From: an uncultured Phycisphaerales bacterium
Lineage (GTDB): Bacteria; Planctomycetota; Phycisphaerae; Tepidisphaerales; Tepidisphaeraceae
NCBI GenBank assembly: GCA_963755915.1
Contig: CAVWLP010000002.1
Location: 2,400,001-2,464,000 of the forward strand
Length of the DNA: 64,000 nt
Direction of reading: 5' to 3'
The translations under genes and the position numbers were made by a program. Below the pieces are notes generated by a model. The model made no database searches, was not told where the DNA came from, and saw only the letters and a program-made list of their open reading frames with translations. Shown one piece after another: positions 1 through 64,000 of this stretch (its first letter is position 1; every line of letters begins with the position of its first letter).

Positions 1-551
1 ACGACGGCCAGGTCGCTCTTGGGGTCGGCGCCAAGCAGCTTCACGTCGCTGCCGGTGATTCGGCGACCGTCGGCGAGGGTGACTTCCATCGAAGTAGAAT
101 CGCCGGCGACGTGGTTGTTGGTCAGGATGTAGCCGTAGGTTCCATCGGCGTCGACGATTACACCGCTGCCGGTGCCGATTTCCTGCTGGTCCTGATCGCC
201 GTTGTCATCGTTGCCGTTATCGTTGAAATTGAACGGCATATCGCCCATTCCGTGATCTTTGAAGAATTTGCGGAGCTGATCCTCATTCATGCCGTTCATT
301 CCACCGCGCGGCTGCTTGACGGTCTTGTGAACGGTGATCTCGACGACTGAAGGCTCGACGACCTTTCCGACATGCCGGAAGACGGTCGAGAGATCTTCTA
401 CGGTGGAGAGCTGCTGGCGCGTGGCCTGAACGTCGGCCTCGGCGCGGTCGAACTGCACGCGTTCCAGCAGGGGCCTGCCGCCGAAATATCCCGCGGCAAT
501 CGCCGCGAGACTTACCATCGATACTCCAAAACCTGAGCGGAACAATTTCAT
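1..551 (-). CDS. HtrA/DegP-family trypsin-like serine protease (N-terminal part; runs off the window start)
   Basis: Manual translation from ATG at 551 (GGAG RBS upstream): MKLFRSGFGVSMVSLAAIAAGYFGG...GTGSGVIVDADGTYGYILTNNHVAG...LLGADPKSDLAVV. GSGVI, TNNHV and DLAV are DegP motifs. Confidence 0.88.
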   Translation of the reverse strand, partial: MKLFRSGFGVSMVSLAAIAAGYFGGRPLLERVQFDRAEADVQATRQQLSTVEDLSTVFRHVGKVVEPSVVEITVHKTVKQPRGGMNGMNEDQLRKFFKDHGMGDMPFNFNDNGNDDNGDQDQQEIGTGSGVIVDADGTYGYILTNNHVAGDSTSMEVTLADGRRITGSDVKLLGADPKSDLAV

Positions 552-631
552 GGATAACTCCTTTAATTCGCTATTGCCAATGGGTAAGAATACGATCAAA
601 CCCGATTGGCGAAAACTGGGCAACGGCAAAT

Positions 632-1473
632 CTATTTATCGGCCAAACGCTCATAGTTGTGTTCGGCCGCGGGATATTTTCCTTCGGCGACGAGGCGAAC
701 ATACTGCTTGAAAGCGGCGAGCATCGGCGTTGCCAGGTCGCCGAGGCTGGGCGCGAATTTCGGTTTATGCTGCGTGAGGCCAAGCGCGTCGTGGGTCACG
801 AACACAAATCCGTGACAGGCCGGCCCCGCGCCGCAACCAATAACGGGGATGGCCACCTTTTCGACGACCGCGGCGGAAACTTCGGGCGGCACCGCTTCGA
901 GAAGCAGGGCAGCCGCGCCGCGCGCTGGAGGCGGGACGCCAGTTCAACGATACGCTCCGCCTCAGCCGTGGTTCGGCCCTGGGTCTTAAATCCCCCCAGC
1001 AATCCGATGGTTTGGGGCCGGAGGCCAACATGGGCCATAATGGCCACCCCGGCGTCCGCGAGCCTGCGCACCAGCCGCAGATGCCCTTGGGCCGCCTCTA
1101 TTTTCACACAGTCGCATCCGGAAAGTTGCACCATCCTTAACACGTTTTTGACGCCTTGGGCGACCGAAGCCTGGTATGAACCAAACGGCATATCCGCGAT
1201 AACCAGGCATCGCGGCGCCCCCCGGCGGACTGCCGCCGTGAGGTCTCGCATAAAAGACAGCGAAACCGGCAGGGTGGTTGGGTGGCCCAGAATGACGCTG
1301 GCGGCTGAATCACCCACCAGCAGCGCCGGCACCCCAGCCTCCTGCATAAGGCTGGCGGTCGTATAGTCATAGCAGGTTAATATCGGCACTTTCCGGCCTG
1401 CTTCGCGGGCAAGGCGGAGATCGGCCATAGTGAATTTGCGGGGCTTTTCGGTGGATGGCTTATCGCTGGACAT
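632..1473 (-). CDS. panB: 3-methyl-2-oxobutanoate hydroxymethyltransferase (frameshift near 890)
   Basis: LTCYD, LLVGDS, DMPFGSY and VKIE in ORF 796..1473. C-terminal IPVIGCGAG...HDALG lies in ORF 632..892. Confidence 0.93.
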
Positions 1474-1558
1474 ATCACGAAATTATAGTCGGCCACCGAG
1501 GGGTTAACGATAGGGCCAGGAATTACCCGAATTGTTATAATACCGGCTGGAGTACGCA

Positions 1559-2149
1559 ATGTTATTGACCGAACCCCAAGTTCGCCGTTGGAACCTGCGG
1601 GAATATTACCGAATGAGTGAGATCGGCTTCTTCCGGGATCAGCGGGTCGAACTGATCGATGGGGAGGTACTTGAAATGGCCCTCCGGGAAAGTACTCATT
1701 TGGGGAGTGCTCATTTTGCATGTGTCTGCCTGTGCGCTGAATCCATGCGGGCGCTGTTTGGCGCCGGCCATGTGGTGCGGGTTCAAGGTCCGCTGGCGAT
1801 CGACGAGGAGTCGGAGCCTGAGCCTGACGTTGCGATCGTTGGGGGCAATCCGCGGGACTTCGTCGGCAAGCCGCATCCTTCCTCCGCGCTACTGGTTGTC
1901 GAGGTAAGCGATACCAGTTTGGATTTCGATCGGGGCGACAAGGCCAACCTCTATGCGAAGGCAGGGATAGGGGATTATTGGATCGTGAATCTCGTCGATC
2001 GCTGAGTTGAGGTTTATCGCGAAGCCGTCGCGGATAAATCAGCTCGATTTGGGTTCACTTATTCACAGCGCCAGACCTACCGCACAAGCGATACGATCAA
2101 GCCGATGGCTGCACAAGGGAGCATTGCGGTTGCTGAATTGTTGCCCTGA
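1559..2149 (+). pseudogene. Uma2-family (DUF820) PD-(D/E)xK protein with in-frame TGA at 2003-2005
   Basis: RVELIDGEV, SEPEPDVAIV, LVVEVSDTSL, KANLYAKAGI and YWIVNL. The same frame continues after the TGA as VEVYRE...IAVAELLP to TGA 2147-2149. Confidence 0.85.
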
Positions 2150-2218
2150 TCGCTCCACATTTCCATTCCGCCTTTGCTAAAATCCGGTCGATACTTATTT
2201 GGCTGAAAGGAAGCATCT

Positions 2219-3201
2219 TTGGGCTGGCAGGATCGTGATTATTATCGAGGCGGCGGGGCGGGGGATTATCTCAGCAATCCTGCGGCCATCCTGGGTTTGT
2301 CGGTGCCGTTTGGGACGTGGGTGGGGGTTCGGGTTCGCCTGCATTTCTGGCTGCTCGTCTCGGCCGCGATTTGCCTGGCGAGCGTTTTTGACGGCGTGTC
2401 AATCGTCGTCGCGGGGTTTTACCTGCTGCTCCTGCTGGTGGCGCTGATGTTGCACGACTTTGGGCATCGATTGTTTGCGCAATGGGCCGGGGGGCAATTG
2501 GATGAGTTCATGCTTTGGCCCGCAGGGGGGCTGATTTTTCCTTCGATGCCGTCGGGCGCCAGGCCGATGTTCATCGGGCATATCGGCGGGATCGTGGTGA
2601 ACGCTCTGCTGGCGGCGGGGAGCATTGGATTGCTGTGGGTTCATGGATATCGCTATTTTCCGAACTTGAACCCGCTGGCTGCGCTTGGCACGCCGATGAT
2701 TCCCATGGGGCCGATGGAATCGCTCTTTATCGCCGCCTTATTCATTTTGCGCGGATCAATTCGATGCTGGTCATGGTGAACCTTCTGCCCTATTACTGGT
2801 TCGATGGCGGATATCTCTTGCAATCGATTTTCTGGCCGTTTCTGGGTGGAAATTCGGCGCTGAATGTGACCTGTATCATCGGGATGATCCTGGCGGTGCC
2901 GATGTTTGTGCTTGCGCTGGCCTCCGGGTCGCTGCTGGGAATGGTGATGTGGGTCCTGCTCTTCAGCAGCTCTTACAATGCCCGCAGCACGATGCAGGTG
3001 GTTGAAGATTATTCGGCGAGCGAGGGCGTGCCGCGGCACCGGTGGCAGAGTAATCGCAACGCAAACAAAGAAATCGCCCGGCGGCGGCGGGAAGAGGCGA
3101 AGATCGACGCGATCCTCGCAAAGGTCAGTGCACAGGGAATGCACTCGCTGACGTGGTGGGAGAAACGCACCCTGCGCAAAGGTTCACAGCGGAAAACCTG
3201 A
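2219..3201 (+). CDS. Site-2 protease (M50)-like membrane protein with DUF6576-like C-terminus (frameshift near 2750)
   Basis: VRLHFW, HDFGH (HExxH-like), NLLPYYWFDGG and C-terminal IDAILAKVSAQGMHSLT, split across ORFs 2219..2779 and 2515..3201. Confidence 0.72.
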
Positions 3202-3206
3202 AATCA

Positions 3207-4924
3207 ATGCGCGAATTCATTCCCGTCCGTCTTCTGACAATCGCAGCAGCAGCGGTTGTCGTTTCGTTTTCCTGGATCGGATCGGCGTTTTCGGCGCCGG
3301 CGCCGCGGCCTAATGTTGTGCTCATCCTTGCCGATGACATGGGGTTTTCGGATCTGGGATGTTACGGCGGCGAGATTCACACGCCGCACATCGATGGGAT
3401 GGCCCAACAGGGGGTTCGCTTCGCGCAGTTTTACAACATGGCGCGTTGCTGCCCGACGCGGGCTTCGCTGCTGACGGGGCTTTATCCGCACCAGGCGGGA
3501 ATCGGGGCGATGAATCAGGCCATCGACCATAAGCCGGCCTACCAGGGGGAGCTGAATGATAAGTGCGTGACCATTGCCGAAGTTCTTCGAACTGCCGGTT
3601 ATCACACGGCAATGGTGGGGAAGTGGCATTTGTGTCATCTGACGATCGCCCATGTGCCGGAGGCACAGGCCAAGGCGCTGCTCGATTTTCACCTGGACGG
3701 CGCGATCTCCCAATCCATGGCGAATTGGCCGTGCAACCGCGGATTTGAAGAGCACTGGGGCACGATTCCCGGCGTGGAGAGTTATTACGATCCGTACGGG
3801 CTGGTTCACAATGAAACGCCCATCCATCCCGATAGGCCCGATTTTTATTACACGGATTTCATCACCGATCACGCGGTGAAAATGGTTGATGATTATGCGG
3901 CGCAGCCGGCGCCGTTTTTTTTGTATGTGGCGTATACGGCGCCGCACTGGCCGCTGCAGGCGAGGGAGTCGGATATCGAACATTACGCATCGACCTACAG
4001 CGTCGGTTGGGATGCGATTCGACTTGCCAGGTTTCAGCGGCAGATTGCCATGGGTTTGGTGGACAAGGACTGGGGGCTTTCGCCGCGGGCTTCGAATCCG
4101 GCGCTCAATGATGGCGAGAGCCGGGTGGGGCCGTGGAAGGATGCGCCGGCGAAGGCGTGGCAGGCCATGCGGATGGCGGTTTATGCGGCGCAGATTGAAG
4201 ACATGGATCGGGGGGTGGGGAAAATTCTTGATGAGATCTCCGCCCGCGGGATCGAGCAGAATACGCTGGTGATTTTTTTGTCGGATAACGGGGCTTGCCA
4301 GGAGCAGGTGCAGCCGGATTGGTATGACGTGCCGAATGAGATGCGCGATGGGAGGGCGATCGCGGTGGGGAATAAGTCTTCGCAGATGCCGGGGCCGGAG
4401 GATGTGTTTCAGAGCTATGGGCCGGCGTGGGCGAACGCTTCGAATACGCCGTTCAGGAAGTTCAAACATTTCACCGAAGAGGGGGGGATTGCGACGCCGT
4501 TCGTCGTGCGGTGGCCGGCGGCGGTGAAACAGGTTGGGCAGATTGAAACTGGGCAGGTGGGCGATGTGATTGATCTGATGCCCACGGTGCTCGATCTGGC
4601 GGGGGCACAGTATCCGGGAACATTTAAGAACAACGCAATCGTTCCCGAGGAAGGGATCGATTTGGCGCCGGTGATTGAAGGAGGGGCGGCGATTCCGCGC
4701 GGGCGCTGTGCTGGGAGCATGAGGGGAACCGGGCGGTGAGGATTGGGAATTGGAAGCTGGTCGCGCCACATGGGGAGAGGTGGCAGCTCTTCGATATGGT
4801 TAATGATCGGACGGAGCTTCATGATGTTTCGGGGCAGCATCCGGAAATCGTTGCGGAGTTGCATCGGGCTTATGACGCGTGGGTGAAGAGGTGCGGGGTG
4901 GAGGAGTGGCCGATTCCGGATTGA
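3207..4924 (+). CDS. Arylsulfatase, Cys-type, with signal peptide (frameshift near 4705)
   Basis: RPNVVLILADDMG, CCPTRASLLTG (CxPxR) and GKWHL. C-terminal WKLV...QLFD is in ORF 4736..4924. Confidence 0.93.
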
Positions 4925-5003
4925 GGGGGAATCGGAAAGCGCCCGACAAGTGGGGCGGCTACACGGGGAGAATTGGATCGTGGTTTGTGAAGCGTGTGGT
5001 TTG

Positions 5004-6107
5004 ATGAAACGATTTCTGGTGATTTTCTGGTTTTTGTTCGCGGCAAGCGCGAATGCGCAATCAACGCTTCCTTCGTGTTGTGCGGCGTTGCCGCGGCGCG
5101 TTTCGTCGAGTGCTGCGACGATGCCGAGCGGGAAGGATTCGGTTCCGCGTGGTGCGCCGGCGGACATGGTGTGGATTCCCGGCGGTGAGTTTGTCATGGG
5201 GGCGGCGGATTGCGATCAAGATGCGCGGAGTGATGAGCGTCCGACTCACCGCGTCAAACTCGACGGGTTTTGGATCGATCGGACGCTGGTCACGAACGCC
5301 GAGTTTCGTAAGTTTGCCCTGGCGACGGGTTACGTGACGACGGCGGAGCGGGCGCCGGCGCTGGCCGACATCATGAAGCAGTTGCCGGCGGGGTCGGCGG
5401 CGCCCCCGGCGGAGGCGCTGGTGGCGGCTTCGCTGGTGTTTCATCCTACGGAGGGGCCTGTGCCGCTGGATAATCCGGGGCGGTGGTGGTCGTGGACGCC
5501 CGGGGCGAACTGGCGGCATCCTGAGGGGCCGGGGAGCAGCGTTGATGGGCAGGATAATTATCCTGTCGTGCAGGTTTCGTGGGATGATGCTTGTGCGTAT
5601 GCAAAGTGGGCGAAGAAGAGTTTGCCGACGGAGGCGCAGTGGGAATATGCGGCGCGAGGGGGATTGGCGGGGAAGAAATATTTCTGGGGGAATGAGGAGC
5701 CGACGGCAAGCAATCCACGCTGCAATTTCTGGCAGGGGCATTTTCCGGATGTGAATACGGCTGAGGATGGGTATGTGCTTCGAAGTCCGGTGAATGCATT
5801 TGCGCCCAATGGGTATGGGCTCTATGACATGGCCGGGAATGTGTGGGAGTGGTGCGGCGACTGGTATCGGGCTGATTATTATTCGGCGGCGGGTAACGGA
5901 AATAATCCGCAGGGGCCGGCCGAAAGCTTCGATCCCGATGAGCCAACGGCGCCCAAGCGCGTTTTGCGCGGCGGGTCATTTTTGTGCAACGAGGCGTATT
6001 GTTTCAGCTATCGGGTCGCAGCCCGAATGAAAAACTCTCCGGATACGTCCGCGGATCATATTGGATTTCGGTGCGTGACGACTGCAAAGTTGTGGGGAGC
6101 GAAATAG
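5004..6107 (+). CDS. Formylglycine-generating enzyme (SUMF1/FGE) family protein with signal peptide
   Basis: IPGGEFVMG, PVVQVSWDDA, LPTEAQWEYAARGG, NGYGLYDMAGNVWEWC, RGGSFLCNEAYC and IGFRC. Directly downstream of the sulfatase. Confidence 0.93.
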   Translation: MKRFLVIFWFLFAASANAQSTLPSCCAALPRRVSSSAATMPSGKDSVPRGAPADMVWIPGGEFVMGAADCDQDARSDERPTHRVKLDGFWIDRTLVTNAEFRKFALATGYVTTAERAPALADIMKQLPAGSAAPPAEALVAASLVFHPTEGPVPLDNPGRWWSWTPGANWRHPEGPGSSVDGQDNYPVVQVSWDDACAYAKWAKKSLPTEAQWEYAARGGLAGKKYFWGNEEPTASNPRCNFWQGHFPDVNTAEDGYVLRSPVNAFAPNGYGLYDMAGNVWEWCGDWYRADYYSAAGNGNNPQGPAESFDPDEPTAPKRVLRGGSFLCNEAYCFSYRVAARMKNSPDTSADHIGFRCVTTAKLWGAK

Positions 6108-6235
6108 GCAGTGCATGCTTGCCTGTTAACAGGCCCAAACCCTAGCTGTTGATCGAGCCGTCGTTCTTGGTAATTCTGCAACAAACCCTATACGATAAGC
6201 TGTCATTTTTTGTTCACGTTTGAAGGTAGCTCCGC

Positions 6236-6673
6236 ATGGCCAAGAAACAGTCCAATCGGCCGCTGACCCGCTCGGAAATTGCGCGGATACTGGCTGAAGC
6301 TGCCGGGATCACAAAAAAACAGGTGTCGCTTTTTTTCCAAGAGCAAGCGGAATTGGCCTATCGAAACGCAAGAAATACGTTCAGCCTCCCGGGGCTAGGC
6401 AAATTGAAGCTTGTGGATCGGCCGGCCCGCAAGATGATCGCACGCTTTGGCCCCTACGCCGGCCGCGAAATCCACGTACCGAAAAGGCGGGGAGTCCAGT
6501 TTCGCGTTTCCGGGGCCGCCAAGATTGCGATGTTAGGCGGATTGCCGCCGGGTACTGATCGACCTCCGCCGCGACCGAAGTTACTCCCGAGCGAAGAATC
6601 GCATCCGGATGCGCCGAAAAAGAAGAGGGGATCATCTTCCAGCGGCGAATCAGCGTCAGAAGCATCTGCTTAA
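6236..6673 (+). CDS. HU/IHF-family DNA-binding protein with Pro/Lys/Ser-rich tail
   Basis: LTRSEIARILAEAAGITKKQV...FSLPGLGKLKLVDRPARK...GREIHVPKRRGVQFR fits the HU fold pattern. Confidence 0.85.
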   Translation: MAKKQSNRPLTRSEIARILAEAAGITKKQVSLFFQEQAELAYRNARNTFSLPGLGKLKLVDRPARKMIARFGPYAGREIHVPKRRGVQFRVSGAAKIAMLGGLPPGTDRPPPRPKLLPSEESHPDAPKKKRGSSSSGESASEASA

Positions 6674-6724
6674 AAAGAGGATGGGTGAATCGCAGAAAAG
6701 ACCTGTTCAATTGATGGCTTTCCA

Positions 6725-7671
6725 ATGTTTGGTAGCTTAAGCACACTTTTGGATCGCAACTCGGTTCTCGGATTCATCCTTCCGACGCTTTTATTTTTCG
6801 TGAACGCTATTTGGATTATCGACCGGTTTCAGATCAAACAACCTTACTTAACTTTTACCTCCTCCGACTTACTGAAAGACGGGACCGTTCTGGCAGTAGC
6901 GTGTGTTGTGGCATCCGTAATTCTCATGTTATTAAACAATGTGTTCTACCGATTTCTGGAGGGATACCGGGGCGAAGGATTTTACCAAAAGCTCTACAAA
7001 TGGCTCGGTAGTTCCAAGCGGCGTGATTGGCTCGAACCGCAGTCAAGGCGTTATCGTCGCCACAGCGAACGGCTTGCCTCGATCGATGCCAAAGAAGAGA
7101 AGAGCCCCGGAGAGGAAGCCGATGGTCGGCAATTGGCGCATGAACTGGCGTTCGATTTTCCCGGTAAAGATTTGCTTTTGCCGACCCAGCTTGGAAACAC
7201 GATTCGTTCGGCGGAGGACTATCCGTCGAGAATGTATTGCTTCCCCGGCGTGGAGGGATGGGCGAGATTGACGGCTGTGATACCAAAGGATTTCGCCGCG
7301 AACATTGACGGCGAGGCGCGGGCATGGATTTTTGGGTAAACCTGTCGTTTTTGGCGGGATCTTCAGTGGCGGGCTATTTTGCGCTTGTGGCAATTGCGGG
7401 TCGATATTCGGTTGTGTGGTACCCGTTTGTTGCCGCCGCGGTCGCCCACATCGCCTACCGGATGGCCTGCAAGCAGGCCCGAACCTGGGGGATATGGCTT
7501 CGATCAGCATATGACCTGTATTTAGGTGACCTGGCGAAGCAGATGGGCTTCGCCTATCCGAAAGAGATCCGCGATCAGCGCGCGTTGTGGAGTAAATGGT
7601 GGCAGGCGGCCTATTACGTTAATTCAGATACGCTTGCAGAACTGGACTATTTCCGCGTCGCCGGGAAATGA
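6725..7671 (+). CDS. Hypothetical membrane protein (frameshift near 7330)
   Basis: Consecutive ORFs 6725..7339 and 7324..7671 with hydrophobic segments and a LLPTQLGNTIRSAEDYP motif. Visibly lower GC than its neighbours. Confidence 0.6.
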
Positions 7672-7692
7672 GGATTTGTTTTTGAGCAAATC

Positions 7693-8907
7693 CTATTTCG
7701 GTCCAAGCGTGACGACCGTCATCGGCTCAAAGGGGAAATCGCGCATCAGAGCCCGCAGCGAATCGGGCGTAATGCTTAGGAGCGTTTTCATGTCCATTTC
7801 CAGGGAGCGATAATCTTTGTTGTAGAGCCAGTTGCCGGCGAGGGCGCGGAGGCGGCCCATGGGGACTTCGCCTTCTAACACGATGCCGCTGGCGATTTTG
7901 TTTTTGGCTCGGTCGACTTCGGCATCCGTGAGATCGGTTTTGATCCGCTGGAGCTCGGCTTTGGCGATCTTCAGGGCTTCGGCGCTGCGGTCGGGGTTGG
8001 TGGTTAGGGAGATGTAGAAGCTGCCGAAGCCGTCGTGGGGGTAGAAGCCGAAGTCGGCGTCGTCGGCGATGGCGTTGTCGACGAGTGCCCAGTAGAAGCG
8101 GCTGCCTTCGGCTTCGCCGATGACATCCGCGAGGACTCTGGCGGCGAAGCGGCGCTCGTCCTGGGCGCTGGGGCCGGGGGTGAGGGCCATGGTGTAGCGG
8201 CGATTGAGCTTGGAGTCGGTGACGGATTTCTTTTGGGATTTGATTTTGGGGGCGCGCTGGTTGCGCGGGGCGGATGCTGCGGGCCAGTGGCCGCAGTATT
8301 TTTTGGCGAGGGAGACGATTGTCTGGAAATCGAGTTTTCCGGCGGCGGCGAGGATAGTGTTGCCGGGGCCGTAGCGGCGGTGGAAATAGTCTTCCATTTG
8401 TTTTCGCTTCAGGTGGCCGACGGATTCGGCGGAGCCGAGGACGCTTCGGCTGAGGGGGTGGCCGGCGAAATGGGTTTCCATGAGGGTTTCGTAGATGCGG
8501 TGGCCGGGGTCGTCGAGGTACATGGCGATCTCTTCGAGGATGACCTTTTTTTCGGTGTCGAAATCGGTTTGGCGGATGGCGGGGCGCATGAGTTGGGAGA
8601 GGTGCTGGATGGTGCGCTCGGTGAATTCGGGGAGGACGTTGGCGAAATAGGCGGTGTTTTCCTGGCTGGTGTAGGCGTTGTAGTTGGCGCCCATCTCGTC
8701 GAAGATGCGGTTGACGTCTTCCCAGGAGTATTTTTCGGAGCCTTTGAACATCATGTGCTCGAGGAAGTGGGAGACGCCGTTGATGGAGGGGGATTCGTCG
8801 CGGCTGCCGGTGTTGACGTAAAAGCCGGCGGCGAAGGAGTGGGCGTCGGGGTTGGACTCGGCGATGATTTGAAGGCCGTTGGGGAGGGTGGCGGAATGGA
8901 ATTTCAT
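7693..8907 (-). CDS. M16 (pitrilysin/insulinase) family zinc peptidase, catalytic subunit
   Basis: GSRDE, HFLEHMMFKG (HxxEH), NAYTS and EKKVILEE. Confidence 0.93.
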   Translation of the reverse strand: MKFHSATLPNGLQIIAESNPDAHSFAAGFYVNTGSRDESPSINGVSHFLEHMMFKGSEKYSWEDVNRIFDEMGANYNAYTSQENTAYFANVLPEFTERTIQHLSQLMRPAIRQTDFDTEKKVILEEIAMYLDDPGHRIYETLMETHFAGHPLSRSVLGSAESVGHLKRKQMEDYFHRRYGPGNTILAAAGKLDFQTIVSLAKKYCGHWPAASAPRNQRAPKIKSQKKSVTDSKLNRRYTMALTPGPSAQDERRFAARVLADVIGEAEGSRFYWALVDNAIADDADFGFYPHDGFGSFYISLTTNPDRSAEALKIAKAELQRIKTDLTDAEVDRAKNKIASGIVLEGEVPMGRLRALAGNWLYNKDYRSLEMDMKTLLSITPDSLRALMRDFPFEPMTVVTLGPK

Positions 8908-9205
8908 GCGGCCTCGATAGTTTTGGGAATCGCTTCAATGATAAGTGGCTGAATGCTGGGAGGCCTAGTTGAGTTCGGAGAACTATCGGCCAGCTTTTTT
9001 AAAGGCAAATGCAATGCAGGAGGGGCGGGGACAAACCATGCGAGGAGAGTCGCAAAGGGGCCCCAAAAGTTTTTTCCCCGCCCCTCCCGCACCCTCCCCA
9101 CCCCTTTTCCTTTTCCCCTCAACACTGGGGGGGAATACGAATGGGGGGCCGACTCGTGGTCGCGGCTGGCCATGGCGTGCTGGCGAAAATCATGTCGTTG
9201 GGTGG

Positions 9206-10445
9206 TCATTGGGTTTTGTGATCTTTGAGGGGTTTGGGGCCCACCGTTACGATGGTGAAGGGGCCGGGGTTGTGGGAGCGGAGCCAGGCGTTGGCGCGGT
9301 CGAGGGTGATGGCGTCGATTTCGCGGTCGATCTCGTCGAGGGTGCGGAGTCGGCCGCGGGTGAACCAGTCGTGTGCGATGGCGCCGCAGCGGGCGGAGGT
9401 GGCTTCGCCCTGGAGGATGGTGCCGGCTTTGAGGCCGATCTTGGCGCGGTCTAGTTCGGGCTGGGTGATGCCGGCCTGGAGGCGGTGGATTTCGGAGAGG
9501 ATGCAGTCGAGGGTGGCCTGGGCGCGGTCGTTGCTGGAGCCGGCGTAGATGAGGATGGCGCCGAGGGGATTGATCCCGGTGTAGCCGGCCCAGACGCTGT
9601 AGCAGAGGGCGCGTTTTTCGCGGACTTCGGTGAAGAGTCGGCTGCTCATGCCGCCGCCGAAGGCTTCCATGATGGCGCGGAGGACGTAGTAGTTGGGATC
9701 GGTTTCGGGGGGAGCGTTGTAGGCGATGCCGATGTGGGTCTGCTCGCTTTTTTGTTTCAGGTGATGGCTGCGATGGGTGGGGGGGATGAGATTGAACTTC
9801 TCGGTTGCGGCGGGGGAGAGATTGCCGAAATGTCTGGCGGTTTCGTCCTTGATGCGGGCGAAGTCGATGTTGCCGGCGAAGGCGATGATCGCGCCGCGGG
9901 AGTGGAAGAGCCGCTTCCAGTGGTCCTGGCAGGACTGGAGGGTGAGTTTTTTCAGGTCGGCGGCGCGGCCCATGGGGTTTCTGCCGAGGGGGTCGGGGAG
10001 GAATTGCTTGCGGAGCTCGACGAGCAATTTTTGGCGTGGGTCGTCTTCCAGGCCTTTGAGGGATTGGAGGGCGAGCTCGCGCGGGCTTGAAGTCTTTGGC
10101 CGGGAGGCGGGGGCGGAGGACGATGTCGGAATAGGCGGCGAGGGATTCCATGACGCGGTCGGCGACGGCGGCGCAGGAGAAGCGGGTGTGGTGGGTGCTG
10201 ACGCTGGCGGCGCGCTGGAGGCCGAGGCTGTCGAGATAGTCGGTGAGCTGTCGGCTGTCGCGGTTGCCGGCGCCGCGGAGGACGAGCTCGGAGAGGACGG
10301 TGGCGGAGCCGGAGAGGTTGGGGGGATCATAGGCGGAGCCGGCGGGGAGCATTAGGGTCATGGCGGCGGATTGGACGGCGGACATTTTTTCGCCGAGGAG
10401 GGTGAGGCCGCTGGGGAAGGTGTGTTGGAAGAAGTCTTGCGGCAA
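9206..10445 (-). CDS. M16-family peptidase partner subunit lacking HxxEH (frameshift near 10085)
   Basis: N-terminal PSGLTLL...AGSAYDP in ORF 8904..10445. C-terminal GGGMSSRLFTEVREKRALCYSV in ORF 9206..10330. Adjacent to the catalytic M16 gene. Confidence 0.85.
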
Positions 10446-11010
10446 GGATGGGCTCCCTTTGTGATAGGCGGGGGATTATAGGGATATGGGGGTGCGGGGG
10501 AAGCGGGGGCTTCGGGAGAGTAGTTAGGCTGCCAGAATATCTCACTTTTTCCCAAAATTGGGGAAATGTGGTTTGGGATTGACGATCGGACTGCGAGAAT
10601 TCCCCACGGCGGCGCCGTGGGCGTTCCCAGATCAATATGGATTCGTTGGACAGGGTTGACCTCGCGGCTCGGAGACTTCGCGAAATTTCCCCATTTCCGT
10701 GGATGTTGGGGAAATGTCCGAAGATGTCCGGTTTTGCCCGGGATTTATCGGTGAGATTTCTCCCGGGCGTGGGGATTTGAGATTTGAGATTTCAGATTTG
10801 AGAGGGGTGGACATAGAGACTCCGAGAAAAAACATTGCAGCTCTATATACAGGTCCAAGAGGTGTACGTTTTGTACCTATTTTTGAAAAATCCTCGGATT
10901 TTTAGGGGTGGGATTGTTGAGAATGCAAAGAATTTGATAGGCGAAGAAAGCGCACCCCTGGATGAGTTGGCGCTGCGCTTTGGGGGGTTGCGGCTAAACA
11001 ATTGAGGGGA

Positions 11011-12318
11011 TTACTTTAGGGGGTAGAGGACCATTCCGGTGGCGAGCTTGGGGTAGAAGAAGGTGCTTTTGGGGGGCATCACCTCGTTGGTTTTTCCGAG
11101 CTCCTCTAGCGCGTGGAGGGGGGTGGATTTTAGGAGGAGGGCGATTTGGTATTTTTTTCCATCCGTCATGGGGGCTACTTCGGTGGAGTAGGCGGTGTAG
11201 CCGCGGCCGGGGTCATTCCCACCGGCGAATTTGGGTTTGAGAATTTGATCCAGGAGGTAGTGCTGGACGATGGCTACGTCGAGCTGACGCCAGGCGGGGG
11301 AATGTTTGGGCTCGGTGGTGCTTAATACGTCGCGGTTGGTGAAGGTGATTTGGTAGGTTTTGCGGGTTTGGCCGTCGAAGAGGCCGAAGGTGTTGGCGGG
11401 TTGGCGGGGGAGGAGGTCGTCGATGTAGTGAGGTAATTGGGACTCGGTGATATCTACCGGGGTGACGGTGGCTACGTTGGTGAGGGCGGATTTGAGGGCT
11501 TCCGCGCTGAAGTCTTTTAGGCCGGAGATGAGGCGGTGGGTGGGGAGGATGAGGAGGCCGTCGTCCTGCATGCCGACGAGGTTGAACATGCAGAAGTTGG
11601 CGGGGTGGGCGGGGGGGAGCTTTCCGCCGTTGGCGATGGCGGCTTCGGCTTGATATTGGAGGGCCATGGTGTAGCGGTGGTGGCCGTCGGCAATGTAGAT
11701 GGGGCGGGCGCCCATCAGGTCGATCACGGCATTTTCGGCTTCGCTGTCGATGACCGTCCAGAGGTCGTTGGTTACGCCGTTAAAGGTGGCGGTGATTTCG
11801 GGCTTGCTGAGATTTTTGTAGAGGGTGCTGGTGACCTGTGATTTGGGGTCGGAGAAGAGGCCGAAGACGGGGGAGAGTTGCATGTTGGTGGCGCGGGTGA
11901 GCTTGAGGCGGTCCTGGATGGCGTCGGGGTAGGTTTTTTCGTGGGGGACGACGTGGCCTTCGCCGAAGGGGCTGAGCTTGACGAGGACGATCATTCCGCG
12001 GCGGTGGAAGTGGCGGTCGGCGTGGGCATAGGTTTGGGAGTAGGCGTAAATCGCGGGCTTGGAATCCTTTTGCAGAACGCCGGCGGCGAGCCAGGATTGG
12101 AGGGTGTCGTTGGCCATGGCGTAGGCGGAGTCGGGGCCGACGGTTTTGGCGGGGAGATGGGGAAGATCGACGGTGACGATGTTTTGGGGGTGGGTGGATT
12201 GGAGGTTTCGTTTGCCGGCTTCGTCGAGGACGTCGTAGGGGGGTGCGATGAGATTGGAGAAGTCGGAACCGTTTTTGCGGGAATAGCGGACGCCGGCGAA
12301 GGGGCGGATTTGAGCCAC
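11011..12318 (-). CDS. DUF1015 family protein
   Basis: IRPFAG, APPYDV, VPHEKT, IADGHHRY, ILPTHR and MPPKSTFFYPKL. GTG start at 12318 with CAGGAG RBS. Confidence 0.9.
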   Translation of the reverse strand: MAQIRPFAGVRYSRKNGSDFSNLIAPPYDVLDEAGKRNLQSTHPQNIVTVDLPHLPAKTVGPDSAYAMANDTLQSWLAAGVLQKDSKPAIYAYSQTYAHADRHFHRRGMIVLVKLSPFGEGHVVPHEKTYPDAIQDRLKLTRATNMQLSPVFGLFSDPKSQVTSTLYKNLSKPEITATFNGVTNDLWTVIDSEAENAVIDLMGARPIYIADGHHRYTMALQYQAEAAIANGGKLPPAHPANFCMFNLVGMQDDGLLILPTHRLISGLKDFSAEALKSALTNVATVTPVDITESQLPHYIDDLLPRQPANTFGLFDGQTRKTYQITFTNRDVLSTTEPKHSPAWRQLDVAIVQHYLLDQILKPKFAGGNDPGRGYTAYSTEVAPMTDGKKYQIALLLKSTPLHALEELGKTNEVMPPKSTFFYPKLATGMVLYPLK

Positions 12319-12434
12319 GAAATACTCCTGTTGAATGGAGGGCAAGATACGGAATCTGGGATAAATTGTCATCTGGATTATCAGGGCGTCTATCGCGGCG
12401 AATATTGAGGACCGGTGGCCAAGTTTCTGATAGG

Positions 12435-12737
12435 ATGCAGGTCATGCATTTTTTGAGCTTCTTCCCATCTCTGCTCAGCCTGATATGCGTCATCGTGGCG
12501 CGCCGGTATGGATCACTTGAGTTTTTCCGACCCGTAGCGGTGATTCTTGGCATGTTGGCAGGGACAGGAGCTGTGATCTCGGCGGTGCTCGCGATTGGCC
12601 AAGACCATCTTCTGGTCGCTGGCGAATGGGGAAACCACGGTCTTCGCGAGCTGACGTTGTCGATCGCGTGCCTGGTTTTGGGTTTGATTATGCTTTGCGC
12701 GGGTGCTGCGGGGATATTCACGCGCCGAAGCGTCTGA
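12435..12737 (+). CDS. Hypothetical small membrane protein
   Basis: Three hydrophobic segments and it fills the gap between DUF1015 and ispH. Start uncertain (12435 or 12444). Confidence 0.45.
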   Translation: MQVMHFLSFFPSLLSLICVIVARRYGSLEFFRPVAVILGMLAGTGAVISAVLAIGQDHLLVAGEWGNHGLRELTLSIACLVLGLIMLCAGAAGIFTRRSV

Positions 12738-12813
12738 TTGCGATCGTTTATAACGCATGGCGATCAGGTTGTTTACCAGTGCAATCGCACATGGCTTGAA
12801 AAAATGGTGAAGA

Positions 12814-12852
12814 CCCCCACCCTGGCCCTCCCCCGGAGTACCAGGGGAGGGG
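12814..12852. repeat. C/G-rich REP-like hairpin family CCCYCACCC-N3-CCCTCYCCC...GGGRGAGGG (representative copy)
   Basis: Related copies near 9075-9131, 13971-14040, 29836-29878, 35776-35846, 51290-51334 and 51741-51780; all intergenic. Confidence 0.78.
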
Positions 12853-12933
12853 AGGATGGGGGAAATGCGATTGCCCTGGGTGGTTGACGCTACTTTTCAC
12901 AATCCTCGGCTTCCGATACCATTGCGAACCGAT

Positions 12934-13872
12934 ATGAAAATCATTCTTGCGAATCCGCGTGGTTTTTGTGCGGGCGTGAACATGGCCATCGAGACCGTTG
13001 ACAAGGTTTTGGCCATGAAGGGGCCGCCGGTTTATGTGTATCACGAAATCGTGCATAACCGGCACGTGGTGGATGGGTTCAGGAAGCGGGGGGTGACGTT
13101 TGTGGATGATATTGAGGAGGTGCCGGTGGGGGGGCTGGTGGTTTATAGCGCGCATGGGATTTCGCCGGAGGTGAGGCGGAAGTCGAAAGAGAGGCGGCTG
13201 GTGGAGGTGGATGCGACGTGTCCGCTGGTGACGAAGGTGCACATGGAAGTGCTGCGGTATGTGAGAGATGGATACACGATTATTTTCATCGGGCATCGAA
13301 AACATGATGAGGCGATCGGGACGGTGGGGGAGGCGCCGCATTCGATTATCGTGGTGGAGACGCCGGAGGAAGTGGCGAATTTGCAGGTGAAGCCTGGGGC
13401 GAAGCTGGCGTATGTGACGCAGACGACGCTGAGCGTTTCGGATGCGCAGCGGGTGATCGACGTGCTGAAGGCGCGGTTTCCGAATATTCGATATCCGGCC
13501 AAGGACGATATCTGCTATGCGACGACGAATCGCCAGAACGCGGTGACGGTGATGAGTCCGGACGTGGATCTGGTGCTGGTGATCGGGAGCAAGAACAGCT
13601 CGAACAGCCAGCGGCTGGTGGAGCGGGCGATCGAGGCGGGGAAGCCGGCGCATCTGATTGATGATGAGTCGGAGCTGGATCCGGCGTGGTTTGACGGGAA
13701 GAACGCGGTGCTGGTGACGGCGGGGGCTTCGGCGCCGGAGCATCTGGTGAGTGAGCTGGTGCACCGGCTGACGCGGGATTTTGGCGGAGAGATTGAGACG
13801 AGGACGCTGCTGGAAGAGGGGATATCGTTTGAGCTGCCGAAGTCGGTGAGGAGCCTGGCGGTAGTGGGGTGA
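12934..13872 (+). CDS. ispH: 4-hydroxy-3-methylbut-2-enyl diphosphate reductase
   Basis: PRGFCAGV, IVHN, SAHG, DATCPLVTKVH, TQTTLS, ICYATTNRQ, SSNS and TAGASAP. Confidence 0.97.
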   Translation: MKIILANPRGFCAGVNMAIETVDKVLAMKGPPVYVYHEIVHNRHVVDGFRKRGVTFVDDIEEVPVGGLVVYSAHGISPEVRRKSKERRLVEVDATCPLVTKVHMEVLRYVRDGYTIIFIGHRKHDEAIGTVGEAPHSIIVVETPEEVANLQVKPGAKLAYVTQTTLSVSDAQRVIDVLKARFPNIRYPAKDDICYATTNRQNAVTVMSPDVDLVLVIGSKNSSNSQRLVERAIEAGKPAHLIDDESELDPAWFDGKNAVLVTAGASAPEHLVSELVHRLTRDFGGEIETRTLLEEGISFELPKSVRSLAVVG

Positions 13873-14080
13873 TGAGCGAGAAATCCGAAACCCGAAATCC
13901 GAATGACGAATCAAATCCGAATGACGAAATCAGAATGGGTGTGCTGGAATCTCAACCGATAACAATTCGGCCCCCACCCTAACCCTCCCCTCTTCGAGCC
14001 TGAGCCTCAGAGCCGAAGGCCGGAGTACAAGGGGAGGGGATAAAGAGGGAGAGCTTGCAGTTGTTTTTTCAGAGGTTTTC

Positions 14081-14818
14081 ATGAAGGGCGTTATTCTTGC
14101 GGGTGGGACGGGTTCACGTCTTTTTCCGCTTACCAAGGTCACCAATAAGCATCTGCTGCCGGTTTATGACAAGCCGATGATTTATTATCCGCTGGAGTGT
14201 ATGGCCAAGGCGGGGATTGAAGAGGTGCTGCTGGTTACCGGGGGGAATAACAGCGGGGATTTTATTCGGCTGCTGGGGAATGGGCGGGATTTTGGGTTGA
14301 AGGATTTGAATTATACGTACCAGGAGGGAGCCGGCGGGATCGCCCAGGCGCTGGGGCTGGCAGAGCACTTTGCGGGGGGGGATAGCATGTGCCTGATTTT
14401 GGGGGATAACATTCTCGAATATACGATTCGGGAGGCTTGCGCGAAATTTGCGGAGCAGAAGGAGGGGGCGAAGATATTGCTGTCGCGGGTGGAAAATCCG
14501 CGGGCTTACGGCGTGGCGGAGATGGAGGGGGAGCGGGTGGTGCGGATCGTGGAGAAGCCGAGAGAGCCTAAGAGCGACTGGGCGGTGATCGGGATTTATT
14601 TCTACGACAAGAATGTGTTCGACATCGTGCGGAAATTGAAGCCTTCGGCGCGGAATGAGCTTGAGATTACCGATGTGAATAATGCGTATATTGAGCATGG
14701 GCATATGACGGCGGACAAGGTGCATGGGTTCTGGGCGGATGCGGGGGAGAACATCGATTTTTATCTAAAGGCGTGTAATACGGTGTCGAAGTGTGGGGCG
14801 AATAAGGAAGCGAAATAG
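14081..14818 (+). CDS. rfbA: Glucose-1-phosphate thymidylyltransferase (short form)
   Basis: GVILAGGTGSRLFPLT, KHLLPVYDKPMIYYPL, LGDNI, EKP and RNELEITDVN. Confidence 0.88.
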   Translation: MKGVILAGGTGSRLFPLTKVTNKHLLPVYDKPMIYYPLECMAKAGIEEVLLVTGGNNSGDFIRLLGNGRDFGLKDLNYTYQEGAGGIAQALGLAEHFAGGDSMCLILGDNILEYTIREACAKFAEQKEGAKILLSRVENPRAYGVAEMEGERVVRIVEKPREPKSDWAVIGIYFYDKNVFDIVRKLKPSARNELEITDVNNAYIEHGHMTADKVHGFWADAGENIDFYLKACNTVSKCGANKEAK

Positions 14819-14824
14819 CTTCCG

Positions 14825-15196
14825 ATGCGAGTTGTTGGGGTTCATCACGCGCAGATTACGGTTCCAAAAGTGAAAGAGGCGGAGGCGCGGGAATTTTATT
14901 GCGGGGTGATGGGGCTAAGTGAGATTGAGAAGCCGGCGTCGCTGGAAGGGCGCGGGGGGCTGTGGCTGGAAGTGGGGGATCGGCAATTGCATATCGGGGT
15001 GGAAGAGGGGGTGGAGCGGGGGGCGACGAAGGCGCATATTGCGTATGAGGTGGATGACGTGGGGGCGTGGAGGGAAACGCTTACCGGGCGGGGGGTGAAG
15101 ATTTTGGATTCGGTTGCGATACCGGGGTTTGAGCGGTTTGAGTTTCGGGATCCGTTTGGGAATCGGGTGGAGTTAATCCAGCGGGTATGTATTTGA
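14825..15196 (+). CDS. VOC/glyoxalase family protein
   Basis: HHAQIT...AREFY, QLHIG, HIAYEV and FRDPFGNRVEL. Confidence 0.9.
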   Translation: MRVVGVHHAQITVPKVKEAEAREFYCGVMGLSEIEKPASLEGRGGLWLEVGDRQLHIGVEEGVERGATKAHIAYEVDDVGAWRETLTGRGVKILDSVAIPGFERFEFRDPFGNRVELIQRVCI

Positions 15197-15313
15197 AGCG
15201 ATGTATCTGGGGCGGGGGACGCGCACCCCTGCGGGGTTGCGGCTAAACGGGGTGATTTACTGTAATATAGTTTTCACCGCGGAGAACGCGGAGAACGCTG
15301 AGATTTAAGAATA

Positions 15314-16336
15314 ATGCAAACCATTCTCGTGACCGGCGCGGCCGGGTTTATTGGGTGTAATTTTGTGAGGCTGCTGGCGCAGAAACGCGAGCCGGTGAAG
15401 ATTGTTGCGCTGGATAAGCTTACGTACTGCGGAAATTTGGCGAATCTTCAGGGCGTGCTCGGCGAGCAGGCGGTGTTTTTTCGCGGGGATATTTGCGATC
15501 CGGATTTGCTGGGGGCTATTCATGACGAGCATAAGTTTACGCAGATCGTGAATTTTGCGGCGGAGACGCATGTGGATCGGTCGATTCTGGGGTCGGGGCC
15601 GTTTGTGCAGGCGAATGTGGTGGGGACGCAGGTGCTGCTGGATTTTGCGCAGGCGCGGGGGATTGAGAAGCTTTTGCAGGTGGGGACCGATGAAGTTTAT
15701 GGAACACTGCCGGAGGATCGGCCGGAGATCAAGTTTACGGAGGAGACGGCGCTGCAGCCGAACAGTCCGTATAGCGCGAGCAAGGCGGCGGGGGATTGTC
15801 TGGTGCGGGCGTATTTTCATACGTTTAAATTGCCGGTGCTGATTACGCGGTGCAGTAATAATTATGGGCCGTATCAGTTTCCGGAAAAAGTCATTCCGCT
15901 GTTTGTCACGAATCTGATGGAGGGGAAGAAAGTGCCGTTGTATGGGGATGGGCTGAACATTCGCGACTGGCTGCACGTGGAGGATCATTGCGAGGCGATC
16001 TGGGCCGTTTTGTCCAAGGGGAAGTTTGGGGAAGTTTACAACGTGGGGGGTAATAATGAGATTACCAATCGGAAGATTACCGAGACGATTCTCAAGGAGA
16101 TGGGGAAGAATTGGGACGAGAGCGTGCAGTATGTGAAGGATCGGCCGGGGCACGATCGGCGGTATGCGATCGACGCGGGGAAGATTAAGCGCACGCTGGG
16201 GTGGGAACCGAAGCACCGGTTTGAGCAGTCGATCAAGACGACGATCCAGTGGTATAAGGATCATCGGGACTGGTGGGGGGCGATCAAGAGCGGGGAATAT
16301 CTGAAGTATTATGAGCAGCAATATGCGGGGCGATGA
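15314..16336 (+). CDS. rfbB: dTDP-glucose 4,6-dehydratase
   Basis: VTGAAGFIG, DKLTY, FAAETHVDRSI, TDEVYG, YSASKA, RCSNNYGPYQFPEK and DRPGHDRRY. Confidence 0.96.
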   Translation: MQTILVTGAAGFIGCNFVRLLAQKREPVKIVALDKLTYCGNLANLQGVLGEQAVFFRGDICDPDLLGAIHDEHKFTQIVNFAAETHVDRSILGSGPFVQANVVGTQVLLDFAQARGIEKLLQVGTDEVYGTLPEDRPEIKFTEETALQPNSPYSASKAAGDCLVRAYFHTFKLPVLITRCSNNYGPYQFPEKVIPLFVTNLMEGKKVPLYGDGLNIRDWLHVEDHCEAIWAVLSKGKFGEVYNVGGNNEITNRKITETILKEMGKNWDESVQYVKDRPGHDRRYAIDAGKIKRTLGWEPKHRFEQSIKTTIQWYKDHRDWWGAIKSGEYLKYYEQQYAGR

Positions 16337-16384
16337 AGAGATTGCCGATTGCCAATTGCCTATTGCCGATTGGAAAGTGATGTC

Positions 16385-16879
16385 ATGAGCGCGGGATCTG
16401 GAATTACTATCGACGCGGCGGTTCCATCCGATATACCGACTATTTTTGAATTCATCCGCGGGCTTGCCAAGTACGAAAATCTCTTGCACGAGATGGAGGC
16501 AACGGAGGCACTGCTGGAAGAGCATTTGTTCGGGGCTAGGCCGGCGGCGGAGGCAATTCTGGCGAGAACCGGGGGGACGGCGGTTGGATTTGCGCTTTAT
16601 TTCACGACCTATTCGACGTTCACGGGGAGGCCGGGGATCTGGCTGGAGGATTTGTATGTGCTGAGCGAGTATCGGCATCGGGGGATAGGGCGGGTGCTGC
16701 TGCGGGCTGTTGCGAAGATTGCGGTGGAGCGGAAGTGCGGGCGATTGGAGTGGTCGGTTCTGGATTGGAATGCGCCGGCACTTCGGGTATATCGCAAAAT
16801 CGGCGCGGTGCCGATGAGCGATTGGACGACGCAGCGGATGACGGGAGAGGCGCTTCAGCGGCTGGCGAGTAAAGGATGA
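16385..16879 (+). CDS. GNAT acetyltransferase (diamine/spermidine N-acetyltransferase-like)
   Basis: LAKYE, YSTFTGRPGIWLEDLYV, YRHRGIG and RLEWSVLDWN. Confidence 0.9.
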   Translation: MSAGSGITIDAAVPSDIPTIFEFIRGLAKYENLLHEMEATEALLEEHLFGARPAAEAILARTGGTAVGFALYFTTYSTFTGRPGIWLEDLYVLSEYRHRGIGRVLLRAVAKIAVERKCGRLEWSVLDWNAPALRVYRKIGAVPMSDWTTQRMTGEALQRLASKG

Positions 16880-17756
16880 GCGTTTACGACTCGGTTCATA
16901 TCGTCGGGGGGAAAGGGATGCTGGGGCATGCTCTGGCGGATCAACTTAACGCGCGGTCGCGGCGGTTTCTTACTCCGGATTTGCCGGAGATTGATATTAC
17001 GGATCCGCAGTCTTTGAAGAAGTATTTCGGGGAGCATAAGCCGACGCTGATTCTCAATTGTGCGGCGCATACGAAGGTGGATCAGTGTGAGCAGGAGAAG
17101 GAGAAGGCGGATGCGATCAATGGGCATGCGGTGGGGTATCTGGCATCGCTTTGCAAATTGGTGGGGGCGGTGCTGGTTCACATCAGCACGGATTTTGTAT
17201 TTGACGGTTCGCAGCGCCAGTCGTATCGGGTGGACGCGAAGCCAAATCCGCTTAGCGCCTATGGGAAGTCAAAACTGCTGGGAGAGATCGAATTGCAGAA
17301 GCATGCCCCGGCGCGATGGCTGATTGTGCGGACGGCGTGGTTGTATGGGCGTCATGGGCCTAATTTTCCGCGGACGATCGTGCAGGCGGGGCAGGCTGGA
17401 AAGCCGCTGACCGTGGTGAACGATCAGATGGGGTCGCCGACGTATACGGTCGATCTTGCCGGGGCGATCCTGGATTTGGTCGACAGCGGCGCCGGCGGGA
17501 TATTCCATGCGACCAATTCGGGGCAGACGACGTGGTTTGAATTTGCGAAAGCTGCGCTGGAGGATTTTGGGGTTCGGGCGGAAATTTCGCCGATTTCCAG
17601 CGCGGATTGGCGCAAAAACGGCCGGCGGCGGCGGTGCGGCCGGGGTATAGCGTGCTGGACATCGAGCCGCTGGAGCGTCAGATTGGGCGGCCGATGCGGC
17701 CTTGGCGGGAGGGGCTTAAGGATTATCGCGCGGCGGTGCAACGGGATGGTTTTTAG
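16876..17756 (+). CDS. rfbD: dTDP-4-dehydrorhamnose reductase (frameshift near 17618)
   Basis: GKGMLG, NCAAHTKVD, ISTDFVFDG, YGKSK and DQMGSPT. The alternative frame gives AVRPGYSVLD...MRPWREGL to TAG at 17756. Confidence 0.92.
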
Positions 17757-17793
17757 ACGAGTCGAGGCTCGGCTGATATACTTTGGCGCTCAG

Positions 17794-18218
17794 ATGAATC
17801 GTTCGGCCTGGTTGAGTTGGCATATTGCGTTTGGCCTTGCGGCGGTACTCCCAATCGTTGGCTGTCACGGGAATTCCGCGCCCTTGGAAGGGGTGGGGGA
17901 CGCGGCGGGGGCGCAGTTTGTCGTGAGCGGGGGGGTTGCGCATCCGGGGCGCGCGAGCTTCTCACGGGGGACAGCGTGGCAGTGATCGTCGCGGATGAAC
18001 TTACCGTTCCGCCGGGGAAGCCGACCACGATTGTGCTGATCCGGCAAGCGCCCGAGGGAAAGACGCGCGAGCTGATCCAGCTTGACGCGGATGGGCACCT
18101 GATGGATCCGAAGCAGGATTGGGCGTTGCGCAATGGGGATGAATTGGTTTTTCCGGGGGGAGCGGGGTCGGATTCTCTGCGGAATCCAACGGGGCCGCCA
18201 GCGCAGAGCGCGGATTGA
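17794..18218 (+). CDS. Putative lipoprotein with SLBB-like segment (frameshift near 17955)
   Basis: Signal peptide ending IVGC (lipobox-like), VSGGVAHPG, and LIRQ...LRNGDELVF in the second frame. Confidence 0.5.
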
Positions 18219-18229
18219 GATTCGCATTT

Positions 18230-20969
18230 CTATGCAGCGCCGAGGCGGCGGAGCGGGCTTGTCTGGCGGGCGGTTAGAAACTCATCAACTTGCGCGGCTG
18301 TCATGGGGCGGGCGTATATATATCCTTGGGCAACGGGGCAACCCAGCGACTGCAAAGTATCGGCCTGGTCGCCGGTTTCCACGCCTTCGGCGATGACGGG
18401 GATCTTGAGATTATTCGCCAGAGTGATGATGGCGCCGACCATGTCCTTGAAAGACTGGCCGCGACTCATGTTGGCGACAAAGGAGCGATCGATTTTGAGC
18501 ACGTCGATCGGTAATTGCTGGAGGCTGGCGAGTGATGAGACGCCAGTGCCGAAATCGTCCATGTCGATTTTGAAGCCCATGGCCTTGATCTTGCGAAGGG
18601 CGGGGCTGGTGAGATCGGCATCGGTCATGACGGTGCTTTCGGTGATCTCAAGATGAACGGCGGCGGGATGCACGCCGGCGGCGTGGGCGATGTTGTACAG
18701 GCGCTGCGCCAGGTCGGGGACGCTCAATTGCAGTCGCGAGAGGTTTACGCTGATCGAGGGGATGGCATCGCGGCCACGGGTTTTTTGCCAGGCGCCAAGC
18801 TGGGCACAGGCTTGGCGGAACGTCCATTCGCCGAGGGGGACGATGAGATGGGTTTCCTCGGCGATGGGGATGAATTCGGCCGGGGCGATCATGCCGAGGG
18901 AGGGGTGTTGCCAGCGAAGCAGGGCTTCGATTCCTTCGATGCGGCCGGTTTGAATCGAGACAATGGGCTGGAAGTGAAGGAGAAACTGCCCGGCGTCGAG
19001 GGCCTTGCGAAGGCCATTTTCCAATTCCAATTTGCGCTGGATGCGCGCGTGCGCATGGTCTCGTCAAAGACAGCGGCGCAGGCGCGGCCAGCATTTTTCG
19101 CTTCGTACATGGCGGTGTCGGCGTCGCGCAAAATATCTTCGGCGCACTCGTAATCAAACTCGCTGGTGACGATTCCGATGCTGGCGGTGCTGACGATCTC
19201 CTGCCCGGCGAGGCTAAAGGGGTTGCTGAGCGACTCAAGGATTCGCTGGGCGACGACGAGGGCGTCATCGGGCTTCTGGAGGAGGTCGAGAAGGATGACA
19301 AATTCATCGCCACCGAGGCGGCTGACGGTGTGCTCGCAACCGGCGCGGCCGATCAGGTCGACCGCGCGAACCGCGTGCTGGAGACGGGAGGAGATCTCGC
19401 GCAACAACTGGTCGCCGACGATGTGGCCGAAGTTGTCGTTCACCATCTTGAAGCGGTCGAAGTCGATGAAGAGGACGGCGAAGTTCATTTCCTTGAACCG
19501 TTTGTGGCGCTCGATGGCGTATTGGAGGCGGTCGAGGAGCATGGCGCGGTTGGGGAGAGTGGTGAGGCCGTCGCGGAGGGCGGCGGCGCGAAGCTGCTCT
19601 TCCATGGCCTTGCTCTGGGTGATGTCGCGGAAGCGCCAGATTCGACCGTAATATTCACCCCCCTTGCCGACAACGGGGGAGGAAAATCGCTCGAGGATAG
19701 TGCCGTCAACCAGTTCGATTTCGTCCTGGCTGGTTTCGCGGGGATGGTGGTAGAGATACTGGACCCGCTCGGCGAATTTCTGGGGGTTTTTGACGCGGCT
19801 GATGACAAAGTTCAACTGCCGGCTGTCGTCGATGTCGTCGGCATATTCCTGGGGGATTTTCCAGAGGCTGACGCAGGCCTTGTTCTGGTGGACTTTTCTG
19901 CCTTCGCTGTCGATGACGAGCAGGCCGTCGGCGGAGGAATCGGCCTGGGCTTCGAAGAATGCGGTTCGCCAGCGCAGTGCGTCTTCGGCGGATTTGTGCT
20001 CGATGGCGATGGAGGCGAACTGGCGGGGCGGGGTAATGATGGAGAGGTCGTCGGCGTTGAAGGAATGGGGGCGGCGTTTGTACATGGCGAAGGTTCCCAG
20101 GACGCGGCCGTCGCTGCCGACGATGGGATCGGACCAGCAGGCGCCCGATCCGGCGCGGGCGGCGAGTTCTTTGAATTTTGCCCACTTGGGATCGGTCTGG
20201 AGGTTCTGGCAGACGACGCGTTTTCCGGACCAGGCGGCGGTGCCGCAGGAGCCGACGTCGGGGCCGATCAGGATGCCGTTGATGGCTTCGTTGTAAAACG
20301 CGGGAAGGCTGGGGGCGCTGCCGTTCATCAATCTGGTTCCGGTTTTGTCGAGCAGGAGGATCGAGCAGAGCATTTTTGGATTTTCTGCTTCGATGCCGCG
20401 GACGATGGTTTCCAGAATCGCCGGCAGGGGGGTGCCTCCGGCGATGAGGGCGAGGGTTCGCGCAGGGCGGTTTCGCGGGCCTCGGCGACCTTGTAATCAT
20501 GAATGTCGACGAGGGACCCCGCGACGCGAACCGGGTTCCAGACGGCGTCGCGCTGCGCGGCGCCCTGCACGCGGAACCATCGGAACCCGGCCAGGACGGT
20601 TCGGAGCCTGAATTCAAAATCGAGTTGACAGGAGGTTGCCAGGTGCCGATTGAACGCGTCGATGGTGCGGCGGAGGTCGCGGGGATGAATCCGGCGGACC
20701 AATTGGTAAAGGGTCAGCGGGGGGGCGTCGTCATTTTCCGGGAGGTCCAGAAGCTCGCGGAATCTGCCGGTCGTCCAGATGCGGTCGTCGCCGACTTTCC
20801 AATCCCAGAGCCCGTCACCGCTGCCGCTGATGATAGCGTTAAAGCGGTCGGTGGAATCGCGGGCGCTGCGTCGGCTGAGGCCGGTTTGAGGGGGGAATTT
20901 TCGAAAGGAGTCATCCAGCTCCGCCGCTTTAGCGCCCGGTCGCGAATCGTGGGGCCATGACGTGATCAT
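18230..20969 (-). CDS. PAS/GAF/GGDEF/EAL c-di-GMP signalling protein (at least two frameshifts)
   Basis: PAS (DGLWDW...RIHPRD), GAF (GSCGTAA), DGLTTLPNR, LGGDEF, IEALLRW, DDFGTG, LKIDRSF and AEGVET across ORFs 20328..21017, 18889..20373 and 18230..19030. Confidence 0.92.
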
Positions 20970-21111
20970 GGGACGGAACCCCAGCGGTCGCCCACGTTTG
21001 TAGTATCGGCCGGCCAAAGAGCGTTATTAGTTTGTGTGATTGAAATGACAGCCGGCGGCGAAGGTCCGATAATTCGATGTCCGGGAGCAGGTGAAGCAAT
21101 CGTCACATTTA

Positions 21112-21288
21112 TCAAACGCTTGCGCCCCGGCCCAGAACCAGATACAGGATCGGCCCAAGCAGAGGAAGGAGCAGGACGAGAATCACCCAGATGAGCTTCA
21201 TGCCCGTATCGAGCGAGCTGGTGACGATGAGATAGATGACGTAGATGTCGAGGATGAAAATGAGCAGAGCGGCCAAGCCATAGAACAT
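21112..21288 (-). CDS. Small PLDc_N-domain membrane protein, 58 aa (not in the ORF track)
   Basis: Manual translation MFYGLAALLIFILDIYVIYLIVTSSLDTGMKLIWVILVLLLPLLGPILYLVLGRGASV*, with the K-x-x-W...LP-x-x-G-x-x-L-Y signature and a GGAG RBS. Confidence 0.82.
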   Translation of the reverse strand: MFYGLAALLIFILDIYVIYLIVTSSLDTGMKLIWVILVLLLPLLGPILYLVLGRGASV

Positions 21289-21461
21289 GCGGTTCTCCGT
21301 CTTGAGAGAGGGGATTATAGCGGAGGAACGGCGCGGGCGGGCGTTAATATTTGCGGCAATTTATTTTTGTGCGGGGCAGGAGGGCGCGAATGGGTCTGGT
21401 GATATCGGAATCAGGGGACGACTGCTTGGCGTTGTGGGGGATCAATTTTATCATTCCATCC

Positions 21462-23415
21462 GTGGAATCGTCGTTGCGCGAGACTCTCAAGATCGCCAAA
21501 TCGCACCACAGCGCCGGGCGGCTGGCGGAAGCGGAGGAGTTGTACCGCGAAATTTTGATGGGCAGCCCGGAGGATGCCGAAACGCTTCAGATGCTCGGCA
21601 CGCTGCTTTCGCAGAAGGGGGAGCACGAAGATGGGCGGGCGCTGGTTGAGCGGGCGATCCGAATTGAGCCGGAGGTGGCGGCTTACCACGCCAACCGGGG
21701 GCTGATTCTGCTGAACCTGGGTTATCTGGAACTGGCGGTGGATGCGCTGCGCCGGGCGCTGGAGCTTGAGCCGAAGTTTCCCGAGGCGCTTTACAACCTG
21801 GGCAACGCGCTGCTGCGGCGGGGGCAGGTGAATGAGGCGATTGAGTGTTATCAGCGGGCGCTGGCGCTGCGGTCGGATGATGCGACGGCGCTTTGCAATC
21901 TGGGGGCGGCTTTGATCGAGGCCGAGCGGTATTCGGAGGCCGTGGGGGTTCTTCGGAGGGCGGTCGATTATCGGCTCGATTATGCCGAGGCGATGAGCAA
22001 TCTGGCGACGGCGCTGGTGCACGAGAATCTTGACGAGGCGATTGAGCTTTATGCGAAGGCGTCGGCGTTGCGGCCTGGGGCGATGGAGATCGTGGCTTAT
22101 CACGCGGGGGCGCTGAAAGAAGCGGGGCGTTTGGATGAAGCCATCGCGGTGTATCGGAAAGCGATCGAGAGTTCTCCGGACAGTGCCCTTCACAGCGGGC
22201 TGCTTTATGCCCTGGAATTTCATCCCGACTGTGATCCCCGCGCTGTGGCGGCGGAGCTTTCGCGGTGGAATGGGATTCATGGGCGGCCGCTGGCGAAGTT
22301 TATTCAGAAACATTTGAATCACACGGACGGGGATCGTCGGATGAAGGTGGGGTACGTTTCGCCGAACTTTTTCCGGCAGGCGGAGGCGCATTTCGTGTTG
22401 CCGCTTCTGGCGGGGCACGATCGGCAGCAGGTGGAAGTGCATTGTTTCTCTGACGTGCGACGGCCGGATGAGCTGACGGAATTGCACCGGCAGGTGTGCG
22501 ACGTGTGGCACGATGTGGCGCGGGATGATGATGACAAGCTGACGAAGCGAATCCGGGAAGCCGGGATCGATATCCTGGTCGATCTGACCATGCACATGCG
22601 AGAGAATCGGCTGCTGGTCTTTGCCCGCAAGCCGGCGCCGGTGCAGTTGACCTGGCTGGCGTATCCGGGGAACACGGGGCTGGAGACGATGGATGGGCGG
22701 CTGACGGATGGGTGCATCGATCCGTTGGGCGGGGAGGAATCGATTTACAGCGAGAAAACGATTCGCCTGCCGGGGTGCTGGTGCTGTTACGATCCGCTGA
22801 GCGATGCGATGGCCCGGCCGGCGGAGCAAAAGGGGGCAATTACGTTTGGGTCGCTGGGCAATCCGTGCAAGCTAAATCCGCGGACGCTGCGGCTGTGGGC
22901 GCAGGTGATGCGGAAGGCGCCCGATTCACGGATGGTGATTTTGTGCAACTCGGAGCGGCAACGCGAGCAGATTCGCCGGGTGTTCGAGGCGGCGGAGGTG
23001 AAGTCGCATCGGGTGCAGTTCGTGGGGACGTGCCGGCGGGAGGAATATCTGCGGCTGTATGATCGGATCGATATTGTGCTGGATTCACAGCCGTTTAATG
23101 GGATCACGACTACTTGCGACGCGCTGTGGATGGGGGTGCCGGTTGTGACGTTGATGGGGGTGCAGCCGCAGGCGCGGGCGGGGGGGAGCATTTTGAGGAC
23201 GGTGGGGTTGGAGAATCTTGTGGTGCGGGCGCCGGAGGAATTCGTCGCGATGGCGGTGAAGCTGGCGGGGGATATTCCCAGGCTGGTGGGGCTTCGGGGG
23301 AGTTTGAGGCAGAAGCTGCTGGAATCGCCGATGGTGGATGCGCGGATTCGCGGCGGGTGTGGAGGGGGTTTATCGGGAGCTATGGCGCGGATGGTGCGCG
23401 CAGTTTGGGGGGTAA
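21462..23415 (+). CDS. TPR-containing O-linked glycosyltransferase, SPINDLY/GT41 family (frameshift near 23345)
   Basis: Multiple TPRs, then KVGYVSPNF, IDILVDL, KPAPVQLTWLAYPG, FGSLGNPCK, LDSQPFNGITTTCDALWMGVPVVT. The corrected C-terminus FAAGVEGVYRELW ends at TAA 23415. Confidence 0.9.
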
Positions 23416-23423
23416 ATAGGGAA

Positions 23424-23451
23424 CGCGCCCCGCGAGCGGGGGCGGCTACAC
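23424..23451. repeat. Short REP-like hairpin ending GCGGCTA(C/A)AC (representative copy)
   Basis: Copies near 4940-4964, 10950-10999, 15220-15248 and 23424-23451, each just past a stop codon. Confidence 0.72.
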
Positions 23452-23573
23452 GGGAGAGGGAAAGACACTAAACCAGCCGGACGTTTCTCTCGATCGTCTT
23501 GATCACCGAATCCATCCTGCCCTGAAGCATTTGCCTACCCTTCGACAGCGCACGGTTATGCGCGTAGTCATCC

Positions 23574-24626
23574 TCACGCGGCGGAATATTGATCGACTTC
23601 GACGACCGCATCGGCAAATGCCTGGGGGGCTTCCTGGGGCACGTTGTGGCCGATGCCGTCGAGGATACGGTGGGCGTATTTTGCGGAGAACTGCTTGCGA
23701 TAGCCCATGCCATCCTTCGCGGGGCCGTCGAAATCGCTGGCGATGGTGACCGTGGGGACGGAGATCACGGGATACTGCTGGAGCTTGTTTTCGAGATCGT
23801 CGTATTTCGGTTCGCCGGGCGCGACGCTGATGCGCCAGCGGTAATTGTGGATCACGATGGCCACGTGGTCGGGGTTCTGGAAGGAAGCGGCGGTGCGATC
23901 GAACGTGGCATCGTCGAAATTCCATTTCGGGGAGCAGTTGTGCCAGATGAGCCTGTTGAAGGCGTCGCGGTTCTGGTCGTAGCCGATCTGGCCGCGCTCC
24001 GTCGAGAAATAGTATTGGTACCACCAGGCCAGCTCGGCTGCGGGGGGGAGGGGCTTTTTGTTGGCCTCGAGGTTGGTGATCAGGTAGCCGCTGACGGCGA
24101 CGAGGGCCTTGCATCGGTCGGGCCAAAGGGCGGCCATGATGTCGGCGGTGCGTGCGCCCCAATCGAACCCGCCGATGATCGCGCTTTGGATCTTCAGCGC
24201 GTCCATCAATGCGATAATATCGAGGGCAACCACCGACTGCTGGCCGTTGCGGAAGGTATCGCCGGAAAGAAAAGTGGTCGAGCCGTAGCCGCGGAGGTAG
24301 GGGACGATAACCCGGTATCCCTTGGCGGCCAGGAGCGGGGCGACGTCGACGTAGCTGTGGATGTCGTAGGGCCAGCCGTGGAGAAGAATCACCGGGGTTC
24401 CATCGGGAGGGCCGTCTTCGGCATATCCGACATTCAGCAGGCCGGCATCGACTTGTTTCATCGATGCAAAAGAGGTGTTGGTGCCGGCTGTGGGGGTGAG
24501 CGTCGTCTCATCAGGCGAAGCGGCGTCCTTTGATTCCGAGCATCCTAAAAGGCTCAGTTGGGTGGCGGCAAAGGTCAACGCGGCCGTGCCGAGGAAACGC
24601 CGCCGGTTGCGGTTGAAATCCTGCAT
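23574..24626 (-). CDS. Alpha/beta hydrolase (epoxide hydrolase-like) with Tat/lipoprotein signal
   Basis: NRRRFLG twin-arginine motif, LLGC, LLHGWP, YLRGYG, GFDWG nucleophile elbow and GHNVPQEAP. Confidence 0.9.
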   Translation of the reverse strand: MQDFNRNRRRFLGTAALTFAATQLSLLGCSESKDAASPDETTLTPTAGTNTSFASMKQVDAGLLNVGYAEDGPPDGTPVILLHGWPYDIHSYVDVAPLLAAKGYRVIVPYLRGYGSTTFLSGDTFRNGQQSVVALDIIALMDALKIQSAIIGGFDWGARTADIMAALWPDRCKALVAVSGYLITNLEANKKPLPPAAELAWWYQYYFSTERGQIGYDQNRDAFNRLIWHNCSPKWNFDDATFDRTAASFQNPDHVAIVIHNYRWRISVAPGEPKYDDLENKLQQYPVISVPTVTIASDFDGPAKDGMGYRKQFSAKYAHRILDGIGHNVPQEAPQAFADAVVEVDQYSAA

Positions 24627-24662
24627 AGCAGTCCTCCCTGTATTTGATTGTTGGCAGACGAT

Positions 24663-25079
24663 TCAGACGATCTTGAGGGCAACGTCGACATTTCCACGCG
24701 TGGCCCGGGAATAGGGGCAGACCTGGTGGGCGGATTCGACGAGTTGATGGGCGATCTCGGGATCGATGCCGGGCAGGCTGACGTTCAGACGGGCGGCGAG
24801 TCCGAAGTTGCCCCCGGCGGTGCCGAGGTCGACTTCAATGTCGATGGAAGCGGTGGCGGGGACGGGGATTTTCTTTAATCCGGCGACGTGCTGGATGGCG
24901 CTGAGGAAGCAGGCGGACCAACCGGCCGCGAAGAGTTGTTCGGGATTTGTGCCGGTGCCTGAGCCGCCGGGACGGGAGAACTTTACGTCGACCCGTCCGT
25001 CGTCGCTGCGGGCAGCGCCTTCGCGGCCGCCGGTAGTGTGGACTTTCGCCGTGTACAGGACTTTTTCGAACTTGGCCAT
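24663..25079 (-). CDS. ohr: Organic hydroperoxide resistance protein
   Basis: TGGREG, GTNPEQLFAAGWSACF and AHQVCPYSRATRGN. Confidence 0.95.
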   Translation of the reverse strand: MAKFEKVLYTAKVHTTGGREGAARSDDGRVDVKFSRPGGSGTGTNPEQLFAAGWSACFLSAIQHVAGLKKIPVPATASIDIEVDLGTAGGNFGLAARLNVSLPGIDPEIAHQLVESAHQVCPYSRATRGNVDVALKIV

Positions 25080-25157
25080 GATTGATGTCTCCTTCGCTGT
25101 GTGGTTTGTCGAATGGACAGTCTATGCGCAAGCCACCTCATCTGTCGCGTTGAGCGC

Positions 25158-25186
25158 AAAAAAAAGCCGACCCGGGCAAGGTCGGC
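25158..25186 (-). terminator. Intrinsic terminator about 80 bp upstream of the ohr start
   Basis: On the minus strand a GCCGACC/GGTCGGC 7-bp stem with 7-nt loop is followed by T8 (A run at 25158-25165). Confidence 0.75.
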
Positions 25187-25537
25187 CTCGAATGGGGCTG
25201 ATGAAGGGTGTCCCGGGTTGGAAACGGGAACGCCCCTTCACATCGGGGAAAGAATGGGCTAAGTTTTCAATGTCACCTGCCGACTTTCGTCGCGGCGACG
25301 GGTGATTGATAACGCAATGATCGTGCCGATTCTCAAATTGGGCCGCCCCATTTGGCCGCGTGGTTTTTATATTAGTGAAATGTGGATAAATAGTTGCGAA
25401 ATCGACGGCGTCTTCAAAGCAGACGCGAGGCGGGAGAATTTTTTTTATTCGCTCCGCCAAGTTGGCATTTTTTGCCGCGACAGCAATGCGAGAATGACAG
25501 GGGAAATATTGAGATTGTGTGAACACTGGAGACGTGC

Positions 25538-26455
25538 GTGAGGATTCTGGTTACCGGCGGAGCCGGATTCATCGGGTCGAACTTGGCCATCGAACTTGCT
25601 TCGGCTGGCCATGAGGTTGCAATCGCGGACGATTTCTCGTCGGCCTATTGGAAAAATCTGATCGATTTTCGGGGAGAGGTCGTAGCCGCTGATATCGCGG
25701 CCGACGCAACGCCGCTTACTCGTCTCGATCCCTGCCAGGTCATATATCATCAGGCCTCCATTACTGACACGACCGTCACGGATCAGCGCAAGATGACGTT
25801 CAACAACGTTGAAGGGTTCCGAAACATCCTGGAACTGAGCAAGCAGTGGCAGAGCCAGGTGATCTGGGCGGGAAGCGCCAGCGTTTATGGCAGAACGCCG
25901 GCGCCAACGAAGGAGTCGGTAAAATCCGATCCGCTCAATGTCTACGCTTACTCGAAGCTGGCGATGGAGCATCTGGCGGATCGATATCGATCCAAGCTCC
26001 AGCGCGACATTGTCGGATTGAGATATTTCAATGTGTATGGGCCAGGGGAGGATCACAAGGGGAAATTCGCCAGCATGATTCATCAGCTCGCCAAACAGAT
26101 GCGAGCCGGCAAGCGTCCGCGAATTTTTACGGCCGGGCAGCAACGCCGGGATTTCGTGTACGTGGCGGACGTGGTGCAGGCGAATATTTCGGCGATCAAA
26201 TCGACCCGCGGCGGAGTGTTCAACATCGGCAGCGGGGCGTCGTGGTCATTCAATGAGGTGGTCGTCCAGCTCAACCGGGTGCTGGAAACAAAATTGGAGC
26301 CGGATTATTTCGAAAATCCCTACAGTTTCACGCAGGATTGGACCGAAGCGGATTTAACGGAATCGAAGCGGTGCCTGGGCTATGAGCCGCGGTATGATCT
26401 TGCCAAAGGGATCGACGCCTACCTGAAAAGCGGGCAACTGGGAGTTGGCCGATGA
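25538..26455 (+). CDS. hldD: ADP-L-glycero-D-manno-heptose 6-epimerase-like NAD-dependent epimerase
   Basis: VTGGAGFIGSN, SITDTT, PLNVYAYSK, GLRYFNVYGPGEDHKGKFASM and QRRDFVYV. Confidence 0.85.
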   Translation: MRILVTGGAGFIGSNLAIELASAGHEVAIADDFSSAYWKNLIDFRGEVVAADIAADATPLTRLDPCQVIYHQASITDTTVTDQRKMTFNNVEGFRNILELSKQWQSQVIWAGSASVYGRTPAPTKESVKSDPLNVYAYSKLAMEHLADRYRSKLQRDIVGLRYFNVYGPGEDHKGKFASMIHQLAKQMRAGKRPRIFTAGQQRRDFVYVADVVQANISAIKSTRGGVFNIGSGASWSFNEVVVQLNRVLETKLEPDYFENPYSFTQDWTEADLTESKRCLGYEPRYDLAKGIDAYLKSGQLGVGR

Positions 26456-27300
26456 GCGAATTGATCTGGATCAACGGGGAAATCATGCCGCTGAATGAAG
26501 CGCGCATCGGCGTCGAGGATCGGGGGTTTCAGTTTGCTGATGGGGTCTACGAAGTCGTCCGGATTTACAACGGCAAACTGTTTGCGCTCGACGCCCACCT
26601 TCAGCGATTGGTGAAATCTGCGGAAGGGATCGAGCTGAAGCTGCCGGTTGCGGCGGGGCAGTTGCGCGGGGAGATTGGGAAATTCGTCGCGCGGAATCCA
26701 CTTGCGGATGGGATGATCTATCTTCAGCTCACCCGCGGGGCGGCGCCGCGGAATCACGCGTTTCCGGATTGCGGGCCGACCCTGCTGTTTTATGCGCGGG
26801 AGCTGGATCCGCTGGGCGAGCCTGCCAAGTCGCAGGGGATTCGGTTGATAACTGTCGCGGATGAGCGATGGAAGCGGTGCTGGATCAAGTCGATCGCGCT
26901 GCTTCCGAATGTGCTGGCGAAGAATAAGGCGCTGGCCGCCGGCGCGGATGAAGCGGTGTTCATCGACAACGGCGTGGTGACGGAATGCTCGGCGAGCAAC
27001 GTGTTCATCGTGCGCGGGCGGCGGCTTCTGACTCATGCCGTTGGGCCCAAGGTGCTTCCGGGAATCACCCGGGCGATTCTTCTGGAGCTTGCACCCACGG
27101 TTGGCCTGAGCGTGGGCGAAGAGGCGTTCAGCGAAGATGAAGCGATCCATGCGGATGAGGTTTTCATCACCAGCACGACGCGGGAGATTTCGTGGGTTTT
27201 GCGGTGGAATCAGACGCAGATCGGGTCGGGGAAGTGCGGGCCGCATACGCTGGCGCTGCATGAGGCGCTTCGCAAACGCGTCGCCGGCGAGACGGCGTAA
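26452..27300 (+). CDS. dat: Class IV aminotransferase (D-amino-acid transaminase-like)
   Basis: EDRGFQFADGVYEV, HLQRL, YLQLTRG, IKSIALLPNVLAK, ECSASNVF and LPGITR. Confidence 0.88.
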   Translation: MSELIWINGEIMPLNEARIGVEDRGFQFADGVYEVVRIYNGKLFALDAHLQRLVKSAEGIELKLPVAAGQLRGEIGKFVARNPLADGMIYLQLTRGAAPRNHAFPDCGPTLLFYARELDPLGEPAKSQGIRLITVADERWKRCWIKSIALLPNVLAKNKALAAGADEAVFIDNGVVTECSASNVFIVRGRRLLTHAVGPKVLPGITRAILLELAPTVGLSVGEEAFSEDEAIHADEVFITSTTREISWVLRWNQTQIGSGKCGPHTLALHEALRKRVAGETA

Positions 27301-27360
27301 GGATTTTCAGCCCTGCTCAGTTGACGATTTTTAGCCAAATTTCTGGCACTTTGCAACAGG

Positions 27361-27382
27361 TGTGGGCGCTGATGTGGGCGCG
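27361..27382 (+). repeat. Paired direct repeat TGTGGGCGC (12-bp period), putative integrase arm-type site
   Basis: TGTGGGCGCtgATGTGGGCGCG; the same pair occurs at 28788-28810. Confidence 0.65.
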
Positions 27383-27601
27383 TGAATGCGGGTATGCCTA
27401 CAGCGTAATCAGCATTGTCTGAGATGAAACCGAAAAGGAGGCCAAGACCAATTCGAAAAACGACCGCCTCAGTTTCATCCAATACCCGTTCACCTTTCGA
27501 TGTTTCCCACATTCAAATATGATCGGTTAATTACGTGAAATAGCATTATGTGATTAGGTTCTCGGATGACGCCTTGGGGCCAGCCTTCAGGCCTTCGCGC
27601 T

Positions 27602-28033
27602 TCACTGAAAGAAGAGGCCGTGGTTCAGACCAAAGAATCCGGCCACGTTCGCGATGGCTGACTTGCTCCACTCTCGCTTGCCGCTCAACATGTCCGACAG
27701 GGCGCTCTGGGAAATGCCACGTTGCTTGGCAAAGGCATTCACACTCAGGCCGCGTTCGCCGAGCAGGTGTCGCACGACATCCGCCGCCGAAATGCCCGAC
27801 GTGTCCAACTGAAGATTCTGCTCACGCTCGTACGTCTCGATAAGGCCGACCAGAACCTTCTTGTAGTCGAGCACGTCCTTTCGCTTATCCCCAACGAGGC
27901 TACGAAGAGCCTGCTTGGATTGTCGGTGTTCCTCGGCGTTGTGGATGGGCCGGAGCGGATAGAGATTCACGATCAGGTTGAGGTAGGGGTCGAGGCCCGT
28001 TGACGCGCCCGAGTTCTTGGTTTTTGTTGTCAT
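27602..28033 (-). CDS. higA: HigA-family HTH antitoxin
   Basis: YPLRPIHNAEEH, LIETYE and an Xre HTH (ISQSALSDMLSGKR...FFG). Lies directly downstream of higB. Confidence 0.88.
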   Translation of the reverse strand: MTTKTKNSGASTGLDPYLNLIVNLYPLRPIHNAEEHRQSKQALRSLVGDKRKDVLDYKKVLVGLIETYEREQNLQLDTSGISAADVVRHLLGERGLSVNAFAKQRGISQSALSDMLSGKREWSKSAIANVAGFFGLNHGLFFQ

Positions 28034-28034
28034 C

Positions 28035-28343
28035 TCAGTATCTCTCTTTCCACAAGTTCTTGTCGTACTCGGCGTGCGTAGGAACTTCTAACACCTCAAC
28101 GAATTGAGCGTCGTAGTCAATGACGGTCAGGAGGCGGTAATTGCCGCCCTTGGTGTTGAACACTGTCACGACAGTCTTGCTTTTCAGCGTTACGCCATCG
28201 GCCGAGGAATATGTCTTCCTCACGTTCTGCAAGCTGTGCCACTCCGACTCATCAACGGCCTTGGCCCACACGTCAAGCCATGTTTTGAGCGGCTTGTTCT
28301 TTTTGCCCACCGCTGTCAGCACGTCCTGCCCGATCAGCGTCAT
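28035..28343 (-). CDS. higB: HigB-family toxin (RelE-fold mRNA interferase)
   Basis: W..W...W.S...V..TYSSAD, VFNTKGGNYRL and THAEYDK; toxin-first gene order. Confidence 0.9.
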   Translation of the reverse strand: MTLIGQDVLTAVGKKNKPLKTWLDVWAKAVDESEWHSLQNVRKTYSSADGVTLKSKTVVTVFNTKGGNYRLLTVIDYDAQFVEVLEVPTHAEYDKNLWKERY

Positions 28344-28344
28344 T

Positions 28345-28378
28345 ATCACATTATGCGATAGATCGGCCGAAAAGTCAA
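28345..28378 (-). promoter_or_regulatory. higBA sigma70 promoter with overlapping palindromic operator; probably leaderless
   Basis: Minus strand reads TTGACT-17 bp-CATAAT-6 nt-ATG. The palindrome ATCACAT-T-ATGCGAT at 28345-28359 overlaps the -10 box. Confidence 0.7.
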
Positions 28379-28787
28379 GAAACATTAGCCGATCTGGCGT
28401 GCGTTCCGAGCAAGTTTTACGCCCCCCTCAGTCACCGGCTCGAAATGATTCCTGATCTCGACCCTGATGACCTCCCGACGCCAAGAACTGATACCCCAGA
28501 CCGCAACGGCTGCTCCCAAAATCGTCGCCGCACTTGCCGCTACGCTCACCCATCCCCGCAAATCCGATGGCATGAAAGTCCCCATTCTCCCACAATAGCC
28601 CATCACAGATACTGGGGAATGCGACCGATACGCAGCATTTGGTTATGACGATCCGGTTCGATAAGGAGAGTCATTTCTGGCCGCGCCGAGGTGGGACTTG
28701 CCCGAGGCACAAAGTACGAAACCGTCACAGAAATGACCCACAGATCGATTAAGGCACGACGGAGAGGCTGGACGTTTCACCCTATCC

Positions 28788-28810
28788 ATGTGGGCGCGTA
28801 TGTGGGCGCG
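28788..28810 (+). repeat. Paired direct repeat ATGTGGGCGCG x2, putative integrase arm-type site
   Basis: ATGTGGGCGCG-T-ATGTGGGCGCG, about 120 bp inside the tRNA fragment. Confidence 0.65.
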
Positions 28811-28931
28811 ACAGCTAATAAATCGTGCTCGTATTGCGTCAAATGCACCATTTTTTTGAATTGCAGAAGTGCGCAGCAGAAAACTCCGGTTATGGCCGGA
28901 GTTTGTGCAGTTTTAGCTGCCTTCTGGTCAA

Positions 28932-28965
28932 TGGGCGGAGCCGGAATTGAACCGGCGACACATGG
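28932..28965 (-). pseudogene. tRNA 3'-half fragment, tRNA-Phe-like (att site); not an intact tRNA
   Basis: Minus strand CCAT-GTGTC-GCCGG-TTCAATT-CCGGC-TCCGCCC-A gives variable loop, T arm, acceptor 3' strand and discriminator. There is no D arm or 5' acceptor strand upstream. Confidence 0.85.
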
Positions 28966-28969
28966 TTTT

Positions 28970-29164
28970 TTACATCCTGGGGTCGCCGGGTGTTTCAATG
29001 TCGGGGTCGTCGCCCTTCAAATCGTTCAAAAGATCGACGTAATCGGCATCGTCTAATTCGAACCAATCGGGGATTGCGGCGACGGCGCAGCCGCGGCGCT
29101 CGGCGAGGGCTTCGAGGATCCGTTGGCGGAGGTCGGGATCGGTTATTTCGCGGATGCGGATCAT
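28970..29164 (-). CDS. Hypothetical acidic protein, 64 aa
   Basis: ATG 11 bp after the DUF5615 stop, with plausible composition; no recognised family. Confidence 0.55.
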   Translation of the reverse strand: MIRIREITDPDLRQRILEALAERRGCAVAAIPDWFELDDADYVDLLNDLKGDDPDIETPGDPRM

Positions 29165-29174
29165 AACTAACGGT

Positions 29175-29525
29175 TCAGGGTGTACGGATGCGCATGACTG
29201 CCGGTGATATGACTATGAATGCACGTTCAAGCCGGGAAGCGTGTTCGCGAACGGCATCGCGGACTAATTTCGCCTTGGTGTCGCTGGACAAACCCGACAA
29301 ACGCAGAAGCACCACGCCGGAATGAACTTTTTTTTGGCGGTAAACGAGCAGTCCAAAATCCTTGTCATCAGTCAGTAGCATTGACTGCGTTTTATTCGCC
29401 AGTTCAAGGACGCGGTCGTCATCCATGCCACGGCCGATTTCTTTGATGGACTGAACGCTATGGCCGTCGGCGCGCAAAGCGTCGATTATCGAGGCATCGA
29501 CGTTTTCGTCAGCAAGAAAATTCAC
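29175..29525 (-). CDS. DUF5615 PIN-like toxin
   Basis: FLADENV, LRADGH, DDRVL, LLTDDKDFG and HSGVVLLRL. Overlaps the DUF433 stop. Confidence 0.9.
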   Translation of the reverse strand: MNFLADENVDASIIDALRADGHSVQSIKEIGRGMDDDRVLELANKTQSMLLTDDKDFGLLVYRQKKVHSGVVLLRLSGLSSDTKAKLVRDAVREHASRLERAFIVISPAVMRIRTP

Positions 29526-29758
29526 ACGGCCGTTCCACGAATCGGATAAACGACATCCGACCCCAGTGATTTAGCCGCGAAATCGAGCGCCGCGCGAATT
29601 GCCGGTTCTGTCAAATGCGGAAAGGCTTCGAGAATCTGTTCGACTGTTTCACCCGCGGCGAGTCTTTCGAGGATCAACTCCACAGTGATTCTGGTGCCTG
29701 CGATGACCGGTTTGCCCATCATGATGCGAGGATTGGCTTCAATAACTGGTTCTGCCAT
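29522..29758 (-). CDS. DUF433 antitoxin
   Basis: NPRIMMGKPVIAGTRITVELIL...GET.EQILEAFPHLT...IRAAL. Confidence 0.92.
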   Translation of the reverse strand: MAEPVIEANPRIMMGKPVIAGTRITVELILERLAAGETVEQILEAFPHLTEPAIRAALDFAAKSLGSDVVYPIRGTAV

Positions 29759-29893
29759 ATAGGGTCCGTATATTGGGGCTTATTATACCCGCCGAGATGG
29801 AACTAGCACGAGGCAGCGACATCCATTTGATAAACCTAACCCCGCCGCCGCATTCCCCAGAGTTCAGGGGAGGGGGTAAGAGGGGGAAGACAT

Positions 29894-31457
29894 TTATAGT
29901 CCATATTCCTTCCACCGCCGCTCGATCAACTCTCGGGTTTTCTGATCCACCTCCAGCTCCTTCGGCCAGGTCCGCACCTTCCCCTCGGCGGGCCATTTCA
30001 CGGTGGCATCGAAACCGATTTTGCTCCCCGCCCCCAATTCCGGGCTGGCGTGGTCGAGAATGTCGACCGGGCCATGAACGATTTCGCTGTCGCGCTGGGG
30101 ATCGCAATTGGAGAAGAGGTGGAAGAGGACATCCTGCTCGTCGTGAACATTCACGTTCTCGTCCACCACGATGATGAATTTCGTGAACGACATCTGGCCC
30201 GCTCCCCAGATCGCGTGCATGACCCGGCGAGCCTGCCAGGGATATTCCTTGCGAATCTTGATGAAGGCGCAGTTATGGAACACGCCGCTGATCGGCAGGC
30301 TGTAATCGACGATGTCGGGAACGATGGTGCGCAGCAGGGGCAGGAAAATCCGTTCGGTGGCCTTGCCGAGGAAATAATCTTCCATCGGCGGCTTGCCGAC
30401 GATCGTCGTCGGATAGATCGGATTTTTTCGGTGAGTGATGGCGGTGATGTGATAAGCCGGATACCAGTCGGCAAGGCTGTAGAATCCGGTGTGATCGCCG
30501 AACGGGCCTTCCATGAGCTTTTCGCTGGGGTCGACGAATCCTTCGATGACGATTTCGGCGTTGGCCGGGACTTCAAGGGGGATCGTCCGGCAGGGGACGA
30601 GTCTGGATCCCGCCGTCGTTGAGGAATCCGGCAAAGAGCAGCTCTTCAATGCCAGGCGGCAGTGGGGCGGTGGCGGCGTAGGGCAAAACGCTTTCGCCGC
30701 CGAGCACGATTGCCAGGGGCATTTTCTCGCCGCGCTTTTGATACATGCGGAAATGGCGGGCGCCGTCGTGGTGCATGTGCCAGTGCATGGCGCATTTGCG
30801 CGGGCCGAACTGCTGGACGCGGTACATGCCGATGTTGCGGTCGCCGGTCTCGGGGTTCTGGGTGAAGATTCCGCCGAAGGTGATATAGCGGCCGGTGCCT
30901 TTTTCGGTGAGCTTTTCGCAGGCGGCGGGATCGAAGACCTGGCCGCTGTCGACAAATCGCCATCGAGGGGCCAGCATTGAATGAGCGGCAGACGATTCAA
31001 ATCGGCCTTTTCGCCTTCGAGCAGGACCTGCTGGCAAATTCCGGTTGCGGACGGATTTTGGGGGAAAACTGCCGAGCTTCAGAAGATCCGGCAGCTTCTT
31101 CATTTTCTCGAGCAGCGTCGTGGGAATTTCCGGTTTCACAAGGGCCTGGACGCGTTCGGCAAGCTCGGCCAGCGAATTCGTTCCCAGCGCCTTGTTGACG
31201 CGCCAGTAGGATCCAAAGGTGTTGATGGCGACGGGAATGTCTGAGCCCGCGACATTTTCGAAGAGCAGTGCCTTGCCCCCGAGTTTCGAGGCGGCGGACT
31301 GGTCGAGCTCCTGATGGCCGTGCGGGGCGGGTGTTCGGGACATGCGGCCGGCGATGGCGGCGATTTCCAGCTTCGGATCGACTGTCGCCGGTACTTTGGC
31401 GAGTTCGCCTTCGCGCTCCAGAAGGGCCAAAAAGTCGGAAAGGGTTTCGGTGGACAT
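29894..31457 (-). CDS. UbiD-family prFMN-dependent decarboxylase, menaquinone-biosynthesis type (two frameshifts)
   Basis: GKALLFENV, NTFGS, RNIGMYRVQ, MHWH, VPANAEIVIEG, EGPFGDHTGFY, GKPPMED and SKIGFDAT across ORFs 30573..31457 and 29894..31000. Confidence 0.9.
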
Positions 31458-31670
31458 GGGGGGGTAGGTTAAGTCCGCCGATTGCCTATTTCCAATTGCC
31501 TATTTCCAATTTGAAAATTGGCAATAGGAAATAGGCAATCTCATTTGACTCTCAATTTTTTAATGGCATGATATTTAGCGCATATATTCCGGTCACGGAT
31601 GACCGGCGGCCGCAACGGGTTCCCGGCCGAAAATCATGGGAACTTTTTGGGATTTCCCGCATCTAAATCA

Positions 31671-32458
31671 ATGTCAAGCCTGGGCGGCGCCAATTACGAG
31701 GCTGAGGTTTCGTCGGCCGGTGAATCGGCGGAAGGCGCGGGCTCGTCGGGCGCGGTCGGTGGAGGTGGTATGCCGAAAGGCCAGGCCGTGGCGACACCTT
31801 CGCTGCACGGATCCGACAAAAATGGCTCTGACAAGAGCGGCTCTGACAAAGCTGGGAAGCTCATCGCCGCCGCTCGCGACGGCGACCGCTCGGCGTATGG
31901 TCAAATCGTTACGCTTTACCAGGACCGCCTCTTCAACGCCCTGCTGAGGATGGTCGGTGAAACCGAAGAGGCCCGCGAGCTGACGCAGGAGACGTTTACT
32001 CGGGGCCTCGAGAAGATCGAAACATTTCGCGGTGAGGCGGGGCCGTACACCTGGCTCTTCCGGATCGGCATGAATCTGGCGATCAGCAATCTTCGCCGAA
32101 ATCAGCGCCCGCGTGTTTTCTCGCTCGACGCCGGCCCGCACCGCGCAAACGGCAGTTCCCGGCGCGAAAATCAGGCGGCGGCGCTGGTCGACCGCATCAC
32201 CACTTCCAAGACGGAATCGCCTCCTGAGGCGGCGGAGCGAAGCGAGCGGCATCAGATTGTTCTCGACGCCCTGGGGCGGCTCGACGCCGAGTATCGCGCG
32301 GTTCTCATTATGCGGGACGTGGAGGGATTCGATTATCAGCAGATGGCGGATGTGCTGGCTTTGCCGCTGGGGACGCTTAAGAGCCGGCTCTTCCGCGCCG
32401 CTTGGCGCTGCGGGATGAGCTGGGAGCGTACCTGGCGGATCGAAAGGCGAGGAAATAG
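31671..32458 (+). CDS. ECF sigma-70 factor (frameshift near 32400 falsely fuses it to the next gene)
   Basis: ARDGDRSAY, ELTQETF, FRGEA...TWLFRI and YQQMADVLALPLGTLKSRLFRA. The corrected frame RLALRDEL... ends at TAG 32458. Start uncertain. Confidence 0.88.
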
Positions 32459-32459
32459 C

Positions 32460-33900
32460 GTGGAAAATATTGAAGCCATGCTCTGTGCGTTCATTGAGGG
32501 CGATCTCGACGCCGCCGGCAAGGCGCAGATCGAAAAGCACCTCAAGGACAACCCGCAGCATAAAAAGCTGCTCCATGAGCTGACGGCGATGCGCGACCTG
32601 GTGCGGAATCTTCCCCGGGTGCGGGCGCCGATCGATGTGGGCGATTCGCTGCGGCAGAAGGTGGAGCGCTCGCTGCTTCTGGACGATTCGGCCGCGCTGG
32701 TTCCGGAGCGCAGCGGCGCAAGCCGGTGGCCGCAGTTTTTTGGGATCGCGGCTGTGGTGCTGCTCTTCGCTTCGCTGGGATTCATCGTCTTTAAGGCGAT
32801 CAGCCCGACGCTGAAGCCGGCGGTGATCACGCAATCGGTGGCGATCGTGCCGATGCAGCAAGCCGAGCCGATGGCCGGGGCGCTTTCAAAAGTTTCGCCG
32901 CTGGTTTCAACGGAGAAGGAAATGGTGGCGCCCGGGCCCGTTGCGTCCAAGGTTGTGCCAACCGCGGCGCCCTCTCCGCAGGCCAGCTTTCTGCGCTCGC
33001 TTCAGCAGCTGCAAGCTCTAAACGCTTCGCCCGTCCAACCGGACATCAACGTGATCCGCAAGCGGCTTGCGGATTTTGGATATGACATTCATGCGCCGGA
33101 AGGTTCCGTACTTACCGCCGGCAACGATGGCGGGCAGCCGGGCCCGATTCTCATGGTCGTCAATACCAGCGATCCCCTGGCGACCAAGGTGCAGATCGCA
33201 CAATTCCTGAGCAATAGCAGCGGTGTTTCCTGGAACGTGGTTCCGGCGGCGGCTCAAGCGCCGGGGCGCAACGACTCTGCCCAGCACGGGCGGCGCGGCT
33301 GTGGCGAACAATTCGATTGCGATTCCGCCCGCCGTGGGCAGCGTCACGGGCGCTGTCGCTGCATCCGTAAATGGCAGCGCAACGACGCAGCCCTCCGCGC
33401 CGGAAGATTTGTATGTCGCCCACGGCCTCGACGCCGAAAAGGCAGACGCGCTGCGCCAATCGCTGATTGTTCCCCAGAACGGGTCGCAGGTGCAGGTTAC
33501 GATGCAGTCGGCGCTGGGGCTGGTGACGACGCGGCCGAGTGATCTTTCGAGCGCTCAGGTCGCCGCGAATTCAACCGCATTGGCGGGCGCGCCTTCCACT
33601 CAACCGGCGCAGGCCGCCAATGCCGCGGTCGCCCTGGTACAGCGGGAGGCAATAACTCCCATGATTGCCGCGCAAACACCGGCAGATGAAAATGCCAACG
33701 CTTCAGGCTCTGGTGCGCCGGTATTGCACGAAGTCGACACGGTTATCGTTCTCAATCCAGTCGAGATGCTTCCCTCGGGTGTGATTGCTCCTCCACCGAC
33801 AGCGGCGGCCGAGTCGATCACCACGCAGCCGACGCTTCAGAATGCGCCGCTGGAGAATCTCGCCCCGGCCACGCAGCCGGCGGCGACGACACAGCCTTGA
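32460..33900 (+). CDS. Putative membrane-anchored anti-sigma factor (frameshift near 33265)
   Basis: LCAFIEGDL...IEKHL anti-sigma N-terminus and one TM segment (FFGIAAVVLLFASLGFIVF). The Ala/Pro/Thr-rich C-terminus continues in ORF 33223..33900. Confidence 0.72.
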
Positions 33901-34003
33901 AGCGATTGCCTATTGAAGGTCCCGTTGCGCATTTCAATAGGCAATAGGAAATAGGCAATCTCATATACACTTCCCTCTGCCCACGGTAATCTGTCCCCAA
34001 TAC

Positions 34004-34894
34004 ATGCACCCCGTCACCATCGAAAACGACGCCATCCGAATGGAAGTCTGGCCGCAGATCGGCGGCAAGGTTTCCAGCATCGTCGATAAGAAAGATCATT
34101 ACGAGCTTTTGTTCGCCTATCCTGCCGAGCTTCCGGATTCGCCGCATTACGACGCTCCTTACGGCGATCACTGGTACAGCGGGTGGGACGAATGCTTTCC
34201 GGCCGTCGCGCGGAGCACCTATCCGCGCCATCCGTACAACGGCATTGCCGTTCCCGATCACGGCGAGCTCTGGGGCATCCCCACGACCACGGCAGTTCCG
34301 ACGAAAGATGGGATCACCACCGTCTGGAACGGGCTTCGATTCGGCTATCGCCTGACGCGAAAACTCTACCTCCAGAATTCATCGATCGTCGCCGAGTATG
34401 ATCTGATGAACCTGGCGCCGTTTGAGTTTCGCTTTGTCTGGGCGATGCATTCGCTGATGTCGCTGATTCAGCCGGTGGAGATTCAGGTGCAGCAGAAATC
34501 GTTTCGGTGGAGTCATGATGCGGAGGGGAAGCGATACGACGCGGCATTCACCTGGCCGACGGGGGTTGAAGGGGAGGACTTTTCCCGACCCGATTCGCTG
34601 CCGGTGAAGCGCGGTTGGAAGCTTTTCACGGCCGAACCGATTCAGTCGGCACTCGTGGTTTCCTACCCCACGCGCAAGCGGACTCTGCGGCTGGAATATG
34701 CCTCGCCCGACACTCTTCCCGCGTATTGGGGGATATGGATCAACACCGGTGGATGGGCCGGGAACCGGCATTTCGCAGCCGAGCCTACCACCGGAAGATA
34801 CGACGAAATCGACCGCAGTATTGAAGACACTTCCGCGGGGCAGATCGGGCCGTTTGGGCGCCGGCAATGGTCGGTTCGCATGACGCTGGCGTAA
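34004..34894 (+). CDS. Galactose mutarotase/aldose 1-epimerase-like protein
   Basis: PQIGGKVSSI, GWDECFP, PDHGELW, FVWAMH and AAEPTTG. Confidence 0.75.
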   Translation: MHPVTIENDAIRMEVWPQIGGKVSSIVDKKDHYELLFAYPAELPDSPHYDAPYGDHWYSGWDECFPAVARSTYPRHPYNGIAVPDHGELWGIPTTTAVPTKDGITTVWNGLRFGYRLTRKLYLQNSSIVAEYDLMNLAPFEFRFVWAMHSLMSLIQPVEIQVQQKSFRWSHDAEGKRYDAAFTWPTGVEGEDFSRPDSLPVKRGWKLFTAEPIQSALVVSYPTRKRTLRLEYASPDTLPAYWGIWINTGGWAGNRHFAAEPTTGRYDEIDRSIEDTSAGQIGPFGRRQWSVRMTLA

Positions 34895-34971
34895 AAAATT
34901 TCTCACCCGCTCTGTTACTTTTTTCCCCCTGGCGCATTCAATAATTGATTGCACTGAAGCCAGCAAAAGCT

Positions 34972-35616
34972 TCAGAATAACTTAAGGCGATTCTTTCCCT
35001 CCCCTGAGCCTCGGACGCACCTCCCCGCGTCCGAGGTTTTTTTATTGGGGTTATTTTGGGGGGGTGTTTTTATGCGCAGCGCGGCAATGATTCGCCACTG
35101 GGTCAGCGCCATGTACCCCAGCAAAAGAACGCCAAGGCCGGGGACGAGGGGAAAGCCGTTGATCTGCTCGGAGCGGATGATGACGATTACGTTAAAAAGC
35201 GCGGCTGCGACGGTTACTACAAACGCAAAAACGATTGGCCCAACTTTTCGCGACACCGCAAGGACAATTCCTTCGACAATCAAAGCTGCCGCAAAGACCG
35301 TTATTCCCAGGTCGGTCAGAAAGAAGATGCTTTTCAGATAGGGGATGGTGTTTCCATCGGGGCCGGTGACGGGATTATTTTGCTGGAAGGCGTCGGGAGA
35401 GGAGATGAACTTAATGGTGTTGGGGAAAATAATCAGCAGCAGAATTCCCAGGCCGATGCTGATCCAGGCCTCGGCCAAACCCATGGGAGGGCTTGGCGCG
35501 GGCATACGGCTCAACGGCGCGGGAGACGCGGGGACCGGATCGGGGATTTCGGAAGCAGCGGGCGGTGGTTGAGACTCGCCGGTTTTTGAAAGCTTTGGCA
35601 ATTTTGAAATGTCCAT
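34972..35616 (-). CDS. Hypothetical membrane protein (3' end uncertain)
   Basis: MDISKLPKLS Pro-rich N-terminus plus four hydrophobic segments. The tail runs through homopolymers and a terminator, so the true stop may be earlier. Confidence 0.6.
   Translation of the reverse strand: MDISKLPKLSKTGESQPPPAASEIPDPVPASPAPLSRMPAPSPPMGLAEAWISIGLGILLLIIFPNTIKFISSPDAFQQNNPVTGPDGNTIPYLKSIFFLTDLGITVFAAALIVEGIVLAVSRKVGPIVFAFVVTVAAALFNVIVIIRSEQINGFPLVPGLGVLLLGYMALTQWRIIAALRIKTPPQNNPNKKTSDAGRCVRGSGEGKNRLKLF
35009..35043 (+). terminator. Intrinsic terminator
   Basis: CCTCGGACGC/GCGTCCGAGG 10-bp stem followed by T7. Confidence 0.75.
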
Positions 35617-35867
35617 ACGGGCTTGCTCCAAGTAGCTGGATGCTTGACCCTGTGGCGCAATCAATGTAAAGACCGCAGGCCGCGGATTCAAACTTTAAGA
35701 CGTAGTCCTTTATCCTTCTGCCGGTCTTGCGGAGGATTGCAGGGATATAGGTCGTTTGAGCATTTGTCGCGTAGGGCCCTCACCCCGGCCCTCTCCTCTT
35801 CGAGCCTGAGCCTCAGAGCCGAAGGCCGGAATACCGGGAGAGGGGGAGTGATTTGGCGGAGAATTTC

Positions 35868-36914
35868 ATGGCGGATGTATCGGATCAGATCGACGCACTT
35901 GCCGCCCAGGCGGACGCGGAGCTTTCGGCCGTCGCCAATTCCCCCCAGCTTGAGCAGTTCCGGATCAAATTCCTGGGCGGCAAGGGCGCGATTAAGGGAC
36001 TCATGAAACTGCTGGGGCAGTTGCCCAAGGATCAGAAGCCGGCCTTTGGGCAGAAAATCAACGCACTTCAGGACCGGGTTCAAGCGGCCTTCGAAGCCCG
36101 GAGCGTCCAGCTTTCCGCCGGCGGGGCGAGCGACGTCACCGTCGACATCACCGAGCCTGGCATCCGCCCGCACATCGGCAATCGCCATATCCTCATGAAG
36201 GTCGTCAACGAGCTGACCGAACTTTTTGGGCGGATGGGTTTCGCGCTCGCCTCCGGGCCGGAAGTCGAAGACGAATTCCACAACTTCATCGCGCTGAATA
36301 TTCCACAGAGCCATCCGGCGCGCGATCCGCTCGATAATTTCTATCTCGCCTCCGATATCGGCGAAGGGCAATCAACCGGCCTGGATCGCGAAGGGGGCGG
36401 CCAACTCAAGCTCCTTCGTACGCAAACCAGCACCGTGCAGATTCGCGTGATGGAAAAGCAAAAGCCGCCGATTCGCGTGGTGATTCCCGGGCGGGTTTAT
36501 CGGCCGGATACGCATGACGACACGCACCTCTCGATGTTTCACCAGCTTGAAGCGCTGGTCGTGGACAAAAACGTGACGATGGTCGATCTGAAAAGCACGA
36601 TCGACCAGTTCGTTCACGCCTACTTTGGCAAGGAGGCCAAAGTGCGTTTCCGACCCAGCTTTTTCCCGTTCACCGAACCCTCCGCCGAGGTGGACATCTG
36701 GTTCGACCGGCCCGGCGGAAAGAGCGGGTGGGTGGAGTTCGGCGGGTGCGGCATGGTTCATCCCAACGTCTTCAAAGCCGTCAACATCGACCCCGAGCAG
36801 TACACCGGCTGGGCGTTTGGCTTCGGCATCGAGCGCATCGCCATGCGGAAATACGGGATTAACAACATCCGGCTTTTCGTCGAAAATGACATCCGGTTTT
36901 TGCAGCAGTTTTAG
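35868..36914 (+). CDS. pheS: Phenylalanine-tRNA ligase alpha subunit
   Basis: HNFIALNIPQSHPARD, LLRTQTSTVQIR, PGRVYR, FHQLE, RFRPSFFPFTEPSAE and WAFGFGIER. Confidence 0.97.
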   Translation: MADVSDQIDALAAQADAELSAVANSPQLEQFRIKFLGGKGAIKGLMKLLGQLPKDQKPAFGQKINALQDRVQAAFEARSVQLSAGGASDVTVDITEPGIRPHIGNRHILMKVVNELTELFGRMGFALASGPEVEDEFHNFIALNIPQSHPARDPLDNFYLASDIGEGQSTGLDREGGGQLKLLRTQTSTVQIRVMEKQKPPIRVVIPGRVYRPDTHDDTHLSMFHQLEALVVDKNVTMVDLKSTIDQFVHAYFGKEAKVRFRPSFFPFTEPSAEVDIWFDRPGGKSGWVEFGGCGMVHPNVFKAVNIDPEQYTGWAFGFGIERIAMRKYGINNIRLFVENDIRFLQQF

Positions 36915-36925
36915 AATGGCACCGT

Positions 36926-37558
36926 ATGGCCGAGCAGAAAAAACCATCGACCGAAGGCGCATCGCGCGAAACCGGGATCATCGAAGTCCACGTCAACGAA
37001 ATTGAGCAGCTTTTCAATTCGATCGACCCGTCGCCGTTCCGGGAAAAGGATCTCGACGACGACGCCCACGAATTTATTCTGAGCTGGGCGAAGGAACTGC
37101 CGGTAAATATGCCGCTCACGCTGCTGGTGCATTTGGATCGTGGCGCCGTTCCCGCCGAGGCCCAGGCAATGCTCACTGAAGCGGTGCACGGGTTTTATTC
37201 GCATCGGGCGGAGTTGGCTCGCCAGAGACTTCACCAGCTTCTGCGGACGGGACGAACGAGCCTCATTATCGGACTGGCCTTCCTGGCCGGGTGCATTCTT
37301 CTGGGCGACTGGGTCGGTCACAGGGCCCATGAAATAGAGCTGGGGGAGATTCTGCACGAAAGCCTCCTCATCGGCGGGTGGGTGGCGATGTGGCGGCCGC
37401 TGGAGATATTTCTGTATGACTGGTGGCCGATCCGCAACGAAGCACGCATCTACGACCGGCTGAGCCAGATGAAGCTGCAGATAAGGTGCTCGAACCGGTC
37501 AAATTCGGGTGCGTTCGCCCCTGCAACTTCGGCCGCCGGAACCGCAAAACCGGCGTAA
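36926..37558 (+). CDS. Conserved hypothetical membrane protein
   Basis: QLFNSIDPSPFREKDLD and ESLLIGGWVAMWRPLEIFLYDWWP, two TM segments, operon-like spacing after pheS. Confidence 0.75.
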   Translation: MAEQKKPSTEGASRETGIIEVHVNEIEQLFNSIDPSPFREKDLDDDAHEFILSWAKELPVNMPLTLLVHLDRGAVPAEAQAMLTEAVHGFYSHRAELARQRLHQLLRTGRTSLIIGLAFLAGCILLGDWVGHRAHEIELGEILHESLLIGGWVAMWRPLEIFLYDWWPIRNEARIYDRLSQMKLQIRCSNRSNSGAFAPATSAAGTAKPA

Positions 37559-37623
37559 GCCGGGGCCGGATTGATAGGAGCTTTCGCGGCATGATTTGCT
37601 AGAATAGATGTGACGGTGATCCA

Positions 37624-38193
37624 ATGACTTTAGCCGAGCCCAAAACGCGTCGCTTTTCGCGAGACGAATACTATCGCATGGCCGAGCAGGGATATTTTGC
37701 CGGCCAGCGCGTTCAACTTCTGAAGGGAGAAATTCTTGAAATGCCTCCCCAGGGACACGCTCACTTTAAAGCGCTTCACCAAATGGCCGTTTATTTGGAA
37801 TCCGTTTTTGGAGACAAGCATTGGGTTCGTCCTCAAGGTCCGATGAACGCCCTTGAGGATTCTGAGCCGGAACCCGATGTCGCTGTTACCGAGCACGATG
37901 TGAAATGGTACAAGGATCATCCAGCCAGTGCTCTGCTCGTGGTGGAAGTCGCGGATAGCAGCATATATCTTGATCGTCGCAAGGCCGGGCTCTATGCCGC
38001 GGCCGGCGTTCGGGAATATTGGATACTCAATCTTAATTCCCGCAAGCTTGAAGTTTTCCGCGATCCGGTGCCCGATCGGGACAATGAGTTTGGTCATGCG
38101 TACTCGGTGAAGATGGAAATAGGTGAGAACGAGTTCGTTTCTCCCGCCGCCCGACCGGACGCGAAAGCTCTTGTGAGAGAGCTTTTGGACTAG
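37624..38193 (+). CDS. Uma2-family (DUF820) protein
   Basis: RVQLLKGEILEM, SEPEPDVAV, LVVEVADSS and YAAAGVREYWILNL. Confidence 0.9.
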   Translation: MTLAEPKTRRFSRDEYYRMAEQGYFAGQRVQLLKGEILEMPPQGHAHFKALHQMAVYLESVFGDKHWVRPQGPMNALEDSEPEPDVAVTEHDVKWYKDHPASALLVVEVADSSIYLDRRKAGLYAAAGVREYWILNLNSRKLEVFRDPVPDRDNEFGHAYSVKMEIGENEFVSPAARPDAKALVRELLD

Positions 38194-38238
38194 ACGGTGG
38201 TTCTCTACCCGGCTTCCTCCAAAATCTCCCCGTCCCGC

Positions 38239-39045
38239 ATGAAACCCCGCAAAAATCTCCCCAGCCCCAAATCCTCCACCCACTGGGGCGACGTCGCCGA
38301 GTGGTACGACGATCATGTCGGCGACCGTGGCGGCGAATATCACGAAAAAGTGGTCATCCCCGGCGCCCTTCGACTCCTTGCTCCCAGCGCGGGTCAAAAA
38401 ATGATCGACGTCGCCTGCGGGCAGGGCGTTCTTTGCAGAGCGTTGCATGAGCGCGGGGTTGAAGTGACCGGCATCGATGCCGCAAAGGAACTAATCGAAT
38501 CAGCCCGCAAGCGCGGCCCCGCCGAAATCAAATATCTCGTCGGCGACGCGCGCGAGCTTTCTCATCTTCCCGCCACACATTTCGCCGCCGCCGCCTGCGT
38601 GCTGGCGATTCAGAACATCCATCCCCTTCCGCCGGTTTTCCAGGGCATCGTGCGATTGCTCAAACCCGCCGGCCGCGTGGTCATTGTTATGATGCACCCC
38701 TGTTTTCGCGGCCCGAAGGAAACGAGCTGGGGGTGGGACCAATCGGCCGGCGTGCAATTCCGCCGGGTTGATCGCTACCTGATCCCCCGAAAAACGCCTA
38801 TCGTCACCCATCCCGGCTCCGATCCCAACCATTACACCTGGACGTTCCACCGGCCGCTGGGCGCCTACGTCAAATCCTTGCGTCAATCCGGCCTGCTGAT
38901 CGACGCGCTGGAAGAATGGCCGAGCCATAAAAAAAGCACCAGCGGCCCCCGCGCCGCCGCCGAAAATCAGGCCCGCGAGGAAATTCCGATGTTTCTGGCG
39001 ATTCGGGCGCTTCGCCCGCACAACGAGCTTGCGAACTCTTCATAG
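38239..39045 (+). CDS. Class I SAM-dependent methyltransferase
   Basis: WGDVAEWYD, IDVACGQG, TGIDA, HPCF and TFHRPL. Confidence 0.87.
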   Translation: MKPRKNLPSPKSSTHWGDVAEWYDDHVGDRGGEYHEKVVIPGALRLLAPSAGQKMIDVACGQGVLCRALHERGVEVTGIDAAKELIESARKRGPAEIKYLVGDARELSHLPATHFAAAACVLAIQNIHPLPPVFQGIVRLLKPAGRVVIVMMHPCFRGPKETSWGWDQSAGVQFRRVDRYLIPRKTPIVTHPGSDPNHYTWTFHRPLGAYVKSLRQSGLLIDALEEWPSHKKSTSGPRAAAENQAREEIPMFLAIRALRPHNELANSS

Positions 39046-39064
39046 CAGGCGTAACGTGAGTAGC

Positions 39065-39394
39065 ATGACGACCCGAAGCCTGCCAATCACCGCCCTGGCC
39101 GCACTTTCGATTTGCATTGGCTGCGTGGCCCTGGCTGATGACATGCCCGCGATGCAGAGCCAAAGCTCCGATCCCGCGACTCAACCCTCAATGCCCCCGT
39201 TTCAAGCCATCGATCTTCACAACACGATTTGCGTTGTCAGCGGTGACGCGGTCGGCAATTCCAATCTCGTAGAGGTTTATGACGGCAAGATTTATCACCT
39301 CTGTTGCCCCGATTGCCACAAGGATTTTGAGAAAGATCCCGCCAAATACGCCGCCGCCGTTGCCGCGAATCCCGGCAAATACGGGATAAAGTAA
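39065..39394 (+). CDS. Exported YHS/TRASH-domain protein
   Basis: Signal peptide, then CVVSG...YDGKIYHLCCPDC...FEKDPAKY. Confidence 0.82.
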   Translation: MTTRSLPITALAALSICIGCVALADDMPAMQSQSSDPATQPSMPPFQAIDLHNTICVVSGDAVGNSNLVEVYDGKIYHLCCPDCHKDFEKDPAKYAAAVAANPGKYGIK

Positions 39395-39408
39395 ACCAGC
39401 CGCGAGTT

Positions 39409-40499
39409 TCATCCCCCAACTTCGTTGAGATAATCGATCAGCATTCGCAGCCGCGCATGGTCGCGCCGATTAAACGCGAATATCAGCCGCGGCAGCTTTT
39501 CGAGTCCCGGCTCATCATGCTCGGCGGCAAGTGCGTGCCCCGTCCGGAACGTCCCGCTAACCAGAAGATCCGAAAATCGCTCGCTTATTTCAGCAAGTTG
39601 CTCTCGCGTCAATGGATGATGCAGCCGAATGATCACGTCGTCGCGGAAATAGCGGATGCTGTGATAATTGCTGTAGAACCGGCGCACCTCCTCCACGGCC
39701 TCATCCACCTTGTCGGTGATCTTGTACAGGTGTGAATCGTCCGGCCCTACCAGCCCGCGCGTGACGAGCTGGTCCTGAACGTATGCCTCCCACTGCTTCC
39801 AGTAATCGCCACCGGGCCTGTCGACGAAGACGATGGGCATCGGCACCGATTTGCCCGTCTGCACCAGCGTCAAAACCTCAAACCCCTCGTCCATAGTCCC
39901 GAATCCGCCGGGAAAAAGCGCAATCGCATGGCTCGACCTCACGAACACCAGCTTGCGCGTGAAAAAATATTTGAAATTGATCAGCTTCTTATCGTTCGCG
40001 ATGGTCGTGTTGGTCTTCTGCTCGAACGGCAGACGGATCGCCAGCCCAAAGCTCGGATCGGGGCCGGCGCCTCCATGCCCCGCCGCCATGATGCCGCCTC
40101 CCGCGCCGGTAATTACCATCCAGCCCGAAGAGGCCATCTTGCGGGCAAACTCGGCGGCCTGCTTGTAATCGTCGTGCGATTCATCCGTCCCGCGCTGCCG
40201 AAAATGCTCACCTTCCTCACGTCCCGGTACGGCGCGAATATTTTCAGGGCGTACCGCAGTTCCTTGAATGATTTGTTGATCAGCTTGATGTCGCCGCGAT
40301 TGGTCTGGTCGCGCAGCAGCTTCATCGCGTTGTCGACGATTTCGCCGACGAGGTCTCCCTCCTCGATCGATCGCAGCTCCTCGATGAGCTTCAGGGCCAG
40401 CTTCTGCACGTCGGCGAGCTGGGCCCGGCTGGCGACGTGCGGCAGCTCGCTGGTCTCCTGAGATTGCTCGCTATCGCTTCCGCCGTCTGACGACTTCAT
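39409..40499 (-). CDS. LOG-family (TIGR00730 Rossmann-fold) protein (frameshift near 40190)
   Basis: KVSIFGSA, ITGAGGGIM, LPFEQ, FKYFFTRK and FPGGFGTMDE across two ORFs. Confidence 0.9.
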
Positions 40500-40649
40500 C
40501 GCTCTGGCCTCTTCCTCGGTCTCGTTTTGGGGGAGGGTATTATGCGATGACGCCCCACATCGCGAAAGGGGGCCGACGCTGAAGAATTACACATTGCTGC
40601 CAGAAATGGAAAATATTCTGCCGACGCCCCAAGCCCTCCGGCGGCGTCG

Positions 40650-42173
40650 CTACGACGCCAGAACCCGAAATCCTGGATGCCCTTGAACCGCGGCAGGAAA
40701 TTTGATCCCCACCGGCGAGTGAACCCGAACGCAATTCCGCCCCGCCTGCTTCGCGGCATAAACCGCCTTGTCGGCGGCCGCGATCAGCTCCGCGGCGTCC
40801 TGGAATCCGCACCCCACCGAATCCACCGCCACGCCAATGCTGACCGTCACTTTGATCGTCTTGCCCTCGAAGGCAACGCGCTGCCCCTCGATCGCCGTGC
40901 GAATTCGCTCGGCAAATTCATACGCATGATTTGCATCGCCATTGCCCAGCACGATGGCGATCTCCTCGCCGCCATAGCGCCCGGCATGATTCTTCCCGAT
41001 CATCGACTTCAGCAACTGCGCCGACTGCTTCAGCACCGCGTCTCCCGCCGGATGCCCGTGCGTGTCGTTGATCGCCTTGAACTTATCCACGTCCAGGAAG
41101 AGCACGGAAATCGCTCCGCCCGTCGCCCGCGCTTCTGAAAACGCGTTGGCAAGGATCTCCTCGAACTGCGCCCGGTTGGCCAGCCCGGTGAGCCCATCGG
41201 TGTCCGCCAGCATTTGCAGCGAGGCATTCTCCTTCACCAGTTGCTGCGAACGCATCTGATTTTGCAGCGCCATATCCACCAGCATCTGGCGGGCTTCCTG
41301 TTCGATTTCGCCGAAGGTGCGCCCGGGATGGATCGTCACTTCGAAAAGCTCAGCCAGCTCCTTGGTCTGGGCGTCGATCTGCTGAAGGATGGTTTTGATC
41401 CGCGGCTCCTGGAGTTCAAACCGCATGCGCAGCTCGTCCACCGCGCGCTGCAGCAGCCCGGTACATTTAGATGAGAAAACCTGTCCGCACAGAACGCCCG
41501 CGTAAACAAGCTCTGCCAGCCGGTTCCGCGGGCCCGCCTGTTCGAGGCTGTGATGCTGCCGGATCGGGTCCACCAGCGCCGGCGGAAACTTCCAGTGCTC
41601 GGCCAGCATCGCCCCCACCTCGGCATGATCCAGGTCAAACCGCTCGCGCGAAACCCGGATCAATTCCAGTTGGTTGCCGTTGGTTGTTTCCAGAAGTTCG
41701 TCGTACGGCTCACCCAGCGCCTGGTGCATTGCCAGGGTCCCGATATCGGTGAGCAGGCCCGCAAGGAACGATTCCTCATGCGTGCCGCGCTGAAGCGTCT
41801 TATCGAGCATGCGGGCCGCCACGGCAGAGTAAAGGCTCTGCCGCCAGAACCGCAGGTAGTCGAACTTGGGGCTCTTCTTTGTATTCAGTGCCCCCACCAG
41901 CGAAAACCCGAGCGCCACCGTTTTCACGGTCTGCATCCCCAGCAGCACCAGGGCGTGATTGATCGTCGCCACCTGGTGCGTCAATCCATAGAAGCTGCTG
42001 TTGACGGTGCGAATCACCTTGGCTGAGAGTGCCGGGTCGGCTGAGATCACCTTGCCCACCGTGGCAACGGAAGCATTCTCCTGCTTCACCAGCTCCAGCA
42101 CCCGGACGGCAACGCCCGGCAAAGAGGGAAGACGCGGATCGGCTTTGATCTTGGCGAGAAGTGGCTTATTCAT
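40650..42173 (-). CDS. HDOD-GGDEF diguanylate cyclase
   Basis: LPSLP, DPALSAKVIRTVNSSFYG, DHAEVG..LAEHW, DGLTGLANR, DVDKFKAIND and RYGGEEI. Confidence 0.93.
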   Translation of the reverse strand: MNKPLLAKIKADPRLPSLPGVAVRVLELVKQENASVATVGKVISADPALSAKVIRTVNSSFYGLTHQVATINHALVLLGMQTVKTVALGFSLVGALNTKKSPKFDYLRFWRQSLYSAVAARMLDKTLQRGTHEESFLAGLLTDIGTLAMHQALGEPYDELLETTNGNQLELIRVSRERFDLDHAEVGAMLAEHWKFPPALVDPIRQHHSLEQAGPRNRLAELVYAGVLCGQVFSSKCTGLLQRAVDELRMRFELQEPRIKTILQQIDAQTKELAELFEVTIHPGRTFGEIEQEARQMLVDMALQNQMRSQQLVKENASLQMLADTDGLTGLANRAQFEEILANAFSEARATGGAISVLFLDVDKFKAINDTHGHPAGDAVLKQSAQLLKSMIGKNHAGRYGGEEIAIVLGNGDANHAYEFAERIRTAIEGQRVAFEGKTIKVTVSIGVAVDSVGCGFQDAAELIAAADKAVYAAKQAGRNCVRVHSPVGIKFPAAVQGHPGFRVLAS

Positions 42174-42377
42174 TGAGGTTTTACAAGTGTAAGGAAAATC
42201 ACTTAGTTACCAGAAGATCGGAATAACTCCCGATCCGCTGAATTGATTTTTTGTCGCGGAGATTACCGAAAAAAGCGCAACCCCAATCCCGACCTTGCGC
42301 CATTTGCCACGAAATGGGTTTTGGCGGTTAGCTTGCTGATTTAGTGTCCGTCGCACTCTACCAATATAAATACATGC

Positions 42378-44420
42378 ATGATTTTATCGGGTACATCCCT
42401 GGGCGTCCGAATCGCACCAGTTCTGATATTCTGCATTGTCCGCACCGTCCTCGCAGGCGGTTCTCATCAAATGCTCCAGACCGGCTTCGATATTCCCGCC
42501 TTAACCGGCAACCCCTTCGACCTCTCACAGAACGACGTGCGCGTCACATTTAAAGCCCCCAACGGCATAACCGGAACAATCCCCGCATTCTTCGACGGCG
42601 GCACAACCTGGCGCACGCGATTCACTCCGACCACGCCCGGAATTTATTCCGTTATCGCGGTCACGCTCAACGGCCAGGAGGCCAACCCGGTTAATCTCAA
42701 TCCCACCCAGTTCCAGGTCGCCAGTTCCCTTGCCCCCGGCTTCATCCGGCTCGATTCGAAAAACAAAATGCGATTCATGTTCGATGACGGCTCCCCTTAT
42801 TACCCCCTCGGCTTCAACCTCGCCTGGCGCGGCGATGGCCAGCCGCCGCTGACACAGTCCCTCGACCGCATGGGCCACGCGGGCGTCAACTGGACCCGCA
42901 TCTGGATGAACCACTGGGACGAAAAAAATCTCGACTGGCCCAAACATGGCGCCGACCCCATTCAGCTCGGCCAACTCAGCCTTTCCACCGCCTGGCAGTG
43001 GGACCAGATCATCGCGGCCGCCGAGAACGACGGTGTCTATCTCCAGCTCGTTCTCCAGCACCATGGCCAGTACAGCAGCGCCTCCGACCCCGACTGGCCG
43101 AAAAATCCCTGGAACAAGGCCAACGGCGGCTGGCTCGAAAACAGCAGCCAATTCTTTACCGATCCCCAGGCCATCGCCCTGACCAAAAATAAATACCGCT
43201 ACATCATCGCCCGCTGGGGATATTCACCCGCCATCATGGCCTGGGAGCTCTTCAACGAAATCGAATGGACCGATGCCTTCAAAACCAATCTCAGCTACGT
43301 TGCCGCCTGGCACCAGACCATGGCGGCCTTTATCCGGGAGCAGGATCCGTATCACCACCTCATCACAACCAGCTCGCGCACGGCCGAGCCGAGCCTCTGG
43401 CCCGCCATGGACTATTACCAGGCTCACGTCTATACGCATGACGTGACCTCCGCGATGGAGATGCTCGACGAAGACCGCCTCGACCGCGCCTATTTCTACG
43501 GCGAATACGGAGGCCGCGCCGTCGAAAACGGCGGCGCCGAGCAAGACCTCCACAACGGCCTCTGGGCCAGCCTGATGAGCAGCGCCAGCGGGGCCGCGCA
43601 ATTCTGGTTCTGGGACTTCATCCAAAGCAAAAATCTCTTCAGCGAATTCACCGCCGCCCGGAATTTCATCCAGCGCAGCGGACTGCTTCACGAATCCGAT
43701 ATGACGCCCCTCGAAATCACCGCTCATACCGCAAATAGGGTCGCCCTCCGTTTCTCCCCGCGCTCGAGCTGGATGCCCGCCAACGCCACCGATTTCACCA
43801 TCCACCCCGGCGGCGAAGTCGAAAACATTTCCAAGATGTCCTCCTACCTCCAGGGCAACAGCCACAGCAAAAGCATGTTTCCTGACGCGGTCTTTCACGT
43901 GGACTACCCCGCTGCCGGAACATTCGCGATAGCCCTCGACCGAATGACCTCAGCCGGCGCGAAGCTTGAGGTCGAATTGGACGGCGTTCCCGCCGCTGAT
44001 CTCGATCTCGCTCCCCTTGCGCCAGGTCAGCCCGACCCGCGCTTAAACGTCGCGCTCGAAGTCCCCGTATCCCGGGGCCGCCATACGATCCGCCTCGAAA
44101 ACACCGGCCCGGATTGGGTTCACATCGCCCGATTCATACTTAACCCGTACACCCCCCAGCTCGGCGTCGTTGCCAAGGGCAACGGGGATCTCACTGTCAT
44201 GTGGGTCTTCAACCGCGACCCAAAACCGGGCCAGCCAATCTCCGGCACACTCGAAATCCCCGGCCTCCCGGCCGGAAACTACGCCGTCACCTGGATAAAC
44301 ACCCAAACTGGGGAGATCACAAAATCCGCTTCCGCCGCCGTTTCATCCGGCGTCGCACTCGCTCTGACCACACCCTCAATTGCCCAGGATGCCGCGTGCT
44401 GGGTCAAACGTGTTCCCTGA
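42378..44420 (+). CDS. Exported glycoside hydrolase (DUF5060-like N-terminus + GH5-like TIM barrel)
   Basis: NPFD...FFDG...WRTRFTP, RYIIARWGYSPAIMAWELFNE, DPYHHLITTS and YGEYG. Confidence 0.78.
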   Translation: MILSGTSLGVRIAPVLIFCIVRTVLAGGSHQMLQTGFDIPALTGNPFDLSQNDVRVTFKAPNGITGTIPAFFDGGTTWRTRFTPTTPGIYSVIAVTLNGQEANPVNLNPTQFQVASSLAPGFIRLDSKNKMRFMFDDGSPYYPLGFNLAWRGDGQPPLTQSLDRMGHAGVNWTRIWMNHWDEKNLDWPKHGADPIQLGQLSLSTAWQWDQIIAAAENDGVYLQLVLQHHGQYSSASDPDWPKNPWNKANGGWLENSSQFFTDPQAIALTKNKYRYIIARWGYSPAIMAWELFNEIEWTDAFKTNLSYVAAWHQTMAAFIREQDPYHHLITTSSRTAEPSLWPAMDYYQAHVYTHDVTSAMEMLDEDRLDRAYFYGEYGGRAVENGGAEQDLHNGLWASLMSSASGAAQFWFWDFIQSKNLFSEFTAARNFIQRSGLLHESDMTPLEITAHTANRVALRFSPRSSWMPANATDFTIHPGGEVENISKMSSYLQGNSHSKSMFPDAVFHVDYPAAGTFAIALDRMTSAGAKLEVELDGVPAADLDLAPLAPGQPDPRLNVALEVPVSRGRHTIRLENTGPDWVHIARFILNPYTPQLGVVAKGNGDLTVMWVFNRDPKPGQPISGTLEIPGLPAGNYAVTWINTQTGEITKSASAAVSSGVALALTTPSIAQDAACWVKRVP

Positions 44421-44647
44421 TTTAGTTGACGCAACCCCGACGCCGGCGCTCGGCGCGGTATAATCCCCCGCAATGCCCAACGGTCCGCCCATCCTGCCAT
44501 ATAAGTCCCCGGACCATTTGCGTGCGCGCCCCATTCAGACGCCGATCCGCAATCAAATTGCCGCGGCGGTATATTCCTTTTTCGTCATCCTGAAGTGGAT
44601 TGGTACGTTCCTGCGCGACTGTTCCAATTGGATCAGGTGAAATTCCC

Positions 44648-44980
44648 ATGGCTTACACCCGCGACACCATCATCTGTTTTGGCCTGGCGATCAGTTTTTC
44701 ACTCTGGGCATTGAAGCCGGCATGGCGATCAAACTGGTTTATGCGGTATCTCGGCTGGAATTGCCCTACGGAGGCCGCTGCCAGGCGGAACGCTGTTGTT
44801 TGCGTCCTTCTGGGGCTATTCGTTCTCTTCCACCTCGACCGATTTACCTCGGCAGATATAGTCCTCATGGCCGGCATGCTCCTTTGGCTCATCCTGCATC
44901 TCCGAGACGCGATCACGACCAACATCGACAGCCCCGAATTCAAGAGACTGCACGGTTTGGATCCCAGCCCCCGCCCTTGA
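44648..44980 (+). CDS. Hypothetical small membrane protein
   Basis: ATG preceded by AGGTG, with three hydrophobic segments. Confidence 0.5.
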   Translation: MAYTRDTIICFGLAISFSLWALKPAWRSNWFMRYLGWNCPTEAAARRNAVVCVLLGLFVLFHLDRFTSADIVLMAGMLLWLILHLRDAITTNIDSPEFKRLHGLDPSPRP

Positions 44981-45037
44981 CAACGCCCCCCATATCGCCA
45001 CAATCCCTCCTCCTGTAAAAAACGCGGAGTTAAAGCG

Positions 45038-45346
45038 ATGTACGCAATAATCGAAGCCGGCGGCCGGCAGCATAAAGTCACCACGGGCGATGTCATCCGC
45101 ATCGACCGCCCTGTTAGCGACGATAAATCCATCACCTTCGACCGCGTCCTCTTCGTCGGCGGCGAAGGCGATCCGAAGATCGGCGCTCCCACCGTCACTG
45201 GCGCAAGCGTCGTCGCAGACGTCGTCCGAAACGTTCAGGGAAAGAAAATCGACATCATCAAATACCGCCGCCGCAAGGGCTACCACAAGAAGATTGGCCA
45301 CCGGCAGAAGCAAGTCGAAGTGAAGATCAGCGCGATTAATCTGTAA
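45038..45346 (+). CDS. rplU: 50S ribosomal protein L21
   Basis: MYAIIEAGGRQHKV...KYRRRKGYHKKIGHRQ. GGAG RBS and TTGACA-16-CACAAT upstream (44977-45004). Confidence 0.97.
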   Translation: MYAIIEAGGRQHKVTTGDVIRIDRPVSDDKSITFDRVLFVGGEGDPKIGAPTVTGASVVADVVRNVQGKKIDIIKYRRRKGYHKKIGHRQKQVEVKISAINL

Positions 45347-47644
45347 CGCCGCGCGATCGCCGTCTTAGCAGCATTCCCGTTCCCAGCGCAATCAGCGAAA
45401 TCGCCCCCGGCTCCGGCACCGCATCAAACGCCGGCAACGGCAACCCATTCGCCACCGCAAACGCGTTCAGCGCGGCAATATCGGCTGGAGTCACGCTCGC
45501 TGCCGCGCCACTGTCCCCCTGCCCAAAATTCGCCGCCAGCGCGCTGAAGTCCGATCCGTTCACCGCCGACGTGAACAGAAAATTCCCCTGATCCCAGTTG
45601 GTAGCCCCCGTTCCAAAATTCGCCGCCAGGATGCTGAAGTCTGAGCCGTTCACCGTTCCGTCCAGATTCGCATCGCCCAAAAGCGTATATTTGATTTCGA
45701 TCTCCCCGCTCGACAGTCCGGCGACCACACCATCGTTCCCATCCGCAAATCCGACGCCGTAGAACAGGCCGTTCGTGGGATTTCGCGCCGTCGATGAAAT
45801 GATCCCGCTGCCGTTCCACCCGCCGTTGTTAAATCCGCTCTGGAGGTATCCGATGATCGTCGCCATCGGATCGCTGCTGCCGTAGGTGATGAAAAGGTGA
45901 TTGTTCGTGAGATCCAGGACGCCGCTGCCGGAAATGGTGAGGCTCGAAAAAGTTTGCGGACCACCGCCGCTGCCAAGGGTAACTGTCCCGGCCCCGGAAA
46001 TGTTCAAAGGGCCCGCGACAGTGGCGCCGCCGCTGACGCTCATGTTCCCCGAGACATTGATTGCCGCGGCGCTGAGGCTGCCCCCGGAAAGCAGGTATTC
46101 ACCGGTGGGGCCGATCGTCAGCGAACCCGAATCCGTGTTCGTGCCGCCGGTTTGGATGAAGGTTCCGGCACCGGATCCTCCCGCGCCACAGCGCCGATCG
46201 ATTCGGAACCGCTGACCGAAAGAAGGGCCGAACCTGACAGTGAATATGTGCCGGAGCTGAGCGAATTGACGCTGACACTCAGTGTGCCGACCTGCGCCGT
46301 GCCCCCCGTCTGGACGAATGTCCCGCTGCCGCCGCCGGTGAATTGGCCGAAATTGTATCCCATGCCAACATTCAGTGTGCTTGTGGAGACGATTCCCCCG
46401 CTCAGCGTGTAGTATCCGACGGTTCCGTTTCCCCACCCCAGGTTGATCGCGGCCACTCCCGGAAGCGTGTTGGTTCCCCCGCTCTGGTTCAGCGTGCCGA
46501 TATTGATCTCGCCGATCCATTCCGTGCTGCTGATATCCAGGGTTCCGTTGCTCAGATTGTAGACGCCATTTCCAATGATCGAATCGCTAAGCAACAGAAC
46601 CTCGGCGGAATTCGTCCCGCCGGTCTGATTCAAGGTTGAAGTATCCCCCGCTCCGACAATTTCCGACCCGCTTGCGGTGATGCTCTGCCCCGCGGCGATC
46701 GTCAGCGGTACGCTGCTGTCGGCGTAAAGTCCGGCAATCGCCCAATTCCCAACCGTGGTCGTCGCGCCTTCGTCGAGGTCGAGCGTCAAAGCGGAGGTGT
46801 TGCCGCTGGTATAGTTGTAAGCTCCCGTCACGATCAGATCGACGCTGCCGACCGTTCCCCCATTCACATTCAGCGTGGCAAAGGTATTGGCATCGCCCCC
46901 GCCAACGTCCGCGTCCGCCAGATGCAATGCCCCGCCGGCATTCACCGTCACCGTCCCCGCGAAAAACCAGAAATTATATTCGGCGGTATACCCCGCCTGG
47001 AGATCTCCGCCGCTGTTGATGGTCAGAGTGCTCAGGGTGACCGTGCCGAACTCCAGGTCGTAGAGCGCTGGAGACGTCCCGCCGAGCGTGATGCCGGAAA
47101 AAACGTCCGTGCCCCCCGTCTGCGAAACGGTGCCGCCGCTCTCCACATTCACCATGCCGGGGTTGATATAGCCCCCCGACTGGTCCAGCACGCCGCTCCC
47201 GGATCCTCCGCCCACGTTGATCGTGCTGCTCGAAAGCGTCCCGCTTTCCACCCCAAGGGATCCCGTCGCGGCCTGGCCATTGATTTCGCCCCCAACGTTC
47301 ACCTGCCCCGCGGTCAATGTCTCGCCGCCGATGTTCAGACTTGGATCGCTCCCCGCCACCATGTTAAGCGTCTGGACCGAAGCATTGCCTGAAAAATCCA
47401 CCGTATACGAATCATTCGCCGGCCCAAAAACCGCCGTATCCGTCGGAACCCCGTCGTTCCAGTTAGAGCTTGTGCTCCACGTCCCGCCGCCGGCATTCGT
47501 CCAGGTGGCTGTCCCCCACGCGTCAAACGCCAGATACCCCTGCAACCCTACCATCGCCGCCGCCAACACCACGCGCCGCCGCCTAGCGCCGCCCGCCGCA
47601 ATTCCGCGGCCGCTGATTTTGGGTTTGGCCGGCTTCGCAAACAT
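45336..47644 (-). CDS. PEP-CTERM surface protein with Gly/Thr-rich beta-strand repeats and dockerin-like duplicated motif (frameshift near 46185)
   Basis: Signal peptide, repeated QTGGT/QSGGT units, GDANLDGTVNGSDFSILAANFG and AVNGSDFSALAANFG, and a terminal VPEPG-TM-RRR. Confidence 0.88.
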
Positions 47645-47752
47645 CACGCGCTGCCTCCGCCCCGAACGCGATTGAGTCTAAGCGCGAGTTCTCGAAAAAC
47701 AATTAAAATCGTGTGAACTATCGAATAAAAAATCGCGCCGGACGGCGCGAAT

Positions 47753-49165
47753 TCACGCCGACTGCTCGTCTTCCTGTTCCGTCGGCGCAATTGGCGGCAG
47801 GCAATCCCCACCCACAAGATGAATCGAATTCCTCCCCGACCTCTTCGCCCCAAACATAAGCTGCCGATCCGCCGCCTCGATCAGGTGATTCACATCCTGC
47901 GCATCGTACGGATAAACCGCGATTCCCCCGCTGATCGTCAGGCATCCTTTCCCACCCGGCCCCAGCCCCGGATAATCCTGCGTCGAAAGCAGATTCCGAA
48001 ACCGATCCAAAATATCATTCGGCTCCTGCGGCGTCCGATTGCTCGAGGCATGTTTAGGATCCCGCGGCGTACGCGGCCCCTCCTTGTCCCAGAAAATCAC
48101 CGCAAACTCATCCCCGCTGATTCGCGCCACCAGATCGTGATCCCGCACGCACCGCCGCATCAGGTTTGCCGTCTGCTTCAAAATCTCATCCCCAACCCCA
48201 TGCCCATACTGATCGTTGTACCGCTTGAAATTGTCGATATCGAACAGAAACAGCGTCACCAGGAACCGCTTGATCCGCGCCTTCTCCACGAGCTGCGTCA
48301 AAAACTGTTTGAAATATCTCCCATTGGCCAACCCCGTCAGGTCATCCGTCACCGCCAGCCTCTGCAGCGCCGCGTGCCGATCGTGCAGCACGCGCAGCCG
48401 CGACAAATTCCTGGCGATCTCCCCTAGAAATTCCACCGCCTGCGAGCGGTCCTGGTCGGTTGGAAACGACAAATGCACCGAATCCGAAAGATGCGGAAGC
48501 TGCGGGCCCGATCCACCCGCGGGAATCAAATCCGAAGGCCGATGGCTCACCGTCACAATCCCCTCCGCCGGCGTCGGTGGGGGCGCCTCGCCGTGCGTCA
48601 GGAAAAGATTAAACGTCGCCGGCAAAATGGAATTGATCTGCCGAACCAGCGCCGACCCCGGATCCTGCGGCGACTGGATCATCGCCTCCAGCACCAAATC
48701 CGGAAGCGAAACCGAAGTCAGCGGCGAAGGCGCCTCGTTTTTCACATCGCCAGCCGGCTTCCCGTTCGACGGGGCCGCCTTGGCAACTTCCTTCTTCTGG
48801 CCATTCGAGGTCCCCAGCGTCTCCAGCAGCTCCCCCGGCGAGATCGGCGTGATCAGATAATCGTCACACCCAAATTCCATCATCTTTTGCGAAAGCGGCT
48901 CCAAGGTAGGATGTCCAAAAAGCAGCAGTTTCCCCTCCCCGCTCAGTTCCTTGAGGGTTCGCACCGCCGACTCCGGCCGCCGCTCCATCGGCTCCACCGA
49001 CGCCAAAACCGTCGTGTAATGTTCCTGCGAAAGCTCCGCGATCCCATCAAAAAGGTTGGCAACCGACTTAACCTGCGCATTGGGCAGGGCTTGCGTAAGC
49101 GTGCAATACATCTGCCGATCGGTATCCCCAATCAACAACACTCTTTCCTGGGCTGCCCTGACCAT
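47753..49165 (-). CDS. Receiver-like + GGDEF (SGDEF variant) protein
   Basis: RVLLIGD...GCDDYLITP receiver-like N-terminus, DDLTGLANG, DIDNFKRYNDQYGH and RDHD-LVARI-SGDEF. Confidence 0.87.
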   Translation of the reverse strand: MVRAAQERVLLIGDTDRQMYCTLTQALPNAQVKSVANLFDGIAELSQEHYTTVLASVEPMERRPESAVRTLKELSGEGKLLLFGHPTLEPLSQKMMEFGCDDYLITPISPGELLETLGTSNGQKKEVAKAAPSNGKPAGDVKNEAPSPLTSVSLPDLVLEAMIQSPQDPGSALVRQINSILPATFNLFLTHGEAPPPTPAEGIVTVSHRPSDLIPAGGSGPQLPHLSDSVHLSFPTDQDRSQAVEFLGEIARNLSRLRVLHDRHAALQRLAVTDDLTGLANGRYFKQFLTQLVEKARIKRFLVTLFLFDIDNFKRYNDQYGHGVGDEILKQTANLMRRCVRDHDLVARISGDEFAVIFWDKEGPRTPRDPKHASSNRTPQEPNDILDRFRNLLSTQDYPGLGPGGKGCLTISGGIAVYPYDAQDVNHLIEAADRQLMFGAKRSGRNSIHLVGGDCLPPIAPTEQEDEQSA

Positions 49166-49375
49166 GCAGTTATAGTACCCCAAAAGAAGGGCTTGGTTGC
49201 GTTAGGAAAAAGATAATTTGGGGACCGCAGCCGGAGGCGAGGAGCGGTACTCCGCATTGGCTGGACGCCATTTGCCTGGACGGCAATCCTTTGTTGCGCA
49301 GTGCCGAATGAATATGCCGGCGCCTACCAGCACCAGGTCTTTAATTTGGCATTTGGCCATCGGCATTCGGCATTT

Positions 49376-49911
49376 TCAGGCGGGCCCCGCCCCCGGGCTT
49401 TCGTGAAGCAGCGCCCGCAATTCCTCCGCCGTCAGGAGAGGATCGGCGCTTTTTTCCGGTTCTGCGGGCGTCGCCCCCATCTGTGGCTTGGGAAACTCCA
49501 CCGCCGGCTCCGCCATTGGCGCTTGAAGGCTGGCAGCCGCGGTAACCCCCCCGGCAATGCGATGCAGCCCATCCTCCGCAAAAAGCCCGTCCGCACCCTG
49601 TCTCATTGCCTCCGCCAACGCCGCCTGCCGGCCATCCGTGTCCGACAGCCACACGTCCACGTGTGAAAATCGCCGCTTGATGCTCGCGATGATCGACAGT
49701 TCTTCCCGGTACAGGCTGTTCAGGCTCAAAATCAGCGTCGAATAAAACAGGGGCGCTTGCAGAGATAGACCATCGCCTCATACGGATCATCCACCTCTGT
49801 ACATGAATACCCGCGCCGCTGCAGCGACTGGAGCGGCGCCGGTCGATAGGCCGGCTGTCCCACGATCAGCGCGCGGCCCGAAGGTCGCGAATTTTCAACG
49901 CCCGCTCCCAT
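49376..49911 (-). CDS. Hypothetical protein with degenerate receiver-like fold (frameshift near 49752)
   Basis: Manual translation from ATG 49911: MGAGVENSRPSGRALIVG...LQRRGYSCTEVDDPYEAM, joining ORF 49376..49729 (AMRQGADGL...LLTAEELRALL). Confidence 0.62.
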
Positions 49912-50014
49912 GGTTACGCCTTTTTCGGCAAACTTGGCTGGAGTGGATCAAACGAAACCAATCCAACGTCGATCTTACTCAAATCCCCTAGGCCGGAATA
50001 GGGAAAAGAGGAGA

Positions 50015-50093
50015 AGTTGCGAGTTACGAGTTGCGGGTTGCGAGCAAGGAAATGGGCATTTTACTCGCAACACGCAACACGCAACTCGCAACT
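50015..50093. repeat. Heptamer tandem repeats in inverted arrangement, (AGTTGCG)n...(CGCAACW)n (representative)
   Basis: Other heptamer tracts at 10774-10801, 13880-13930, 16341-16372, 31480-31540, 33904-33960, 49344-49375, 51341-51371, 57039-57075 and 60684-60713. Confidence 0.8.
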
Positions 50094-50104
50094 ATGCCCC
50101 TCCC

Positions 50105-50133
50105 TTGACACTCACTTTATGTCTCCCTACCCT
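50105..50133 (+). promoter_or_regulatory. Putative sigma70 promoter of gap
   Basis: TTGACA-17 bp-TACCCT, 70 bp upstream of the gap ATG. Confidence 0.55.
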
Positions 50134-50176
50134 ACTCCATCCCAACCGGCTTCAGCGCCGGTTTTGTTTTTATTGA

Positions 50177-51283
<1,107 letters not shown>

Positions 51284-51388
51284 ACCCCCTCTTCCCCCTC
51301 TCCCGGTAATCCGGGAGAGGGCAGGGGTGAGGGCGGTATTTGTCTACTGCTCTACTGTCTACTGCTCTACTCTCTCGCGCAGCGCGTC

Positions 51389-51541
51389 TCACCTGAGCAA
51401 GAGAACCAATATCACCACCAGGAGCACGAATCCGAGTCCGCCCCCGCCCCAGTAGTAACCCCCGTATCCGCCGTAAAAGCCCCCGCCGAAATATCCGCCG
51501 AGCAGAAGAATGAGCAGCACGATTAGAATTACGCGGTTCAA
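51389..51541 (-). CDS. Small Gly/Tyr-rich membrane protein (DUF3309-like)
   Basis: ILIVLLILLLGG...GYGGYYWGGGGLGFVLLVVILVLLLR; TTG start with AGGA upstream. Confidence 0.6.
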   Translation of the reverse strand: MNRVILIVLLILLLGGYFGGGFYGGYGGYYWGGGGLGFVLLVVILVLLLR

Positions 51542-51906
51542 TTTTTCCTGCCTTTCGCCGTTGTTGAGCCCGTCAGTTTCCCTGACTTTAACCCCGTCAA
51601 TCCCGGCGCGTAACGTACAAAATTGCCACATCTAGAGGCTTCCTCCACTCCTCGCTGTCCTCCCGAACTTCGTCGCCCTCCATTATCAAAGCCGCCGGGC
51701 GGATAATTTTCTGTAGGGTTCAATCACTCCCCGCGGCTCTTCCCCCGCCCCCGGTACTCCGGGGGAGGGTCGGGGAGGGGCTGTGTTGCTCAACTTCACC
51801 GCTTTCCACTGCTCCACTCTCTTGCGCAATGCGGGGTGAGGGCCTGATTGACCCGCGAAGACGCCCATGTGGCGTCTTCTTTGTTATGAGGGGTGTTACG
51901 TTTGCT

Positions 51907-53395
51907 TAATCCCGTTCGGCACGGGGTTCGCGCAAGCAGCAAGATATTGAGATTGCGCCTTTGATCTTTTTATGGCATGCTGCCGGACGTGCAGGCAAGA
52001 CTGAAGGAAAAAGAGATCCTGTGCCTCGGACATCTGCGGCGCGTTTCGCGCTGCTGCCCACGCTGCGGGATGTGGGCTGTGAGCGGGATCGAGCCGGGAA
52101 CCGCCAGCTTCACTTCGACGATTATTGCAAGCTGGTTTTGCTTTACACCTGGAATCCGCTGATCCAATCCCTGCGGGATCTTCAGGAGGTTGCTGAACTG
52201 CCCAAGGTGGCCAAGGCGCTGGGAATTAAGCGTTTTTCCGTGGGCAGTTTCTCTGAATCGGTTCGGGTGTTCGAGCCGGGGCGTTTGACGCCGCTGATTG
52301 AGGAATTGGCGGGGGAACTGCCCCAGGCGCCCGATCCGCGTCTTGCGGACTTTGGGCAGGCGATCACGCTGGTCGACGGGACGGTGCTGACGGCGCTGAG
52401 TCGGCTGGCCAAATCCGCTTGCGGCATCGATGCGCACTACAACACCTCCCGGGACGGGAAAGCGGTCTATGGCTGGCGTTTGCACGTTCAATTCGATCTG
52501 GAGACGTTCAAAGTCCATCGCCTCGACCGCACTGGCGCTCGCAACGCGGGGGCCAACCGTGAAAACAACGTCCTGCGGCGCAGCCTGGAAGCAGGACGGT
52601 GCTATGTAGGAGACGGCGGCTACGCCGACCGGAGCCTCTTTGCGGACATCGCCGCGGCGCAAAGCTCCTTTGTGATGCGGGCCGCGGAAAACTCGGTGTT
52701 TGAGCTGTTTGAAGAACGATTGCTTTCACAGGAAGCATTGGACGGCGGCGTGGTGCGAGACGCGCTGGTGAAACTCGACGGCCTGGAGACGGCGGCGGAT
52801 AGGGTGGTGCGACGGGTGGAAGTGCAGGTGAAACCCCATCCGCGCCGCACGCGCAGCGGCAACAAGCCGACGGACCTGATCATCCTGTACACGAACCTGC
52901 TGGACCTGCCGGCGGAATTGATCGCCCTGATTTATCTGTACCGCTACACCGTTGAGTTGTTCTTCCGGATCTTCAAGCAACTGCTGGGCATGCGTCACCT
53001 GCTGAGCCAACGCCAGGAGGGGATCGACATCCAAATCCACTGCGCGCTGATCGTCTGCGTGCTGATTCAGCTGATCAGCGGCAGGAAGCCGAACAAGGCG
53101 ATGCGGAACATGATCGGCTGGTATCTGCTGGGGCTGGCCGAGGAACAGGACGTGCTTCGATTCCTGAACAAGCCGGATAACACCGGGATTAAGCTGAGGG
53201 CAAGAGCGGAGGCCTTGAAAAAACTGGGAGTAAACTGAAGGGGAATCCGTCGCCGCGGAGACCTCGCGGTTGATGCTGCGCTCTTGCGGACGCCGGCGTG
53301 CAGCAGGGGAAAGTAAAAGTATCTAAGCTTCAATTGTTTCGCGTCCTCCACAGCTTTGGAATGCTCCGATGAAGCCTGCGTGCCGAACGGGATTA
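51907..53395 (+). mobile_element. IS4-family insertion sequence A
   Basis: Perfect terminal inverted repeats TAATCCCGTTCGGCACG (51907-51923) and CGTGCCGAACGGGATTA (53379-53395) around a DDE transposase. Confidence 0.92.
51977..53238 (+). CDS. IS4-family DDE transposase (frameshift near 52045)
   Basis: LVDGT, YVGDGGY and YLYRYTVELFFRIFK (Y-2-R-3-E-6-K signature). The N-terminus MLPDVQARLKEKEI is in another frame. Confidence 0.9.
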
Positions 53396-53425
53396 ACATA
53401 ATTTTACGTTTTGTTACGTTTTTGG

Positions 53426-54950
53426 CAATAGTGTCCGGAACGCGGGCTCACCAATGACACAATCTTGCCGCCTTGCGCGAAGCAGCGTTTTGTGGTTCAC
53501 TGCCGCCACGTGCACGCGGACCTTTGCCCAGCTTCTGGATTGCCCGCCAAGCCGGGACGAAAGCCGCGGCCGGCGGTGCGGGGGGAGGATTTGTTCGGCG
53601 GCAAGTACGTCGGTATTTTGCAGGATCATCTGGCCCGCCTGCGGGCGGCGCATCCCCACCCCAATCGCACGCTTTTTTATGACGATGTGACCCTTGCCTA
53701 TCTGCTGGCGTTTTTCACGCCGGCGATTCGCAGCCTGCGGACGATGGAGGATTTCAGCCAGACCGAGCAGATGCAGGAGCAGCTTTCGGTCGATCGCCTG
53801 CCGCGTTCCACGCTTTCCGATGCCAACGCCCTGTTCGATCCGACGCTGCTGGAGCCGATCATCGAGGAGTTGCGGGCGCGGCTGCCGCACCTGCGTCACG
53901 GCGATCCGAAGCTGGCGGAGTTGACCGAGCGGGTACGGGTGGTGGATGGGTCGCTGTTCACCGTTGCCGCCGACGTGGCCTGGGCGCTGCATCAAAGTCG
54001 ACCCAACGGAAAGCCCATGGACACGATTCGCCTGAATCTTCAATGGGCGGCGGGCGTGGGGGTTCCCGAGGGAGTGACGATCAGCGGCGCGGGATGCTCC
54101 GAGGCGCAGGCGCTGATGCAGTCCCTGGAGCCGGGACAGATTTACGTCATGGACCGCGGCTACGTCTGTTTCGAGCTGCTGGAGCGGATCGTACATGCCT
54201 GCAGCGATTTTGTGCTCCGGCTCAAGTCAAACAACTATTTCATTCCCATCGAAAACAATGACTTGACCCCCAAGTCCCTGCCGCTGAGCGATGAAGACCG
54301 CGCTGCCGGCATTCTCAGCGACCGGATCGGATACCTGGGCTCAGAAGGGCCACGCTTTGCTCCTCCGGCGGGAAAATGGCTTCGGGAAGTGACGATCTTC
54401 GACCCGGACAAACCCGACAGGCCCCTGCGGCTGCTGACCAATCTTCTTAACATTCCCGCCCATGTCATCGGTCTGCTCTACCGCTGGCGATGGAAGATCG
54501 AGCTGTTTTTCCGCTGGCTGAAAGTGCACGCCCACTTCCGCCATCTCACCAGCCACAGCAAAAACGGCGTCACCACCGGGTTCTACATCGCGGTCATCGG
54601 GGTGCTGTTGATCTATCTGCACACGCAGCGTCCGGTGAGCAAATATGCCTACGCGATGCTGAGCCTGGTCGCCGCGGGAGGGGCCACGTTGCAAGAGATT
54701 ATTCCCATCCTGCAGCGCCGAGAACGGGAATGCGAGCTGCAGCGTCAGCGTGTGGCACGGAAGAAGGCTGAAAAAATCGTCAAGTAAGTCACCGGGGGTT
54801 TTTGTTGTCCGGCCGCCGGTGAACGCCGCGGCATGCGCTGCAGGAGCAGCGCTGAACCTTCCACGCCGTTGCCCATCGAGGCAACGCAGCCTTTCGAGTG
54901 AAAACCCGAAAAATCCCAGCTCTAAGACGCGGAAGTCCCGGACAATATTG
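53426..54950 (+). mobile_element. IS4-family insertion sequence B
   Basis: Imperfect TIRs: CAATAGTGTCCGGAAC at 53426 and the reverse complement of the right end, CAATATTGTCCGGGAC, ending at 54950. Confidence 0.88.
53465..54787 (+). CDS. IS4-family DDE transposase (start uncertain)
   Basis: RSTLSDAN, VVDGS, YVMDRGY and YRWRWKIELFFRWLK. Confidence 0.92.
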   Translation: MPPCAKQRFVVHCRHVHADLCPASGLPAKPGRKPRPAVRGEDLFGGKYVGILQDHLARLRAAHPHPNRTLFYDDVTLAYLLAFFTPAIRSLRTMEDFSQTEQMQEQLSVDRLPRSTLSDANALFDPTLLEPIIEELRARLPHLRHGDPKLAELTERVRVVDGSLFTVAADVAWALHQSRPNGKPMDTIRLNLQWAAGVGVPEGVTISGAGCSEAQALMQSLEPGQIYVMDRGYVCFELLERIVHACSDFVLRLKSNNYFIPIENNDLTPKSLPLSDEDRAAGILSDRIGYLGSEGPRFAPPAGKWLREVTIFDPDKPDRPLRLLTNLLNIPAHVIGLLYRWRWKIELFFRWLKVHAHFRHLTSHSKNGVTTGFYIAVIGVLLIYLHTQRPVSKYAYAMLSLVAAGGATLQEIIPILQRRERECELQRQRVARKKAEKIVK

Positions 54951-55108
54951 GCTTTTTGAGAAATAGATTAGTAAATGCTAGCTTAGCTCTCAGATACTTA
55001 CGAGGTTCGACGGCGGCGGTTGCGCGAAAGAGGCGGGCTTGTTATAGGCGGATTAAACGCTGGGATGTTACACGGGGAAATACACGTTCGGGAAAATTCG
55101 CGCGTCGT

Positions 55109-56264
55109 TCAAAAATGACGCTTCCGACGTACCGACATGGCTGAACACGCAAGGAGCAGCGCAACTGCCGATGGCTCAGGGACCGGTGTCAGCACATAAG
55201 CCACGTCTTGACCACTTGGATCGATTCCCTCGCCCGTAATCTGGCCCAGATTATTGATCGCATTTGCGCTGGTTAATTTCCATCCAAGAGAATCGACAAT
55301 TGAGTTCAAATCAACCAAGCCCGTCGAGAGACTGTATGCAAACGCATCGCCGCCCGCACCCCCGACCATTTCGCCGGAATCATTTATCGCATTTGGTATA
55401 AAGCCTCCGAGATCCGTCATACCGACACCTGGGGTGTAAAGAAATCCTCGATCGATCTGGGTCGGAGAAGAGACATATTCGTAAAGACCTGCAACTTGGC
55501 CAGAATCACTAATGGAAACGGGAAAGCTTTGGCCATTTGTGAGAGTACTAAGACTGCCAAGATCCTGAACCATCCCCGTATTCAATGAATAAATCGCTGC
55601 ATGATTGTTTGAGTCCAAACCGATGATCTGTCCGCTATTGTTGATCCCGGTGGCATTGGTAATGGCAGGTTGATTGGGGGCATAATTCAGCGGCTGCATT
55701 CCCGAGCTAAGCGTGTATAGGAACGGTTGGCCAACGCCACCTGCGATTTGGCTTAAATTGCCGACAATCTGTCCGGCGTTATTGATACCTGATGCCATGC
55801 CGAATCGATACGTACCGCCATTCGGGCCCATATCAACCACTCCGGTGCTGCTGGAATAAAAGAAAGCCTGATATTGTCCGTAGGTTCCGGCCATATCGCC
55901 GGAATCATTTAGGCCCGCAATAGAAATTATCGTGGTAGTGTCGGCGACTGGCGTCAAGGCTGCATTCGGCGGCGCAATAAAGACATTGGAATCAAGCAGT
56001 CCCAAGTCATAAGATATCTGGACTGCTTGCGTTTGCTCTCCCGCCACTTCCCCCCTCATTGTTGATCGCAATTCCGTCCGCGCTGTCCAACCCTCCGTTT
56101 CCTAGGTCCGTGATAGTGTAAGCGGTCCCCGCTTCGGATCGCGAAACGAACGTTGTCATTGCCGCCGTCACCAAAACGAATTTGACCGATAACATTCGTT
56201 GGACAAAGTGGACAGCAGCTCCATGCCAGCGGGAAAAAACGCTACATGTTACGGGGTTCTCCAT
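55109..56264 (-). CDS. PEP-CTERM protein with HAF-type extracellular repeats (frameshift near 56050)
   Basis: YTITDLG, repeated GINNAGQIVG / AFLY...MTDLG units and terminal VPEPS-TM-RRKR, across ORFs 56007..56264 and 55109..56071. Confidence 0.88.
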
Positions 56265-56563
56265 ACGGCCCTCCTCTGACGATCGTCGTCAGCCACTTCG
56301 TGCATGATACCGCCGGTTCGAGTTCACCCAAAAGCTTTTCTCTGCTCGCAGCCATCTGAATCACGTCGGTTCGGCCCCGTGTCCGTGGCCGCGGCCTTCG
56401 AAACCGTTCCATCAACAGTATTCCTCAGCCGGCGTTCCGCCCCGCGAGATACCTGGCGTGCGGAAAACGGCACGGTTCCCCTCCAAATCGCAAACTGATG
56501 CCGCTCCCATGACCCGTCGAAGTTGCCAAATCCATCGCGGCCGGTAAACCTGTCGCTCGCCCA

Positions 56564-56998
56564 ATGCGCGAAATCACCACCGAAATCGAAATCAACGCAC
56601 CGCCCGCGCGTGTCTGGGAGATTCTTACGGACTTCGCGCGTTACCCGCAGTGGAATCCGTTCATCACAAATATCGAGGGACGTCCCATCGTCGGCGAAAG
56701 GCTCAAAGTGCTCATTCGCCCGCCGGGCGGCAAGGGAATGACCTTTCGCCCAATCGTGCTTGCGGTCCAGCCGCCCAGCGAATTGCGCTGGCTGGGAAGG
56801 CTCATCCTCCCGGGCATTTTCGACGGCGAGCACCGCTTCCAAATCGAGCCGCTCGATGCGGCCCGTTCCAGATTCCGGCAATCCGAGCAATTCAAAGGGA
56901 TTCTCGTGCCCATCCTCTGGCGCACCATGGCCACGTCCACCCGCCACGGATTTGAGGCGATGAACGCGGCAGTCAAAACCCAAGCGGAAAAGACATAG
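56564..56998 (+). CDS. SRPBCC (polyketide cyclase-like) domain protein
   Basis: TEIEINAPPARVWEILTDFARYPQWNPFI, ELRWLG, FDGEHRF and GFEAMN. Confidence 0.92.
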   Translation: MREITTEIEINAPPARVWEILTDFARYPQWNPFITNIEGRPIVGERLKVLIRPPGGKGMTFRPIVLAVQPPSELRWLGRLILPGIFDGEHRFQIEPLDAARSRFRQSEQFKGILVPILWRTMATSTRHGFEAMNAAVKTQAEKT

Positions 56999-57177
56999 AA
57001 CCGCGGATGACACGGGATACAAAAGCGTCCCCTTCCTGCTCGCAACCCGCAACCCGCGACTCGCTACTCACAACTATCTCCCTCTTATCCGTGCCGGCTC
57101 GACTGAGCGCTCGCCGAAGTCCATCCGCGAAATCCGCGGTCTCCCTTCTTCCCCCAATCTCTTCGCGGTAAATCGCT

Positions 57178-57630
57178 TTAATTAATCTTCACCGTAAACA
57201 GCACCAGATTCGCAATCGTGAGAACGAAGCAGGCGATGGTGAGCCGAATTCGCGCCGCCAGCGGCATTCGCCGGATGCGCCGCCATTGCCAGAGCCACAC
57301 CGCCAGCATCCCGCCTTCGACGATCAGGCCTATTCCGTTTACGACGAGGAAAGGTTTCCACCAGTTTCCCCAGTTCGGTTGCATCATCATGCGGACAAAG
57401 AAATAAATAATGAGCAGCCCATTGAGACCCGAACCCGCAGAGAGGGCGATAAGCCCCGCGATGAGCAGCCGCTGTTTCGTCTCCGCGAGGTTCACACGCA
57501 GCACAAGCTGCTCGCCGCATTCCGGGCAGCGGGCCGCGCGGAGATCGCGCAGGTTGTAATCGCACTGCGGACAGAGCACATCCCGCCCGGCCAGATAGGC
57601 GATGAGCTGCGGCTCGTCATTGTCTGCCAT
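57178..57630 (-). CDS. Hypothetical zinc-ribbon + TM protein
   Basis: CPQCDYNLRDLRAARCPECG followed by three TM segments. Confidence 0.72.
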   Translation of the reverse strand: MADNDEPQLIAYLAGRDVLCPQCDYNLRDLRAARCPECGEQLVLRVNLAETKQRLLIAGLIALSAGSGLNGLLIIYFFVRMMMQPNWGNWWKPFLVVNGIGLIVEGGMLAVWLWQWRRIRRMPLAARIRLTIACFVLTIANLVLFTVKIN

Positions 57631-57839
57631 TAAACGCCAATCTTAACGAATCCCCTCAATCCATACCCCAAACCGCAAGATCCCCAAAAACTGTGCGCGC
57701 ATTTTGCACGATGGCCAAAACCCCCTCGCAAAACCGCTCGCAACACTCAACCCGCAAAACAATTACGTCGCGGAGAGTAAGATAGTTTTTGCTAACTTAG
57801 CTCTCAAAAGTGTTCAGTTTTGTTCAATTGTGTTCAGTG

Positions 57840-58490
57840 CTACTGCGTGCGCTGGCCGAGGGAGAGCGAGTTGAGGTCCATCGTCGCCTTCAGATAGGTC
57901 AGGTCATCCGCGGTGGCCGGGGCGATCAGGAGGGAGACGTTGGTCCACACGCCCGGCTCCAGAGTCTGCGGGAAGGGGTAGTCGGCGGAGCGGAGGGTTC
58001 TTTGCCATTGGGTGTAGTCGGTGCTGGGCTTCCACGCGGGGCCGTAGGCGAGGTGCAGCACCCCGCCGTGGAAGATCGCGGTCGTGGGGTTGCCGATCTT
58101 TATGGTGAGGCGGTAGCCCGTCTGGTACGGCTGGCTGTCGTCGCAGGCGATGAGCAGCGTGCCTTCATCCGTCCTTAGCGGGACGAAGCTTTTGTTAGTG
58201 GGGTCCAGGTTGACGCCGCGGTCGGAGAGGGTGGTGAGCTGGGAGTTGCACTGATCGATTTTGTCGGATTGGCTCCTGGAGTCCGACGCGAGGGCCGCGA
58301 GTTGGGATTTCTGGGAATCGACGGTTTGCTGAAGCGAGTGGATCTGGTCTCTGAGCGAATCAATTTCGCGCGGCATGGGATCCGGCTGCAGCAGTGCGAA
58401 CGCCGATTCCGGCCCGCGGGATAGGGCGATGTAGGTGGAGATAAAGATGGTGAGGAAAATGGCGGTCCAGCCAAGGACTTGTCGAGGCAT
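57840..58490 (-). CDS. Membrane-anchored coiled-coil protein, DUF3251/YajI-like
   Basis: N-terminal TM, Gln/Ser heptad stretch, then LDP...PYQTGYRLTIKIGNP. Confidence 0.62.
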   Translation of the reverse strand: MPRQVLGWTAIFLTIFISTYIALSRGPESAFALLQPDPMPREIDSLRDQIHSLQQTVDSQKSQLAALASDSRSQSDKIDQCNSQLTTLSDRGVNLDPTNKSFVPLRTDEGTLLIACDDSQPYQTGYRLTIKIGNPTTAIFHGGVLHLAYGPAWKPSTDYTQWQRTLRSADYPFPQTLEPGVWTNVSLLIAPATADDLTYLKATMDLNSLSLGQRTQ

Positions 58491-58616
58491 GCGAAGGCTC
58501 CGTGGTCGCCGAATCGGTTGTTTGTGGGGGGGAGGATTAGAAAATTGCCGGCGGTTCCGATAATTCGGCGGCTGGAGGCCGCCGGGCGGTACGCCGCGGG
58601 TGGTACCCCGCGAAAC

Positions 58617-59726
58617 TCACCCCCGGAGGCCGTCCGCCAAATTGCCGATGCCGGGAGATGCGCTGACCTTGGGCGGCCGCCGGGAAAGCGACGTGGCCGG
58701 GAGCTCGATCAGGCGGTAGGTCGCCCATGCCGCGATGATGGTGAGGCCCAGGGATGCGGCCAAGGTGAGAAAAATGTGGGGCACGTCAGGACGGCCGAGG
58801 AGTCGCGTAAGGTATTCGAGGATCGGTTCGTGGATGAGGTAGAACGAGTAGCTGATCGAGCCGAGGAAGACCAGGGGACGAGGCGGGAGAAAACTGTTCT
58901 GCCGGATCCACCAGTCGAGCGTCGAAGCCGCGGCCAGCGACCAGGCCAGAGAGGCCCACTGATCCTCCCGTGCAGTCAGCAGAAGCGCGGCCGGGATGGC
59001 CAGGGAAAGCGTCATGCGCGGCGGGAGAAGCATCGGTTTGGCCGCGACGAAACGCTCGGCCAGAAGGGCGCCAAGCGTCCACTGCGCATATGACGCAAGG
59101 AGACAGCGGACGAGAAAGGGGGAATGCTGCCCGGTGATCGTAAGGGCCAGGCAATACGTTGCGCTCAGCGCAAATGCCAGCAGCGCAGCGCGGGGCATTC
59201 CCAGGAATCGACGAAGCAAAAGAAGGAGCGGATAGGCGAGATAGAATTGCCATTCGACGGCGAGGCTCCAGAAGGAGGAATTGATCTGCAGGAAATATTG
59301 CGGGGAAAAGTTGTGGAGCATGAGTGCGTGGCTGAGGATCGCGGCGGGGGCGTAGGGCGTGGGACGCGTGGGATGGCAGAGGGAGAAAATCCCCAGCCAG
59401 AGCAAGTACGCCGGGAAGATTCGGAAGAACCGGCGTTGAAGGAATTGAGGCGTTGAAAAGTTGCAAGCGGGGGCGCGGCAAAAGGCAAGGTGAATGCAGA
59501 AACCGGAGAGGACAAAGAAGATGGGCACGCCACAGTCACCGTAGCCCAGGGGCGAGAGGAATTTGGCGACGAGGACGAGGTGCGGATTGGCTGCGGTGGC
59601 GGTGAAGGAGAGCCAGTACCAGTGGAAGGCGAAGACAAGAGCGGCGGCGAAGCCGCGCAGGGCGTCGAGCTGGGGGAGATGGTCGGTGCGGCGAGGGGTC
59701 GTCGCGCATGGAAAACTTGTTCGCAT
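58617..59726 (-). CDS. Acyltransferase family 3 (OafA-like)
   Basis: LDALRGFAA, GVPIFFVLSGF, RRFFRIFPAY, WSLAVEWQFY, LGSISYSFYLIH and YRLIELP. Confidence 0.92.
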   Translation of the reverse strand: MRTSFPCATTPRRTDHLPQLDALRGFAAALVFAFHWYWLSFTATAANPHLVLVAKFLSPLGYGDCGVPIFFVLSGFCIHLAFCRAPACNFSTPQFLQRRFFRIFPAYLLWLGIFSLCHPTRPTPYAPAAILSHALMLHNFSPQYFLQINSSFWSLAVEWQFYLAYPLLLLLRRFLGMPRAALLAFALSATYCLALTITGQHSPFLVRCLLASYAQWTLGALLAERFVAAKPMLLPPRMTLSLAIPAALLLTAREDQWASLAWSLAAASTLDWWIRQNSFLPPRPLVFLGSISYSFYLIHEPILEYLTRLLGRPDVPHIFLTLAASLGLTIIAAWATYRLIELPATSLSRRPPKVSASPGIGNLADGLRG

Positions 59727-59846
59727 AGGCGAATGCTGCGGGGTGTTGCTGGAGTTCAGAATTCAATAGATTTCGAGAAAAGCAAAAAGTGAACTGTCGC
59801 AGGGTGAAGAGGTGGGGATTATCGGACGGCGTTTTCCGGCTGTTCG

Positions 59847-60650
59847 CTATTTCGACTGGCATTTCGGGCAGAAGTGGGTCGAGCGGCCACCGAGGACGAT
59901 ACGCCGGATCGGGGTTTTGCAGCGGGGGCAGGGTTTGTTGGCGCGGTCGTAGACGCGGTGGATTTTTTGGAAGTTGCCGGGGATTCCGTTGGCATCGCGA
60001 TAGTCGCGCAGGGTGCTGCCGCGGTGGTGGATGGCGCGGTTAAGGACTTTTTTGATCGAGCGCGTCAGGCGAGTGATTTGATCGCTCTTGAGGCGGTGGG
60101 CGGGGGTTTGGGGGTGGATGCGGGAATCGAAGAGTGCTTCGTCGGCGTAGATGTTGCCGACGCCGGCGAGGAGTTTCTGGTCAAGGAGGGCGGTTTTGAT
60201 GGCGCGCTTGGTTTTTTTCAGCAGCGGGGCGAATGTTTTGGGCGTCAGCGTGAGGGGTTCGGGGCCAAGGTTGGTGTCGGGGGATTCTTTGGGGGAGAGG
60301 AGGAAAAGTCCGCCGAAGCGGCGGGGGTCGGTGAAACGGAGTTGCTGGTCCGCGATGTCGAGGATGAGATGGGTGTGGGGGATGTGCGGGGAAGCGGGAC
60401 GCTCCAGTGTAAGGCGGCCGGTCATGCCGAGGTGGAAAAAAAAACGGGTTTGGTCGTCGAGGGTGAAGATGATCTTTTTGCCCCGGCGGTGGAGGGATGC
60501 GATGAAGCGGTTTTGAAGCAGTGCGGGGAGGTTGGGGGTGGGGGGATCGACGATGTCGGGGCGGAGGACCTGGACGGAGACGATCTGGCGGGAAATGATC
60601 GTAGGGGCGAGAGTACGGACGACGGTTTCGACTTCGGGGAGTTCGGGCAT
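59847..60650 (-). CDS. mutM: Formamidopyrimidine-DNA glycosylase
   Basis: MPELPEVE, RRGK, HLGMTG, DPRRFG, GVGNIYADE and a CPRC...CPKCQ zinc finger. Confidence 0.97.
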   Translation of the reverse strand: MPELPEVETVVRTLAPTIISRQIVSVQVLRPDIVDPPTPNLPALLQNRFIASLHRRGKKIIFTLDDQTRFFFHLGMTGRLTLERPASPHIPHTHLILDIADQQLRFTDPRRFGGLFLLSPKESPDTNLGPEPLTLTPKTFAPLLKKTKRAIKTALLDQKLLAGVGNIYADEALFDSRIHPQTPAHRLKSDQITRLTRSIKKVLNRAIHHRGSTLRDYRDANGIPGNFQKIHRVYDRANKPCPRCKTPIRRIVLGGRSTHFCPKCQSK

Positions 60651-60773
60651 TGGGGGATTGTAGGATGAGAAAGCGGCTGGGGAAGTTGCGGGTTGCGAGT
60701 TGGGAGTTGCGAGGGGAAGATGGGGTTACGCGCGAATAGAGTTGTTATTGATTGACAGAGAAAGGGTAGCTGC

Positions 60774-61852
60774 ATGGAAACGCAAGTTGGCAATTCGACG
60801 GGGCTGGCGGAAGAAGAGATGGCGGCGGTGCAGAAGCTTCAGAAGGGATCGGCGGACATGAAAGCGGAGCTGGCGAAGGTGATCGTGGGGCAGGAGGATG
60901 TGATTGAAGAGCTGCTGATTGCATTGTTTTGCCGGGGGCATGCGCTGCTGGTGGGGGTGCCGGGGTTGGCGAAGACGCTGCTGATCTCGACGTTATCGAA
61001 AACATTGGGGCTGAGTTTTAATCGGATTCAGTTTACGCCGGATTTGATGCCGTCGGATATTACGGGGACGGAGGTGATTGAGGAGGACAAGACGACGGGG
61101 GGGAGACAGTTGCGGTTTGTGAGGGGGCCGGTGTTTGCGAATGTGATATTGGCGGATGAGATCAACCGCACACCGCCGAAGACGCAGGCGGCGCTTCTGG
61201 AGGCGATGCAGGAGCATCAAGTCACGGCGGGAGGGAAGCAGCATCGGTTGCCGCAGCCGTTTTTTGTGCTGGCGACGCAGAATCCGATCGAGCAGGAGGG
61301 GACGTATCCGTTACCGGAGGCCCAACTTGATCGGTTTATGTTCAACATCAATGTGGGGTATCCGACGGAGGATGAGGAGTTTCAGATCGTGCGGGTGACG
61401 ACGGCGCCGCGGAATTTTGAGCTGAAGCATGTGCTCAGCGGGGAAGAGGTTTTGCAGCTTCAGGAGATCGTGAGGAAGGTGCCGGTGGCGGATCATGTAA
61501 TCCGGTACGCGCTGCAACTGAGCCGGCTGACGCGAAGGACGGAGGGGGGATGTCCGGCTTTTGTGAATGAGTTTGTGGAGTGGGGCGCCGGGCCGCGGGC
61601 GAGCCAATATTTGATTCTGGCGGGGAAGGCGCGGCGCTGCTTCAGGGGAGATATCACGTGAGCACGGAGGATATCCGGCAGGTGGCGCTGCCGGTGCTGC
61701 GGCACCGGATTGTGACGAATTTTAATGCGGAGGCGGAGGGTGTGAAGAGCGATACGATCGTCCGGCGATTGCTGGAGCATATTCCGAGGCAGCAGTATGA
61801 GGAGATGGATCGGACCGCGGCGCGGATGATGAAGGAATCGCCGGCGGCGTGA
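60774..61852 (+). CDS. MoxR-family AAA+ ATPase (frameshift near 61633)
   Basis: GVPGLAKT, RIQFTPDLMPSD, DEINRTPPKTQAALLEAM and ATQNPIEQEGTYPLPEAQLDRF. C-terminal VLRHRI is in ORF 61580..61852. Confidence 0.95.
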
Positions 61853-61862
61853 GGAGAATTTT

Positions 61863-62129
61863 ATGACAGCGGATCAACTTCGGGAATTCAAGCATCGATC
61901 GCCCTTCAAGCCGTTTACGATTCATATGAACAATGGGTCGCAGTTTGCGGTGGATGATCCAGAATCGCTGGTTTTGCCGAGAGATTGGTCTACCGATGCG
62001 ATTGTGACAATGCCGAGGGGCAGATTCGCGTTCGTTTATTTAAGGAACGTTACGCATGTGTCGAGCGAGCGACCGTGGCCGAAGATGAGGCGGAGGCGCG
62101 GGCGCGGGAATGGGTCGCAGCCAGAGTAA
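61863..62129 (+). CDS. Hypothetical protein, 88 aa (PFxPF-x-I...G...V-x-x-PE type)
   Basis: GAGGAG RBS and tight spacing inside the moxR operon. Confidence 0.7.
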   Translation: MTADQLREFKHRSPFKPFTIHMNNGSQFAVDDPESLVLPRDWSTDAIVTMPRGRFAFVYLRNVTHVSSERPWPKMRRRRGRGNGSQPE

Positions 62130-62133
62130 CAAC

Positions 62134-63057
62134 ATGTCGGATGTGACGACCGATTATCGCAAGTATCTCGACCCGCGGACGCTGGCGCGGATTGGGTCGC
62201 TCGATTTGCGGGCAAGGCTTGTGGTCGAGGGGCTCATGGCGGGGATGCATCGGTCGCCGTATCACGGGATTTCTGTCGAGTTTGCGCAGCATCGGCAGTA
62301 TGTGCCGGGGGATGATATTCGGCATGTGGACTGGAAAGTTTTCGCCAAGACGGACAAGGTTTATCTGAAGCAGTATCTGGAGGAGACGAACCTTCATCTC
62401 ATCTGCGTCGTCGATGCCAGCGAGTCGATGGGGTATGGGTCGATTGGGAGCGGGGATGCTTCCTGGAGCAAATATGACCATGCGACGGCGATTGCGGCGT
62501 CGCTTTCTTACCTGGCGATTCAGCAGCAGGATTCGGTGGGCCTGGCGATTTTCGACAATGATTTGAGGAAGTATTTCAAGCCGAGCAATTTGCCGGCGCA
62601 GTGGAAGACGATTACGCATGAATTGCTGCTGGTGCCGCGATTGAAGAAGACTGGGACGGGACGGGTGTTGGATCAACTGGCGGAGAAATTGACGCACCGG
62701 AGTGTCGTCGTTTTGCTGAGCGATTTTTTTGATGATATTGATTCGGTGCAGCATGGGCTGCGGCATTTGCGGTATCGGAAGCATGAGGTGATCGCGTTTC
62801 AGATTCTGGATCCGATGGAGGTGGAGTTTCCGTTCGAGGATGTGACTCTATTTAAGGGGATGGAGGAGATGGGGGAATTGCTGACGGAGCCGCAGAGCCT
62901 GCGGCAGGGGTATCTGGCGGAGATGCGTTCTTTCACGGGTGAACTGAAGAAACTGTGCAGGGGGATGCATATCGATTTCACGCAGATGAACAGCGGGCAG
63001 CCGTTGGATGTGGCTTTGAGTAGTTTTCTTGCAATTCGCGCGGCGAGCATTCGGTGA
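62134..63057 (+). CDS. DUF58 protein (vWA-like, MoxR-associated)
   Basis: GMHRSPYHGISVEFAQHRQYVPGDDIRHVDWK, DASESM and LLSDF. Confidence 0.93.
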   Translation: MSDVTTDYRKYLDPRTLARIGSLDLRARLVVEGLMAGMHRSPYHGISVEFAQHRQYVPGDDIRHVDWKVFAKTDKVYLKQYLEETNLHLICVVDASESMGYGSIGSGDASWSKYDHATAIAASLSYLAIQQQDSVGLAIFDNDLRKYFKPSNLPAQWKTITHELLLVPRLKKTGTGRVLDQLAEKLTHRSVVVLLSDFFDDIDSVQHGLRHLRYRKHEVIAFQILDPMEVEFPFEDVTLFKGMEEMGELLTEPQSLRQGYLAEMRSFTGELKKLCRGMHIDFTQMNSGQPLDVALSSFLAIRAASIR

Positions 63058-63059
63058 GG

Positions 63060-64000
63060 ATGATGTTGGCGTTTGTCCTGATATCGCCGCTGTTTTTGTG
63101 GGCCGGGCTGGGGCTGATGGGGGTGCCGATCCTGATTCATTTTTTGAATCGACGGCGATTCAAGGTGGTGCCGTGGGCGGCGATGGAATTTTTGCTGCGG
63201 GCGATGAAGAAGAATCGCCGCCGGTTGCGGTTTGAGCAATTGCTTTTGCTGGCAACGAGGTGTGCGGTTTTGCTGCTGGCGGGGTTGGCGCTTTCGCGGC
63301 CGCTGGGGTGTCAGGAGAGTTCGCTGGGGGAGCTGGCGGGGCAGAGGACGGGGGTGCATGTTTTTGTGATCAATACCGGGTATTCGATGGCGTACCAGGC
63401 AGATCGCGCGGGGGCGCGGACGCAGCTCGACCAGGCGAAGATTATTGCCAAGGCGCTGATTGAAAGGCTCAGTTCGGGAGGGGAGGCAGTGTCGATTGTG
63501 GCGGCTTCGTCGCCGCCGCGGGAGATCATCGGGGCGCCGATTTACGATTTGAAGGCGGCGGAAGATGCGGTGGATCGGATCAAGCAGTCTTGGGGGGCGA
63601 CGGATGAGGCGGGGGCGCTGGCGATGGCGCGGGATATCGCGCGGCATGAGCCGGTGAATTCGAATAAGTATCTTTACCTCATCGACGATTCGACCCGGGT
63701 GGCGTGGCAGACGCGCGGGGATGTGATGGCGCAGCTCGGGCACGAACTGGCCGATTTGTATAAGTCGGGGATCACGCATTTTAATCTTGGGAAGAGCGGG
63801 CAGTGGAACCAGGCGGTGGTGGATTTGTCGCCGGCCCAGGGGCTGATCACGAGCCGGTTCGCGACGGATTTGATCACGGATATCAGGGCGTATGGGCCTT
63901 GTCCGACCGATCCGCGGATGGTGCTGAAGCTGGATGGGATTCCGCTGGTGGGCAGCGCGATGGCGGTGCATCCGACAGCGGCGGCAGCGCCGGTGACAGT
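63060..64000 (+). CDS. BatA-domain/vWA protein (runs off the window end)
   Basis: Manual translation MMLAF...VPILIHFLNRRRFKVVPWAAMEFL...RFEQLLLLATR...ALSRP...FVINTGYSM. Confidence 0.88.
   Translation, partial: MMLAFVLISPLFLWAGLGLMGVPILIHFLNRRRFKVVPWAAMEFLLRAMKKNRRRLRFEQLLLLATRCAVLLLAGLALSRPLGCQESSLGELAGQRTGVHVFVINTGYSMAYQADRAGARTQLDQAKIIAKALIERLSSGGEAVSIVAASSPPREIIGAPIYDLKAAEDAVDRIKQSWGATDEAGALAMARDIARHEPVNSNKYLYLIDDSTRVAWQTRGDVMAQLGHELADLYKSGITHFNLGKSGQWNQAVVDLSPAQGLITSRFATDLITDIRAYGPCPTDPRMVLKLDGIPLVGSAMAVHPTAAAAPVT

Follow-up and report, generated by a model that had tools for sequence, protein, structure and literature searches.

A higB-higA element of about 1.66 kb is inserted between dat and a 64-aa ORF in the 64,000-nucleotide stretch of DNA analysed here (the window), which comes from the genome of an uncultured Phycisphaerales bacterium (G000). 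Congeners define its boundaries, both of its ends are pieces of tRNA-Phe, each end contains a tandem repeat pair that has no other exact copy in the genome, and genes for recombination are missing. The locus is very probably the footprint of one site-specific recombination event of the tyrosine-integrase type.

In the course of events that we propose, a small circular element with an attP of the tRNA-Phe anticodon-loop class would have recombined with a pseudo-attB instead of the tRNA-Phe gene. The attP would have consisted of a 42-nt copy of tRNA nt 32-73 followed by a hairpin, with arm-type repeats at about 60 nt on one side and about 130 nt on the other. The pseudo-attB would be the 7-bp spacer between two convergent stop codons, which together with its neighbours may form a 5+7+5 palindrome with the geometry of an anticodon stem-loop. 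The attP would have been split into its present two ends by a strand exchange within or adjacent to AAAATCC (tRNA nt 35-41), and post-segregational killing by higB-higA could have let the element persist while its remainder decayed. The coordinates of all features are listed in Table 1.

Table 1. Features of the higBA element and its flanks (positions in the window).
Feature	Position	Strand	Remarks
Left flank, class IV aminotransferase (dat)	26452-27300	+	Stop codon abuts the element
Left junction (attR-like)	27301-27310	-	CTGAAAATCC = tRNA-Phe nt 32-41; attR repeats of G007 and G073 also begin at nt 32
P-arm tandem repeat	27361-27382	+	Two 9-mers, 12-bp period; 51-73 nt from the tRNA block
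15-bp near-palindrome	27540-27554		Downstream of higA; resembles the palindrome of the higB operator
higA, antitoxin (143 aa)	27602-28033	-	C-terminal Cro/C1-type HTH; HTH_3 6.5e-05, HTH_31 4.3e-05
higB, toxin	28035-28343	-	PF09907, 3e-19, 69.5 bits against a cut-off of 27
higBA promoter	28345-28378	-	TTGACT-N17-CATAAT; sole promoter-like site in 27200-29100
73-aa ORF	28385-28606	-	One hydrophobic stretch; no family match; deleted in G001
P'-arm tandem repeat	28789-28810	+	122-143 nt beyond the tRNA 3' end
Hairpin, 9-bp stem	28881-28904	-	29-55 nt after the tRNA 3' end
Right junction (attL-like)	28932-28970	-	tRNA-Phe 3' part, nt 35-73, 37/39
Right flank, 64-aa ORF	28970-29164	-	Genus-conserved; stop codon abuts the element

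Insertion site and boundaries

Positions 27308-28963 are an insertion, because the stop codons of dat and the 64-aa ORF are only 7 bp apart in G003 and 6 bp apart in G011, two congeners without higBA. These genomes confirm the breakpoints of the insertion that the original prediction had placed between the two convergent stops. The GC content of the element is 53.9%, compared with 59-60% in the flanks. At all five congener loci read here, dat and the ORF are adjacent or are separated by unrelated inserts, and none of the five has a tRNA there.

Among genomes with an empty site, the nearest share only about 72% identity, and their spacers differ (TCCCCTT and CCTCCG). The ancestral empty site was deduced from the intact junction of G001, the nearest relative of G000, and its exact spacer is thus a predicted sequence. 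In this form the site would be a palindrome of 5+7+5, with AGGAT, a 7-nt spacer and ATCCT. For the palindrome that had been predicted at the empty site, the G001 junction gives a 5+7+5 geometry and not the 5+6+5 first proposed.

Logan contigs from four soil runs (X1-X4, all of one study, which is possibly the source of the assembly) were compared with 26400-29900. They bridged both junctions at 100% identity and reproduced the sequence of the window. Neither a joint across the element nor a circle junction was present in the contigs of these four runs, which drop rare variants, and so the empty junction and the circular attP of the original prediction both went undetected there.

tRNA-Phe pieces at both ends

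The right end, read on the minus strand from 28970 to 28932, matches nt 35-73 of tRNA-Phe(GAA) at 37 of 39 positions. The reference was the gene of the host genome itself (C2:1338880-1338952). tRNA-Phe was the best of 83 tRNA genes, with a score of 35 against 17 for the runner-up, and a blastn search of the whole genome with the fragment gave an E value of 1.75e-09. The left end reads GGGCTGAAAATCC on the minus strand, within which the stretch given in Table 1 corresponds to nt 32-41. When both ends are joined they form a 42-nt tRNA block, nt 32-73, as at the islands of G007 and G073 described below. The identification of both ends as tRNA-Phe pieces in the original prediction therefore stands, and the alignment with the host tRNA-Phe, on which it could have failed, agrees with it.

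The left core, GGATTTT (27301-27307), directly follows the stop codon of dat. The right core, GGTTTTT (28964-28970), ends with a T that already belongs to the stop codon of the 64-aa ORF. Both cores lie where they had been predicted, and every other sequence statement of that prediction was also located at its position. The right junction of G001 has an exact GGATTTT; therefore the right core of the window has lost one A. At the left end, only three bases (CTG) are both element-specific and tRNA-like, and the other seven tRNA-like bases could be derived from the target. The tRNA piece of the element has one change in the acceptor stem that none of 140 other genomes of the order shares. This variant could equally well stem from a later point mutation, and it does not identify a donor lineage.

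The pieces come in permuted order: the 3' part precedes the piece with nt 32-41, as expected of an attP cut at the core. ARAGORN detected no tRNA in the window, and the tRNA 5' half (nt 1-31) is absent from the element. That a former tRNA-Phe gene stood here and was split by the insertion of higBA, or by local rearrangement or deletion, is very improbable. Both pieces are indeed tRNA-Phe-like and lie on the same strand, but a split gene would not place its 3' part first, nor does it account for the missing 5' half, for congener loci in which none of five has a tRNA at this position, or for the 7-bp repeat that brackets the insert.

The same 7-bp direct repeat on either side of the insert might be taken for the target-site duplication of a transposon-like insertion, with the tRNA-like ends as incidental cargo. 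We regard this as extremely improbable. The element encodes no transposase and lacks terminal inverted repeats (its ends score 7, shuffled sequences averaged 6.6, and 218 of 500 shuffles reached or exceeded 7). Moreover, just inside the two copies the tRNA is continued in both directions across the same 7 bases, for which transposition gives no reason.

Tandem repeats and hairpin

The motif TGTGGGCGC-N3-TGTGGGCGC lies inside both ends of the element, at 27361-27381 and 28789-28809, as originally described. No further exact tandem pair occurs in the 6,626,754 bases of the genome, so a genome-wide abundance of such pairs with no link to integrases, which would have weighed against the original prediction, is not what we see. 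The single 9-mer TGTGGGCGC has 58 copies genome-wide; five of these are in the window, where 1.01 are expected. Relative to the tRNA block, the pairs are located at +122..+143 and -73..-51. Loose matches to the tandem pair occur at two other places in G000 (C2:121846 and C2:3346902). In 140 other genomes of the family, pairs with at most one mismatch were found 7 times, compared with about 24 times for a reversed control pattern. Judged by their geometry alone, the tandem repeats are putative arm-type integrase sites.

The hairpin predicted after the tRNA piece is present and has a 9-bp stem. A terminator scan did not call it because its T-run is too short. At the equivalent position, G007 and G073 have a hairpin followed by a T-run.

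Intact tRNA-Phe islands in relatives

The island of G007 (L027) is 3.6 kb long and contains a PF00589 integrase gene, an HTH_17 excisionase-like gene and a Rep gene. The island of G073 (L047) is 4.1 kb long and also bears an integrase. The PF00589 matches had E values of 1.7e-08 (G007) and 1.1e-04 (G073), and the two integrases are 43% identical. Both islands have a 42-nt tRNA repeat, nt 32-73, with a hairpin after the tRNA end. Their tandem repeats, with an 11-bp period, are located at +119..+139 and -85..-65 in G007 and at +112..+131 and -81..-62 in G073.

The element thus shares with these islands the 42-nt block, the position of the hairpin and nearly equal repeat distances, and the repeat units of all three have a common GCGCC centre. 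However, the repeat units of the element have otherwise a different sequence and a 12-bp instead of an 11-bp period. The islands sit in the tRNA-Phe gene, whereas the element is outside any tRNA gene, and in place of the integrase, excisionase-like and Rep genes of G007, the island whose content was checked, it carries higBA. The tRNA block and the repeat distances match the intact islands, and the tandem pairs are unique to the element within the genome. Site-specific integration at a secondary site that is no tRNA gene, with the crossover in or beside AAAATCC, is therefore well supported. The layout of the two islands likewise speaks for the original prediction of an element with a tRNA-Phe-type attP at such a site.

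The tRNA-Phe islands of two further genomes, G010 and G015, had no integrase by tblastn, and integrase loss looks common in the clade.

The higBA module

By its match to PF09907, HigB is a RelE-like toxin of the HigB family. On the minus strand, higB (28343 to 28035) is followed by higA (28033 to 27602), with one promoter-like site upstream. The start codon of higB is likely the ATG at 28343. The open frame continues to 28385; the upstream ATG is missing in G001, and the homologue in G015 begins at the equivalent Met. A palindrome at 28345-28359, which overlaps the promoter and is kept in G015, is likely the HigA operator. The extended inverted similarity between the promoter region of higB and the region downstream of higA was not significant (score 29; shuffles averaged 21.1, with an sd of 3.8 and a maximum of 39). 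The 73-aa ORF upstream of higB may not be a gene. As an addiction module, higBA would keep the element in place.

Missing recombination genes

Neither genes for an integrase, an excisionase or replication nor remnants of such genes are present in the element. Pfam searches of its ORFs returned HigB and HTH only, and tblastn with the G007 integrase matched only an antisense tRNA stretch in the element. Neither tblastn nor a reading of all six frames revealed any trace of int, xis or rep in the 840 bp outside higBA. ARAGORN, Pfam and tblastn all agree with the original statement that both an integrase and a tRNA 5' half are lacking. A clean deletion would leave no integrase remnant.

Five tyrosine-integrase loci were detected in G000 (assembly 81% complete), none of them at the tRNA-Phe gene. 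The integrase beside tRNA-Phe with matching repeat pairs that the original prediction envisaged was thus not found in this genome. No second copy of the element exists in G000 or G001, each of which has one insertion site, and DNA similar to the non-coding parts of the element was found in none of 140 other genomes of the family. We scanned for a parent with a pattern of the arm-repeat pair followed by the tRNA end at 113-143 nt, and metagenome contigs gave no match. In viral contigs, the repeat pair occurred in 82 stretches, of which 80 were read, and none of these had a tRNA-Phe piece nearby; the exact 30-nt tRNA end had no match in viral contigs. An unpublished genome (G014) is included in the family and order tallies, and no specific claim rests on it.

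Most likely the element is stranded, because there is no integrase on it and no helper in the assembled genome. The idea that it can be mobilised in trans found no support, as no cognate integrase, second copy or excision product was found. The chance that an integrase was present and was lost after integration comes close to even; that the element never carried one is possible, with a somewhat smaller chance.

Comparison with the nearest relative

Of the element, G001 keeps promoter, higB and higA, and it retains the right junction; the two arms and the left junction are gone. The element has thus been whittled down to a toxin-antitoxin core: G000 has the full attP halves, whereas G001 has only the promoter, higB and higA. 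Between the two genomes, higBA shows 17 differences in 797 bases (97.9% identity), and identity in the syntenic flanks is 88-93% (7 blocks, about 20 kb). At third codon positions, higBA differs at 6 of 245 sites (2.4%) and three flanking genes differ at 17.0%, 19.6% and 30.6%. The third-position divergence of higBA is about 7-10 times below that of the flanking chromosome. Ten of the 17 differences change an amino acid in the open frames as listed; therefore constraint does not explain the low divergence of higBA. Since higBA is about 98% identical and the flanks are 88-93% identical, the comparison points to a horizontal exchange of higBA after the split of G000 and G001. Among HigA relatives with context, there was one locus per collection. 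L045 (66% identity) has a solitary higA and no tRNA piece, and L046 (98% identity) has the structure of G001.

These data bear on another explanation, in which the element never had an integrase, consisted of a complete tRNA-Phe-type attP and higBA and was a hitchhiker that a resident or co-transferred tRNA-Phe element integrated and excised in trans with its own integrase, entering G000 and G001 separately at the same pseudo-attB. It would account for the lack of any int, xis or rep trace in the non-higBA sequence, for the intact arm-repeat sets and whole tRNA block that tightly enclose one self-contained module, for the low divergence of higBA relative to the flanks, at third positions as well as overall, and for the lack of an integrase in both copies. 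However, 141 genomes and the metagenome and viral scans yielded no helper whose arm repeats match, and G000 and G001 have a single insertion site and no second copy. The G001 copy cannot show an independent arrival, because both of its arms are lost; homologous replacement of an ancestral resident copy could also give the low divergence; and integrase loss looks common in the clade, as the G010 and G015 islands suggest. We consider this explanation rather doubtful. Its fullest form is unlikely, namely a 1.66-kb circle of attP and an addictive higBA that borrowed the integrase of small tRNA-Phe elements and, once two Phycisphaerales species had diverged, entered them separately at the same pseudo-attB. 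If the hitchhiker were real, it would represent integrative parasites at their smallest, reduced to an att site and an addiction module.

Relation to known elements

For the preferred reading, a stranded element at a secondary site, several known systems offer comparisons. Genomic islands and other integrative elements that target tRNA genes at an anticodon-loop sublocation were reportedly described by Williams in 2002. According to the Islander account, the attP is anticodon-centred in 2083 of 3919 islands (PMC4383910). Like tRNA islands of the anticodon-loop class, the element has an attP with the tRNA 3' part from the anticodon loop onwards, a predicted crossover in the anticodon region, putative arm repeats on both sides of the core and a hairpin after the tRNA end. 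Unlike them, it has no tyrosine integrase and lies outside a tRNA gene. Such islands leave a restored tRNA and a displaced 3' fragment, whereas the ends of the element are the two attP halves, because it integrated outside any tRNA gene.

ICEBs1 has as its primary attB a 17-bp stem-loop of 5+7+5 within a tRNA gene. Its secondary sites depart from that sequence at 2-12 of the 17 positions, and excision there is reduced or undetectable (PMC3715440). By our own count, the deduced pseudo-attB agrees with the anticodon stem-loop at 8-9 of its 17 positions. As far as that report describes ICEBs1, its secondary sites loosely resemble the primary one and poor excision strands the element, and both would also apply here. 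On the same account, ICEBs1 is autonomous and conjugative, measures 20 kb and has been studied at the bench, while the element described here is 1.66 kb long, lacks genes for recombination and transfer and is represented in MAGs only.

Like a CIME, the element lies between att-type sites and is devoid of integrase and transfer genes, and in G000 its junctions and repeat sets are intact. However, described CIMEs occupy a primary att site, often in tandem with a mobilising ICE or IME, and the element stands alone at a secondary site, with no adjacent integrative element in G000. A further difference is that no decayed gene shows its descent from a larger element.

The HipAB toxin-antitoxin system is reported to stabilise a Shewanella genomic island (PMC8978831). 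As described there, that case likewise has a type II toxin-antitoxin inside an integrated element, and G001 has kept nothing else. The present element differs from that description in that higBA is the sole recognisable cargo, and stabilisation of the element by it is presumed. The element is thus CIME-like or a decayed island, with integration at a secondary site and presumed retention by a toxin-antitoxin, and every one of these ingredients has already been described.

A literature search on mobile elements in Phycisphaerales returned nothing. The islands of the relatives indicate that small int/xis/rep integrative elements target tRNA-Phe in uncultured soil members of this order. The secondary-site event would narrow the strand exchange of their integrases to a place in or beside tRNA nt 35-41.

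tRNA-Phe sequence at both ends of the element

Among the 83 tRNA genes of the source genome (G000; 3 contigs, 6.63 Mb), the best match to the right end of the higBA element, read on the minus strand from 28970 to 28932, is tRNA-Phe(GAA) at C2:1338880-1338952. As the original prediction had it, this end is a tRNA-Phe 3' part: 37 of 39 positions are identical to nt 35-73 of the genome's own gene (score 35 versus 17 for the next-best tRNA; blastn E 1.75e-09 on the G000 genome). The T at nt 39 is missing and the acceptor stem has a C instead of T. The left end on the minus strand reads CTGAAAATCC, which is tRNA nt 32-41, and directly abuts the dat stop codon, here read as its complement. In the tRNA sense the 3' part comes first, then the interior, and the nt 32-41 piece last, as expected if a circular element had been cut open in the core of its attP; the proposed split attP was recovered. 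A gene split by insertion is contradicted by this order.

The two junctions share seven bases (AAAATCC, tRNA sense). The right copy in the window is short of one base, and the right junction of the nearest relative, G001, has all seven exactly. Short-read contigs (4 runs, one soil study) reproduced both junctions without differences.

The G000 genome also has 26 tRNA genes within about 2.9 kb (C2:3699152-3702079), including a second tRNA-Phe(GAA) dissimilar to the element's fragment. At locus L048 (G127:C1, about 4990-5225) a pair of orphan tRNA-Phe 3' fragments is separated by 145 bp, and the 10 kb read there contains no tRNA 5' half; AAAATCC, the crossover position deduced for the window element, is exactly where the second fragment starts.

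Insertion site

We searched 40 relatives with window 26000-30200 and inspected the position in five congener loci. The stop codons of dat and the 64-aa ORF, 1.66 kb apart in the window, are separated by 7 bp in G003 and 6 bp in G011, in agreement with the breakpoints predicted at these stops. Since both stops align between relatives and window, the insert fills exactly the short spacer of two convergent genes. Other, unrelated inserts occupy the same spot in G010, G012 and G004.

When the outer flanks were joined over one 7-base copy, a 17-bp site was obtained (AGGAT, 7-nt spacer, ATCCT) with the 5+7+5 geometry of an anticodon stem-loop. By manual count, 8-9 of the 17 positions of this deduced target match the tRNA-Phe anticodon stem-loop, depending on the register; the nearest genomes with an empty site are ~72% identical and their spacers differ. 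The deduced target mirrors the primary attB of ICEBs1, a 17-bp 5+7+5 stem-loop in a tRNA-Leu gene, and ICEBs1 secondary sites differ from the primary one at 2-12 of 17 positions, with excision reduced or undetectable there (PMC3715440).

Gene content of the element

The recognisable genes of the element are higB, higA and a 73-aa ORF. The higB promoter-like site, TTGACT-N17-CATAAT, is the sole sigma-70-like site within 27200-29100; it immediately precedes the probable start of higB, and part of it falls within a 15-bp palindrome. A similar near-palindrome lies 3' of higA and is missing in G001. The element is present once in the G000 genome, with a GC content of 53.9% versus 59-60% in its flanks. 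ARAGORN found no tRNA gene within the window. No terminal inverted repeats of the element were found; transposition, a former tRNA gene at the site and chance are, even taken together, very improbable explanations of an insert bounded by permuted tRNA pieces.

The DUF5615 (PIN-like)/DUF433 pair adjoining the 64-aa ORF is probably a second toxin-antitoxin system; G001 has an unrelated 528-bp segment in its place. Farther on, two long ORFs that overlap look like a UbiD-like decarboxylase gene in two pieces, which would point to a frameshift or a fault in the assembly.

Features of the window and of relatives' loci
Feature	Position or size	Strand	Description
Dispersed repeats	12777-12884, 13964-14054		~80-110 bp
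dat	26452-27300	+	class IV aminotransferase (PF01063, 5.9e-50)
Near-palindrome	27540-27554		15 bp
higA		-	143 aa, Cro/C1-type HTH
higB	likely start 28343	-	PF09907, 3e-19
Palindrome at higB promoter	28345-28359		
higB promoter-like site	28378-28350	-	
73-aa ORF		-	inside element; no family match
64-aa ORF	28970-29164	-	
DUF5615/DUF433 pair	29175-29758		
UbiD-like ORFs	29894-31457	-	368 and 294 aa
G004 insert (L014)	~660 bp		membrane-protein ORF; flanks are ~15-nt direct repeats of 64-aa ORF 3' end
G010 insert (L011)	~200 bp		long-hairpin element
G012 insert (L013)	~100 bp		
G007 island (L027)	3.6 kb		PF00589 integrase 1.7e-08; HTH_17 excisionase-like 1.6e-10; Rep PF23343 2.8e-08
G007 tandem repeats	+119..+139 (tRNA end), -85..-65 (core)		
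G073 island (L047)	4.1 kb		integrase 43% identical to that of G007
G073 tandem repeats	+112..+131 (tRNA end), -81..-62 (core)		

Arm-type repeats and related islands

The G000 genome has only two perfect copies of the tandem pair TGTGGGCGC-N3-TGTGGGCGC, at 27361 and 28789 and in one orientation, against 58 of the single 9-mer. Pairs common genome-wide, named with the original prediction as grounds for refuting it, were thus not found. With up to one mismatch, 140 other family genomes gave 7 matches versus ~24 for a reversed control pattern. Because the pair is confined to the element in G000 and not enriched over the control in the family, it is specific to the element and not a genomic motif. 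The repeats lie at +122..+143 from the tRNA end and at -73..-51 from the core; a hairpin with a 9-bp stem lies at +29..+52 from the tRNA end, and the identity block begins at nt 32.

Integration into tRNA-Phe is frequent in this group: several relatives carry the complete gene and, 3.6-12.6 kb downstream of it, its sequence repeated from nt 26-32 to nt 73. Integrases are present in two of these islands (G007 and G073); in both, the downstream repeat begins at nt 32, there is a hairpin and T-run after the tRNA end, and the tandem repeats have an 11-bp period. The repeat units of the window element differ from theirs in sequence and have the GCGCC centre in common; the nt-32 block start and the layout of hairpin and tandem repeats are alike. 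We regard this common layout as the strongest evidence for reading the two ends as the P' and P arms of one attP. We infer that the putative arm repeats bind an integrase.

The tRNA-Phe islands of G010 (L028, 6777-19396; 12.6 kb) and G015 (L026, 8582-16853; 8.3 kb) have tRNA repeats of 45-48 nt at their ends and contain very large ORFs (2508 and 1677 aa); tblastn detected no integrase in either. A G015 higBA homologue (L026, G015:C124 7597-8582; 65% nucleotide identity) has an operator palindrome as in the window. It lies immediately 5' of the tRNA-Phe gene, divergent from it and outside the downstream island.

The G001 copy and its young cargo

G001 has higBA at the same site without the counterparts of window 27298-27597 and 28395-28949. 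Besides the promoter and the higB and higA genes, 20 nt of the tRNA piece survive there as a stub; it no longer has the left junction, either repeat set or the stop codon of dat. This copy looks like one eroded to a self-sufficient toxin-antitoxin module.

The higBA block (window 27598-28394; G001:C4:1163973-1164769) is 97.9% identical, with 17 of 797 bases different, versus 88-93% for seven syntenic flanking blocks over ~20 kb. Third-codon-position divergence is 0.7% in higA (1/143) and 4.9% in higB (5/102), versus 17.0% in the upstream epimerase (52/306), 19.6% in dat (55/281) and 30.6% in the 64-aa ORF (19/62); overall, 2.4% for higBA versus 17-31% for the flanking genes. Over the open frames listed, 10 of these 17 differences are nonsynonymous, and the low higBA divergence is therefore not accounted for by purifying selection. 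The nearest flanks are not unusually alike (last 100 bp of dat, 88%; 64-aa ORF, 87.5%). A cargo less diverged than its flanks points to an exchange or acquisition that would post-date the G000-G001 split, either by separate insertions at the same pseudo-attB or by replacement of an ancestral resident copy. This youth relative to the flanks is the most interesting loose end. The dispersed repeats at the left of the window have many copies in G001 contigs, 85-97% identical.

Missing recombination genes and proposed mechanism

No integrase, excisionase or replication gene was found in the window element; tblastn with the G007 integrase and six-frame inspection of the non-coding parts matched only an antisense tRNA stretch, and the predicted lack of an integrase was borne out. 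Five tyrosine-integrase loci were detected in G000 by tblastn, four of them close by coordinates to a tRNA-Met, -Gly, -Cys or -Val gene and none at a tRNA-Phe gene. The proposed search for a tyrosine integrase beside tRNA-Phe with the same repeat pairs came back empty in G000, whose assembly is 81% complete and whose genuine tRNA-Phe has no integrase downstream. Searches of 140 other family genomes and of metagenome and viral contigs turned up no parental or sister element that carries these arms. The original observation on the element is confirmed and its interpretation supported.

We consider it quite probable that an element with a tRNA-Phe-type attP integrated site-specifically at a pseudo-attB, a secondary non-tRNA target, and was then stranded. 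The attP of the circular element would recombine with the pseudo-attB, and higBA would retain the integrated copy. Within this reading, loss of the integrase after integration is preferred on the strength of priors, the integrase-less islands of G010 and G015 and the deletion ongoing in G001, and its chance is perhaps slightly short of even. More tentatively, the element may never have carried an integrase and may have integrated in trans, for which speak the lack of an integrase remnant of any kind, arms that lie intact and tightly around a single module, and two integrase-less copies (G000, G001) with young cargo.

No paper on integrases or genomic islands in Phycisphaerae was found, in a search too narrow to claim that nothing is in print. 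The window element resembles a CIME (cis-mobilizable element) in being att-flanked and without integration and transfer genes; it differs in having no companion element at its secondary site, and any descent from a larger element is putative. Its way of working is like that of anticodon-loop-class tRNA-targeting integrative elements; unlike them, it has no integrase and lies outside a tRNA gene, and so fails two defining features of the class. In Islander, 2083 of 3919 islands have an anticodon-centred attP (PMC4383910).
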